Source of the DNA: Eledone cirrhosa
Lineage: Eukaryota
Length of the DNA stretch: 64,000 nt
Reading direction: 5' to 3'
NCBI GenBank assembly: GCA_964016885.1
Contig: OZ024754.1
Span: 32,488,001 to 32,552,000 of the forward strand
The notes beneath the pieces are model-generated. The model did not search any database. It saw only the letters and a list, made by a program, of their open reading frames with translations, and had not been told where the DNA came from. A program made the translations under genes and the position numbers. Shown in pieces: positions 1-64,000 of this stretch; positions within the stretch are counted from its first letter, which is position 1; the number at the start of each line of letters is the position of its first letter.

Positions 1-32
1 GCATACGTACATACACACATACATACGTACAT

Positions 33-624
33 GGTGGCTGCCAACTCGTTTTCGAGTAGGCCACCACTTTATATCCATGTAGGAGAACCCCTACCGATGC
101 GCTGAACGAGTGTGACTTTTCAGTCCAGCCAGCGACTTGAAAACTCTAGTACAGACACTACACCTGTGACAATGATTGACACACAGTGCTGGGCCCATGG
201 TACCATGTGACGACAAGTGCAGAGAGATCTCCAGATATAAAGCAATGCCTGTGCCGTGAAGCTTTTATAGTGAGCAAAGGCACTGCACAAAGCCAGTCCC
301 ACTCTCTTAACCAAGATGATATTTATGTCAGGTCACCACTTGGTGCTACTGGTAACATGTATCCCAGTACAACCTGTCTCATGGTCGGGTCGTTGGCGAC
401 TAAACTGGCAACCCCACCAAGGTTTCTTGGTGAGGAGGGTGACTTTGGACATCCTGCAGGACTAAAAACAAAACCTGTCAAAGGGCAAAGGAGCTCTTAA
501 GAGTCAATGGCCATCCAAAATCACTGGGAGAGATGACCCCTTAGCCTTTGTCAAGGCAGAATTCTAGGAGAAGGAAAACTCTGATATAACACCTGCAACC
601 CTGATGGTATCCAATGATGTTGAC
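33..624 (-). mobile_element. (TATG)n-associated non-coding retroelement, rearranged copy: 3' half on minus (33-325), 5' half inverted (329-624)
   Basis: Both halves match the intact copies at 34371-34978 and 55821-56436; 16 nt (ttgttcttctttttgg) are missing at the breakpoint; CATA-type repeats on both flanks. Confidence 0.85.
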
Positions 625-1237
625 ATACGTACATACACACACACATACATGCATACGTACATACACACATACATACATGCATACGTACATACACACATAC
701 ATACATAGGTACAAATACACATACATATATAAAAATATATACACAAATATACATACATACACAAACACATAAATACAAACATACATACGTCCATAACTAC
801 ATATATATATACTTTCAAACACACATACATACAAACATATATATACATACATACATACTTACATACAAATATACATAGATACATACATACAAATACACAT
901 ACATACCTATATACAAATATACATACATAGGTACAAATACATACATATATAAAAATATACATACATACATACATAGGTACAAATACACATACATACATAT
1001 ATAAAAATATATACACAAATATACATACATACACAAACACATACATACAGAAATATATACATACACAAACACATACATCCATACATATATACATAATCCA
1101 AACCAAAAGATATATGTATATATATATATAGGGGGGGGGGGAGCCATATAACGTTTACACCTTAAAATATGTACTTTATCCTAAATATTATATGCTTCGC
1201 ATATATATGTAAAAATACTGTTTCTCAAACAATATAT

Positions 1238-1239
<2 letters not shown>

Positions 1240-1308
<69 letters not shown>

Positions 1309-1330
1309 TCTCTCTCTCTCTCTTCTCTCT

Positions 1331-1418
<88 letters not shown>
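1240..1418. repeat. Compound (CT)n-(TA)n microsatellite; one example of dozens of TA/CA/GA/TATG tracts in the window
   Basis: Read directly. Confidence 0.95.
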
Positions 1419-1420
<2 letters not shown>

Positions 1421-1948
1421 AAATGTTAAACAAGGTTCATTAATTAATCAATGAATATAGTTTTACAATAGATTAGAAGCACTCAACCAAAAAGTTTTCT
1501 GGAGTTATTAATATTAATTCAAAATATTAATAAATGTAGACATACACGTAATCAAAATATATTTTTTATTATATATATTTCGGAGGTACTGTGCTGTTTT
1601 TCCAATCATAAACATTCTTTTTCTAATCCGGATAAAAAAATTTTCTACTTCATTATCACAATTAATATGGTCTTTAAAAGAGAAACATATAAAATACTCA
1701 ATCTCTTGGATTAAACTTCGTAACTGCAAAGCATATCGGAACAATTCCATCTCACCTGACTGCAATCTTTGCAATCTAGAGACTCTTTTAATAGTTGCTA
1801 ATTATGGTAATCTAATTAATAAAAAAATTGAGTTATTTTCAAATTGCCCCCATAAATCTGCAAGAACATTTCAAGCATCATATAAATTAAGAAAAAACAT
1901 TGACTGAGTGAGAAAAGATATTGGCTCTTATTAATACTGTTTCTCAAA

Positions 1949-2041
1949 CAGAGCTCAAGCCGTTTCGACGGCTATTTCTGGACTCCAGAAATAGGCGTCG
2001 AAACGGCTTGAGCTCTGCCGTCGGGGTCAAACATTTTCCTA
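1949..2041 (+). mobile_element. Family A fold-back element carrying the 3' half of a hammerhead motif
   Basis: Palindrome 1949-2017; GAAA(2000)-cggc ttgagctct gccg-TC-ggggtc; homologous to 11739, 50170 and 53457. Confidence 0.75.
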
Positions 2042-3057
2042 TATACATATATATAAATGAAAAGTATAGAAATTGTTGTAGCGAGAAGCTAACAGTATTC
2101 CATAATATATAAGTGACTATAGCGTCAAAATGGGAAAATAGTTAACATAAGATATGGGAAAAATAATTCAAACTCAATTCAAAAAGAATCAGGATATAGA
2201 TTTATCCAACAGAATTTAGAGAAATCCAGGGAAAAATCAATAGAGCCTTAACTCATGATAAAACAAAGTCTAAAGTACTCATCCTTCAATTTGGGACAAC
2301 TTCAAACGCTCTGTATAGTCTTGAAAAGACTATTTCACGAAAACTTTCAGTGGGGATGGTCACGGTTGGATTTCGTTCATCAGCAGAGCTCAACATGGTA
2401 ACCAAGGTCTCACTGATTAATATGCCAAAAAGGGAATTTAAAAGCAAGCTAGTTTAACTTCATGCGTGATTATGAAAATAAAACGCACATGTGGACAAAC
2501 AGGGCTGGTGACGTCAGAATGAGACGAATGTTTGTTTACATGAAACAACAGTCAAAAACATTTCGAAAAAAACTCTACGATAAGGAGTTCAGCAAAAAAC
2601 AATATTATCGCGGTCTTTTTTTTTAAAAAAAAATACCGGGATTAGTCACAAATAATTTAAGCACTCTAGGAAATAAATCCGAGTATATATATATAAATGA
2701 AAAGTATATATATATATATATATATATGAATGAAGAATGGCGTGCTGCGTTGTTGCGAACATGAATATATGAATAAAAATAGACAAGGGTTAAAATGTCC
2801 TCTTCAGAAGTCTGCTGATTATCGTTGGTATTTCGACGTATTAAAGACTATATACTTAAAATCAGTGCGAACGATAACTCATATATATATATGTATATAT
2901 GTATATATTGAGCTTTTCTACTGAGAAACATAATCATCATAACATTTTATATATGTTATGATACCTTGAATTAGTGTATATATATATATGTGGGTGTGTG
3001 TGTGTGTATGTATGTATATTTATATATATATACATACACAAATATTATACATACACG

Positions 3058-3090
<33 letters not shown>

Positions 3091-3169
3091 TTATGCATTT
3101 ATAGATACATATATACATGTATACATACATACATTGAGAGATATTGAGAGAAAATAAGATAGAAGAGAG

Positions 3170-3435
3170 AGAGTGAGAGACAGGGGTAGAGAGAAAGAGA
3201 GAGGGGTAGAAAAAGGGCGTAGAGAGAGAGGAGTAGAGAGAGAAAGAGGGTAGAGAGAGAAAGAGGGTAGAGAGAGAGAGTGAGGGAGAGAGAGTATGTG
3301 TGAGAGAGAGAAAATAAGGGTGACGAGAATGGCTCTAAAATTTGAGAGACAGGGGTAGAGAGAAAGAGAGAGGGGTAGAAAAAGGGCGTAGAGAGAGAGG
3401 AGTAGAGAGAGAAAGAGCGTAGAGAGAGAAAGAGG

Positions 3436-3476
<41 letters not shown>

Positions 3477-3536
3477 GGGAGAGAGAGTATGTGTGAGAGA
3501 GAGAAAATAAGGGTGACGAGAATGGCTCTAAAATTT
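3170..3536. repeat. Tandem duplication of a ~180-bp GA-rich unit
   Basis: gagagacaggggtagagag...gggtgacgagaatggctctaaaatttg occurs twice. Confidence 0.85.
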
Positions 3537-3719
3537 GCTGAGATAGTGTCAGCTGTAATTGTAAAGTTAAGTTGAGCTCTGCTGAGATGAGGAAAGTTTC
3601 ACGCTTAAGGAGGCCCAAGGTGGTGTTCAAATTAGCAGAAATACTGATGAGAGATACTGACACTGGGGCTTTCTATTGCAACTAAACAGGGAAGGGGGCC
3701 ATATGTATAGATGTGTGTG

Positions 3720-3772
<53 letters not shown>

Positions 3773-4075
3773 ATATATAAATACATACGCACACATACAT
3801 ATATACATATATACATATATATTTATATATATATATATATGTACACACATATATATTCATAAATAAATAAATATATATATATATATATACACGCACGCAC
3901 ACACACACACGCACACGCACACACACATACACACATATATATATATATATACATATCCATACATACGTATATATATGTATATATATACATACGCACACAC
4001 TTATATATATATATATACACATATATACATACGTATATACATGCATATATACATATACACACACACACACACACA

Positions 4076-4132
<57 letters not shown>

Positions 4133-4237
4133 TGTGTCATCAGTGAGATTTCAGCATTTTAGTTGCCATAGTGATAATGGTGGAGCTGGTGGTGATGATA
4201 CTTGTAGTAGATGTCATAGAAGCAGTTGTGTTAATTT

Positions 4238-5095
<858 letters not shown>

Positions 5096-5846
5096 CCTCT
5101 CTCACCTCATCCCTCTTCTCCCCATTCTTCAACTCTCTCTCTCCCTATCTCTCTCTCTCTCTCTCTCTCTACCTCTCACCCCCACTCTCTCCCTCTCTCC
5201 CTATCTCTCCATCTATCTATCTATCTACTGTCATCACCCCCCTCCCCCCACATGATGTGTCTATCCGTGTTATGTTATGTTATGTTATGGTGCCAAAACC
5301 TCTCGTTATATAAAACCACACACCACAGTGTCTGATTTAACTGATTGCTGCTTCGCTGACCGGCATAAATCGATCAATTAGATCCGTCAAAATGAAAGAT
5401 TTTCTCTTTAGCTTTTATTTTCACTTTTCTTCGCTTGTTTCTTTATTTACAACATATCGTCTGCATTTCCGGCAACAAAAAATAAAGAAACATGAAAAAT
5501 AAATATATATAAATATCTATATCACTTACTGATCATCACAATCATTTCTTCTTCTCTGCCTTCTTCTCTGCCGTCTTCTCTGCCGTCTTCTCTGCCTTCT
5601 TCTCTGCCTTCTTCTTCTTCTTCTTCTTCTTCTTCTTCTTCTTCTTCTTCTTCTTCTTCTTCTTCTTCTTCTTCTTCTTCTTCTTCTTCTTCTTCTTCTT
5701 CTTCTTCTTCTTCTTCTTCTTCTTCTTCTCCCCCCCCACCTCCTCCTTCCAACCAATCCTCTATTCAGTGAACAACAGAAAGTTGGGTTGTAGGAAATTA
5801 ACAGATGTTTTTTGCCTCGGTGGTTGTAACTTTCTAATCCAAAGAT

Positions 5847-5991
<145 letters not shown>

Positions 5992-6035
5992 CGCATACAC
6001 ACACACACATACACACACAGACAATCATATATACA

Positions 6036-6308
6036 GTGTGTGACAGCGTGTGACACAGTGTGTGATACATCGTGTGACACAGTGTGTGATACATTGTGTG
6101 ACACAGTCTGCAACACAATGTGTGACACAGCATGTGACACAATGTGTGACACATCGCGTAACACAATATGTGACACGGTGCGTAATACAATGTGTGACAC
6201 ATCATGTGACACATTGTGTGACACAGCGCGTGACACAGTGTGTGACACAGCGCGTGACACAGCGTGATACAGCATGTACTCAGCTTGTGACACAGCGTGT
6301 GTCACAAC
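6036..6308. repeat. 11-bp minisatellite, consensus ~tgtgacacagy
   Basis: About 24 degenerate tandem units contiguous with a SINE remnant. Confidence 0.85.
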
Positions 6309-6438
6309 TGGCACTTTGAATCACAGATATAACTCATTTTCTCCATCTCAGTTGATTGGAGCAACGTGAGATAAAGTCGCCGAGAATCCACCTGACAACG
6401 TTACGATCGTGATCCAAACGCTCTAACCACTAAGCCAC
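6285..6438 (-). mobile_element. Degraded tRNA-derived SINE (second family)
   Basis: Minus strand begins gtggcttagtggttagagcgtttgga (A-box-like); ctttatctcacgttgctcc matches 38596-38612; body resembles 40950-40990. Confidence 0.65.
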
Positions 6439-6857
6439 AGAGAAACACAGTCGAATCCAAAGACGAAGATTGTCTTAATTATTTGTTGAGATCTTTGCTT
6501 TGACCGAAGAATATTAACTGTAAAATATATTCATAAGACATCATGAAACATCCCATAACATAGACGTTGTTATGGGATTGAAACAACGACTTCATAATTG
6601 CAAAGCAACTTTCTTAACGGTTATACTTGTCAAGCAAATGGTTAAAAAGAAAAAAAAAAGTCAATTGAATGCTAGAAAAATAAATGGTTGCAGGGAAATT
6701 GGCAATTTATTTCTTTATATGTGAAAAAGTACTTTAGCGTGGGGGGGGGGGGGGGGGGGGACTTATAGATATACTGATAGATATATATGGTGATAGAATG
6801 GTAGAAAATATATATAGAGGAAAAAAGAGGAGAAGAGAATGTGTGAGAGAGAGGTTA

Positions 6858-6912
<55 letters not shown>

Positions 6913-6917
6913 TTATC

Positions 6918-9524
6918 AGCAGGTGGTGGGTATCTCTAAAGAGAGAGATTAGAGTAGTCTCGATAGAATTTAGTAAGGTTCTAGCTGCGGATAGAAATAG
7001 GAAGGAAAGGGAGCTAATAGATAGAGTAGAAGAGGCAATTAGAAGCGGCGACGTGGCCAGAGTGCTAGCGTCGAGAACGGCTTTGAGCCAGTTTTTCGAC
7101 GCGAAGCACGAAGGCTGCGTTGTCCGAAGTAAAATACGTGCTCTAGGGAACGAGGGGACCAAAGCTGTTAGCTGGGCCCGCGTGACAGAGGCCAACAGTG
7201 GAACTAAATCCACTATCCGGTCTTTGCGAGACCTGGATGGACGGGCGATTCTTGAGCCTAAGCAGATGTGTGAGGCCTTTCAAAGGCACTTTGCCCGACT
7301 GTTCGGGAGGGGCGGGGAGCCGGTTGGGAATGTGGACTTCGGTCCATACCTCGACGGCCTGCCGCGTCTCTCGGACAGGGAGGCGAAGTCCTGCGAGGAG
7401 CCGATTTCGGCCGCTGAGATAGAGGACGTGCTGGGCCAATGCGGCAAACGCAAATCCCCGGGTCTCGATGGTCTTCCTTACGAATTATATCTAGCTATGC
7501 CGGACTTGTTCCCCGAGCTCCTCGAGGCGGTCTACTGCAACTGGCAACAGAACGGGAGAATTCCCTGTACTGTGACCAAGGGTGTAGTCACGCTAGTGAG
7601 GAAGGACGAGAACAAGGGGGACGAAATAAGTAACTTCAGGCCCATAACTCTGCTAAATACAGAGTTACAGATTTTGGCCAAGGTGCTAGCAAAGAGGTTG
7701 GCGCTTGTCGTGGGCAACCTGGTGGGAGATGCGCAGACATGCGCTATCCCGTCCAGGTCCATCCATGACAACCTCCACCTCATGCGATACATCATAGAGA
7801 GGGTTGGGAACGACCCCGGCTTTGGTGGGGCTCTGATCAACTTGGATCAATCTAAGGCGTTCGATAGGGTCGACCATGGTTACCTGGATGCGGTGCTAGC
7901 GGCGGCAGGCTTCGGACCCGTTTTCAGGGGCTGGATCACTGCTATGCACAGCAGCCGCATCTGCTCTAGGGTCAAGGTGAACGGCTACCTCTCGGAGCCG
8001 TTCAAAATCGCGCGGTCCATCCGACAAGGGTGCCCTCTCTCCTCCCTTCTGTATGTGTTGACTCTCGAGCCACTACTGCGGAAGTTGGAGTTGTTGCAGG
8101 GCATCCCTTTGGAACCGGGATTGCGGAAAGCGGTGTCGGCCTACGCCGATGACGTGACAGTAATGGTGTCGACGGCCTCCGAAATCGAGGCGGTCGGCAC
8201 CTTACTGGAGGAGTACGAAAGGCTCACAGGGGCTAAGCTGAACCGGGACAAGTCGATCGGTTTGCAACTCGGCACGTGGAGGGGCAGACCGATGCCCTCC
8301 GATGGCGTCGTCGGACGCTGGACGGAGGGCCCGGTGAAGTTGCTCGGGGTCTGGTTCGGACCGGACCTCCAGGTGGAGAAAAACTGGGCGGAGGTTACGA
8401 ACAGGGTGTTTGCACTGACCCAGAAGTGGGCCAGTTGCAAACTATCCCTGAAAGGTCGGGCGGAGGTGGCGAACACCTATATAGCGTCCGTCATCTACTA
8501 CCGCCTGACCGTAGTGCCCTGCCCAAGGGAAACCCTCACCAAGATGGAGCGCGCGCTCTTCGAATTCCTTTGGAAGAGGCGGGCTCCTATGGTGAGGAGA
8601 TCCATCTGCTGTCAACACCCTTCGAAAGGAGGGCTGGGGATGCCGTGGCTAATGATGCGTAAACACGCATTAAGGCTACGGCACCTCTACGTATTCCTCA
8701 CCGGTCAACCGGTGTGGGCCTCGTTTGTGAGACGAACCTTTCCCAGACTCGTCTCACTCACCGAGCTGCAATCCTGGGTCAAGCAAAGACCGAGAAAACT
8801 GGGCGCCTGGCACACTGAGTGTGCCCAGGCGCTCACCGCCCTCTGGCAGGCGGATCCGGTTATCAGTGGAGACTCCACCGCAACATTCTATAGAGGGCTG
8901 GTACGCAGCAGGTGCGACGACGCCCTCGGAGAAGCCCTAGACATGGAGGAGGACGAACTGGCCAGCCTGTTCGGTAGGACATTCAGCCCAGGACCTATGG
9001 ACAACTTCCAGAAGTCCCTGGCCTGGCAGTGCTACCGAGGGGCTCTACCCGTTCGAGAAAAGCTCTACAGACACGGGCGCCCGGGTAGGGACCCCGCCAA
9101 AAAGATCTGTCCCAGATGCGTGTGCGACGAGGAAACCGTTGCACACGCATTGGTACACTGCTCGGGCGTAGCCGATCTGTGGGGCTATGTCGAACAACTG
9201 CTGTCAAGGGTGGGACCGATCCGGTTGACCACCGAGTCTATTGTAATAATCAAGCCGCCTCCCCCCTTCAAAGATGAAGGAGAGGCGGTGTTTCTGTGCG
9301 TAATAGCCATGGTGAAAGAAGTTGTATGGTGGACGCGTCTGAAAGGACTGAGGTCAGGCACCTTTCTCTCTGGCCAACAACTGGTCCGTTTCTTCCGATA
9401 TCATTTCGGAAGAAGGATCAGGATGGAGAGAGAGGTGCTCCACCCCAGTCGTTTTTATGAAAGGTGGGTGAAAGTGGCGAGAATGGCCCGTGTGAATGGG
9501 CCTTCTCTTTACATAAGCCTGTAG
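6918..9524 (+). CDS. ORF2 fragment: reverse transcriptase plus C-terminal CCHC finger; APE endonuclease lost by 5' truncation
   Basis: Motifs KSPGLDGLP, NFRPITLLN, LDQSKAFDRVDH, RQGCPLS, YADD, GGLG, CPRCVCDEETVAHALVHC; no stops over ~868 codons. The predicted start at 6798 is read-through of flank and microsatellite. Confidence 0.92.
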   Translation, partial: SRWWVSLKREIRVVSIEFSKVLAADRNRKERELIDRVEEAIRSGDVARVLASRTALSQFFDAKHEGCVVRSKIRALGNEGTKAVSWARVTEANSGTKSTIRSLRDLDGRAILEPKQMCEAFQRHFARLFGRGGEPVGNVDFGPYLDGLPRLSDREAKSCEEPISAAEIEDVLGQCGKRKSPGLDGLPYELYLAMPDLFPELLEAVYCNWQQNGRIPCTVTKGVVTLVRKDENKGDEISNFRPITLLNTELQILAKVLAKRLALVVGNLVGDAQTCAIPSRSIHDNLHLMRYIIERVGNDPGFGGALINLDQSKAFDRVDHGYLDAVLAAAGFGPVFRGWITAMHSSRICSRVKVNGYLSEPFKIARSIRQGCPLSSLLYVLTLEPLLRKLELLQGIPLEPGLRKAVSAYADDVTVMVSTASEIEAVGTLLEEYERLTGAKLNRDKSIGLQLGTWRGRPMPSDGVVGRWTEGPVKLLGVWFGPDLQVEKNWAEVTNRVFALTQKWASCKLSLKGRAEVANTYIASVIYYRLTVVPCPRETLTKMERALFEFLWKRRAPMVRRSICCQHPSKGGLGMPWLMMRKHALRLRHLYVFLTGQPVWASFVRRTFPRLVSLTELQSWVKQRPRKLGAWHTECAQALTALWQADPVISGDSTATFYRGLVRSRCDDALGEALDMEEDELASLFGRTFSPGPMDNFQKSLAWQCYRGALPVREKLYRHGRPGRDPAKKICPRCVCDEETVAHALVHCSGVADLWGYVEQLLSRVGPIRLTTESIVIIKPPPPFKDEGEAVFLCVIAMVKEVVWWTRLKGLRSGTFLSGQQLVRFFRYHFGRRIRMEREVLHPSRFYERWVKVARMARVNGPSLYISL

Positions 9525-9846
9525 GTGGAAAAGAGGAAGGAACGAGGGAGCACCCCCTCTCTGTGCTCCTGAGGAAAAGGGTTGCACACTTTTTTCGGGG
9601 GTGTGTGCGACCCCCCCCAAGGCGCCTCCTCTCTATTAAGGATTTTGTTATAAATTTTATTTTTTGTTATATTTTATAACAAAATCCTCTATTGAGGATT
9701 TTGTTATAATTCTATCTTTTGTTATATTTTTTTTTTTTTTTAAATATATTGTTATTGCCTCCTCCCTATTGAGGACGCCTTGTTTTGTAAACTCCCCCCA
9801 TTGTATTTGTCCCACTTTTGATGCCCTGGTGGCAAATAAAAGAAAC
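6918..9846 (+). mobile_element. 5'-truncated Tx1/L1-clade non-LTR retrotransposon inserted in (TATC)n
   Basis: Long RT ORF, 3' UTR ending ggcaaataaaagaaa, (TATC)n on both sides (6858-6911, 9847-9953), sharp rise in GC content. Confidence 0.93.
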
Positions 9847-9871
9847 ATATCTATCTATCTATCTATCTATA

Positions 9872-9954
<83 letters not shown>

Positions 9955-9989
9955 GTTCTTCTCCTATAGCTGTTATTGTTTATATTCAT

Positions 9990-11480
9990 TTCATTGTACA
10001 AACTTAAAAGAACCAACACTGCTCTCTCAGAACTCATATGGTCCTTAAAAGACAAAAACATTAAATATACCATCTTTTGGAAGAAGGTTTCTTCTGCATC
10101 CTCATACTTGAACAGCTCTCTATCTAAAATCGGTAATCTCTGCCTAAATGAAAAATTTACCATTATCTCTAACCTAGATTCTATAATAAATAGACGTACA
10201 GATTTGTTTTCTATCTGCCTGCATAAATTCCATAGGACTTTTCACAAAGTATACAGTTAATATTCAATTCTTTATCAATTTAGAATCTTTTCTCAAAGGC
10301 ACATATACATACATCTCTTTAAAATATACCCATCTTCCTACCTTACTTTAAAGGGCATTATACACTCTATAATACTTGTTTACTCATTACCCTCATTCTA
10401 TCTTCACCTTGTAAAATCCTTCATAACATATACATTTGCTTTTTTGACGTTAGAATATTCATCCGCAATCATTATTATTTTTTCTCTCTATCATAAATCT
10501 TTTTAATCTCAATTTCATCCTTAATTTATTATTTTTTTCTCCCCATCAACGAACTCATTCTTAATACATATTAACTCTTTATTCGCATATATTATAAATT
10601 CCTTCAATATACAAACTTTAACTTCACATTATTTTTCTCAAATCCTTCTACACACAAACCTTAATAATTTTTCTCTTCGTTAATTTTGAAATTGCCACAA
10701 TACTTATCAACATACACTTTTTTTGACGTTAGAATATTCATCCACAATTATTATTTTTTCTCTCTCTATCTTCATACATAAATTCCCTTCGTTAATTTTC
10801 AAATTCCTTTAATTTATACATTATCTTCCAACGGTTCTCAACCTCTCTATGTAAAACAATATATCTTTTTCTCAGTTATAAAAACTATCTCTTTCTCTCT
10901 ATCACCCATCTCTCCCTCTCCACCTTCACTCTCATCTCCTCCCCCTTTTTTCATACTTTCCACCCCCCCCTCCCTAAATAAAATATTTTTTCCTCGCACA
11001 TATCCTCCCTTCGTTAATTTTCAATTTTTTTTAATTTATACATTATCTTCCAACGGTTTTCAACCTCTCTATGTAAACAATATATCTCCTCTCAGTTATA
11101 AAAACTATCTCTTTCTCTCTATCACCCATCTCTCCCTCTCATCTCCTCCCCTTTTTCATCCTTTCCACCCCCCCCTCTCTAAATAAAATATTTTTCCCAA
11201 TATCACACATCAATCTAAAACCACTTTTCATATGTTGATTTAAAACTGCACTATCCACAAGTGTTTTTTAGCCTTCATATCATGTTCTCCTGTTTTATCT
11301 GATGAAAACACAAATATTATTGCATGATGATGTTTGTTTTTGAAATGCGCATAATAAAATACATGGAACTCCTTTAACCATCTTTTGATCTTATATTATG
11401 TATACTCCAGTCCTACAAACTGTAGAGTGCTTCTTATCCGATATCTGCATTGCTTTATTGTACTACAATAAAACTCACCT
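9990..11480 (+). mobile_element. 3' remnant of a Penelope-like element: GIY-YIG C-terminus, internally duplicated 3' UTR and hammerhead
   Basis: TALSELIWSLKDKNIKYTIFWKKV...NLCLNEKFTII...INRRTDLFSICLHK resembles the PLE endonuclease tail (recalled consensus); hammerhead at 11293; ends in (TA)n. Confidence 0.75.
11293..11359 (+). ncRNA. Minimal type-I hammerhead ribozyme
   Basis: Stem I ttttat/ataaaa; CUGAUGA 11299-11305; imperfect stem II; GAAA 11342-11345; palindromic stem III ugcgca; UA cleavage site 11352-11353. Confidence 0.85.
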
Positions 11481-11515
11481 CCTACATATATATGTATATA
11501 TATATGTACATATAC

Positions 11516-11589
<74 letters not shown>

Positions 11590-11591
11590 TC

Positions 11592-11644
<53 letters not shown>

Positions 11645-11669
11645 TATATATATATATATATATATATGA

Positions 11670-11738
<69 letters not shown>

Positions 11739-11740
<2 letters not shown>

Positions 11741-11930
11741 GGAAAAAGTATGACTCCGACGGCAGAGCTCAAGCCGTTTCGACGGCTATTTCTGGACTGA
11801 AATAGCCGTCGAAACGGCTTGAGCTCTGCCGTCGGGGTCATACTTTTTCCTATTTCCCACTCTACTACCCTAAGTATTGAGTACTCAGGTCCGTTATGGT
11901 CCATCTGGTTCCTTACCACATTTCTTTTGT

Positions 11931-11934
<4 letters not shown>
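11739..11934 (+). mobile_element. Family A fold-back element (114-bp palindrome plus ~80-bp tail)
   Basis: Near-perfect inverted repeat 11739-11852; hammerhead 3' half with GAAA 11811 and GUC 11831-11833; flanked by (TA)n and (CA)n. Confidence 0.85.
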
Positions 11935-11975
<41 letters not shown>

Positions 11976-11977
11976 AC

Positions 11978-12050
<73 letters not shown>

Positions 12051-12799
12051 CATTCATACACACAACACACACACACACACATACACTCACACACACACAT
12101 ACACACACACACACACATATATATATACATATATATATATATACATTCACACACACATACACTCACACACACACACACGCACACACACATACATACACGC
12201 ACACACACACATATATATATATATACACACAAAACACACACGCATAGCTATATATGTATCCGTATATAAATGCATATTTAATATTTTATTCATATATGCG
12301 TGCATTTATAATAGAAATTGTAAAAAGTGTCTAAAAAGTTACATAAATATATCACAGGATCTTTCCAAATGTCCAAAAAAATGGAGTTTATGGGTGTGTA
12401 AAATTACACAACGTCACTTATAGCGGCTATGATGGACGTCAGGCTATAAGTTAAGTTTACAAGATATTACATCGAGAGAATTTTTCTATCTAAATTTAAC
12501 GTCACCATTTATTAAGTTGGCCTGTATGTGTTTTTTTGGGGTTTTTTTTAATGTTTTGTTTTTTGTTTGTTTGTTTGTATGAAGTGAAATCTTCTTTTAC
12601 CATTTGTCATATTACTTCTAGTTTTGTTCTGCCAACATATGTAGATTTATTGTTACAATCTCAGGAATGCATGTATATTCAGTTCAAGGTTGAGGTTTTA
12701 GTGCAGGAAAGCATAGATTAAAATATAATGCATACTACCACTAAGGAACCATGTTTTAGCGTAATCTCTTATAGAAAAGCAAATTGTAATATATTAATG

Positions 12800-13058
12800 T
12801 TAGTATTTGTGTAGATAGACCGTTCTAGTTAAGCAAGATTGGACGAAGCTTTATTTACTGGAAATTGGGTGGCGTTGACTGAGAAAGTTTGCATGTGTTA
12901 CTAATGAATATCGAATAATATCTAATCTTGAACTGAGAGAAGAATATTTTAGTTACCGTTGTAGATAGTTCTCTGTTGTAAGGTGGGTTATACCAGCAAA
13001 CATTCCTCTCTTTGTTTCTAGGGTTTCCAGTTCTATTCTCTCGTTTAGAGTACACAAT
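12800..13058 (-). pseudogene. Decayed PLE fragment (RT-endonuclease linker)
   Basis: RNVCWYNPPY...IFISNTCKLSQSTPPNF resembles the PLE pattern RNIIWFNPPY...IFNRNTVKLSYSCMPN (recalled); SCLTRTVY downstream. Confidence 0.7.
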
Positions 13059-16000
13059 AGAGACTGACTGACTACACTGTTATACTATAGACTGACTACA
13101 CCGTGTTATATTATAGACTGACTACACCGTGTTATACTATAGACTGACTACACTGTGTTATACTATAGAGAGACTACACCGTGTTATACTATAGACTGAC
13201 TACACCGTGCTATAATATAGACTGACTACACCGTGTTATACTATAGACTGACTACACCGTGTTATACTATAGACTGACTACACCGTGCTATAATATAGAG
13301 TGACTACACCGTGTTATACTATAGACTGAGTGCAATGTTATACTATAGACTGACTACACTGTGTTATACTATAGACTGAGTGCACTGTTATACTATAGGC
13401 TGACTAAAATGTGTTATATTATAGACTGACTACATTGTGTTATACTATAGACTGACTACACTGTGTTATACTATAGACTGACTACACTGTGTTATATTAT
13501 AGACTGACTACACTGTGTTATACTATAGACTGACTACACTGTGTTATACTATAGACTGACTACACCGTGTTATACTATAGACTGACTACACTGTGTTATA
13601 CTATAGAGTGACTACACCGTGTTATACTATAGACTGACTACACCGTGTTATACTATAGACTGACTACACCGTGTTATACTATAGACTGACTACACCGTGC
13701 TATAATATAGACTGACTACACCGTGTTATACTATAGACTGACTACACCGTGTTATACTATAGACTGACTACACTGTGGTATACTATAGACTGACTACACC
13801 GTGCTATAATATAGACTGACTACACTGTGTTATACTATAGACTGAGTGCACTGTTATACTATAGAGTGACTAAACTGTGTTATATTATAGACTGACTATA
13901 CTGTGTTATACTATAGACTGTCTACACTGTGTTATACTACAGACTGACTACACTGTGTTATATTATAGACTGACTACACTGTGTTATATTATAGACTGAC
14001 TATACTGTGTTATACTATAGACTGTCTACACTGTGTTATACTACAGACTGACTACACTGTGTTATACTATAGACTGACTACACTGTGTTATATTATAGAC
14101 TGACTACACTGTGTTATACTATAGACTGTCTACACTGTGTTATATTATAGACTGACTACACTGTGTTATATTATAGACTGACTATACTGTGTTATATTAT
14201 AGACTGACTACACTGTGTTATATTATAGACTGACTACACTGGGTTATACTATAGACTGTCTACACTGTGTTATACTATAGACTGTCTACACTGTGTTATA
14301 CTATAGACTGTCTACACTGTGTTATACTATATACTGACTACACTGTGTTATACTATAGACTGACTACACTGTGTTATACTATATACTGACTACACTGTGT
14401 TATACTATAGAGTGACTACACTGTGTTATACTATAGACTGACTATACTGTGTTATACTATAGACTGACTACACTGTGTTATACTATAGACTGACTACACT
14501 GTGTTATATTATAGACTTACTATACTGTGTTATACTATAGACTGACTACACTGTGTTATACTATAGACTGACTACACTGTGTTATACTATAGACTGTCTA
14601 CACTGTGTTATACTACAGACTGACTACACTGTGTTATACTATAGACTGACTACACTGTGGTATACTATAGACTGACTACACTGTGTTATACTATAGACTG
14701 ACTACACTGTGTTATACTATAGACTGACTACACTGTGTTATACTATAGACTGACTATACTGTGTTATACTATAGACTGACTACACTGTGTTATACTATAG
14801 ACTGACTACACTGTTATACTATAGACTGACTACACTGTGGTATACTATAGACTGACTACACTGTTATAATATAGACTGACTACACTGTGGTATACTATAG
14901 ACTGACTACACTGTGTTATATTATAGACTGACTACACTGTGTTATATTATAGACTGACTACACTGTGGTATTCTATAGACTGACCACACTGTGTTATACA
15001 ATATACTGACTACACTGTGTTATACTATAGACTGACTACACTGTGTTATACTATAGACTGTCTACACTGGGTTTTACAATAGACTGACTACACTGTGTTA
15101 TACTATAGACTGACTACACTGTGTTATACTATAGACTGACTACACTGTGTTATACTATAGACTGACTACACTGTGGTATACTATAGACTGACTACACTGT
15201 GTTATATTATAGACTGACTACACTGTGTTATATTATAGACTGACTACACTGTGTTATATTATAGACTGACTACACTGTGTTATACTGTAGACTGACTACA
15301 CTGTGGTATACTATAGACTGACTACACTGTGTTATATTACAGACTGACTACACTGTGTTATATTATAGACTGACTACACTGTGTTATACTATAGACTGTC
15401 TACACTGTGGTATACTATAGATTGACTATACTGTGTTATAGTATAGACTGACTACACTGTGTTATACTATAGACTGACTACACTGTGTTATACTATAGAC
15501 TGACTACACTGTGTTATACTATAGACTGACTACACTGTGTTATACTATAGACTGACTACACTGTGTTATATTATAGACTGACTACACTGTGTTATACTAT
15601 AGACTGACTACACTGTGTTATACTATAGACTGACTACACTGTGCTATATTATAGACTGACTACACTGTGGTATACTATAGACTGTCTACACTGTGTTATA
15701 CTATAGACTGACTACACTGTGTTATACTATTGAGTGACTACACTGTTATACTATAGACTGACTACACTGTGTTATACTATAGACAGACTACTCTGTGTTA
15801 TACTATAGACTGACTACAGTGTGTTATACTATAGACTTACTACACTGTGTTATATTATAGACTGTCTACACTGTGTTATACTATAGACTGACTACACTGT
15901 GGTATACTATAGGCTGACTACACTGTGTTATACTATAGAGTGACTACACTGTTATACTATAGATGGACTACACTGTGTTATACTATAGACTGACTACACT

Positions 16001-17330
16001 GTGTTATACTATAGAGTGACTACACTGTTATACTATAGACTGACTACACTGTGTTATACTGTAGACTGACTACACTGTGTTATACTATACACTGACTACA
16101 CTGTGTTATACTATAGAGTGACTACACTGTCATACTATAGACCGACTACACTGTGTTATACTATAGACTGACTACACTGTGTTATACTATATACTGCCTA
16201 CACTGTGTTATACTATAGACTGACTACACTGTGTTATACTATAGACTGACTACACTGTGGTATACTATAGACTGATTACACTGTGTTATACTATAGACTG
16301 ACTACATTGTGTTATACTATAGACTGACTACACTGTGTTATATTATAGACTGACTACACTGTGTTATACTATAGACTGACTACACTGTGTTATACTATAG
16401 ACTGACTACACTGTGTTATATTATAGACTGACTACACTGTGTTATACTATAGACTGACTACACTGTGTTATACTATAGACTGTCTACACTGTGTTATACT
16501 ATAGACTGACTACACTGTTATACTATAGACTGACTACACTGTTATACTATAGACTGACTACACTGTGTTATACTATAGACTGACTACACTGTGTTATACT
16601 ATACACTGACTACACTGTGTTATACTATATACTGACTACACTGTGTTATACTATAGACTGACTACACTGTGTTATACTATAGACTGACTACACTGTGTTA
16701 TACTATAGACTGACTACACTGTGTTATACTATAGACTGACTACATTGTGTTATACTATAGACTGACGACACTGTGTTATATTATAGACTGACTACACTGT
16801 GGTATACTATAGACTGACTACACTGTGTTATACTATAGACTGTCTACACTGTGTTATACTATAGACTGACTCACTGTTATACTATAGACTGACTACACTG
16901 TGTTATACTATAGACTGACTACACTGTGTTATACTATAGACTGTCTACACTGTGTTATACTATAGGCTGACTACACTGTGTTATACTATAGACTGACTAC
17001 ACTGTGTTATACTATAGACTGTCTACACTGGGTTATACTATCGACTGACTACACTGTGTTATACTATAGAGTGACTACACTGTGTTATATTATAGACTGA
17101 CAACGCTATGTTATACTATAGACTGACTACACTGTGGTATACTATAGACTGACTACGCTGTGTTATACTATAGACTGACTACACTGTGTTATACTATAGA
17201 CAGACTACGCTATGTTATACTATATACTGACTACACTGTGTTATACTATCGACTGACTACACTGTGGTATACTATAGACTGACTACGCTATGTTATACTA
17301 TTTACTGACTACACTGTGTTATACTATAGC
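13057..17330. repeat. 26-bp tandem satellite (atagactgactacactgtgttatact), ~160-165 units
   Basis: Continuous head-to-tail units with point variants and occasional 24-bp variants; count estimated as length/26. Confidence 0.97.
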
Positions 17331-17883
17331 TATACCTCGAGGAGTTGATAGCCTTACCTGGTTATAACATGCCAACAGTTAGATATATAGAACCCACAAC
17401 ATCTGAAAAGGTAGCCGTCAACACAAGGGGCCGTGAATCTATCTTTGGAAGCCAACGACAGCACTTACAACTGTGAAACATTGGAACTATTGTTAAAAGG
17501 ACAGGATCTTAGAGATTTCAAAGATTACACTGACCATTGTATTTCTTGACCATAGTCAGAGAGCAATGAGCTCGACAGGAGGCGAAACCTTCACCTATTG
17601 GCTCACTGTTCAATAATACTTCGACTCATTTCTGCTAGCGTTTTTATTGAATATTTTGAAATATTAAATATCACATTGCTGAAGACTGGGTCTTAGGTTT
17701 CTCTTGAACCTAATTCTAGTAAAATTTATGAGGAAGGAGTTATGCGAAATCCACAAGCATTCATTGATATTCGAAACCGCATTACAGTATTAAATGAATT
17801 TCAAGAGTTTACCGCCACCCCTCAGCTAATGTGCTTTCTCTAGAACTTAGTTGAAGATTAGGCATCACTCTGGAATTCTGTAA

Positions 17884-17929
<46 letters not shown>

Positions 17930-18103
17930 TTAGTACTGCTGCTGCTGCTGCTGCTGCTGCTCCTGCTACTGCTACTACTCTCCCTATTCCCTACTTCTTC
18001 TTCTCTCTCACCCTTAATGCATGTATATATAAATACACATACACACACACACTCACATACATGCACATACTCACACACACACACATGTGTATATACATAC
18101 ATA

Positions 18104-18145
<42 letters not shown>

Positions 18146-18174
18146 TATACACATATGTATACATACAGACACAC

Positions 18175-18297
<123 letters not shown>

Positions 18298-18332
18298 TAT
18301 ACACACACATATGTATACATACAGACACATAC

Positions 18333-18376
<44 letters not shown>

Positions 18377-18543
18377 GTGTGGAACTGTATTATTCAGTGT
18401 ATTCAAATATAAATAAATATATTCAACAAAATACATAAATTAAAATGTTTTAATGGCTTTAAGCAAAGAATATATTTCTAGCAATATTTTCATTCAATAT
18501 GCCACATCATCATATCTCACCCTCCAACACTTTATATGTGTGG

Positions 18544-18587
<44 letters not shown>

Positions 18588-18647
18588 ATGTGTGTGTATA
18601 TAAGTGTGTGTGTGTGTGTATATATATATATATTATATATATATATT

Positions 18648-18680
<33 letters not shown>

Positions 18681-19004
18681 TTATGTGTGTGTGTGAGTGT
18701 GTGTGTGTGTTTATCTGTTTGTGTGTGTGTGTTTATCTGTTTGTGTGTGTGTGTTTGTGTGTGTATAAAAATCATATCCACACACAGAACAGACGCAATG
18801 CTTCGATATATTAGAGAAGCGACAAACATAAACAAATTCATACCAAAACTAAACAGAAAGCATGAGTGGAATAACAACAATATCACAGTTAGTAACTAAG
18901 GACAAGATAAAGACATACACTGACGCACAAGAACTAAACTAATAAAACAAACCAGACACACACAGATAGTACAAACAACCAACTAGTGAAAGTAAATAAA
19001 CGTA

Positions 19005-19035
<31 letters not shown>

Positions 19036-19214
19036 ACAAACAAATATATTAAAATAGATAGATAGATAAATAAATAAATAAATACTCACTCAAACACACA
19101 CACAAATCCAGATATGACGCATATGCAGCCCAAGTATCCCCCCCGCCCCCCCAAAAAAAACAACAGGATGGTGTAGGACAGAACAAAGGAGATACAGAAA
19201 ATAACAACAAAAGT

Positions 19215-19258
19215 AGTCACTGAGGAGGTCACAGATTATGTGACGAAAGAGCTTTGAC
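19215..19258 (+). ncRNA. Type-I hammerhead motif, family B, diverged copy
   Basis: gtca CUGAGGA g gtcaca-gatta-tgtgac GAAA gagc UU tgac; upstream atggtgtaggacagaacaaaggaga matches 51128-51152. Confidence 0.7.
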
Positions 19259-19454
19259 AATCAACAACTAAACAACCATCCGGTTATTAAAATAACCGTC
19301 TGGTAGTTTATAACAAATTGAAGTGAAATCCAACAGGTGCGTGTGTTTTTATATATACGTACATACATGCTCACAAACACACACGCATAGATGTATTTAG
19401 AATATACAAGCATCCAAGACATCCTAACAAAAAAAACAAAACAAAAACAAAAAC

Positions 19455-19530
19455 ATACCACTCAGCTCTTGAACCATGTGTGGAACATTAAAAATAAAGG
19501 CTCAGCGTTCTCTATTAAATGAAGGGTAGG
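19455..19530 (+). pseudogene. Short PLE GIY-YIG C-terminal remnant
   Basis: TQLLNHVWNIKNKGSAFSIK* parallels TALSELIWSLKDKNIKYTIFW near 10017. Confidence 0.5.
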
Positions 19531-19649
19531 TGGATTGGACGAAATATATATATTAAGATTATTTGGTAATCCCTATATTTATAACATTTACTGCATCCTA
19601 TTTGCAACTCTTTGTTTCCCATAAATAAATCCTCACCACCACCATTATT

Positions 19650-20287
19650 AGACACCATGCTTTGCAGCATAGAGTTATGGCCCTTTACGTCCTGAGTTCA
19701 AATCCGCCGAGGTTTACTTTGCTTTTCATCCTTACGGAGTCGATAAAATAAAGTACCAGTAATGCACTGATGTCGATCTAATCGACTTTCAACATTCTTC
19801 TTCTTCTTCTTCTTCTTCTTCTTCTTCTTCTTCTTCTTCTTCTTCTTCTTCTTCTTCCCCACAGCCACATCCCCCAAAGTGTTGGTCTTGTGCCTAAATC
19901 AGAAACCATTGTGGTTTGGCAGTATCGGTAGAGGGTCTGACGCCATGCTTTGCAGCATAGGAGTTATGGCCCTTTAGGTTCTGAGTTGAAATCCCGCCAG
20001 GTTAACTTTGCCTTACGGGGTCAATAAAATAAAGCACCAGTAATGCACTGGGGGTAATTGCTGGCCTTGTGCCAAAAGTAGAAACACTATTATTATTATT
20101 ATTATGGATTAGCAGTATCGGTAGAGCTTCAGACAACATGCTTTGCGGCATAGAGTTACAGCCCTTCACGTCCTGAGTTCAAATCCGCTGAGGTTTACTT
20201 AGCTTTTCATCCTTACAGAGTCGATAAAATAAAGTACCAGTAATGCACTGGGTAATTTGCTGGCCTTGTGCCTAAAGTGGAAACAAT
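19650..20287 (+). mobile_element. Three head-to-tail tRNA-derived SINEs with a Meta-like central domain
   Basis: A-box tggcagtatcggtag, B-box gagttcaaatcc, central gcctttcatccttacggggtcgataaaataaagtaccag, tail ggccttgtgcctaaagtagaaac. Confidence 0.88.
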
Positions 20288-20343
20288 TATTATTATTTTT
20301 ATTATAATCCTCCTCCTCCTCCTCCTCCTCCTCCTCCTCCTCC

Positions 20344-20389
<46 letters not shown>

Positions 20390-20869
20390 TATCATTATCA
20401 TCATCATCATCATCATTATAGTTCTCAACTTCGTACGCTCTTGTGACCAATGAATAGAAATCACTTTCAACATTCTTCTTCTTCTTCTTCTTCTTCTTCT
20501 TCTTCTTCTTCTTCTTCTTCTTCTTCTTCTTCTTCTTCTTCTTCTTCTTCTTCCCCACAGCCACATCCCCCTCTCCCCCTTCCCCCCTCCTTTATCTTCT
20601 TCTCTTTCTTTCCTTTTCACTCTTTGTTTACTTTACTTCACTTTCCTTGTCTTAATAGATTTATTCGTTGTAAAAATTAAGAAATGGAATCTGCGTCTCT
20701 TTACTAAATATCGAAGCCTTAATTCTGAAGTTAAAATGGAGGAAATTAGAAAATTACCAAAGAGTTATATTGCGATAGGATATTGGTTGTCTTGAATTGA
20801 AAACAGAGAGAGCAAAACTTAAAACTTTCCACTTGGAAATATTAAAAAAGAAGAAAAATTGAAGTTAAC

Positions 20870-21377
20870 TGTGTTGTTATTGTTGTTATTGTTGCTATTG
20901 TTGCTATTGGTGTTGTTGTTGTTGTTGTTGTTGTTTTTGTTGTTATTTTACTGGTTGTGATATTATTGTTGTTAATGTTGTTATTGTTGTTATTGGTGTT
21001 GTTTTTGTTGTTTTTGTTGTTTTTGTTGTTATTTACTGGTTGTGATATTATTGTTGTTATTCATATTATTGTTGTTGTTTTACTGGTTGTTTATAGTGAA
21101 GATATTGGTGTTATTGGTGTTATTGATTTTGTTGTTGCTGTTAGTGTTGTTATTGATGTTATTGAGTTGGTGCTGTTGTTGCTGTTGTTGTTGGTGCTGT
21201 TGCTGTTGTTGTTGTTGTTGTTGTTGTTGGTGGTGGTGTTATTGCTGTTGTTGTTAGTGCTGTTGTTGTTGGTGCTGTTGTTGGTGGTGGTGTTATTGTT
21301 GTTGGTGCTGTTGTTGTTGCTGTTGTTGTTGTTGTTGTTGTTAGTGCTGGTGTTGTTGGTGATGTTGTTGTTGGTGC

Positions 21378-21411
<34 letters not shown>

Positions 21412-21482
21412 GGTGTTATTGCTGTTGTTGTTAGTGCTGTTGTTGTTGGTGCTGTTGTTGTTGTTGCTGTTGTTGGTGCTGG

Positions 21483-21519
<37 letters not shown>

Positions 21520-21944
21520 GGTGTTATTGCTGTTGTTGTTAGTGCTGTTGTTGTTGGTGCTGTTGTTGTTGTTGCTGTTGTTGGTGCTGGTGTTGTTGTT
21601 GTTGTTGTTGTTGTTGGTGCTGTTATTGTTGCTGTTGTTGTTGTTGCTGTTGTTGTTGTTGGTGCTGTTGTTGTTGTTGGTGCTGTTATTGCTGTTGTTG
21701 TTGTTGCTGTTGTTGCTGTTGTTGTTGTTGTTGCTGTTGTTGTTGTTGATGTTGCTGTTGTTGTTGTTGCTGTTGTTGTTGTTGTTGGTGCTGTTGTTGT
21801 TGTTGCTGTTGTTGATGTTGTTGTTGTTGTTGCTGTTGTTGTTGTTGATGTTGCTGTTGTTGTTGTTGTTGTTGTTGATGTTGCTGTTGTTGTTGCTGTT
21901 GTTGATGTTGTTGTTGTTGCTGTTGTTGTTGGTTTTGTTGGTGC

Positions 21945-21988
<44 letters not shown>

Positions 21989-22312
21989 GTGGTGTTATTG
22001 CTGTTGTTGTTGCTGTTGTTGTTGGTGCTGTTGTTGTTGTTGTTGTTGATGTTATTGTTGCTGTTGTTGTTGTTGGTGCTGTTGTTGTTGGTGCTGTTGT
22101 TGTTATTGTTGATGTTGTTGGTGGTGTTATTGCTGTTGTTGTTGCTCTTGTTGTTGGTGCTGTTGTTGTTGTTGTTGTTGTTGTTGATGTTATTGTTGCT
22201 ATTGTTGCTGTTGTTGTTGTTGGTGCTGTTGTTTTTGTTGCTGTTGTTGTTGTTGTTATTGATGTTATTGTTGCTGCTGTTGTTGCTGTTATTGATGTTG
22301 TTGTTGTTGTTG
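20870..22312. repeat. Degenerate (TTG)n/(CTG)n tract
   Basis: Read directly; explains the poly-L/N/T ORFs. Confidence 0.95.
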
Positions 22313-22603
22313 TGAATTTCTTCATATTTGTTAGCTGTAATAATGTTTCCTTTCATTTTTCTCTCTCTCGCTCCATATTCTTCAATTTTCTCTTTAATTG
22401 TTTGTCCGTTTGTTATGGTTGTTGTTGTTATTGTTATGGTTGTTGTTGTTGTTGTTGTTGTTGTTGTTGATGTTTCTGATTCACTCTATTTTTTAAACCT
22501 CTCATATATTCTTTTAAATTCGAATTATTTTATGTCTTCAGTTTGAAAACTCATCCTCTTTTTGTATTGGTTTTCCCTAGCGTATATATATATATATATA
22601 ATG

Positions 22604-22634
<31 letters not shown>

Positions 22635-22635
22635 G

Positions 22636-22681
<46 letters not shown>

Positions 22682-22712
22682 GTATATATATATATGTATA
22701 TATATATATATG

Positions 22713-22776
<64 letters not shown>

Positions 22777-22790
22777 CATATATGCATATC

Positions 22791-22847
<57 letters not shown>

Positions 22848-22870
22848 GTATATATATATATGTATATATG

Positions 22871-22932
<62 letters not shown>

Positions 22933-22994
22933 CATATGCATATATATGTATATATATGCATGTTTACTTATGTATACACGCATATATATATATA

Positions 22995-23046
<52 letters not shown>

Positions 23047-23067
23047 TATATATACACACAGACACCT

Positions 23068-23192
<125 letters not shown>

Positions 23193-23454
23193 TATATATA
23201 TATGTATATATATTTATATTCATGATTTATATTTTCTTTTTGTGGAATTGTTTCTAATACAATTTTTTATTTATATATTTCATATCGTAAGTTTTGTTTG
23301 TGTGTTTGTTTCTTCCATTTAATTCTCGTTTTTGTTGTTATTATTGTTGTTGTTGTGGGTTTTGAATATGGTAATGGAAGTCGATTTGTGTGATATTGCA
23401 AGAAAGCACTTTCTCTATAATCCCTTTAACGGTCAATACTTGAAAGATTTTTAA

Positions 23455-23552
<98 letters not shown>

Positions 23553-23581
23553 ATATATATAAATATATATATATATACGGA

Positions 23582-23741
<160 letters not shown>

Positions 23742-23755
23742 TATATATATATATT

Positions 23756-23792
<37 letters not shown>

Positions 23793-24002
23793 AAAAAAAG
23801 AAAATGAAATTTGAAAGTGGTGAAATGTTTGGTCCAACCACGGTGGAGGTTTGAGGTGGCGGGGTGGGGGTGGTGGAGAGGGAGAGGGGGTGAGAGGGAG
23901 GGCAGCTTAAGGAAGAAGCTGGGTGTGCTTCTAAGGAGCGGGTATGAGGTTGGTATGCAGCATGGGGCTAGGTAATATCGACGATGATGATGATGGTGAT
24001 GG

Positions 24003-24042
<40 letters not shown>

Positions 24043-24053
24043 TGTGATGACGG

Positions 24054-24085
<32 letters not shown>

Positions 24086-24247
24086 TGATGGTGATGGTGG
24101 TAATGACGGTGTTGACGGTGATGACGATGATGATCCTGACGATCGTGATGATTGTAACCCTGGTGATGGTGGGGAGAAGAGAAAGATTTGTTTAAATAGG
24201 CGTGAAGCCTTAGGCAAGTGGCGTAATCCGAAAGGTGATCATAGCCA

Positions 24248-24472
24248 TAGCAACAACAGCAACAACAGCAACAGCAACAACAGCAACAACAACAACAGCA
24301 ACAACAACAACAGCAACAACAGCAACAACAGCAACAACAACAGCAACAACAACAACAACAGCAACAACAGCAACAACAGCAACAATAACAACAGCAACAA
24401 CAACAGCAACGACAGCAACAACAACAACAACAGCAACAGCAACATCAACAACAGCAACAGCAACAACAGCAA

Positions 24473-24503
<31 letters not shown>

Positions 24504-24778
24504 AACAACAGCAACAACAACAACAACAGCAACAACAACAACAGCAACAACAACAACAACAACAGCAACAGCAACATCAACAACAACAGCAACAACAGCA
24601 ACAACAACAGCAACAGCAACAACAACAAGAGCAACAACAACAACAGCAACAACAGCAACAACAACAACAACAACAACAGCAACAACAACAACAGCAACAA
24701 CAGCAACAACAACAACAACAACAGCAACAACAACAGCAGCAACAGCAACAACAACAACAACAACAACAGCAACAGCAA

Positions 24779-24809
<31 letters not shown>

Positions 24810-24844
24810 AACAATAGCAACAGCAACAACAACAGCAACAGCAA

Positions 24845-24875
<31 letters not shown>

Positions 24876-24917
24876 AACAACAACAGCAACAGCAACAACA
24901 ACAGCAACAACAGCAGC

Positions 24918-24974
<57 letters not shown>

Positions 24975-25003
24975 ATCAACAACAGCAACAACAACAACAA
25001 CAA
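24248..25003. repeat. (AAC)n/(AGC)n tract
   Basis: Read directly. Confidence 0.95.
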
Positions 25004-25056
25004 TAATGATTTTAACAATGAAATAAGATTGATAGAAATAACAGCAGTAACAATAA

Positions 25057-25240
25057 CTGTTTCTACTTTAGGCACAAGGCCAGCAATCACCCCAGTGCAT
25101 TACTGGTACTTTATTTTATCGACCCCCGTAAGGAGGAAAGGCAAAGTTAACCTCGGCGGGATTTGAACTCAGAATGGCAAGGGCCGTAACTCTATGCGTC
25201 AAAGCATGGCGCCCGACCCTCTACCGATACTGCCAATCCA
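25057..25240 (-). mobile_element. tRNA-derived SINE (Meta-like family)
   Basis: Reverse complement of the family consensus. Confidence 0.88.
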
Positions 25241-25284
25241 GTTCCCTTACAATAATGATAATTATAGTAAAGTACTGTTAATGG

Positions 25285-26306
<1,022 letters not shown>

Positions 26307-28102
26307 CAATGGCAATAATAGGAAGGGATAGTAATAATGGAATATTAATAATATTAGTAATAGCAAAGGCGATTGTGATGATGGTGATGATGATGATGAT
26401 GATGATCGTGATTATGGTGATGATGATGATGATAAATGTGATGATGATGGTTAGTGATGGTGATGGTGATGTTGATGATGATGATGATGATGATGATGTT
26501 TATACTCACCATGAATGTAACGAGTCTGTGTTACGGTGTGTGTGTGTTTGTGTGGGTATGTGTGTGTATGTGTGTAGGGTGTATGTAGGGTGTGTGTGTG
26601 TGTATGTGTGTAGGGTGTGTGTGTATGTGTGTGTTGTGTGAATATGTGTGTGTATGTGTGTGTATGTGCGTAGGGTGTATGTAGGGTGTGTGTGTGTATG
26701 CGTGTAGGGTGTGTGTGTGTATGTGTGTAGGGTGTGTGTAGTGTGTATGTAGCGTGTGTGTGTGTAGGGTGTGTGTGTATGTGTGTGTTGTTTGAGTCTG
26801 TGTGTGTATGTGTGTGTATGTGTGTAGGGTGTATGTAGAGTGTGTGTGTGTATGTGTGTAGGGTGTGTGTAGTGTGTATGTAGCGTGTGTGTGTGTGTAT
26901 GTGTGTAGGGTGTGGAGTTGTTGATATGAAACGCAAATACAAAACAGAAACTAGAAAGAAAGAAAGAGAGGGAAGAAAAGCAACAAAAACATGAAACAAA
27001 AGAGGAAAAACAAACCAACAAAAAATCAACCGAGAAAAATCACCAACAACAACAATTATATAACAAATTAGTAAAATAACCAATGAATATTGGAAAAATA
27101 ACAAATAAAAATTCAAACAGATATTTTAAAAACACCTTCTTTTCTCTTCGCCCTCCCCCCTCCGCCCATCTCTCCTCTCCCACCTCAACAAATTAGATTG
27201 GAATAACAATATTTGAAATGGAAAATATCACCACTTGAGAAAGGAAGGAATTTTCTACAGATATGTGTTTTAACAGAAAAATAGTAACTCTGATCTTTAG
27301 CAAGTTGTAGAAACTCAACTACTTAAAGCAAAGTAGATTGCTGTTAGTTTTTTTTTTTTTTTTTTTAATTCTTCTTCTTTTTAAAATCAAAACATCCATT
27401 ATAGTATTTGAATGTGGCATAATGGATTACATAGATATCGCTCTAATAGTTGAGATGGGTGTTATTACTGGCGTGTTAAAGTCGCACTGAAGATGGTTAA
27501 GTGGTTAGAGTTAGAGCAAGAAACAAGCCACTAAAATGATGATGGTTCGACTCCAATCGCCTCTAGTAACCAAGATATATATTTTTTTCTAAATGGACTG
27601 TGGACGGGCATAGATCGATCGACAGAGGGGTTAACAATGAAGGAGAGTTTGATTCATATTCAATTGTATATATTTACAGAGGGAGATAGAAAGAAAGAAA
27701 AAAATGGTGAAATATAAAAACAATTAAATAAAGACGCGGATTTAATGTGGTGGTGGTGGTGGGGGGGGGGACTCTTTACGGTTGGCAGGATCGTTCACCA
27801 TATCTGCAGAGACCAGTCAGTGATACTCGCTGCATTAGTCATTCCATCATTCCATCATACTTTACTCTTATTAAAGAGTTATTTTCTGCACTTAAGAAGA
27901 ACTCACTTCGTTTAGATTGAAATTCTCTTCCCAGGATATTTGTAACAACGATTTCTGCGAGTAATTCATGGCCCCTTAACTCGTGGCATTTAAACACGGG
28001 CTTTTAAACCTTTCCAGAGGGTTTCCAGTAACCCTTACTAAAAATCTCTTTTTCCCATTCCTCTATCTCTCATTATTTCTTGTCTTAAAAGTACTCGATT
28101 AA

Positions 28103-28580
28103 AGGCGGTGGATTGGCAGTATCGGTAGAGGGTCGGACGCCATGCTTTGCAGAGTTACGGCCCTTTATGGTTTGAGGGCGGTGGATTGGCAGTACCAGTA
28201 GAGAGTCGGACGCCATGCTTTCCAGCATAGTTACGTCCCTTTACGGTCTGAGTTCAAATCCCGCCGAGGTTAACTTTGCCTTTCATCCTTACGGGGTCGA
28301 TAAAATAAAGTACCAGTAATGTACTGGGTAATTGCTGGCCTTGTGCCAAAAGTAGAAACAATTATTTCTTGTCTTAAGTATTGGTAGGGCGTCGAACAAC
28401 ATGGTTTGCAACATAGAGTTACGCCCCTTTATGATCTAAGTTCAAATCCCGCCAAGGTTAACTTTGCCTTTCATCCTTACGGGGTTGATAAAAGAAAGTA
28501 CCAGTCACGCACTGGGGTCGATTTAATCGACTTCCCCTTCTCCAAAATTGTTGGCATTGTGCCTGTGTAAGAAATCATTA
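28103..28580 (+). mobile_element. SINE cluster: one partial and two near-full copies
   Basis: Family consensus motifs repeated head-to-tail. Confidence 0.88.
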
Positions 28581-29067
28581 TTGCTTGCCTTAAGCATGTC
28601 GTGTCTTTTTTCTCTGAAGTTTAACGCACATAACTTCTACATCCACTTCTACCCATTTTCACAACAGGTAGTGGCAGTACATTCATTTTCCAAATATCCA
28701 CAACGTCTTTTTGCTCCCTGGAAACTCTACGTTCACTCCGTCAATTTAGTGCCCTAACCTACAACAACCTCTTGTCGATTTCCCAGAAAACATGTCAGAA
28801 CTACGAAAATTCTACGCTGCCTACTTTTGGCAGCAAATATAATTGCCCATGTCCTCTTCTAGAGTAAACGTGTATAATATTATTTTGCTTGTCCCGATGT
28901 GTTTGAATGTTAGGTTTCCAAAAGGAAGAGGATATAATCTCGTCTTGACCTCGGTTGCTATTCTCTATCTATTGTAGTCCAGACAAACGGTCTGTGCGAC
29001 ACACGTAGAAGTAACAAGTGTTAGTAATGACATAGGCATATTTATCTCTATTATTTACTCGATTAAT

Positions 29068-29448
29068 GGCGGTGGATTGGCAGTATCGGTAGAGGGTCGG
29101 ACGCCATGCTTTGCAGAGTTACGGCCCTTTATGGTTTGAGTTCAAATCCCGCCGAGGTTAACTTTGCCTTTTATCCTTACGGAGTCGATAAAATAAAGTA
29201 CCAGTAATGCACTGGGATAATTGCTGGCCTTGTGCCAAAAGTAGAAACAATTATTTACTCGGTGGATTGGCAGTATCGGTAGAGGATCGGATGCCATGCT
29301 TTACAGCATAGAGTTACGGTCCTTTACGGCCTGGGTTCAAATCCCGCCGAGGTTAACTTTGCCTTTCATCCTTACGGAGTCGATAAAATAAAGTACCAGT
29401 AATGCACTGGGATAATTGCTGGCCTTGTGTCAAAAGTAGAAACAATTA
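29068..29448 (+). mobile_element. Two tandem SINE copies
   Basis: Family consensus motifs. Confidence 0.88.
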
Positions 29449-29658
29449 TTTACTCCAGACTTTTGAAAATGTGGGTCGTAATCTTCCCACAAAAAGAGTG
29501 ACGAAATGATTTTAGGAAGTCGCGGAGAAATTTCTATACGATAAATAATTTGGTAGCTGTTATGCACATTTCTTTCTCAACATTTTCAACATTTTCAACA
29601 TTGAAAACAAGACAAAATATCTTCCAAGCTTGAAAAACATTGAAACTGCCTTGTGACC

Positions 29659-30240
29659 AGGATTAGCAGTATCAGTAGAGGGTCGGACACCATACATTGC
29701 AGCATAGAGTTACGGCCCTTTATGATCTGAGTTCAAATCCCGCCGAGGTTATCTTTGCCTTTCATCCTTACGGGGTCGATAAAATAAAGTACCAGTCACG
29801 CACTGGGGTCGATTTAATCGACTTTCCCCTCCCCCAAAATTGCTGGCCTTGTGCCTATATAAGAAACCAATATTGTTGAATATTGAGCCGGGTTTATATG
29901 TAAATAACCTATCAGTCTCACCTCATTGAAATAATTCTTTTTCTAGTTCAAATTTGCCATTCATCCTCCGGGGTCAATAAAATAAAGTACCAGTAACGCA
30001 CTGAGGTCGATTTAGTTGACTTTCCCCGTCTCTTCAAATTGCTAGCATTGTGTCAAACGTATAAAACAAATATTTTGATATTTACTTGCTCTCTTCCTTC
30101 TTCATTCAAATCTACGCGAGGTCAACTTTGCCTTTCATTTTTCCGGAGTCGATAAAATAAAGAATCAATCAAGTACTGGGGATTATTTAATCAACTTTCC
30201 CGTCTCCCAAATTTTCTGGCCTTGTGCCTAAATTAAAAAT
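29659..30240 (+). mobile_element. One full and two 5'-truncated, older SINE copies
   Basis: Family consensus motifs, long-tail variant. Confidence 0.8.
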
Positions 30241-31884
30241 TAATATTTTAATAGTTACTTATTTCTATATTTAGTTCTAGCAAAGTTACTACCTAGGACA
30301 ATTTCTATATATTATTAGTGCTAATTGTTTTACAGCACGAGTGAAGGGTGACAAACACTGTTTGATTTGAAGGACTGGAGAATGGAAAAGGTTTGAAAAG
30401 CTCTGAGTTACTCTATTAAATCTAACTAGTCTCCCAAATTTGGATATTTCATAGGCTGTGACGCGTTAACTCCGGTAAGAGTAGAAAACTACCAACACGA
30501 TCATCTGAAGCTGGGAGGAGTTCACCCATTATCGATGGACTGGCGTCATGCTCAGAGGATAAACAACGGCTCAATGAGACTGTCTTCGGGATTAGACTCG
30601 AATAATTATTTACCAGTGGAAGTTTGACTTACAGAAATGCTCTAGTAATTAAGTCACGTGTTATACTATTGAAGGACATCTTGTAATGCAGCCACACTAC
30701 TTGTAAGTCCTTGTGTTTCTTCACTGCATTCCCTACTGAAGCTGCTGTATTCAGCCCCGAATTGGTAGAGTTTTTAGAACCTCGAACATAATGCATTAGC
30801 GTATTCGGTCCGGTTCTCTGTGCTTTGAGTTCAAATCCTGCCTTCCAGCCTTTCGTAGTTAATGAATAAAGTACTAATCCAGAGTGAAGGAATGTTAGAA
30901 CATTTGAAGAGATAACTTGCGATGTATGTTTCGACTCTGTGCGTTATGAATACAAATTCCGCTTCCGGTTACCGGGAAAATCTACGTCCTTCAGGATTGA
31001 GGTCGATGTTTACCTTGTAACACTTTCTCACTCCCTCTCCTTCTTTCTCTTCTTCTGTGAAAGAAGTCAGTTGTGTTCAGACAAGGAGAAGAATGGGATC
31101 TGCCAGGTTTAAAAATCAAAGACAATGTATATCACAACAGCACTCCTACGACTCCATAAAGGAGTAACGGATCCATAAATCCATTTTATACAACCCCACA
31201 TTTCCTTCTCCCTCCACCCCAGCTCGTTCAGAGAGGTTATATTATTATGGGTGGCACCCAATGTATATATTATATATTTCATTCTGACAGGCTGTTCAAT
31301 GGCAGGTTTCCTTTATCTTGGGTGATTTGGCTATTTTTTTGTAAGAAGAAAACTGATGGTAGTGGACAGTTATTTCGGCACGACCGACATGTTTCCGATG
31401 CTCTTTGCATACAGACTTATCAAATGTCAGCGATAAAAGGTGAACTTCTTGAACCAATATCCTTGTGTACACACTAACACACTAACACACATATACACAC
31501 ACACACACACACACTAGCACACATACATACATGCACACTAACACATACATACACATTAACACATACACTAACACACACATATACATACATACACACACAT
31601 ACTAACACGCATACACTAGCACACATATATACATACACACTAACACATACGCACTAACACACACATATACATATACACATACACATACACACACATACTG
31701 ATACACACAAAAACATACAAATACACACATACACTCTAATGCACGTACAGATATACACACACACAGATACACACAAAAACACAGAAATACACACATAAAC
31801 ACACATAAACACTAACACATACACACACACAAACAAAGAAGCACACACGCATAATCACACATACACACACTAACACACACATGT

Positions 31885-31986
31885 GACAATTGAATGCTCA
31901 GCCACTTCAAGTTAATTTCATGAGCAATCTGCTCCGTCGATCAAACAGCTGAAACATTCATCGTCGAAACAGACGGAGGTCCAACA
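31885..31986 (+). mobile_element. Fragment of the second SINE family
   Basis: aatgctcagccacttcaagttaatttcatgagc is the reverse complement of 40867-40901. Confidence 0.6.
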
Positions 31987-32044
31987 AGCAGACACTAGTA
32001 TGTTAATATGTAGTGTGTGTATGTAGCTATGTATATATGTGATG

Positions 32045-32278
32045 TGTGTGTGTATACTATGTATAATTATGTGTTTGTGTATGTAATGTACTTGTGTATA
32101 TATGTGTATATAAGTGTTTGTATTTATGTATGAGTACATGAATGTCCGCATATTTCTGTGTGTGTGTATACTATGTATAATTATGTGTTTGTGTATGTAA
32201 TGTACTTGTGTATATATGTGTATATAAGTGTTTGTATTTATGTATGAGTACATGAATGTCCGCATATTTCTGTGTGTG
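32045..32278. repeat. Tandem duplication of ~115 bp
   Basis: tatactatgtataattatgtg...gaatgtccgcatatttctgtgtgtg occurs twice. Confidence 0.9.
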
Positions 32279-32479
32279 CGTATCTGTAAATTGCGCGTGT
32301 GTGTGTGTGAGTGTGTAAATTACGTGTGTGTGTGTATATATATATATTTATTTACACGCACACATACATATGCATGTGTCTATGTATGTATATGTGTATA
32401 CATATATATATATGTGTGTGTGTGTATATATACTTGAAGAGATAGAGAGACATGCATTCACACGCATATATATATATAT

Positions 32480-32530
<51 letters not shown>

Positions 32531-32535
32531 TATAC

Positions 32536-32603
<68 letters not shown>

Positions 32604-32703
32604 TATATATGTAGTATACCATATATATATATACACACACATATATGTATACGTATACGTATGTATATGTATACGTATATGTATATATATATATATATAT
32701 ATA

Positions 32704-32744
<41 letters not shown>

Positions 32745-32751
32745 CCCTCCC

Positions 32752-32789
<38 letters not shown>

Positions 32790-33002
32790 GCCGGCGCGTG
32801 TATATATATGGCTATGTGGCTAAGATATACTGTAACAACAGCAAGAGAGTTTAGAGTGGTTCTCTCAATGTAAATTCTGTGTGTATCTTGTCAAGAGGTT
32901 CCTGCCGCCATTAATGGCGGCCATCTTGGAGAAACATCAACTAAAAACAGTCGAGAGTTTACTGAACACATCCTGCCATACATAGGAAGCCACACATGCT
33001 GT

Positions 33003-33054
33003 TTCTTCTTCTTCTTCTTCTTCTTCTTCTTCTTCTTCTTCTTCTTCTTCTTCT

Positions 33055-33101
<47 letters not shown>

Positions 33102-33126
33102 TTCTTCTTCTTCTTCTTCTTCTTCT

Positions 33127-33167
<41 letters not shown>

Positions 33168-33207
33168 TTCTTCTTCTTCTTCTTCTTCTTCTTCTTCTTC
33201 TTCTTCT

Positions 33208-33260
<53 letters not shown>

Positions 33261-33282
33261 TTCTTCTTCTTCTTCTTCTTCT

Positions 33283-33326
<44 letters not shown>

Positions 33327-33420
33327 TTCTTCTTCTTCTTCTTCTTCTTCTTCTTCTTCTTCTTCGTCGTCGTCGTCGTCGTCGTCGTCTTCTTCTTCTT
33401 CTTCTTCTTCTTTTTCTTCT

Positions 33421-33476
<56 letters not shown>

Positions 33477-33522
33477 TTCTTCTTCTTCTTCTTCTTCTTC
33501 TTCTTCTTCTTCTTCTTCTTCT

Positions 33523-33566
<44 letters not shown>

Positions 33567-33645
33567 TTCTTCTTCTTCTTCTTCTTCTTCTTCTTCTTCT
33601 TCTTCTTCTTCTTCTTCTTCTTCTTCTTCTTCTTCGTCGTCGTCT

Positions 33646-33683
<38 letters not shown>

Positions 33684-33739
33684 TTCTTCTTCTTCTTCTT
33701 CTTCTTCTTCTTCTTCTTCTTCTTCTTCTTCTTCTTCTT
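33003..33739. repeat. Alternating in-register blocks of (CTT)n and (CGT)n
   Basis: Read directly. Confidence 0.95.
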
Positions 33740-34370
33740 GGTGGCGGTGCGGGTGATGGTATTGTTGTTGCTGGTACAGGCGGTGGCGATGGTGGTGGTG
33801 TTTTTGGAAGTCGTGTTGTTGTTGTTGGTGTTGGTGTTGTTGTTGTTATTGTTATTGTTATGGGCGGTGGCGGTGGAGGTAGTGGTATTTTTGGTGGTCG
33901 TGTTGTTGTTGTTGTTGTTATTGTTATGGGCGGTGGCGGTGGTGGTAGTGGTATTTTTGGTGGTCGTGTTGTTGTTGTTGTTGTTATTGTTATTGTTATG
34001 GGCGGTGGCGGTGGTGGTGTTTTGGTGCACGAATCGTTGTTGCTAGTCTTATTGTTGTTGGTGGTGACGGTAGTGTTGGTGGCCACGTTTTTGGCCGTCG
34101 TGTTGTTGCTGGTGTTGTTGTTGTTGTTGTTGTTGTTGGTGGTGGTGGCTGTGTTATTTTTGGCGGCTGGGTTGTTGTGGGTGTTGTTACACCTGTGAAC
34201 ATACCTGCAAAATAAAAGCGGGTCTGAAAAGTCTCCTGCGTGCATATGATCATGCAATGTTCATGGAACTCTTCTTGCCAAGAAGTAGCTATCAACATGT
34301 ATGTATGTATGTATGTATGTATGTATGTATGTATGTATGTATGTATGTATGTATGTATGTATGTACTATG

Positions 34371-34978
34371 GTCAGGTCACCAGTTGGTGCTACTGGTAAC
34401 ATGTATCCCAGTACAACCTGTCTCATGGTTGGGTCGTTGGCGACTAAACTGGCAACCCCACCAAGGTTTCTTGGTGAGGAGGGTGACTTTGGACATCCTG
34501 CAGGACTAAAAACAAAACCTGTCAAAGGGCAAAGGAGCTCTTAAGAGTCAATGGCCATCCAAAATCACCGGGAGAGATGACCCCTTAGCCTTTGTCAAGG
34601 CAGAATTCTAGGAGAAGGAAAACTCTGAAATAACACCTGCAACCTTGATGGTATCCAATGATGTTGACTTGTTCTTCTTTTTGGTAAATATCATCTTGGT
34701 TAAGAGAGTGGGACTGGCTTTGTGCAGTGCCTTTGCTCACTATAAAAGCTTCACGGCACAGGCATTGCTTTATATCTGGAAATCTCTCTGCACTTGTCGT
34801 CACATGGTACCATGGGCCCAGCACTATGTGTCAATAATTGTCACAAGTGTAGTGTTTGCACCAGAGTTTTCAAGTCGCTGGCTGGACTAAGAAGTCACAC
34901 TCGTACAGCACATCGGTAGGGGTTCTCCTACATGGATATAAAGTAGTGGCCGTACTCGAAAACGAGTTGGCAGCCACC
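34371..34978 (+). mobile_element. Full-length (TATG)n-associated non-coding retroelement (~610 bp)
   Basis: Starts gtcaggtcacc, ends ctcgaaaacgagttggcagccacc; (TATG)n on both sides; four other copies in the window. Confidence 0.9.
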
Positions 34979-35429
34979 ATGTTTGTATGTATGTATGTAT
35001 GTATGTATGTATGTATGTATGTATGTATGTATGTATGTATGTATGAATGAATGTATGTATGCATGTACGTATGTATGTATGTCTGAATGTATGTATGTAT
35101 GCATGCATGCATGTATGTATGTATATATGTATGTACGTATGTATGAATGTATGTATGTATATATGTATGTATGAATGTATGTATGCATGTATGTACGTAT
35201 GTATGTATGTATGAATGTATGCATGCATGCATGCATGTATGTATGTATGTATGTATGTATGTTTGTATGTATGTTTAGACATGTATGTGCGTGTATGTAT
35301 GCATATATGTATGTATGACAAAGGGCGGAAGAACTCATAAGGGTCAACGGCCATTCAAAAGTGTGTAAATATGTATATACACATCTACATATGTATGTAT
35401 ATGTATATGTGTATACATGTGTATGTATA

Positions 35430-35770
35430 TGCGCGGGGACGGGGACATAGAAATAGTCGAGGTGGACACCCGATCGCGCGGTTAAATCACTGGGAGTGAA
35501 AGGCCCCTAGCCTTTCTCAGGGCATTCTTCTAGGAGAAGGCAACTCAGGAAACTGGGATAACTCCGATATAAAACCTGCGGCTCAGTAGTTACCGATGAT
35601 GTTGATCTTTTCTTCTTTTCGGGTTATAGCTACTGTCGCTCAGTGCACAGTCTTTCCTCACTTAAAAAAAAAATCTTCACGCACAGGCATTGCACGATAG
35701 AATTAATTAATAATTATTAATAATGTTATATCGTACAATGGCCATACTCGATATCGAGGGGGAAACCATC
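35430..35770 (+). mobile_element. Diverged sister family of the TATG element
   Basis: Shares blocks aaatcactgggag, ttctaggagaagg, gatgatgttga, cttcacgcacaggcattgc and the terminal ctcg/cgag hairpin; ends in (TATG)n. Confidence 0.8.
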
Positions 35771-35796
35771 ATGTATGTATGTATGTATGTATGTAT

Positions 35797-36232
35797 AAAA
35801 GTCAATGGCCATCCAAAATCACCGGGAGAGATGACCCCTTAGCCTTTGTCAAGGCAGAATTCTAGGAGAAGGAAAACTCTGATATAACACCTGCAACCCT
35901 GATGGTATCCAATGATGTTGACTTGTTCTTCTTTTTGGTAAATATCATCTTGGTTAAGAGAGTGGGACTGGCTTTGTGCAGTGCCTTTGCTCACTATAAA
36001 AGCTTCACGGCACAGGCATTGCTTTGTATCTGGAGATCTCTCTGCACTTGTCCTCACATGGTACCATGGGCCCAGCACTATGTGTCAATAATTGTCACAG
36101 GTGTAGTGTTTGTACCAGAGTTTTCAAGTCGCTGGCTGGACTAAAAAGTCACACTCGTTCAGCGCTTCGGTAGGGGTTCTCCTACATGGATATAAAGTAG
36201 TGGCCGTACTCGAAAACGAGTTGGCAGCCACC
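35797..36232 (+). mobile_element. 5'-truncated TATG element
   Basis: Matches 34543-34978. Confidence 0.9.
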
Positions 36233-36280
36233 ATGTATGTATGTATGTATGTATGTATGTATGTATGTATGTATGTATAT

Positions 36281-36735
36281 CAGGTCACCAGTTAGTGCTA
36301 CTGGTAACATGTATCCCGGTACAACCTGTCCCTTGGTGAGGAGGGTGACTTTGGACATCCTGCAGGACTAAAAACAAAACCTGTCAAAGGGCAAAGGAGC
36401 TCTTATGAGTCAATGGCCATCCAAAATCACCGGGAGAGATGACCCCTTAGCCTTGGTTAAGAGAGTGGGACTGGCTTTGTGCAGTGCCTTTGCTCACTAT
36501 AAAAGCTTCACGGCACAGGCATTCCTTTATATCTGGAGATCTCTCTGCACTTGTCGTCACATGGTACCATGGGTCCAGCACTATGTATCAATAATTGTTA
36601 CAAGTGTAGTGTTTGTACCAGAGTTTTCAAGTCGCTGGCTGGACTAAAAAGTCACACTTGTTCAGCGCATCGGTAGGGGTTCTCCTATATGGATATAAAG
36701 TAGTGGCTGTACTCGAAAACGAGTTGGCAGCCACC
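36281..36735 (+). mobile_element. TATG element with two internal deletions
   Basis: Both ends intact; deletions at ~36330 and ~36452, each rejoining at cttggt. Confidence 0.9.
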
Positions 36736-36790
36736 ATGTATGTATGTATGTATGTATGTATGTATGTATGTATGTATGTATGTATGTATG

Positions 36791-36862
36791 TTTTTATTGT
36801 ATGTAAACTTCTCCCTTTGTATTTGTCCCCTTCTTTGTGCCCCTGTGGCTAATAAAGAAATA
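36791..36862 (+). mobile_element. 3'-terminal fragment of the Tx1-like LINE
   Basis: tttgtatttgtccccttctttgtgcccctgtggctaataaagaaa followed by tatatctatctatc; homologous to 9800-9846. Confidence 0.8.
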
Positions 36863-37343
36863 TATCTATCTATCTTATATATATGTCTTATATTTAAATT
36901 CTCACCTGTATTTTCTCCATATTTCTCTCGAGTATTACGCTTGTCATTCTTTCATGCTTCTTTCTTCCTTATTTTCAAAAGGAACGAGGAGTGGGAGGGT
37001 TGACAGACGTATGGTAAGGACGGTGTTAAGACGGAGGAAATGCTAGAATGAGGGAAATATCTTAATACTCCATCTTTAAAACATGTCTGCATATTACGTC
37101 CGCCTCTTTACAACATCCGTTCACATTGAACTAGTTGACAGCATTAACATATTATCATCGCTGTGTTGTTAAGGTAGTGTACAGCATCACAGTTTGATCG
37201 GAGATCAAATAAAGATGTACAAGTCCAAAGTTAAGATGTGTGAGAGATTATAAAGAGCGAGATAAAGATGAATTGATGAATTAGTGGATGGAATAGAGTT
37301 TGCCCCCCCCCCCACACACACACGCACACACACACGCACACAC

Positions 37344-37400
<57 letters not shown>

Positions 37401-37722
37401 CACACACACACACACACACACAGACCCACACACATACGAGAATAGGTTGAAAAGTTCATAGGTAGACTATGAAAGAGTGATGCAATGCTGTGAAATTTTC
37501 AGGCATTAATTTCAAATATTCTTATTAATAAGAGCATTGTTTATTTCCAGGGACTATCATTTGGTCATTCCATGAGAGTATCTTGGTCAACCTATGAACG
37601 TTTCAACCAACCTTAGTATATGTATAAAAAGATGGATTTCATCGAAACCAGTAATATTTTATATATTTTATATACTTTATAAAAGTCCTTTTTAAATGAG
37701 AAATTGTTCTCCTTTTTTCAAT

Positions 37723-38108
37723 AATTGTTTCTACTTTTGGCACAAGGCCAGCAATTAACCAGTGCATTACTGGTATTTTATTTTATCGACCCCGTAAGGA
37801 TGAAAGGCAAAGCTAACCTCGGCGGTATTTGAACTCAGAACGTTATGGGCCGTAACTCTATGCTGCAAAGCATGTTGTCCGACGCTCTACCGATACTGCC
37901 AATCCACTGTCCATTTAAATAATAATTGTTTCTACTATAGGCACAAGGCCAGCAAATACTCAGTACATTACTGGTACTTTATTTTATCGACCCCGTAAGG
38001 ATGAAAGGCGAAGTTAACCTCGACGGGATTTGAACTCAGAATGGCAAGGGCCGTAACTCTATGCGTCACAGCATGGTGTCCGACGCTCTACCGATACTGC
38101 CAATCCAC
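37723..38108 (-). mobile_element. Two tandem SINE copies
   Basis: Reverse complement of the family consensus. Confidence 0.88.
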
Positions 38109-38212
38109 CAATAATGTCACTTTGATACTTTGATGACTCAAAGAAGAAAAAAGAAAAATAGATTATTTAAATATATTTCCTATAACCTTTTTATAGAACC
38201 TTACCCCCTTTT

Positions 38213-38381
<169 letters not shown>

Positions 38382-38431
38382 TATATATATAATATATATA
38401 TATATATAATATATATATATATATAATATAT

Positions 38432-38493
<62 letters not shown>

Positions 38494-38497
<4 letters not shown>

Positions 38498-38635
38498 AGG
38501 CGTGTGGCTGAGTGCTTAGAGAATTGGATTCACAATCTTGAGATTGTGAGTTCGATTCCTGGACCGGGCGGTGCGTTATGTCCTTGAGCAAGACACTTTA
38601 TTTCACGTTGCTCCTTCTACCTGGAGTTGCGACCG
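38494..38635 (+). mobile_element. 5' part of the second tRNA-derived SINE family
   Basis: A-box tggctgagtgcttag, B-box gagttcgattcc, then gtccttgagcaagacacttta. Confidence 0.8.
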
Positions 38636-38794
38636 ATAAATAGTATTAGCAACTGGAAAGACCGACGAAAACATTGTGACGAAAGTCGATCGATGCTTTT
38701 TATATATATATAGATACATAAATACACACACAGTGTGTGTGTGTGTATGTATGCTTATATATATATATATATAAGCATACATACACACACACAC

Positions 38795-38839
<45 letters not shown>

Positions 38840-38908
38840 GTATATATATATAATGTATCTGTGTATATATATATATATATATATAAATACGCCGAGATAC
38901 ACTGCTAG

Positions 38909-38955
<47 letters not shown>

Positions 38956-39610
38956 TTACATTATAGGTCGCTTTAACCCGTCTTTTATTATTCAAAAAAC
39001 TTCTTGCCAATAAAGATTAACCCTTTGTGCGCCATTCATCTAACTGTAGACCAACAATACCAACTAAACGGAGCGTTGACAAGAACGATGGCGAATGAAT
39101 CTTCGAGGTAAGCAGTTTCCTCCCGAGCTGTTAGTTCACGCAGGATTCTCTGCTACACCTTTTGGTAATAATACCGAACAATGTACTGCTGGTCACTCCT
39201 TCCTCCAAAAGCCGTACATCGGGAGCAAATCTACACCAGGCCTACGCTAGAAATTCGCAAGGGACTGCACCGAGAGGGATAGAGAGAAAGAGTAACTTAG
39301 TGGAAAGAGTGCGAATGGACTTTTGAGGTAAGTAGCCTACGCCTTACTGCTATGACACTGGAACCTTCTGCCAACTTAACCTGTGACTTTCTCTTTCACA
39401 TTTACTCCAAAAGGCCAAAACAGAGGTGTATGAAAAGAAGGGGCTCAACAATATTTCTATGAACAATGCACGTAGACAGCTAAACTGTACTTTCAACTTC
39501 TTAATTTTCTCCAAATAAAACAAGTTTCCTGGCGGTATATTTTCGTGAGTTTTTAACAGGTACTCACAAATAAACGTTTCTCATTGGAGGTGGTATTACC
39601 AATGTTCTTA

Positions 39611-39637
39611 CTCGTGCAACGCCGGGATACACTGCTA

Positions 39638-39638
<1 letters not shown>
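39611..39638 (+). mobile_element. Helitron-like 3' terminus; the element may extend left to ~38953
   Basis: ctcgtgcaacgccggg-atacactg-CTAG followed by T of (TA)n; a partial duplicate of this end lies at 38889-38908. Confidence 0.6.
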
Positions 39639-39675
<37 letters not shown>

Positions 39676-39734
39676 ATACTTGGGGAGGGTCATATTTGTG
39701 TAATATTGCCAGAATTAATAACAGAACACAGCAC

Positions 39735-40670
39735 TAACAAGTTTGATTTAGAACGTAGCACGATGGAAAGCATCCAGCAGATAGCTAATTCCATACACCA
39801 GAGTATAACTGTAACTATCGACTTCCCTTCCAAACACCCTAACAATAGACTACCTGTATTAGACACAGAACTCTGGATTAACACTATAGACGAGAGAGCC
39901 CAGATTCTCCACTCACACTATACTAAACCCATGGCCTCTAAATAACTGATACTCAAAAACTCACCAATGTCCAGTAGTGCTAAGTTTAATATTCTGATCA
40001 CAGATTTGGTACGAGTGATGAAGAATGTGTCCCGCATGTGCAACCCAACAGAAATGGAAAGACACATCCAACACTTCATCAACCGCATGCAGTTCTCTGG
40101 CTACAACCAAAGAGACAGAGTCAGAGTATACGAAGGAGCCATGGAGAAGTATAAGACCCTCATAGAACTGGACATGAAAGGAATTTGCCCATTATACAGG
40201 AGCAAATCATGGAATAGCTTAGATAGGGCTAGACATAAGATAGGGAAAGCCACCTCATGGTACGACAACCAGAGATCCCAGAGTGTCATGTTTGTGGACG
40301 CTACCCCTGGAGGGAAATTAGCTAACCAGTGTAGAAAGGCCTTGAAAATAAAGGTGGTAGAAAAGCCAGGAACAACCATAAAATCCCTGATCAGCAAAAC
40401 CTACCCTTTTAAGAAAACCCACTGTACCAATAGGAAATGTATCATATGTAAGGTGAACCCCCGGATAAACTGTAAAACTAGAAACGTAGTCTATAGCATA
40501 AGATGTACAGAGGGTACTTGCAGAAACATGACAACAACATACATAGGTGAGACAGCTCGTAGCATAGGTGAAAGGATAGACCAACACTGGGGGGAACTAA
40601 AAGGACGAAAAAACGGGTCAGTACTATACGAACATGCTAGACAACAACATGACGGTAACATAGACAACAT
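39735..40670 (+). pseudogene. Penelope-like element pseudogene: RT C-terminus, Cys linker and GIY-YIG endonuclease
   Basis: ORFs 39706-39945 and 39967-40683 share a frame across one TAA; motifs LPVLD, YTKP, SGY, CTNRKCIIC, NVVYSIRC...YIGETARSIGERIDQH; truncated at both ends. Confidence 0.9.
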
Positions 40671-40802
40671 TATATATATATAATCCTTATCGAGTCCTCT
40701 TCGGATTTTAGTCTTCACATTTATTATTACTATATATATATATATATATATATGTGTGTCTTGTGTGTGTGTGTGTGTGTGTTTGTGTGTATTTGTGTGT
40801 AC

Positions 40803-40992
40803 GTGTTGAAACTCCGTCAGTTACAACGTCGAGGTGTTTCCAGTTGTTCAAACAACGAAACAGCCAGCTCATGAAGTTTAACTTGCAAGTGGCTGAGCAT
40901 TTCAAAGATATATGCACGCTTTAGCTTATTCTCAAGGAGATTCCACTTGACACAGTGTTTCACGTGGCTGGCCCAGTGAATTACAGGTACAG
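40803..40992 (-). mobile_element. Old SINE body (second family)
   Basis: Homology to 31885-31986 and 6290-6330. Confidence 0.6.
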
Positions 40993-41642
40993 TTTATCTT
41001 ATGGCTTTCCAAACAGTATCCACCTTGTAAATTTCATTCACTCACAAGAAGCTATGGTAAATGACACTTGACCAAGATACCATGTTGTGAAATCGAACTT
41101 GGCACCCAATAACTTTTAAGGGAACTCCTTTAACATTCGACTATGTTGCATCTACACCGTCTGTACAAATATGAACTCAACAACATAAAATATAACCAAG
41201 ACAAAACAATAAAAACAACAACAACATCAACAACAACAACAAAAAGAAACTAATTTCATTTAGTTTTATATCCTGATTTCACCCTTTTAATAGTTTCGGG
41301 GAAGGTGGGTAATTCTAATGCTGTATATTTTTTTATTATATTTATTTAAACCCCGCCCCACTCCGAACCTCTTTAACCACAGGTAAATTGATATGAAGAA
41401 AAATTTATTGCTTTTTTTTCGCTAATAAATAAATATTAGGATGAACGAGAGAAAAAAATCAAAAACAAAACAAAAAAGAAATTAATAAAAAAAACAAAAA
41501 AAGCGACAACAAAAAAAAACCCACGTGTCTGTGCTCCTCCCCTTAACCGAAGTTGTTCGATTACCAATAACATCGAAATAAAGTTCAATCCGCTTAATAG
41601 TCGTCATCCAATCATTATTGTTGTTGTTACTTTTTGGGGGTG

Positions 41643-43585
41643 GCGGTGGTGGATTGGTAGAGTCGTTAGAGAGTCAAACAAAATATTTTGCGGCGTTTAA
41701 TTACGACCATTTACGTTCTGAGTTCAAATCCCACGAGGTCAGTTTTACCTTTCATCCTTCCGGGGTCGATAAATTAAAGTATCAGTCTTGGGGCTGATAT
41801 AATCAACTTTTTCCCTTCCCCTAAATTTCTGACCTTGTGCCAATATTAAAGATTTTGTCATTGGATACATATGTGCCTTATTTAATTATTTCTACTTTTG
41901 GCACAAGGCCAGCAATTAACCAGTGAATTACTGGTACTTTATTTTATCGACTCCGTAAGGATGAAAGGCAAAGTTAACATCGGCGGGATTTGAACTCAGA
42001 CCGTAAAGGAACGTAACTCTGTGCTGCAAAGCATGGCGTCCGACCCTCTACCGATACTGCCAATCCACCACCTGTGCCTTATTTAATGGTAATATACCAT
42101 CGTGTTTTAACTTCAGAAATTGTGGTTGCTGACACTACCAATCCAACGCCCTAATAGTGGTTCCTAATATAGGCACAAGGCCAGCAATTTTGGGGGAGGC
42201 GAAAGTCGATTAAATCGAACCCCACTGCATTACTGGTACCTTATTTTATCGACTCCTTAAGGATGAAAAGCAAAGATAACCTCGGCTTCTGGAATAATGA
42301 TCACAAGGTGACAAATTGGCCGAGTCACTAGAACGTCGGTTAGAATGCTTTACGGCATTTGTTTCGACTGTCTACTCTCGATTTAATCGACTTTCCCCTC
42401 CCCCAAAATTGCTGACCATGTGCCTATATAAGAAACCATTATTAGGGCATGGATTGGCAGGATCGGTAGAAGGTCGGACGCCATGCTTTCCAGCATAGTT
42501 ACGTCCCTTTACGATCTGAGTTCAAATCCCGCCGAGGTTGACTTTGCCTTTCATCCTTACGGGGTCGATAAAATAAAGTACCAGTAATGCACTGGGTAAT
42601 TGCTGGCCTTGTGCCTAAAGTAGAAACAATTATTAGGGCATTGGATTGACAATATCGGTAGAGGGTCGGACGCCATGCTTTGACGCATAGAGTTACGGCC
42701 CTTTATGATCTAAGTTCAAATCCCGCCAAGGTTAACTTTGCTTTTCATCCTTACGGGGTCTCTGGAAGAAATCTGTTTTGTTCAGACCTGGAGAAGGATG
42801 GGCTCTGCCAGGCTTAAAATGCCCTAGAAACGCTATATGTCACTACGGAGCCACGGGACCATGCATGCAATAATTGTTTCTACTTTAGGCACAAGGCCAG
42901 CAAATTACCAGTGCATTACTGGTACTTTATTTTATCGACCCCGTAAGGATGAAAGGCAAAGTCAACGCATGAAATAATGATCACATTTATTTGCCACAAG
43001 GGGGTACTACAAGGACAGGTTATAAAGAGCATTGGTATGGATGGGTTGGCTGAGTCGGTAGAGTATCGGGAAAATGTGTTAGCAGTATTTATTGTGGATT
43101 TTTAACCCTTTAGCATTTATATTACTCTATATTTACTATTGTATTTTCACAGTAAAGACTTTATCTCACATAATATCTCACATAGTATCTCACATAATAT
43201 CGAATCTATGAGATTTTTATATTATTTATTTTGAGAACTATACCTTAACATCAGTATGAGCAGTCAGTTTAAACAGAAAGAGGTTAGAGAATTTTAGCCG
43301 GTTATGGCTGGTTTAAATGCTAAAGGGTTAAGATCTGAGTTCAAATCACACCGAGGTTAGCTTTGACTTTCATCTTTACGTGGCCAATAGAAGACTGTAC
43401 CAGCAACACATTGGGGTCCATTTAACTGACTTTCCTCTGCCCCCAAATTGTTGACCTTGGCCTAAATCAGAAACCAATATTGTTGTTGTTGTTTAGGGGG
43501 GGTGTATTGGTAGAATTGGTAGAGTGCTGGACAACATGCTTTGGGGGTATAGAGTTACGGCTGTTTACATTATGAGTTCAAATAT
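41643..43585. mobile_element. Dense cluster of about nine SINE copies or fragments in both orientations
   Basis: Copies near 41643+, 41885-, 42158-, 42317+, 42449+, 42642+, 42871-, 43043+, 43497+. Confidence 0.85.
43106..43327. mobile_element. piggyBac-type MITE inserted in a SINE
   Basis: TTAA duplications at 43102-43105 and 43328-43331; 14-bp TIRs ccctttagcattta/taaatgctaaaggg. Confidence 0.88.
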
Positions 43586-43647
43586 TCCACTACTACTACT
43601 ACTACTACTACTACTATTACTAATACTACTAACAGCATCACCACCCC

Positions 43648-43699
<52 letters not shown>

Positions 43700-43700
43700 T

Positions 43701-43734
<34 letters not shown>

Positions 43735-43747
43735 GCCACTACCACCG

Positions 43748-43801
<54 letters not shown>

Positions 43802-43835
43802 ACATTACTAACAGCACCACCACCCTACCACCACC

Positions 43836-43877
<42 letters not shown>

Positions 43878-43878
43878 G

Positions 43879-43937
<59 letters not shown>

Positions 43938-43938
43938 G

Positions 43939-44013
<75 letters not shown>

Positions 44014-44087
44014 ACACTACCACCACCACCACCACCACCACCACCACCACCACCACCACCACTACTACCACCACCACCACCACCACC

Positions 44088-44223
<136 letters not shown>

Positions 44224-44345
44224 ACACCACCAGTATCTAATTTTATTCATTTCATATTTATGAAAAGTTTATTTTTTTTCATCTTCATTCTCGGAAATTA
44301 TATATTTTTTTATATTTCTTTATTATTTGCGAGTATGTGTATGTA

Positions 44346-44377
<32 letters not shown>

Positions 44378-44582
44378 GGTGAGAGTAGAGTATATGTGTG
44401 TATGTGAGTATGTACACGTGTGAGAGTAAATGTGTGTATGTGAGTATGTACACATATGTGTAAGAGTGTGTGTGATTGAGGGTTTGAAGGTTTGTTACTC
44501 ATGCATAATAAAAAAAATAATGGACTCTTATTCATTTAAAAAAAAAGTTTTATCTTATATCATCACCATATATGTTTTTATG

Positions 44583-44678
<96 letters not shown>

Positions 44679-44711
44679 GTATAAATATAAATATATATAT
44701 ATATATATATT

Positions 44712-44817
<106 letters not shown>

Positions 44818-44844
44818 TACATATATGTATATAAATATATATAA

Positions 44845-44984
<140 letters not shown>

Positions 44985-45244
44985 GTATATATATTTATAT
45001 ATATACACACACACACATATATATACATATATATATATATTCTTTAGCAATAATGTCCTCAACTATTGGCGCATGTTCTTTAATTTATAATCGCTATACA
45101 TCAAATATCTTATACAAATACACACACACCCACTCTCTCACACACTCACACACACACACATCTCCCTATCTATACATCTATCTATCTATATCTATATATA
45201 ATTATACATATATATAAATATATATACATATATATATATATATT

Positions 45245-45310
<66 letters not shown>

Positions 45311-45448
45311 TATATATAATATTATATGTATATATATATACATATTATATATATATATATACATATTATAATGTTATATTATATATATATATATATATAT
45401 AGTATTATATATATATATACATATTATATATATATACATATTATAATG

Positions 45449-45530
<82 letters not shown>

Positions 45531-45568
45531 TATATATATAGTTATATATATTATATTATATATATATA

Positions 45569-45629
<61 letters not shown>

Positions 45630-45980
45630 GCGTGCATATATAACACGTAGCGGCCGATAGATGATATAGTTCTTATTGTATAAAATTAATTTATGTATTT
45701 TTATTTTATACACATTATTAATATATATATATGTGTGTGTGTATATATATATATATACACTCATTTATACTTTATATAAAGTACTAAAGTTTTATCTTTT
45801 CTGTCTACTTACACATGCGATCATATATACACAAATATATTCTACTTAATTAATATGAAATTTTTTCATTTCTCCCGCCCCTCTCTCACTTTATACACAC
45901 ATATATACATATACAAACATACACACATATATAAATATAAATATATACATATATATACATATATATATGTATATATATAA

Positions 45981-46069
<89 letters not shown>

Positions 46070-46542
46070 GTGTGTGTGTGTGTGTGTGTGTTTGTTACGT
46101 GCCTGTGTGTGTGCATGTGTGTATGTATATTTTGTTTGTTTGTCTTAGTTACTGGAATGCCGACATGCTGAGTATATCCTTCAAAGCTTTTACTCTATCA
46201 CATCCATACTAGTGCTTATATCATGGCATATATATGATAATTATCTTAACAATCTGTGTTTGTCCAACATCTAGTTGATGAGACACTAAAGGACACTATA
46301 GCATGTTATAAACGAGGACACACACACACATACACTCATATTTATTTATATATTGGGCTACGGCACAGCTTCCAACTACAAAATTCTGAAGGTACTTATC
46401 AACCTGAGAATACATGGAAAAACACCGTGTGGTGAGATCGAACGCAAAACCTCACGTATCTTTGCGAAACAAACTTATTAAAGACCCTGCAATGCCTGCG
46501 TATCACTCGCTCTCCTCCTCATCTCTCTCTCTACATAGATAT

Positions 46543-46688
46543 ATTTCTTTATTAGCCACAGGGGCACAAAAGAAGGGGACAAATACAAAGGGGGAAGTTT
46601 ACATACAATAAAAACGTGTAAACTGTTATCACAAATGGAATTTAAAAAGTTAGTCGAATTTCCCCAATAGAGGGAGACAGTTTATATT
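46543..46688 (-). mobile_element. 3' fragment of the Tx1-like LINE with target-site duplication
   Basis: 3' UTR homology to 36791-36862; tctctctctacatagata on both flanks. Confidence 0.82.
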
Positions 46689-46743
46689 TCTCTCTCTACA
46701 TAGATAGATGGAGAGATAGACATGCATGCATATAGATAGATTA

Positions 46744-46806
<63 letters not shown>

Positions 46807-46809
46807 CTT

Positions 46810-46865
<56 letters not shown>

Positions 46866-46869
<4 letters not shown>

Positions 46870-47137
46870 GTTTCTACTTTTGGCACAAGGCCAGCAATTA
46901 CCCAGTGTATTACTGGTACTTTATTTTATCGACCCCGTAAGGATGAAAGGCAAAGTCAACCTCGGCGGGATTTGAACTCAGATCGTAAAGGGACGTAACT
47001 ATGCTGGAAAGCATGGCGTCCGACCCTCTACCGATACTGCCAATCCACCGCCCTTTATATATATAATTGTTTCTACTTTAGGCACAAGGCCAGCAATTAC
47101 CCAGAGTGCATTACTGGTACTTTATTTTATCGACCCC
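46866..47137 (-). mobile_element. One full and one truncated SINE
   Basis: Reverse complement of the family consensus. Confidence 0.88.
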
Positions 47138-47267
47138 ATATAATGGTAGATAGATCGAGATATAAGTATAGAAAGATATTCGATATAGATATATATAGAG
47201 ATATATTTCTTTATTTGCCAATTTAGATAGAAGGATAGAAGGATAGATAGGTTAGATAGATAGATAT

Positions 47268-47312
<45 letters not shown>

Positions 47313-47313
<1 letters not shown>

Positions 47314-47933
47314 TTCTCTATTTACCATAAAGGCATAAAAAGAAGGGACAAATACAAAGGGGGAGTTTACATATAATCGAGTAAAAAGGGTGTAACATGA
47401 AAATAATCGAAAATAACCTCAAAAGGGAGGGGACGTGATGGGGGTTGCACACACCCCTGAAAAAGTGTGCAATCCTTTGCCCGGGGAGCACATGGAGAAG
47501 GTGCTCCCCTCTCCTTTACTTCTTTACCTACAGGATGGTATACAGAGAAGGCCCATTTACACGAGCCATTCTCGCCACTATCACCCACCTTTCATAAAAC
47601 TGCCTGTGGCCAAGCACCTCTCTCTCCATTCTTATCCTTCTTCCGAAGTGATATCGGAAGAAGTAGACCAGACTATGGCCAGAGAGGAAGTTGCCTGACC
47701 TCAGACCTTTCAATCGTGTCCACCAAACAACCTCTTTCAACATGGCTATTACGCACAGAAAAACCGCCTTTGCTTCCTTTGTGAAGAGGGGAGGCGGTTT
47801 GATTGTCATCACGGACTCGGCGGTCAATTTAATCGGCGCCACCCGCGACAGCAGTCGTTCGGCGTAGCCCCACAGATCAGCCACGCCCGGACATTGCACC
47901 AATGCGTGCGCAACGGTTTCTTCGTGACGCACG
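47313..47933 (-). mobile_element. Second 5'-truncated Tx1-like LINE copy (diverged subfamily) in (GATA)n
   Basis: ORF 47528-47932 aligns ungapped with the C-terminal ~130 aa of the 6918-9524 ORF at roughly 75-80% identity by eye; GATA repeats on both sides. Confidence 0.92.
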
Positions 47934-48524
47934 GATAGATAGATATATAGATAGATAGATAGATAGATAGATGGATAGATAGATGGAAATATAGATAAAT
48001 AGATAGGTTAGATAGATAGATAGATAGATAGATAGAAAGATAGAAATATAGATAGAGATAGATGGATGGATAGATAGATAAATAGAAAGATATAAAGATA
48101 GAAAGATAGAAAGATAGATAGATAAAGAGATAGATAACTCGTTTCATTCTCTCTTCCTGCCATCCATAGCAGAAAGCAACGCCCGTATTAAAGATTAAAG
48201 AACCATGGAGGGCCTGGCTAAAAGCTTCGAATTAAATTCTTATAAAGATTTGTTACGGGTTGTATAGATAAGATTATTAAATGTAAATAGCTTAATATTA
48301 TTGGTAATTGCTCTCAGCACATTGCTAATGTATATGTACATATAGACGTACATACACACATACTCACACACGTACACATGTACACACACATATACACACA
48401 CGTACACATATGTATACACAGAGCTACACATGCAGCTACACAGACAAGTCCATACACACGTACACATATTTACACACGCACAAGCACATACATAAATGGC
48501 CACATATAATATAAAACGGCAGCA

Positions 48525-48684
<160 letters not shown>

Positions 48685-48983
48685 AAATGTTTCTCATTTT
48701 ATGTATGAGATTATACGCTTCAATGAATTTCATATTATTTTATATATGGGCGTGGATTTCTCTATATACATAAATACAGAGGTGTATGTGTAATTGTATG
48801 TATGTATGTATGTATGTATGTATGTATGTATGTATGTATGTATGTATGTATGTATGTGTGTATGCATGTATGAAAGTATGTATGTATGTATATATGTTTG
48901 TGTGTATATGTGTGTATATGTGTGTGTAAGTATGTACGTAAGTGCATATTTATGTATGAGATTCATGTGCATTAGCATACATA

Positions 48984-49021
<38 letters not shown>

Positions 49022-49193
49022 TGCGTGAGACTATGGATGTGCAGTCACATGGTCGTGTGTGTGTGTGTGTGTGCGTGTGTGTGTGTGTGTGCCTTGTCAA
49101 TGTAGGAGTGGTTTAGTGTCAGTTAGTGTGGACATGTGTGTCCAAGAATGTATGTCTGCGATTGCATACGTATATATCTACATGTGCACGAGC

Positions 49194-49236
<43 letters not shown>

Positions 49237-49250
49237 CATACATACATAAT

Positions 49251-49288
<38 letters not shown>

Positions 49289-49315
49289 CATATATGTATG
49301 TATATATATACATAC

Positions 49316-49363
<48 letters not shown>

Positions 49364-49415
49364 TATATATACATATATGTATGTATATGTATATATATAT
49401 ATATACATATATATA

Positions 49416-49629
49416 CTCGAGGGCGGCTGACGGGGCTAGAAGCTGCTAAATGTTCGGCCGCCCTCATGTCTCTGATTTTCAGCCCCATGGATTTTGTCTA
49501 TTATATTCCTTTGTAAAATTTCGAATACCTGATGATGTCACCGGATTCATACTGAACCCAGTCACTGAAATGATCATAGTATAATAAACCTTTTAATGAA
49601 GAAGTACACCAGTCCAGCCTCCTGTTATT

Positions 49630-49637
<8 letters not shown>
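49416..49637 (+). mobile_element. Family C hammerhead-carrying short element in (TA)n
   Basis: Homologous to 54468-54670; both end in ccagtccagcctcctgttattttataat. Confidence 0.82.
49525..49582 (+). ncRNA. Minimal type-I hammerhead ribozyme, family C
   Basis: atac CUGAUGA(49529) stem II GAAA(49567) ugauca UA gtat; palindromic stem III. Confidence 0.85.
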
Positions 49638-49688
<51 letters not shown>

Positions 49689-49691
<3 letters not shown>

Positions 49692-50114
49692 AATATCTTT
49701 AAGTCGTTTGGAAGCCTCGACAATGCAAATGGGTAAATGTCCGGGTAACAAGATCCGGTGGTGGAGAGAGAGATGTAAGTGGGTGTACGTTGAGATGCGT
49801 GGTGTGTAAAGATGTGTAAATGTGTAGAAGAAAGAAGGGAAGAGTATAAAGGATAAAATAAAAATAACAACACAAGAGAGAGTTACCTTGGGAGGGACTA
49901 TTAAATCTCTCCCAAGGTAACTCTCTCTTGTGTTGTTATTTTTATTTTATCCTTTATACTCTTCCCTTCTTTCTTCTACACATTTACACATCTTTACACA
50001 CCACGCATCTCAACGTACACCCACTTACATCTCTCTCTCCACCACCGGATCTTGTTACCCGGAGATTTACCCATTTGCATTGTCGAGGCTTCCAAACGAC
50101 TTAAAGATATTTAC
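49689..50114. repeat. Near-perfect inverted repeat with ~206-bp arms and ~14-nt spacer
   Basis: Mirror ORFs 49625-49873 (-) and 49930-50172 (+) are nearly identical; one mismatch seen. Confidence 0.93.
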
Positions 50115-50169
50115 TTATTATTCCACAATGCTTCAAGCAAACTTCAATACTCTCTTATATATATATATA

Positions 50170-50361
50170 TAACGAAGGAAATGTGGCAAGGAACCAGATG
50201 GACCATAACGCACCAAAGTACTCGATACTTAGGGTAGTAGAGTTGGTAATAGAAATAAGTAGGACTCTGACGGCTGAGCTCAAGCCGTTTCGACGGCTAT
50301 TTCTGAGTCCAGAATTAGCCGTCGAAACGGCTTGAGCTCAGCCGTCGTGGTCCTACTTGTT

Positions 50362-50365
<4 letters not shown>
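50170..50365 (-). mobile_element. Family A fold-back element, reverse orientation
   Basis: Palindrome ~50249-50365 plus a tail homologous to 11853-11934. Confidence 0.85.
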
Positions 50366-50447
<82 letters not shown>

Positions 50448-50462
50448 AATAACAGGAGGCTG

Positions 50463-50501
<39 letters not shown>

Positions 50502-50593
50502 AATAACAGGAGGCTATATATATATATGTATATATATATATTAAAATAACAGATTAAAGTTTAAGCAAAGAATCGCTGCTTTCACCCATAACT

Positions 50594-50646
50594 AAGTTTC
50601 AGAAGATCCCATTAAGGGTGAAAGCAGCGATTCTTTGCTTAAACTT
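50594..50646 (+). ncRNA. Hammerhead-like motif with variant core CAGAAGA (family D)
   Basis: aagttt CAGAAGA tccc-attaa-gggt GAAA gca...tgc UU aaactt; all three stems pair; second copy on minus at 51653-51703. Confidence 0.6.
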
Positions 50647-50752
50647 TAATCTGTTATTTTAATAAATATTTGCTCTACGGTTCTTATATATTTGATATAT
50701 ATTTATCCTTATCGAGCCCTCTTTGGATTTTATTCTTCAAATTTATTATTAT

Positions 50753-50863
<111 letters not shown>

Positions 50864-51017
50864 TGTTATACTTTGGGAGGGTCATGTTGCCAATAAGAAA
50901 CACACGCACCAGTTGCTTTCACTTCAATTTATTATATATTTATAAATTTACAAATTTATAAATTTATAAATTTCTGGTTGGTTGGTTGGTTCCACAACCA
51001 GATAGTTGTATATATAT

Positions 51018-51062
51018 AGTCATAGTCCTTTCGTCACACACTCTGTGACCTCTTCAGTGACT
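51018..51062 (-). ncRNA. Type-I hammerhead motif, family B, mirror copy
   Basis: Reverse complement of 51180-51224. Confidence 0.75.
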
Positions 51063-51179
51063 GGGGATTCCTTTCTTTGTCTCCTACGCCATTTTGTTTC
51101 TGTGTGTGTCACACACACAGAAACAAAATGGCGTAGGACAGAACAAAGGAGAGGCACGGAGACAAAGAAAGGAATCCCC

Positions 51180-51224
51180 AGTCACTGAAGAGGTCACAGA
51201 GTGTGTGACGAAAGGACTATGACT
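51180..51224 (+). ncRNA. Type-I hammerhead motif, family B
   Basis: agtca CUGAAGA g gtcaca-gagtg-tgtgac GAAA ggac UA tgact. Confidence 0.78.
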
Positions 51225-51436
51225 ATATATAAACAACTATCTGGTTGTGGAACCAACCAACCAACCAGAAATTTATAAATTTATAAATTTGTAAATTTAT
51301 AAATATATAATAAATTGAAGTGAAAGCAACTGGTGCGTGTGTTTCTTATTGGCAACATGACCCTCCCAAAGTATAACAATATTGGTTTCAACACACGATT
51401 TCAGATAAAGAATCTTGCTAAACAAATTCAGAAACG

Positions 51437-51522
<86 letters not shown>

Positions 51523-51652
51523 ATATATATATATATATATATAGTAATAATAATAAAATTGAAGACTAAAATCCAAAGAGGGCTCGATAAGGAAAATATA
51601 TATCAAATATATAAGAACCGTAGAGCAAATATTTATTAAAATAACAGATTAA

Positions 51653-51703
51653 AGTTTAAGCAAAGAATCGCTGCTTTCACCCTTAACGGGATCTTCTGAA
51701 ACT
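51653..51703 (-). ncRNA. Hammerhead-like motif, family D, second copy
   Basis: agttt CAGAAGA tccc-gttaa-gggt GAAA gca...tgc UU aaact. Confidence 0.55.
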
Positions 51704-52043
51704 AACAAAGTCAATCTGTAAACGCAGAACTGGATATTTCAAAAAACGTTGCAACCGGAGGAAGACAGGAAGACGATACTTTGGTTCGTGGTAACGTTCG
51801 CTGGCAAAGAACGGGAAAAAACGAATAATACGCCCTCCCAAAGTATAACAATATCGGTTTCAACACACGATTTCAGATAAAGAATCTTGCTAAACAAATT
51901 CAGAAACGGAATAATACGTCATTAATAGGAGCGGTGAAAAACAATTACGCGCAAAGACAAAACCACGTTTATGGTATAAAAGAGGTCGTAGACTAATGTT
52001 CTCTTAGGTATATATTCAAGTATATATATATATATATACATGT

Positions 52044-52141
<98 letters not shown>

Positions 52142-52528
52142 ACATGTATATATATATATATATATACTCGAATATTTAACTTGTGGTACATATGCCTGAA
52201 AGCCTGATTATAATGTAAATATATAAAAGTGCTTGTTCCGAGTCTTGTATGTGTATATTAGCTTGTTTACACAAGTATGTGTGGCATGTGTGTTCATTCG
52301 TGTGCAAGTGTGCATGTGTATGTGGGTATGCTCATGTGTGTGTGTGTATGCTCATGTGTGTGTACATGTGTGTGATGTGTGTATGCATATGTGTGTATGC
52401 ACATGTCGGCACGTTAAAACAGCTGTTTGATTTAGGAAGAAGTGTATTTACACGGTGTGCTGTATATTTGCAAATCTATTCAACTACAAACATAAAGGGC
52501 GTTATGCGTGCATGCATACATACATACA

Positions 52529-52560
<32 letters not shown>

Positions 52561-52635
52561 CATACATATATTCATACATGTATAAATTGCATACACACAT
52601 ACATACATTCATTCATTTATCCATACACACAATAA

Positions 52636-52714
<79 letters not shown>

Positions 52715-53456
52715 GTATACAAACACACACAGATATATATACATGTATATATATATATATAGGAAACTTAACAAAGAGAAGACGAGACAACGAAAAAACA
52801 AATCAAAACGAAAAATAATGTTTGGAAGGGGAAAACTTAAAATGTTATCTTTTACAAATAAAAATACATACGAAAGACTGACAACTCTAGGGTCTTCAGC
52901 CGTTAAGATGGGCTTTGGCAATTTCGACCCCTTCCCAACGGTGCTGCTGGTCCACCCGGGGTCACACCGTCGGACACAAGACAAAGAGCTGTCCATGGAG
53001 TAAGAGACAAGACAAAACAATAATTTATAGCAATTAAGCCATGACAAGTAAACATAACATTTTATGTGACGTCAGGGTGAAGGTTTTATAGCACGAGCGT
53101 CTCCTGAAACAAAAAAAAAAAAAAAAAAAAAAAAGAAAAAAGGTAATAGGAAGGGAAATGGCAAGGAGAAGAAAGTAAGATTTAGTGTTAAATGTAAATT
53201 ATATTAGCCTTAACGTAATATGGGGTTTTAACAGTGTTTGACTCGGCTGGCTTTTGAAGAACGGGCACAACTCATTTTTTTTCAAGTAAACTAACTGGAT
53301 CAACGTGACATAATTCTTTTTTGTTCAAAGACAAAACTTGTTGCCGGGAATGGAACTCACGTGTATATAGATACGTAGATACATATATACACACATACAT
53401 AATACATACATACAAATACACACACACCCACACACACACATATATATATAAACAAT

Positions 53457-53774
53457 ATATGAAAAGATTCAGGACGGCTGAGTTCCGGTCGTTTCGACAG
53501 CTAGATCCGAACTAAGCTACCAGTATGTCGAAACGACCGGAGCTCAGCCATTGGGGTCCTGAATCTTTTCATATTACCCAATCTACTACCCCAAATATCG
53601 AGCACTCTGGTGCGTTATGGTCCACCTGGCATCTTACCACACCCTCTTTGTTATATATATATATATATGGGAGAGTGTTGAAGTTTGCTAGAAGCATTGT
53701 GGAATAATAAAATTGGTCGCTTTGGAAGCCGGATAACAGAATCAGGTGTTAATGAGAGAGAGAGAGAACGAGAG

Positions 53775-53837
<63 letters not shown>

Positions 53838-53915
53838 TGTAGAATGAGACGTAGAGGGTGTAGTGGAACGTAGGAAAAGTGTAAAAATAACACAAGATAG
53901 AGTTACCTTGGAAGT
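53457..53915 (+). mobile_element. Diverged family A fold-back element plus a downstream module homologous to 49689-50155
   Basis: Imperfect palindrome 53457-53574, tail to 53653, (TA)n, then gagagtgttgaagtttgc...gagttaccttgg. Confidence 0.78.
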
Positions 53916-54467
53916 GATTTAATTGTCCCTATATTTCGGATTTCGTATCCATCAACTGGGGATTTTCCGAAGGGAAAAAGCTTTTTGCCGGAGAGGGACA
54001 TATATATACATTTATATCAATTGACAACCAAAAGGTATGCGTTTCAACTTTAATATTAATACATAATAGTAAAGCCTCCCCAGGGCATTACTCCGGGGCT
54101 TAGATGACGCGAGTCCCAAACAAATACAAGAATCTTAGTCAAATCAGTAAACAAATTGAAGAGGGTTTGTATAGAAATAAACAAAAAAGTTGCTTATTTG
54201 TGCTAAATAGGCCGGGTTTTTTCCAGCAACAAGAAATGAGGTTTTTTTGAAAAGATTTTTGAAAAGGAAAAATGTTTTTTTTTTCCCGGAGAGACACATG
54301 CAAAGTAATTGATTAACTAGTCCTGGGCCTTTTTGGCAACAAGCGATTGGTAAGAAACCGGTATCATACCCAATTTATTCACCTCCTATATAGTATATAT
54401 AAAAAAATTAGGACCCCACGGCTGAGCTCTTGCCGTTTGCACACACACACACACACACAAGTATAGG

Positions 54468-54670
54468 GTAGAAGATGCTGAAGGTTCGGTCGCCCTCATG
54501 TCTCTGATTTTTCAGCCCCATGGTTGTTGTCTATTGTATTCCTATGTTATATTTCAAATACCTGATGATGTCACCGGATTCATACTGAACCCGGTCATTG
54601 AAATGATCATAGTATAATAAACCTTTCAAGGAAGAAGTACACCAGTCCAGCCTCCTGTTATTTTTATAAT
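54468..54670 (+). mobile_element. Family C element, second copy
   Basis: High similarity to 49436-49637. Confidence 0.82.
54558..54615 (+). ncRNA. Minimal type-I hammerhead ribozyme, family C
   Basis: atac CUGAUGA(54562) ...accgg-attca-tac-tgaa-cccggt... GAAA(54600) ugauca UA gtat. Confidence 0.85.
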
Positions 54671-54945
54671 ATATATATATATATATAATTGGGGAGGGTC
54701 ATAATGTTACAATATTGCCAGAAATAATAATAAAACACACTCACTGTTTGGTTTGGATTGGTTTTCGCTTCTGTATATTCTATATCCCTATAGTTAATTT
54801 AGCTGGGAATTAATGATTATCATTGATTGACCAACGGTTAATATATATATATATAAATATACTCATATTACCCACTCTACTACCCTAGGTATTGAGTACT
54901 TTGGTGCGTTATGGTGCACCTGATTTCCTTACCACTTTTCCTTCG

Positions 54946-54998
<53 letters not shown>

Positions 54999-55069
54999 TG
55001 GTCACACAACAGTTAGTTCACCATACCGAGAACAATTGTTTCACCTTAGCGGATCCTCAGCTCGTAATG

Positions 55070-55283
55070 GTCGATTAGATCGACCCCAATGCATTACTGG
55101 TACTTTATTTTATCGACCCTGTAAGGATGAAATGCAAAGTTAATCTCGGCGGGATTTTGAACTCTGAACACAAAGGGCCGTAACTCTATCTTGCAAAGCA
55201 TGGCGTCTGACGCTCTACCGATACTGTTAATTGAAGAAGAAGAAGAAGAAGAAGAAGAAGAAGAAGAAGAAGAAGAAGAAGAA

Positions 55284-55314
<31 letters not shown>

Positions 55315-55590
55315 AAGAAGAAGAACGTAAAGGTATGTAACTCAATACTGCAAAGAATGGTGTCCGACCCTCTACCGATTTTGCCAAACTACCTATAATA
55401 ATAACTGTTTCTATTTTTGGCACAAGAGCAGCAAATACCGAGTACATTACTGGTACTTTATTTTATCGAACCCGTAAGGATGAAGGGCAAAGTTAACCTC
55501 GGCGGGATTTGAACTTTAGATCATAAAGGGAGGTAACTCTATGCTTCAAAGCATGGTGTCTGACTCTCTACCGATACTGCCAATCCACCG
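55070..55590 (-). mobile_element. SINE cluster with a (GAA)n tract
   Basis: Reverse complement of the family consensus. Confidence 0.85.
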
Positions 55591-55820
55591 TCAATCTACC
55601 TATAATAATAATAACAACAACAACAAACTAATAAGGCCTCAACAATAGCAACAATAATGGCAACAACAACATTATTTTGTTTGCAGCCCTGGTTCTGTCT
55701 TGTATTTTAGCATCTTTATGAGTTATCTGTGATTATGTGTGTAGGTATAGCTTAGTGTGTGTGTGAGGGTATGAGTGTGTTTCTCAATGTGTATGTATGT
55801 ATCTATGTATGTATGTATGT

Positions 55821-56436
55821 CAGGTCACCAGTTGGTCACCAGTTGGTGCTACTGGTAACATGTATCCCAGTACAACCTGTCTCATGGTCGGGTCGTTGGC
55901 GACTAAACTGGCAACCCCACCAAGGTTTCTTGGTGAGGACGGTGACTTTGGACATCCTGCAAGACTAAAAACAAGACCTGTCAAAGGGCAAAGGAGCTCT
56001 TAAGAGTCAATGGCCATCCAAAATCACCGGGAGAGATGACCCCTTAGCCTTTGTCAAGGCAGAATTGTAGGAGAAGGAAAACTCTGATATAACACCTGCA
56101 ACCCTGATGGTATCCAATGATGTTGACTTGTTCTTCTTTTTGGTAAATATCATCTTGGTTAAGAGAGTGGGACTGGCTTTGTGCAGTGCCTTTGCTCACT
56201 ATAAAAGCTTCACGGCACAGGCATTGCTTTATATCTGGAGATCTCTCTGCACTTGTCATCACATGTACCATGGGCCCAGCACTATATGTCAATAATGGTC
56301 ACAAGTGGGGTATTTGTGCCAGAGTTTTCAAGTCGCTGGCTGGACTAAAAACTCACACTCGTTCAGCGCATCGGTAGGGGTTCTCCTACATGGATTTAAA
56401 GTAGTGGCCGTACTCGAAAACGAGTTGGCAGCCACC
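55821..56436 (+). mobile_element. Full-length TATG element with an 11-bp duplication near the 5' end
   Basis: Matches 34371-34978; ggtcaccagtt occurs twice; (TATG)n flanks. Confidence 0.9.
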
Positions 56437-56929
56437 ATGTATGTATGTATGTATGTATGTATGTATGTATGTATGTATGTATGTATGTATGTATGTATGC
56501 ATGTGTGTGTGTGTATGTATGTATGGATGGATGGATGGATGGACGTATGTATGTATGTATGTATGTATGTATGTATGTATGTATGTATGTATGTATGTAT
56601 GTATGTATGCATGTATGTATGCATTAGTGTATGTATGGATGTATGTATGTATTAGTGTATGTATGTGTGTATGTATGTATGTAGGTATGTCTGTATGTGT
56701 GTATGTATGTATGTGTGTATGCATGTATGTATGTGTGTGTATGTATATATGTGTGTATGGATGTATGTATATATGTGTGTGTGTGCATGTACGTACGTAT
56801 GTGTATGTGTGTATATATGTATGTATATGTGTCTGTGTATGTATGTGTGTAAGCATGTATGTATGTGTGTATGTATGTATGTATGTGTGTGTGTATGTAA
56901 GTATGTATATATGTATGTGTGTATATATG

Positions 56930-56961
<32 letters not shown>

Positions 56962-57644
56962 TGTATGTATGTATGTATGTATGTATGTATGTATGTATGT
57001 ATGTATTTATGTATGTATGTATGTGTATGTATGTATGTATGTATATATATATGTCTGTATGTGCATGTGAGTGTATAGTTTTGGCAAAGCACCACCTGAC
57101 TGAAATGTCAAAATGGACGGCCTAATTAAATTTCTGTGAAGTCGATTTATTTCAAAACAAACAACAACAGCATTCATCAGCAGTAGCTACAACAACAACA
57201 CCAATAACAACAACACCAATAACAACAACAACACCAACAACAGCAACACCAACAACAATAACATCAACAACATCAACAACAACAATCACAATAACATCGA
57301 CAACAACCATCACTACAACAACGACAACAACAGCAACAACAACAACAGCAACAACAACAACAGCAACAACCACAACAATAACAACAACAACAGTAACAAC
57401 AACAATCAACACCAGCAAAACAACATCATCAACAACAACAACAACGACAGCAACAATAACAGCAGCAGCAGCAGCAACAACCACAAGGCCAACAACATCA
57501 ACAGGAACAACAGTATCTCCATCCCCGCCGCCACATCATCAATAACAAAACAACAACAACAACACAACAATGATAATAACAGCAACACCATCATCATCAT
57601 CATCGTCATCATCAATAGCACCAAAAAAACAATCACAACAAAAA

Positions 57645-57706
57645 CAACAACAACAACGATAACTACAACAACAAACTAATAAGGAGTCAATAATACTATC
57701 ACAAGC

Positions 57707-57744
<38 letters not shown>

Positions 57745-57883
57745 CGATAACTACAACAACAAACTAATAAGGAGTCAATAATACTATCACAAGCAACAAC
57801 AACAACAACAACAACAAGCAACAACAACAACAACGATAACTACAACAACAAACTAATAAGGAGTCAATAATACTATCACAAGC

Positions 57884-57921
<38 letters not shown>

Positions 57922-58048
57922 CTACAACAGCAAACTAATAAGGAGTCAATAATACTATCACAAACAACAACAACAACAACAACGATAACTACAACAACAA
58001 ACTAATAAGGAGTCAATAATACTATCACAAGCAACAACAACAACAACA
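57645..58048. repeat. Five-unit minisatellite: fixed core aaactaataaggagtcaataatactatcacaa plus variable (AAC)n
   Basis: Read directly. Confidence 0.9.
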
Positions 58049-58615
58049 CCACCACCACCACCATCATCATCCTCATTATCAGTAGCACTAAAACAATCAT
58101 AACAACAATATCAACAACAACAACAACAGCAGCAGCAGCAGCAGCAGGAGCAGCAGCAGCAGCAACAACAACAACAACAACGATATGTTGAAATGTACAA
58201 TTATTGCAGTCATATTCATTTTTTTCCATTTCTATATTATTATTTTATTTTATTTTATTTTATTCTAATCCCATCATGCAACATTTTGACTTTTCTTTAT
58301 TTTTTAACCTGATCAGTCTTGGCAACCATTTTATTTTGGCATTTCTACGCCTGTTTCTCTGTCTTTCTTTCATTCACATTGGTTTTCTTTCATTTTCTTT
58401 TCATTTTTTATCTTCATTTTCTCTTTCTTCATCCTTTATCACTTTTTAAAACTTATTGTTTTCTCTAATTGCATTTTATTTCAGTTTTCCTTCATTCTCT
58501 TCCATAATCTTCTTCTCATCGTCTCAATCATCGCTTTCTTTCCTTCATTTTCCATTTTCTTCATATAGTCCTTTCTCTCTTTCTAATTTTGTCTTTCATA
58601 TATTTTTACCACCAC

Positions 58616-58666
<51 letters not shown>

Positions 58667-58748
58667 TCACTTTCATCCATATTTCATGTTTGTTAACGCT
58701 CTCCTTTCTATTGTTAGTTTTTTCTGTTACCTTTTCTCATTATTGTTC

Positions 58749-58850
<102 letters not shown>

Positions 58851-59273
58851 GTTCTTCTCCTATAGCTGTTATTGTTTATCTTCATTTCCAAATATTTATC
58901 ACGCTTTCTTTTCAACACTTACCCCTCTCTCTCTGTCTCTCTCTCTCTCTGTCTCTCTCTTTCTCCCCTCTCTATCTTCTCCCCGTTTACTATGAGCCTT
59001 TCTCTGTCCTCTCCACTCCACTCACTCACACACACGCACACATATATATATATATCTTCTACTGTCCTTTACACACACACACTCACACACACATACACAC
59101 AAACACTCACACACACACACACACACACACCTCCCCACCGTGTCCAATTGCCCCTTCAGACTCATTTCCTCTCTTTTTCCTTTTCGTCGCCATCTTTTCT
59201 TTAGATTTATTTCCTATTTTAATTTCTTATTCTATCATGGCTACTGTCTCATCATTCCCCCCTCTCTCTCTCG

Positions 59274-59338
<65 letters not shown>

Positions 59339-59784
59339 CCACACACACACAGCCACACACACACAGCCACACACACAGCCCCCCCATACACACACATACA
59401 GCCACACACACACACAGCCACACACACAGTCACACACACATACACACACACAGTCACACAAACACGCACACTCACATAGCCACACACACACACACACAGC
59501 CACACACACAGCCAAATACACACACAGCCCCCCCCCCCCCCACATACAGCCACACACACACAGCCACACACACACACAGTCACACACACATACATACACA
59601 CAGTCACACAAACACGCACATTCACATAGCCACACACACATACACATAGCCACACACACACACGCACACAAACACACACCTATATTTAATACACACACAC
59701 TCACACATTTTCATTCACACACACACACACATACACATATACATACATACATATATATATATACACACACACATTTTCTTTCAT

Positions 59785-59817
<33 letters not shown>

Positions 59818-60811
59818 CATTCACACATTTTCTTTCTCACACACACACACATTCATTTTTCACACTCTCACACCGATACACACACAAAAAAGACACAGAG
59901 AAACGCACGCACACACATACATTCCTCACACACGCACACATACATTTTTCACACACAATCACACACTCACTCACACACGCACACATACCCCCCCCTCCAC
60001 ACACACACACAGCAAACGATTTATCTCACTTTCTTAAGCCATATCGTACATTCAAATTTTCCCCCACTTTCTCTCCGTCAATCTTCATTCTTTTCTCTCC
60101 TCCTTTTCCCCGACACCTTCTCTAAACCATGTCCACATTATTACTCTTCCTTTCACAATTTTATCGTCAATCCCATTTCACAATTCTCAGCCTCTTGTGA
60201 TGATGTTTCTGTCGCTATATCTTATACGTCTTCCATTTTCCTCCAATTCTATGCTCCTTCGCTTCCCCTCTTTCACTTACACTTATTCTCTCTCTCCCTT
60301 TCTGTATGACTATATACGTGTATGTACATATGTATGTATGAATTTATGTATATCTTTCCCATTCTCCCCAACTCTGACTCTATTATATCTCCCCGCCCCC
60401 ACCACCAGCACCACCACCACCACAACCACCACCACCGTTCTCTCACACGGAGGTATCACTCACTCATCACTGACCCTAACTTCTCCAACCCACCCTCCTT
60501 CAATTTCCGTTCACTCACTCACTTCCCCCTCTCCCACACCACTTATACTTTCTCTTTCCCTATCACTCTTTCGCGCCTCTCTCTTTCCTTTATCCTTTCT
60601 CTCTAACTCTCGCTTTCCATCTCTCCCTCACTTCCTTCTCTCCCAAAATCTCTCCCTTTCTCTATCGCTCTCTCCCTCTCTCCCTCCCTATCCTCATTAT
60701 TTATATATTTTCAAACTCTCTCTTCATCCCTCTCCTCCGCCTCTCTCTGTCTCTCTCCTTTCTCTTATCTTTTCCTAACTCTCTCCTCATCCCTCTGTCC
60801 TTCCTGCTGTC

Positions 60812-61490
60812 TCTTCTCTTATCCTTTCCAAACTCTCTCCTCTTACACACATCCTCTCTCTTTCCCCCTCTCTCGATCTCTCCATCCTCTCTCTGTCTCT
60901 TCCCTTCTCTTATCCTTTCCAAATTCTCTCCTCTTACACACATCTTCTCTCTTTCCCCCCTCTCTCGATCTCTCTATCCTCTCTCTGTCTCTTCCCTTCT
61001 CTTATCCTTTCCAAATTCTCTCCTCTTACACACATCTTCTCTCTTTCCCCCCTCTCTCGATCTCTCTATCCTCTCTCTGTCTCTTCCCTTCTCTTATCCT
61101 TTCCAAACTCTCTCCTCTTACACACATCCTCTCTCTTTCCCCCTCTCTCGATCTCTCCATCCTCTCTCTGTCTCTTCCCTTCTCTTATCCTTTCCAAATT
61201 CTCTCCTCTTACACACATCTTCTCTCTTTCCCCCCTCTCTCGATCTCTCTATCCTCTCTCTGTCTCTTCCCTTCTCTTATCCTTTCCAAATTCTCTCCTC
61301 TTACACACATCTTCTCTCTTTCCCCCCTCTCTCGATCTCTCTATCCTCTCTCTGTCTCTTCCCTTCTCTTATCCTTTCCAAATTCTCTCCTCTTACACAC
61401 ATCTTCTCTCTTTCCCCCCTCTCTCGATCTCTCTATCCTCTCTCTGTCTCTTCCCTTCTCTTATCCTTTCCAAACTCTCTCCTCACACAC
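60812..61490. repeat. ~91-92-bp pyrimidine-rich tandem repeat, about seven copies
   Basis: ctcttacacacatc...ctctcgatctctc...atcctttccaaa recurs with ~92-bp period. Confidence 0.92.
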
Positions 61491-61805
61491 CTCTTACACA
61501 CGTCTGCGTCTCTCTTTCTCTCTCTCTCTCACTCTCTCACTCTCTCTCTCCTCTCTCTGTTACTCGCCTTTCCTTATCCTTTCCTAACTCTCTCCTCACA
61601 CATCTCTTACACACGTCTACGTCTGTCTTTCCCCTCTCTCTATCTCCCTTTCCTCTCTCTGTCTCTCTCCCTTCTCTTATCCTTTCCTAACTCTCTCCTC
61701 ATCCCTCTGTCCTTCCTTCTGTCTCTCCCCTTACCTTATCCTTTGCAAACTCTCTCCTCACAGACCTCATGCACACGTTTACATCTCTCTTTCCCTCTCG
61801 CTCTC

Positions 61806-61866
<61 letters not shown>

Positions 61867-62134
61867 CTCTCTCTCTCCTCTCTCTCTGTCTCCTCTCTCT
61901 GTCACTCTCCTTTCCTTATAAATTCCTAACTCTCTCCTCCGCCTACTCTCCTCCTCCCACTACACGCCCCTCCTCCCACCATTGACTCTCTACCTCCTAC
62001 TATGACTTTACGTCTATATTCAAAAGGTATAGTTAACCGTCACCAATTAGTGCAATCACAACCAACATTTAGGCGCCAACGGCTAAAATATTGTTTTAAA
62101 GCCCAAGTCGTTCTTCTTATTGTTAACAATTGCG

Positions 62135-62218
62135 ATTGCTGCCGTTATTGCTGTTGTTGCTGCTGTTGTTGATGTTGCTGTTGTTGTTGTTGCTGCTATT
62201 GTTGTTGCTGCTGTTGTT

Positions 62219-62310
<92 letters not shown>

Positions 62311-62366
62311 GGTTGTTGTTGTTGTTGTTGTTGCTGGTGTTGTTGTTGCTGTTGTTGTTGCTATGT

Positions 62367-62458
<92 letters not shown>

Positions 62459-62514
62459 GCTGCTGCTGCTGTTGTTGTTGTTGCTGTTGCTGTTGCTGCT
62501 GTTGTTGTTGTTGT

Positions 62515-62546
<32 letters not shown>

Positions 62547-62620
62547 TTGTTGTTGCTGTTGTTACTGTTGCTGTTGTTGTTGCTATGGTTGTTGTTGTTG
62601 TTGTTGTTGTTGTTGCTGTT
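62135..62620. repeat. (TTG)n/(CTG)n tract
   Basis: Read directly. Confidence 0.95.
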
Positions 62621-62764
62621 TTCATTTTTGGTGCCACTTTCATACATGCATATATATATACTGTACATAACATACGCACACGCACGTGCGCACATACACA
62701 CACACATGCATTTATATATATATATATGAGTATGAATATGTATGTATGTAGGTATGCATACATA

Positions 62765-62827
<63 letters not shown>

Positions 62828-63092
62828 CATATATATGCATATATACAAATATAAATATATATACATACACGGACACATACAAACAAATCACACGCGCGCA
62901 CACACACACACACACATATATATATATGTATGTATATATTTATATATATATATATATACACACATATATATTTATACATATATACACATACAAGACATCA
63001 ACACATACATACAGACATATTCGTGTTCGTTTACACCTCAAGCATGAAAAAGAAAAATCAGTGATAAAGAAAATAATAACACAGAATATGGC

Positions 63093-63160
<68 letters not shown>

Positions 63161-63252
63161 TATACATATATATATATAATATATATATCTACATATATTA
63201 TAAACATATAAATACATATACATACATATAAAGATAGCAACACTTGAAAAAC

Positions 63253-63464
<212 letters not shown>

Positions 63465-63781
63465 GTGTGTGTATATATATATATACACTTTTCAATTTAT
63501 AAATATATTTTATAAAGGAAGTAATTATTAGATACACTACAGTGTTTGTAACAGATTTATTTGTTTATTCGCTGATATCTTTCTCCCTCCCTCCTCTCTC
63601 GCTATCTCTCTCTATCTCTATCTCTCTCTCTATATATATATACACACATATATATATATATTTAATATATATATGCATTCAAAAACGTACACATACATGT
63701 ATACGTATTGATATGTTTATATATGTATAAATATATACATACATACATATATAAATATAAAAATATATATATATATATACA

Positions 63782-63815
<34 letters not shown>

Positions 63816-64000
63816 CTATCTAAATTGTTGGGATACAACAAGCAAATATTTTTATAACTGAAATAAAGCACTCGACAAGTATTTGGAGTAAATATACGAT
63901 ATTAACAAATGGAAACTATATTTATAAAACCATATCTATTTTATTATACATAATTCAAGGATACCATGTTAAATTATGGTATGCTTTCATCAGACAAAAT

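Follow-up and report, generated by a model that had tools for sequence, protein, structure and literature searches.

The window, i.e., the whole stretch of 64,000 nucleotides analyzed here, contains four short palindromes, each composed of two arms arranged head-to-head. All element positions are counted from position 0, the first base 3' of a GUC site. In the main copy, a tailless arm on the minus strand that adjoins (TA)n (11739..11798, element +18 to -41) is followed by a tailed arm on the plus strand (11799..11933, element -35 to +99). The second copy (1949..2042) consists of a left arm on the minus strand (1949-1984, -6 to -41), the outer part of which is missing, and a tailless arm on the plus strand (1985-2042, -38 to +19). 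The third copy (50169..50366) is reversed, with the tailed arm on the minus strand (50169-50305, +99 to -37) and the tailless arm on the plus strand (50306-50366, -41 to +19). The fourth (53457..53654) belongs to a separate subfamily D, 74% identical, and has a tailless arm on the minus strand that reaches -54 (53457-53526) and a tailed arm on the plus strand that starts from -27 (53526-53654). A partial arm of the same family lies at 54403..54438 (minus strand) and a tail-only fragment, again in (TA)n, at 54863..54950 (plus strand). A 22-mer search of the window gave six matches, which form three inverted pairs (0.00 expected); the copy at 53457 had no match at up to three mismatches.

The inner part of the tailed arm of the main copy (11799..11837, plus strand) is assigned, from the predicted fold and covariation in long parents, to the 3' half of a type I hammerhead ribozyme. 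It comprises the 3' strand of stem II, GAAA (11811-11814), stem III, the GUC site and the GGGG strand of stem I, with cleavage predicted after 11833. The following 80 nt (11854..11933, plus strand) correspond to the "tail" of Penelope-like elements (PLEs), located between two inferred start sites of reverse transcription (PMC11167929). The GAAA, the stem III with its gagctc loop, the GUC site and the GGGG strand had all been pointed out by the first-pass annotation and are indeed present in the palindromes. The 5' half of the ribozyme core is absent in cis at all four copies and, as was also claimed, CUGANGA is missing, with no CTGANGA found within 250 nt of any of the four centres. The centre was said to be shared, with arms that start 0-3 nt differently; the latter holds for the copies at 11739 (-41/-35), 50249 (-41/-37) and 1949 (-41/-38), while the arms of the copy at 53457 end at -54 and -27 and do not share the centre. 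That the outer ends are fixed as well, at +19 and +99, and that the core of the parents reads UUGANAA had not been remarked upon.

Among the other repeats of the window is a LINE ORF2 with a 928-aa open frame containing RVT_1 and zf-RVT (6738-9524, plus strand), as well as a tandem array that spans about 4.3 kb and repeats every 26/52 nt or so (13066-17329). A repeat of about 190 nt, often a tandem dimer (19911-20291, 28177-28516, 29068-29455, 37720-38109, 41883-42072, 42407-42760, 46866-47140, and 55324-55589), is probably a SINE, as tRNA-like A and B boxes were recognized by eye. A two-part repeat of about 600 nt is found in (TATG)n at 33-624, 34371-34978, and 55834-56436, and in the first of these copies one half is inverted and the halves are in swapped order. 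A palindrome with 213-nt arms, 99% complementary, adjoins (TA)n at 49685-50118. Canonical CUGANGA...GAAA cores were observed in other repeat families (10 pattern matches against 1.4 expected), with hammerhead repeats at 50860-51382, 49434-49627, 54466-54660, 19220-19248, 55039-55060, 50595-50755, and 51544-51703. These are likely to be further PLE families, and the repeat at 50860-51382 is also head-to-head, with arms of 225 nt.

In the 3.0-Gb assembly, where all counts are exact pattern matches, the 39-nt arm core occurs 6,684 times, a pattern spanning arm and tail 1,492 times and a pattern for the missing 5' half of the ribozyme 550 times; short palindromes number in the thousands. Several subfamilies each have long parents bearing the ORF or the ribozyme. 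Upstream of the hammerhead the parents have about 740 nt of 3' UTR and, further upstream, an ORF, and one locus (L132) is a partial tandem with a unit of 3.13 kb. The single ORF, interrupted in every copy observed, has reverse transcriptase (RT) motifs followed by C-terminal motifs of a GIY-YIG-type endonuclease. Reading of the translations by eye revealed DKT (a modified DKG), a CxCX5C linker, and CxxC plus CxH around conserved E and N, with CCHH absent from the endonuclease. The published definition of the Hydra clade includes DKT, CxCX5C, CxxC/CxH, no CCHH and a unit generally <3 kb (PMC8557442), and because the motifs match this definition we assign the element to the Hydra clade of C-terminal EN+ PLEs. 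Insertion in (TA)n and a hammerhead in the pseudo-LTR agree with the clade, and the unit of 3.13 kb is slightly over the stated length. The N-terminal motif is RWR where the Hydra definition has RWK; of seven protein homologs (511-749 aa, 31-41% identical), P0002 (39% identical) has RWK at the aligned place. A Pfam search of the element proteins returned no RT or GIY-YIG match. Membership of the Neptune clade, characterized by a CX2-5CxxC linker and CCHH, was rejected on account of the CxCX5C linker and the absence of CCHH, and so was a non-LTR retrozyme, i.e., tandem repeats with whole hammerheads, as the short copies are dispersed, head-to-head and hold half a ribozyme. The palindromes are short head-to-head insertions in (TA)n of a Hydra-clade PLE with a unit of about 3.1 kb.

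It had been proposed that the palindromes derive from a PLE hammerhead cut inside stem II and that long non-palindromic parents with CUGANGA should exist. Long parents with a whole hammerhead were found, which bears out the derivation, but their core is UUGANAA and not CUGANGA. This holds for 99 of the first 100 listed of the 550 matches (N being C in 61, A in 34, U in 3, and G in 1); the remaining one combines C3 with A8, and G8 is found in none. A parent with CUGANGA is therefore missing only in a literal sense, as U3-A8 is a described variant of the PLE hammerhead core (PMC4209133). The same core is present in subfamily D parents. A three-way junction was predicted for three of four subfamily A parents, with weak fold z-scores of -1.1 to -1.6. 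Across 12 parents from two subfamilies 93.4% of 228 cells were paired, and stem II shows three two-sided changes, all of which separate subfamily A from D and hence represent few events. On this modelling the long parents carry a whole type I hammerhead, for which self-cleavage is predicted. Rfam searches with one parent each from A and D gave no hammerhead match up to an E-value of 10, and for the window there was none among the 150 matches listed of 303.

The outer ends were scored at 70 consecutive arm-core loci on one contig (C1), two of which were dropped as second arms. Of the remaining 68 arms, 11 had no partner within 400 nt and three had unclassifiable partners, leaving 54 classifiable pairs. 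In 52 of these a tailless arm, from +19, is combined with a tailed arm, from +99 (p 2e-13 against free choice); the two exceptions have a tail at both ends and at neither end, respectively. The final base of the element ahead of (TA)n is +99, and BLAST values of 96 or 101-102 reflect cuts of the reference copies. Both +19, which is the 3' edge of the extended stem I, and +99 end in TAT adjoining (TA)n. Long copies mostly obey the same rule in either orientation, with exceptions including L146 and L378. The pairing matches the two start sites around the tail known from work in vitro, where a PLE protein nicks and extends both strands starting at two sites that bracket the tail (PMC11167929). 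Locus L051 ends at CCTAT just beyond the tail, and four others (L343, L358, L370, and L371, near 1592) end or jump a few bases 5' of the ORF ATG, possibly at a third priming site or RNA 3' end.

Most inner ends are found near -41, in hammerhead stem II. They fall at -25 to -48 in 60 of the 68 arm-anchored arms, 55 of them within -33 to -44, and in 62 of 70 tail-anchored arms; four arms scored as -48 were -41 by eye. Summed sequence depth rises about tenfold at the inner-end site and drops a few hundredfold past the tail; this depth derives from contigs of three runs from one sample, which are of unrecorded kind, may be the source of the assembly and say nothing on transcription. Arms of subfamily D end at the same position as those of A, and in the predicted folds the -41 site is paired in A and unpaired in D. 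A runs follow arm ends at -41 to -44 in L174 and L199 (near 1550) and in L017, which suggests slippage on a U run or terminal addition. The TTAG at this site was considered as a 3' splice site and rejected, as no foreign exon recurs beyond the arm ends; the conserved TTCTAA lies in the terminal loop of stem II in both subfamilies, which also counts against splicing.

The centres differ between copies, 76 distinct ones being found among 107 tailless-tailed pairs, so each palindrome is built anew at insertion, in line with the independent events suggested previously. One 8-nt centre register, in mirror and mixed forms, accounts for 31 of the 107 pairs, and other centres hold short inserts, either templated or untemplated. 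The commonest centre joins a tailless arm to -41 with a tailed arm only to -35 (12/107). Arms within a copy are more alike than arms of different copies, as had been put forward as a check (3.5 against 5.1 differences per 54 positions, 116 pairs), and where one of six subfamily alleles occurs, the two arms share it in 76 cases and only one carries it in 19, whereas independence would give about 11 and 148. Together these indicate that both arms come from the same source, which does not discriminate between a folded-back cDNA and two cDNAs. Gene conversion between arms was rejected, as rare alleles are common to both arms only three times against 162 times on one arm.

The anatomy, the pairing of outer ends, the end positions, the parents and the jumps described below are observations; from these we infer two cDNAs, their run-off and their joining. 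On balance we hold it probable that each palindrome consists of two cDNAs, primed separately, whose synthesis ran off a single RNA at its 5' end, which lies near -41 and is likely a Pol II start. The element protein would nick both strands of the (TA)n target, and reverse transcription would start at +19, the 3' edge of the hammerhead, on one strand and at +99, the end of the tail, on the other. For nearly 90% of arms the template would begin near -41 in stem II, at a putative Pol II start at the initiator-like TTAGT(C/T) of the upstream pseudo-LTR, and run past the tail into the ORF leader. Both cDNAs would end near -41, gain a few untemplated bases and be connected by end-joining that involves microhomology, trimming and short templated inserts, for which polymerase theta is presumably a candidate where joining is of the microhomology type. 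The expected product would be the ribozyme's 3' half alone, in mirror image and with a single tail. Long copies would stem from a second class of template that reads through -41.

That the template of the short cDNAs can exceed +99 and behaves as ending near -41 follows from copies in which the tail continues into the leader. The tail-leader junction has 35 exact matches, all of which were retrieved. Seventeen extend at least 1.3 kb into the ORF and 14 of these reach the upstream ribozyme, where none of the 14 ends at -33 to -48; their ends range from -54 to beyond -1377. Eight of the long junction copies were extended and six proved continuous over a whole unit. In five other copies a jump leads from -42 or -40 to the leader or the start of the ORF, and five that start at -35 to -47 carry leader sequence, L370 and L373 being in both groups; three clean jumps include T(-42), a point against a start at -41. 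Another four of the 35 (L345, L355, L359, and L367, near 1440) have their start within the tail, some 30 nt past the cleavage site. L378 has a junction (3769-3772) between the -35 end of a tailed arm and position -787, from where the copy runs on across the entire ORF and beyond -41; it appears to be a short cDNA that jumped onto a long template. A simple model of an mRNA start predicts full-length copies starting at -41, of which there were none among the 17 long junction copies. A start at -41 would hence need an added step, i.e., loss of the downstream priming sites through ribozyme cleavage, or long copies made from read-through, circular or transferred templates.

The palindromes could alternatively be the work of a single cDNA which halts in stem II, folds back and copies itself, with the endonuclease trimming at +19 and later deletions giving the asymmetry. 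This is the origin of the mirror arm that was first suggested for this locus, and self-priming has also been proposed for inverted PLE ends elsewhere (PMC3846280). The subfamily alleles shared by the arms and the correlated arm lengths would fit, as would the short templated inserts, snap-back-like, at the centres of L020, L021, L023, and L071, and later deletion is possible in any individual palindrome. A fold-back copy cannot, however, hold sequence that lies 5' of its cDNA, and in 11 of 32 short tailless-anchored pairs the tailless arm extends at least 20 nt past the tailed arm. In L067 it reaches -562 against -47 and in L086 -330 against -49, so that up to about 500 nt are absent from tailed arms which end at the hot spot, and in L157, L159, and L163 inverted arms reach 1.5-2.7 kb beyond the tailed arm, the outer ends lying outside the loci. 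The commonest centre, with its longer tailless arm, points the same way, as do the two start sites demonstrated biochemically (PMC11167929). Moreover, tailless arms exist alone. There are 244 copies with -41 abutting (TA)n, of which 40 were fetched (33 from near-consecutive rows and seven chosen for G); 24 were tailless (-41 to +19), 13 tailed and three unclassified, and of the 24 a single one forms a genuine head-to-head pair. Any one asymmetric case might be put down to later deletion, though not easily the whole set, and the fold-back origin is already largely refuted; we consider it very improbable, although short snap-back synthesis at the centre may help to join cDNA ends. Less credible still, indeed hardly to be entertained, is a MITE or SINE origin, in which the short palindromes would propagate themselves and go back to one or a few palindromic masters. 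High copy number (the thousands of exact arm matches) and the single register that holds nearly a third of the pairs speak for it, but the diversity of centres, the several subfamilies each with its own ORF- or ribozyme-bearing parents, and the occurrence of the same end rule in long copies speak against it, as do unequal ends with a tail on one side only; any target-site duplication is unreadable in (TA)n. There is no single MITE ancestor, and as general origin the MITE is refuted; a minority of copies may come from transcribed short copies.

Given two cDNAs, their common end near -41 might be set by a long RNA on which they are halted by structure or by a bound protein, some particles being fully processive. 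The position of the end, within the inner hairpin of stem II or next to it, would fit, and in a few pairs one arm is long and the other ends at -47 to -49, as a halt would allow. An intrinsic stop at the fold of stem II, as claimed in the first-pass annotation, is not supported: none of the 14 long copies that get as far as the upstream ribozyme stops there, compared with 60 of all 68 arms, and the structural context differs between the subfamilies. In addition, long arms tend to have long partners, in 14 of 16 and 14 of 17 hand-scored pairs (28/33; loci with no visible partner, 11/30 and 13/30, were left out) against eight long arms among 68 overall, which independent stalling does not predict and fold-back does. 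We therefore regard stalling as clearly improbable; that subfamily D has the same end even though its predicted fold leaves the site unpaired counts for run-off. The main rival to a transcription start is a 5' end made by a nuclease cut in stem II, whether by small-RNA-guided slicing, hairpin processing or the element's own protein, from which two cDNAs run off. All the evidence for run-off fits it equally, and it agrees with the spread of ends from -41 to -44. The modal end, on the other hand, is the A of a pyrimidine-A-G-T-pyrimidine motif in both subfamilies (TTAGTC in A, TTAGTT in D), which we take to resemble the initiator consensus; the match comprises five bases in a region about 75% alike between the subfamilies. 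An extra G in a cDNA can be templated by the RNA cap. Beside A(-41) at (TA)n junctions we found G in 11 and C in 13 of 100 subfamily A copies (the first 100 of 244) and G in three and C in 16 of 64 subfamily D copies, compared to no G and three C at 64 control junctions (30 of 94 rows with a templated A were dropped). The excess of G or C (43/164 against 3/64, p 2e-4) suggests untemplated addition, which template jumping requires in R2 (PMC8857657). The cap-type G exceeds the control (0/64) in subfamily A (p 0.007) and not in D (p 0.24), extra C is unexplained by a cap, and after removal of partner-templatable bases the remaining 18 (6 G, 7 C, and 5 T) are uninformative on the cap, so the signature is weak, which leaves room for a nuclease. 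The G excess in subfamily A nevertheless tells against a cut, and so does the internal promoter in the pseudo-LTR of Penelope (PMC2377424), which together with the initiator-like motif favours transcription start at -41. Against such a start, that of Penelope in D. virilis lies 5' of an intron whose end maps to helix I, and thus outside the ribozyme (PMC2377424; PMC4209133). A nuclease cut seems to us unlikely, if less so than stalling.

The element shares with the Hydra clade the RT, the GIY-YIG-type endonuclease, DKT, CxCX5C, (TA)n insertion, a hammerhead in the pseudo-LTR, an inverted 5' copy and a tail (PMC8557442). It differs by the RWR motif, by its U3-A8 core with a long two-part stem II and in that the majority of copies are stubs, about 200 nt long, that contain half a ribozyme, and its tail of 80 nt contrasts with the 30-40 nt described for PLEs in that source. 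With Poseidon of Anolis (PAc), studied in vitro, it has in common that both target strands are cut and extended, that two internal starts bracket the tail, that targets are AT-rich and that insertion does not need ribozyme cleavage (PMC11167929). PAc belongs to another clade; here the tail precedes the ATG and the start sites end in TAT able to pair with (TA)n. The genomic copies here show one start site per strand and a fixed cDNA end; for PAc no start-site difference between strands was seen and the available part of the paper describes no fixed end (PMC11167929). Head-to-head PLEs of Adineta vaga likewise have an inverted pseudo-LTR, an optional tail on one repeat, junction palindromes and initiator-like motifs in the pseudo-LTR; they were explained by self-priming on an antisense template (PMC3846280), whereas the copies here favour two sense-templated cDNAs. 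Previously described U3-A8 hammerheads of PLEs are also of type I, located in the pseudo-LTR, with U3-A8 covariation, G10.1-C11.1, a palindromic loop 3 and motif pairs on opposite strands (PMC4209133); here stem III is 5 bp, stem II is long and most copies are devoid of the 5' half, so that they would be overlooked in a search for the core motif. Inverted pseudo-LTRs, tails, junction palindromes and self-priming (PMC3846280; PMC8557442), the ribozyme and the two priming sites (PMC11167929) are thus already published. The rule of one tailed and one tailless arm and the fixed run-off end inside the hammerhead were not found in the literature searched, which covered few subscription papers and others in part.

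In LTR retroelements, minus-strand strong-stop DNA is primed by a tRNA near the 5' end of the RNA, runs off at a fixed point and occasionally jumps. The short cDNAs here resemble it in being primed near the RNA 5' end, in their fixed run-off and in occasional jumps to another RNA position. They differ in that nicked chromosomal DNA, not a tRNA, primes at two sites and that the products integrate directly, and regular transfer to the 3' repeat is here only conjectured. It is tempting to speculate, tentatively and as a possibility we would not call probable, that PLEs use a strong-stop scheme of their own. The mRNA would start inside the hammerhead, so that its 5' half ribozyme could not cut itself; priming would take place at the tail sites, one per strand; most products would run off and give stubs, and a minority would transfer to the 3' repeat or use circular RNA to give long and tandem copies.

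The origin of the tandem and inverted structures of PLEs has been named an open question (PMC8557442), and published explanations differ between self-priming (PMC3846280) and two internal start sites (PMC11167929). Thousands of young copies provide a genomic read-out that favours two cDNAs, one per start site, and the run-off reading points to a single nucleotide where the template should begin. To annotation pipelines the stubs resemble MITEs or SINEs, and they escape hammerhead motif searches. If true, the strong-stop scheme would explain at once why PLEs have a tail, inverted 5' ends and partial tandems and why stubs are in excess.
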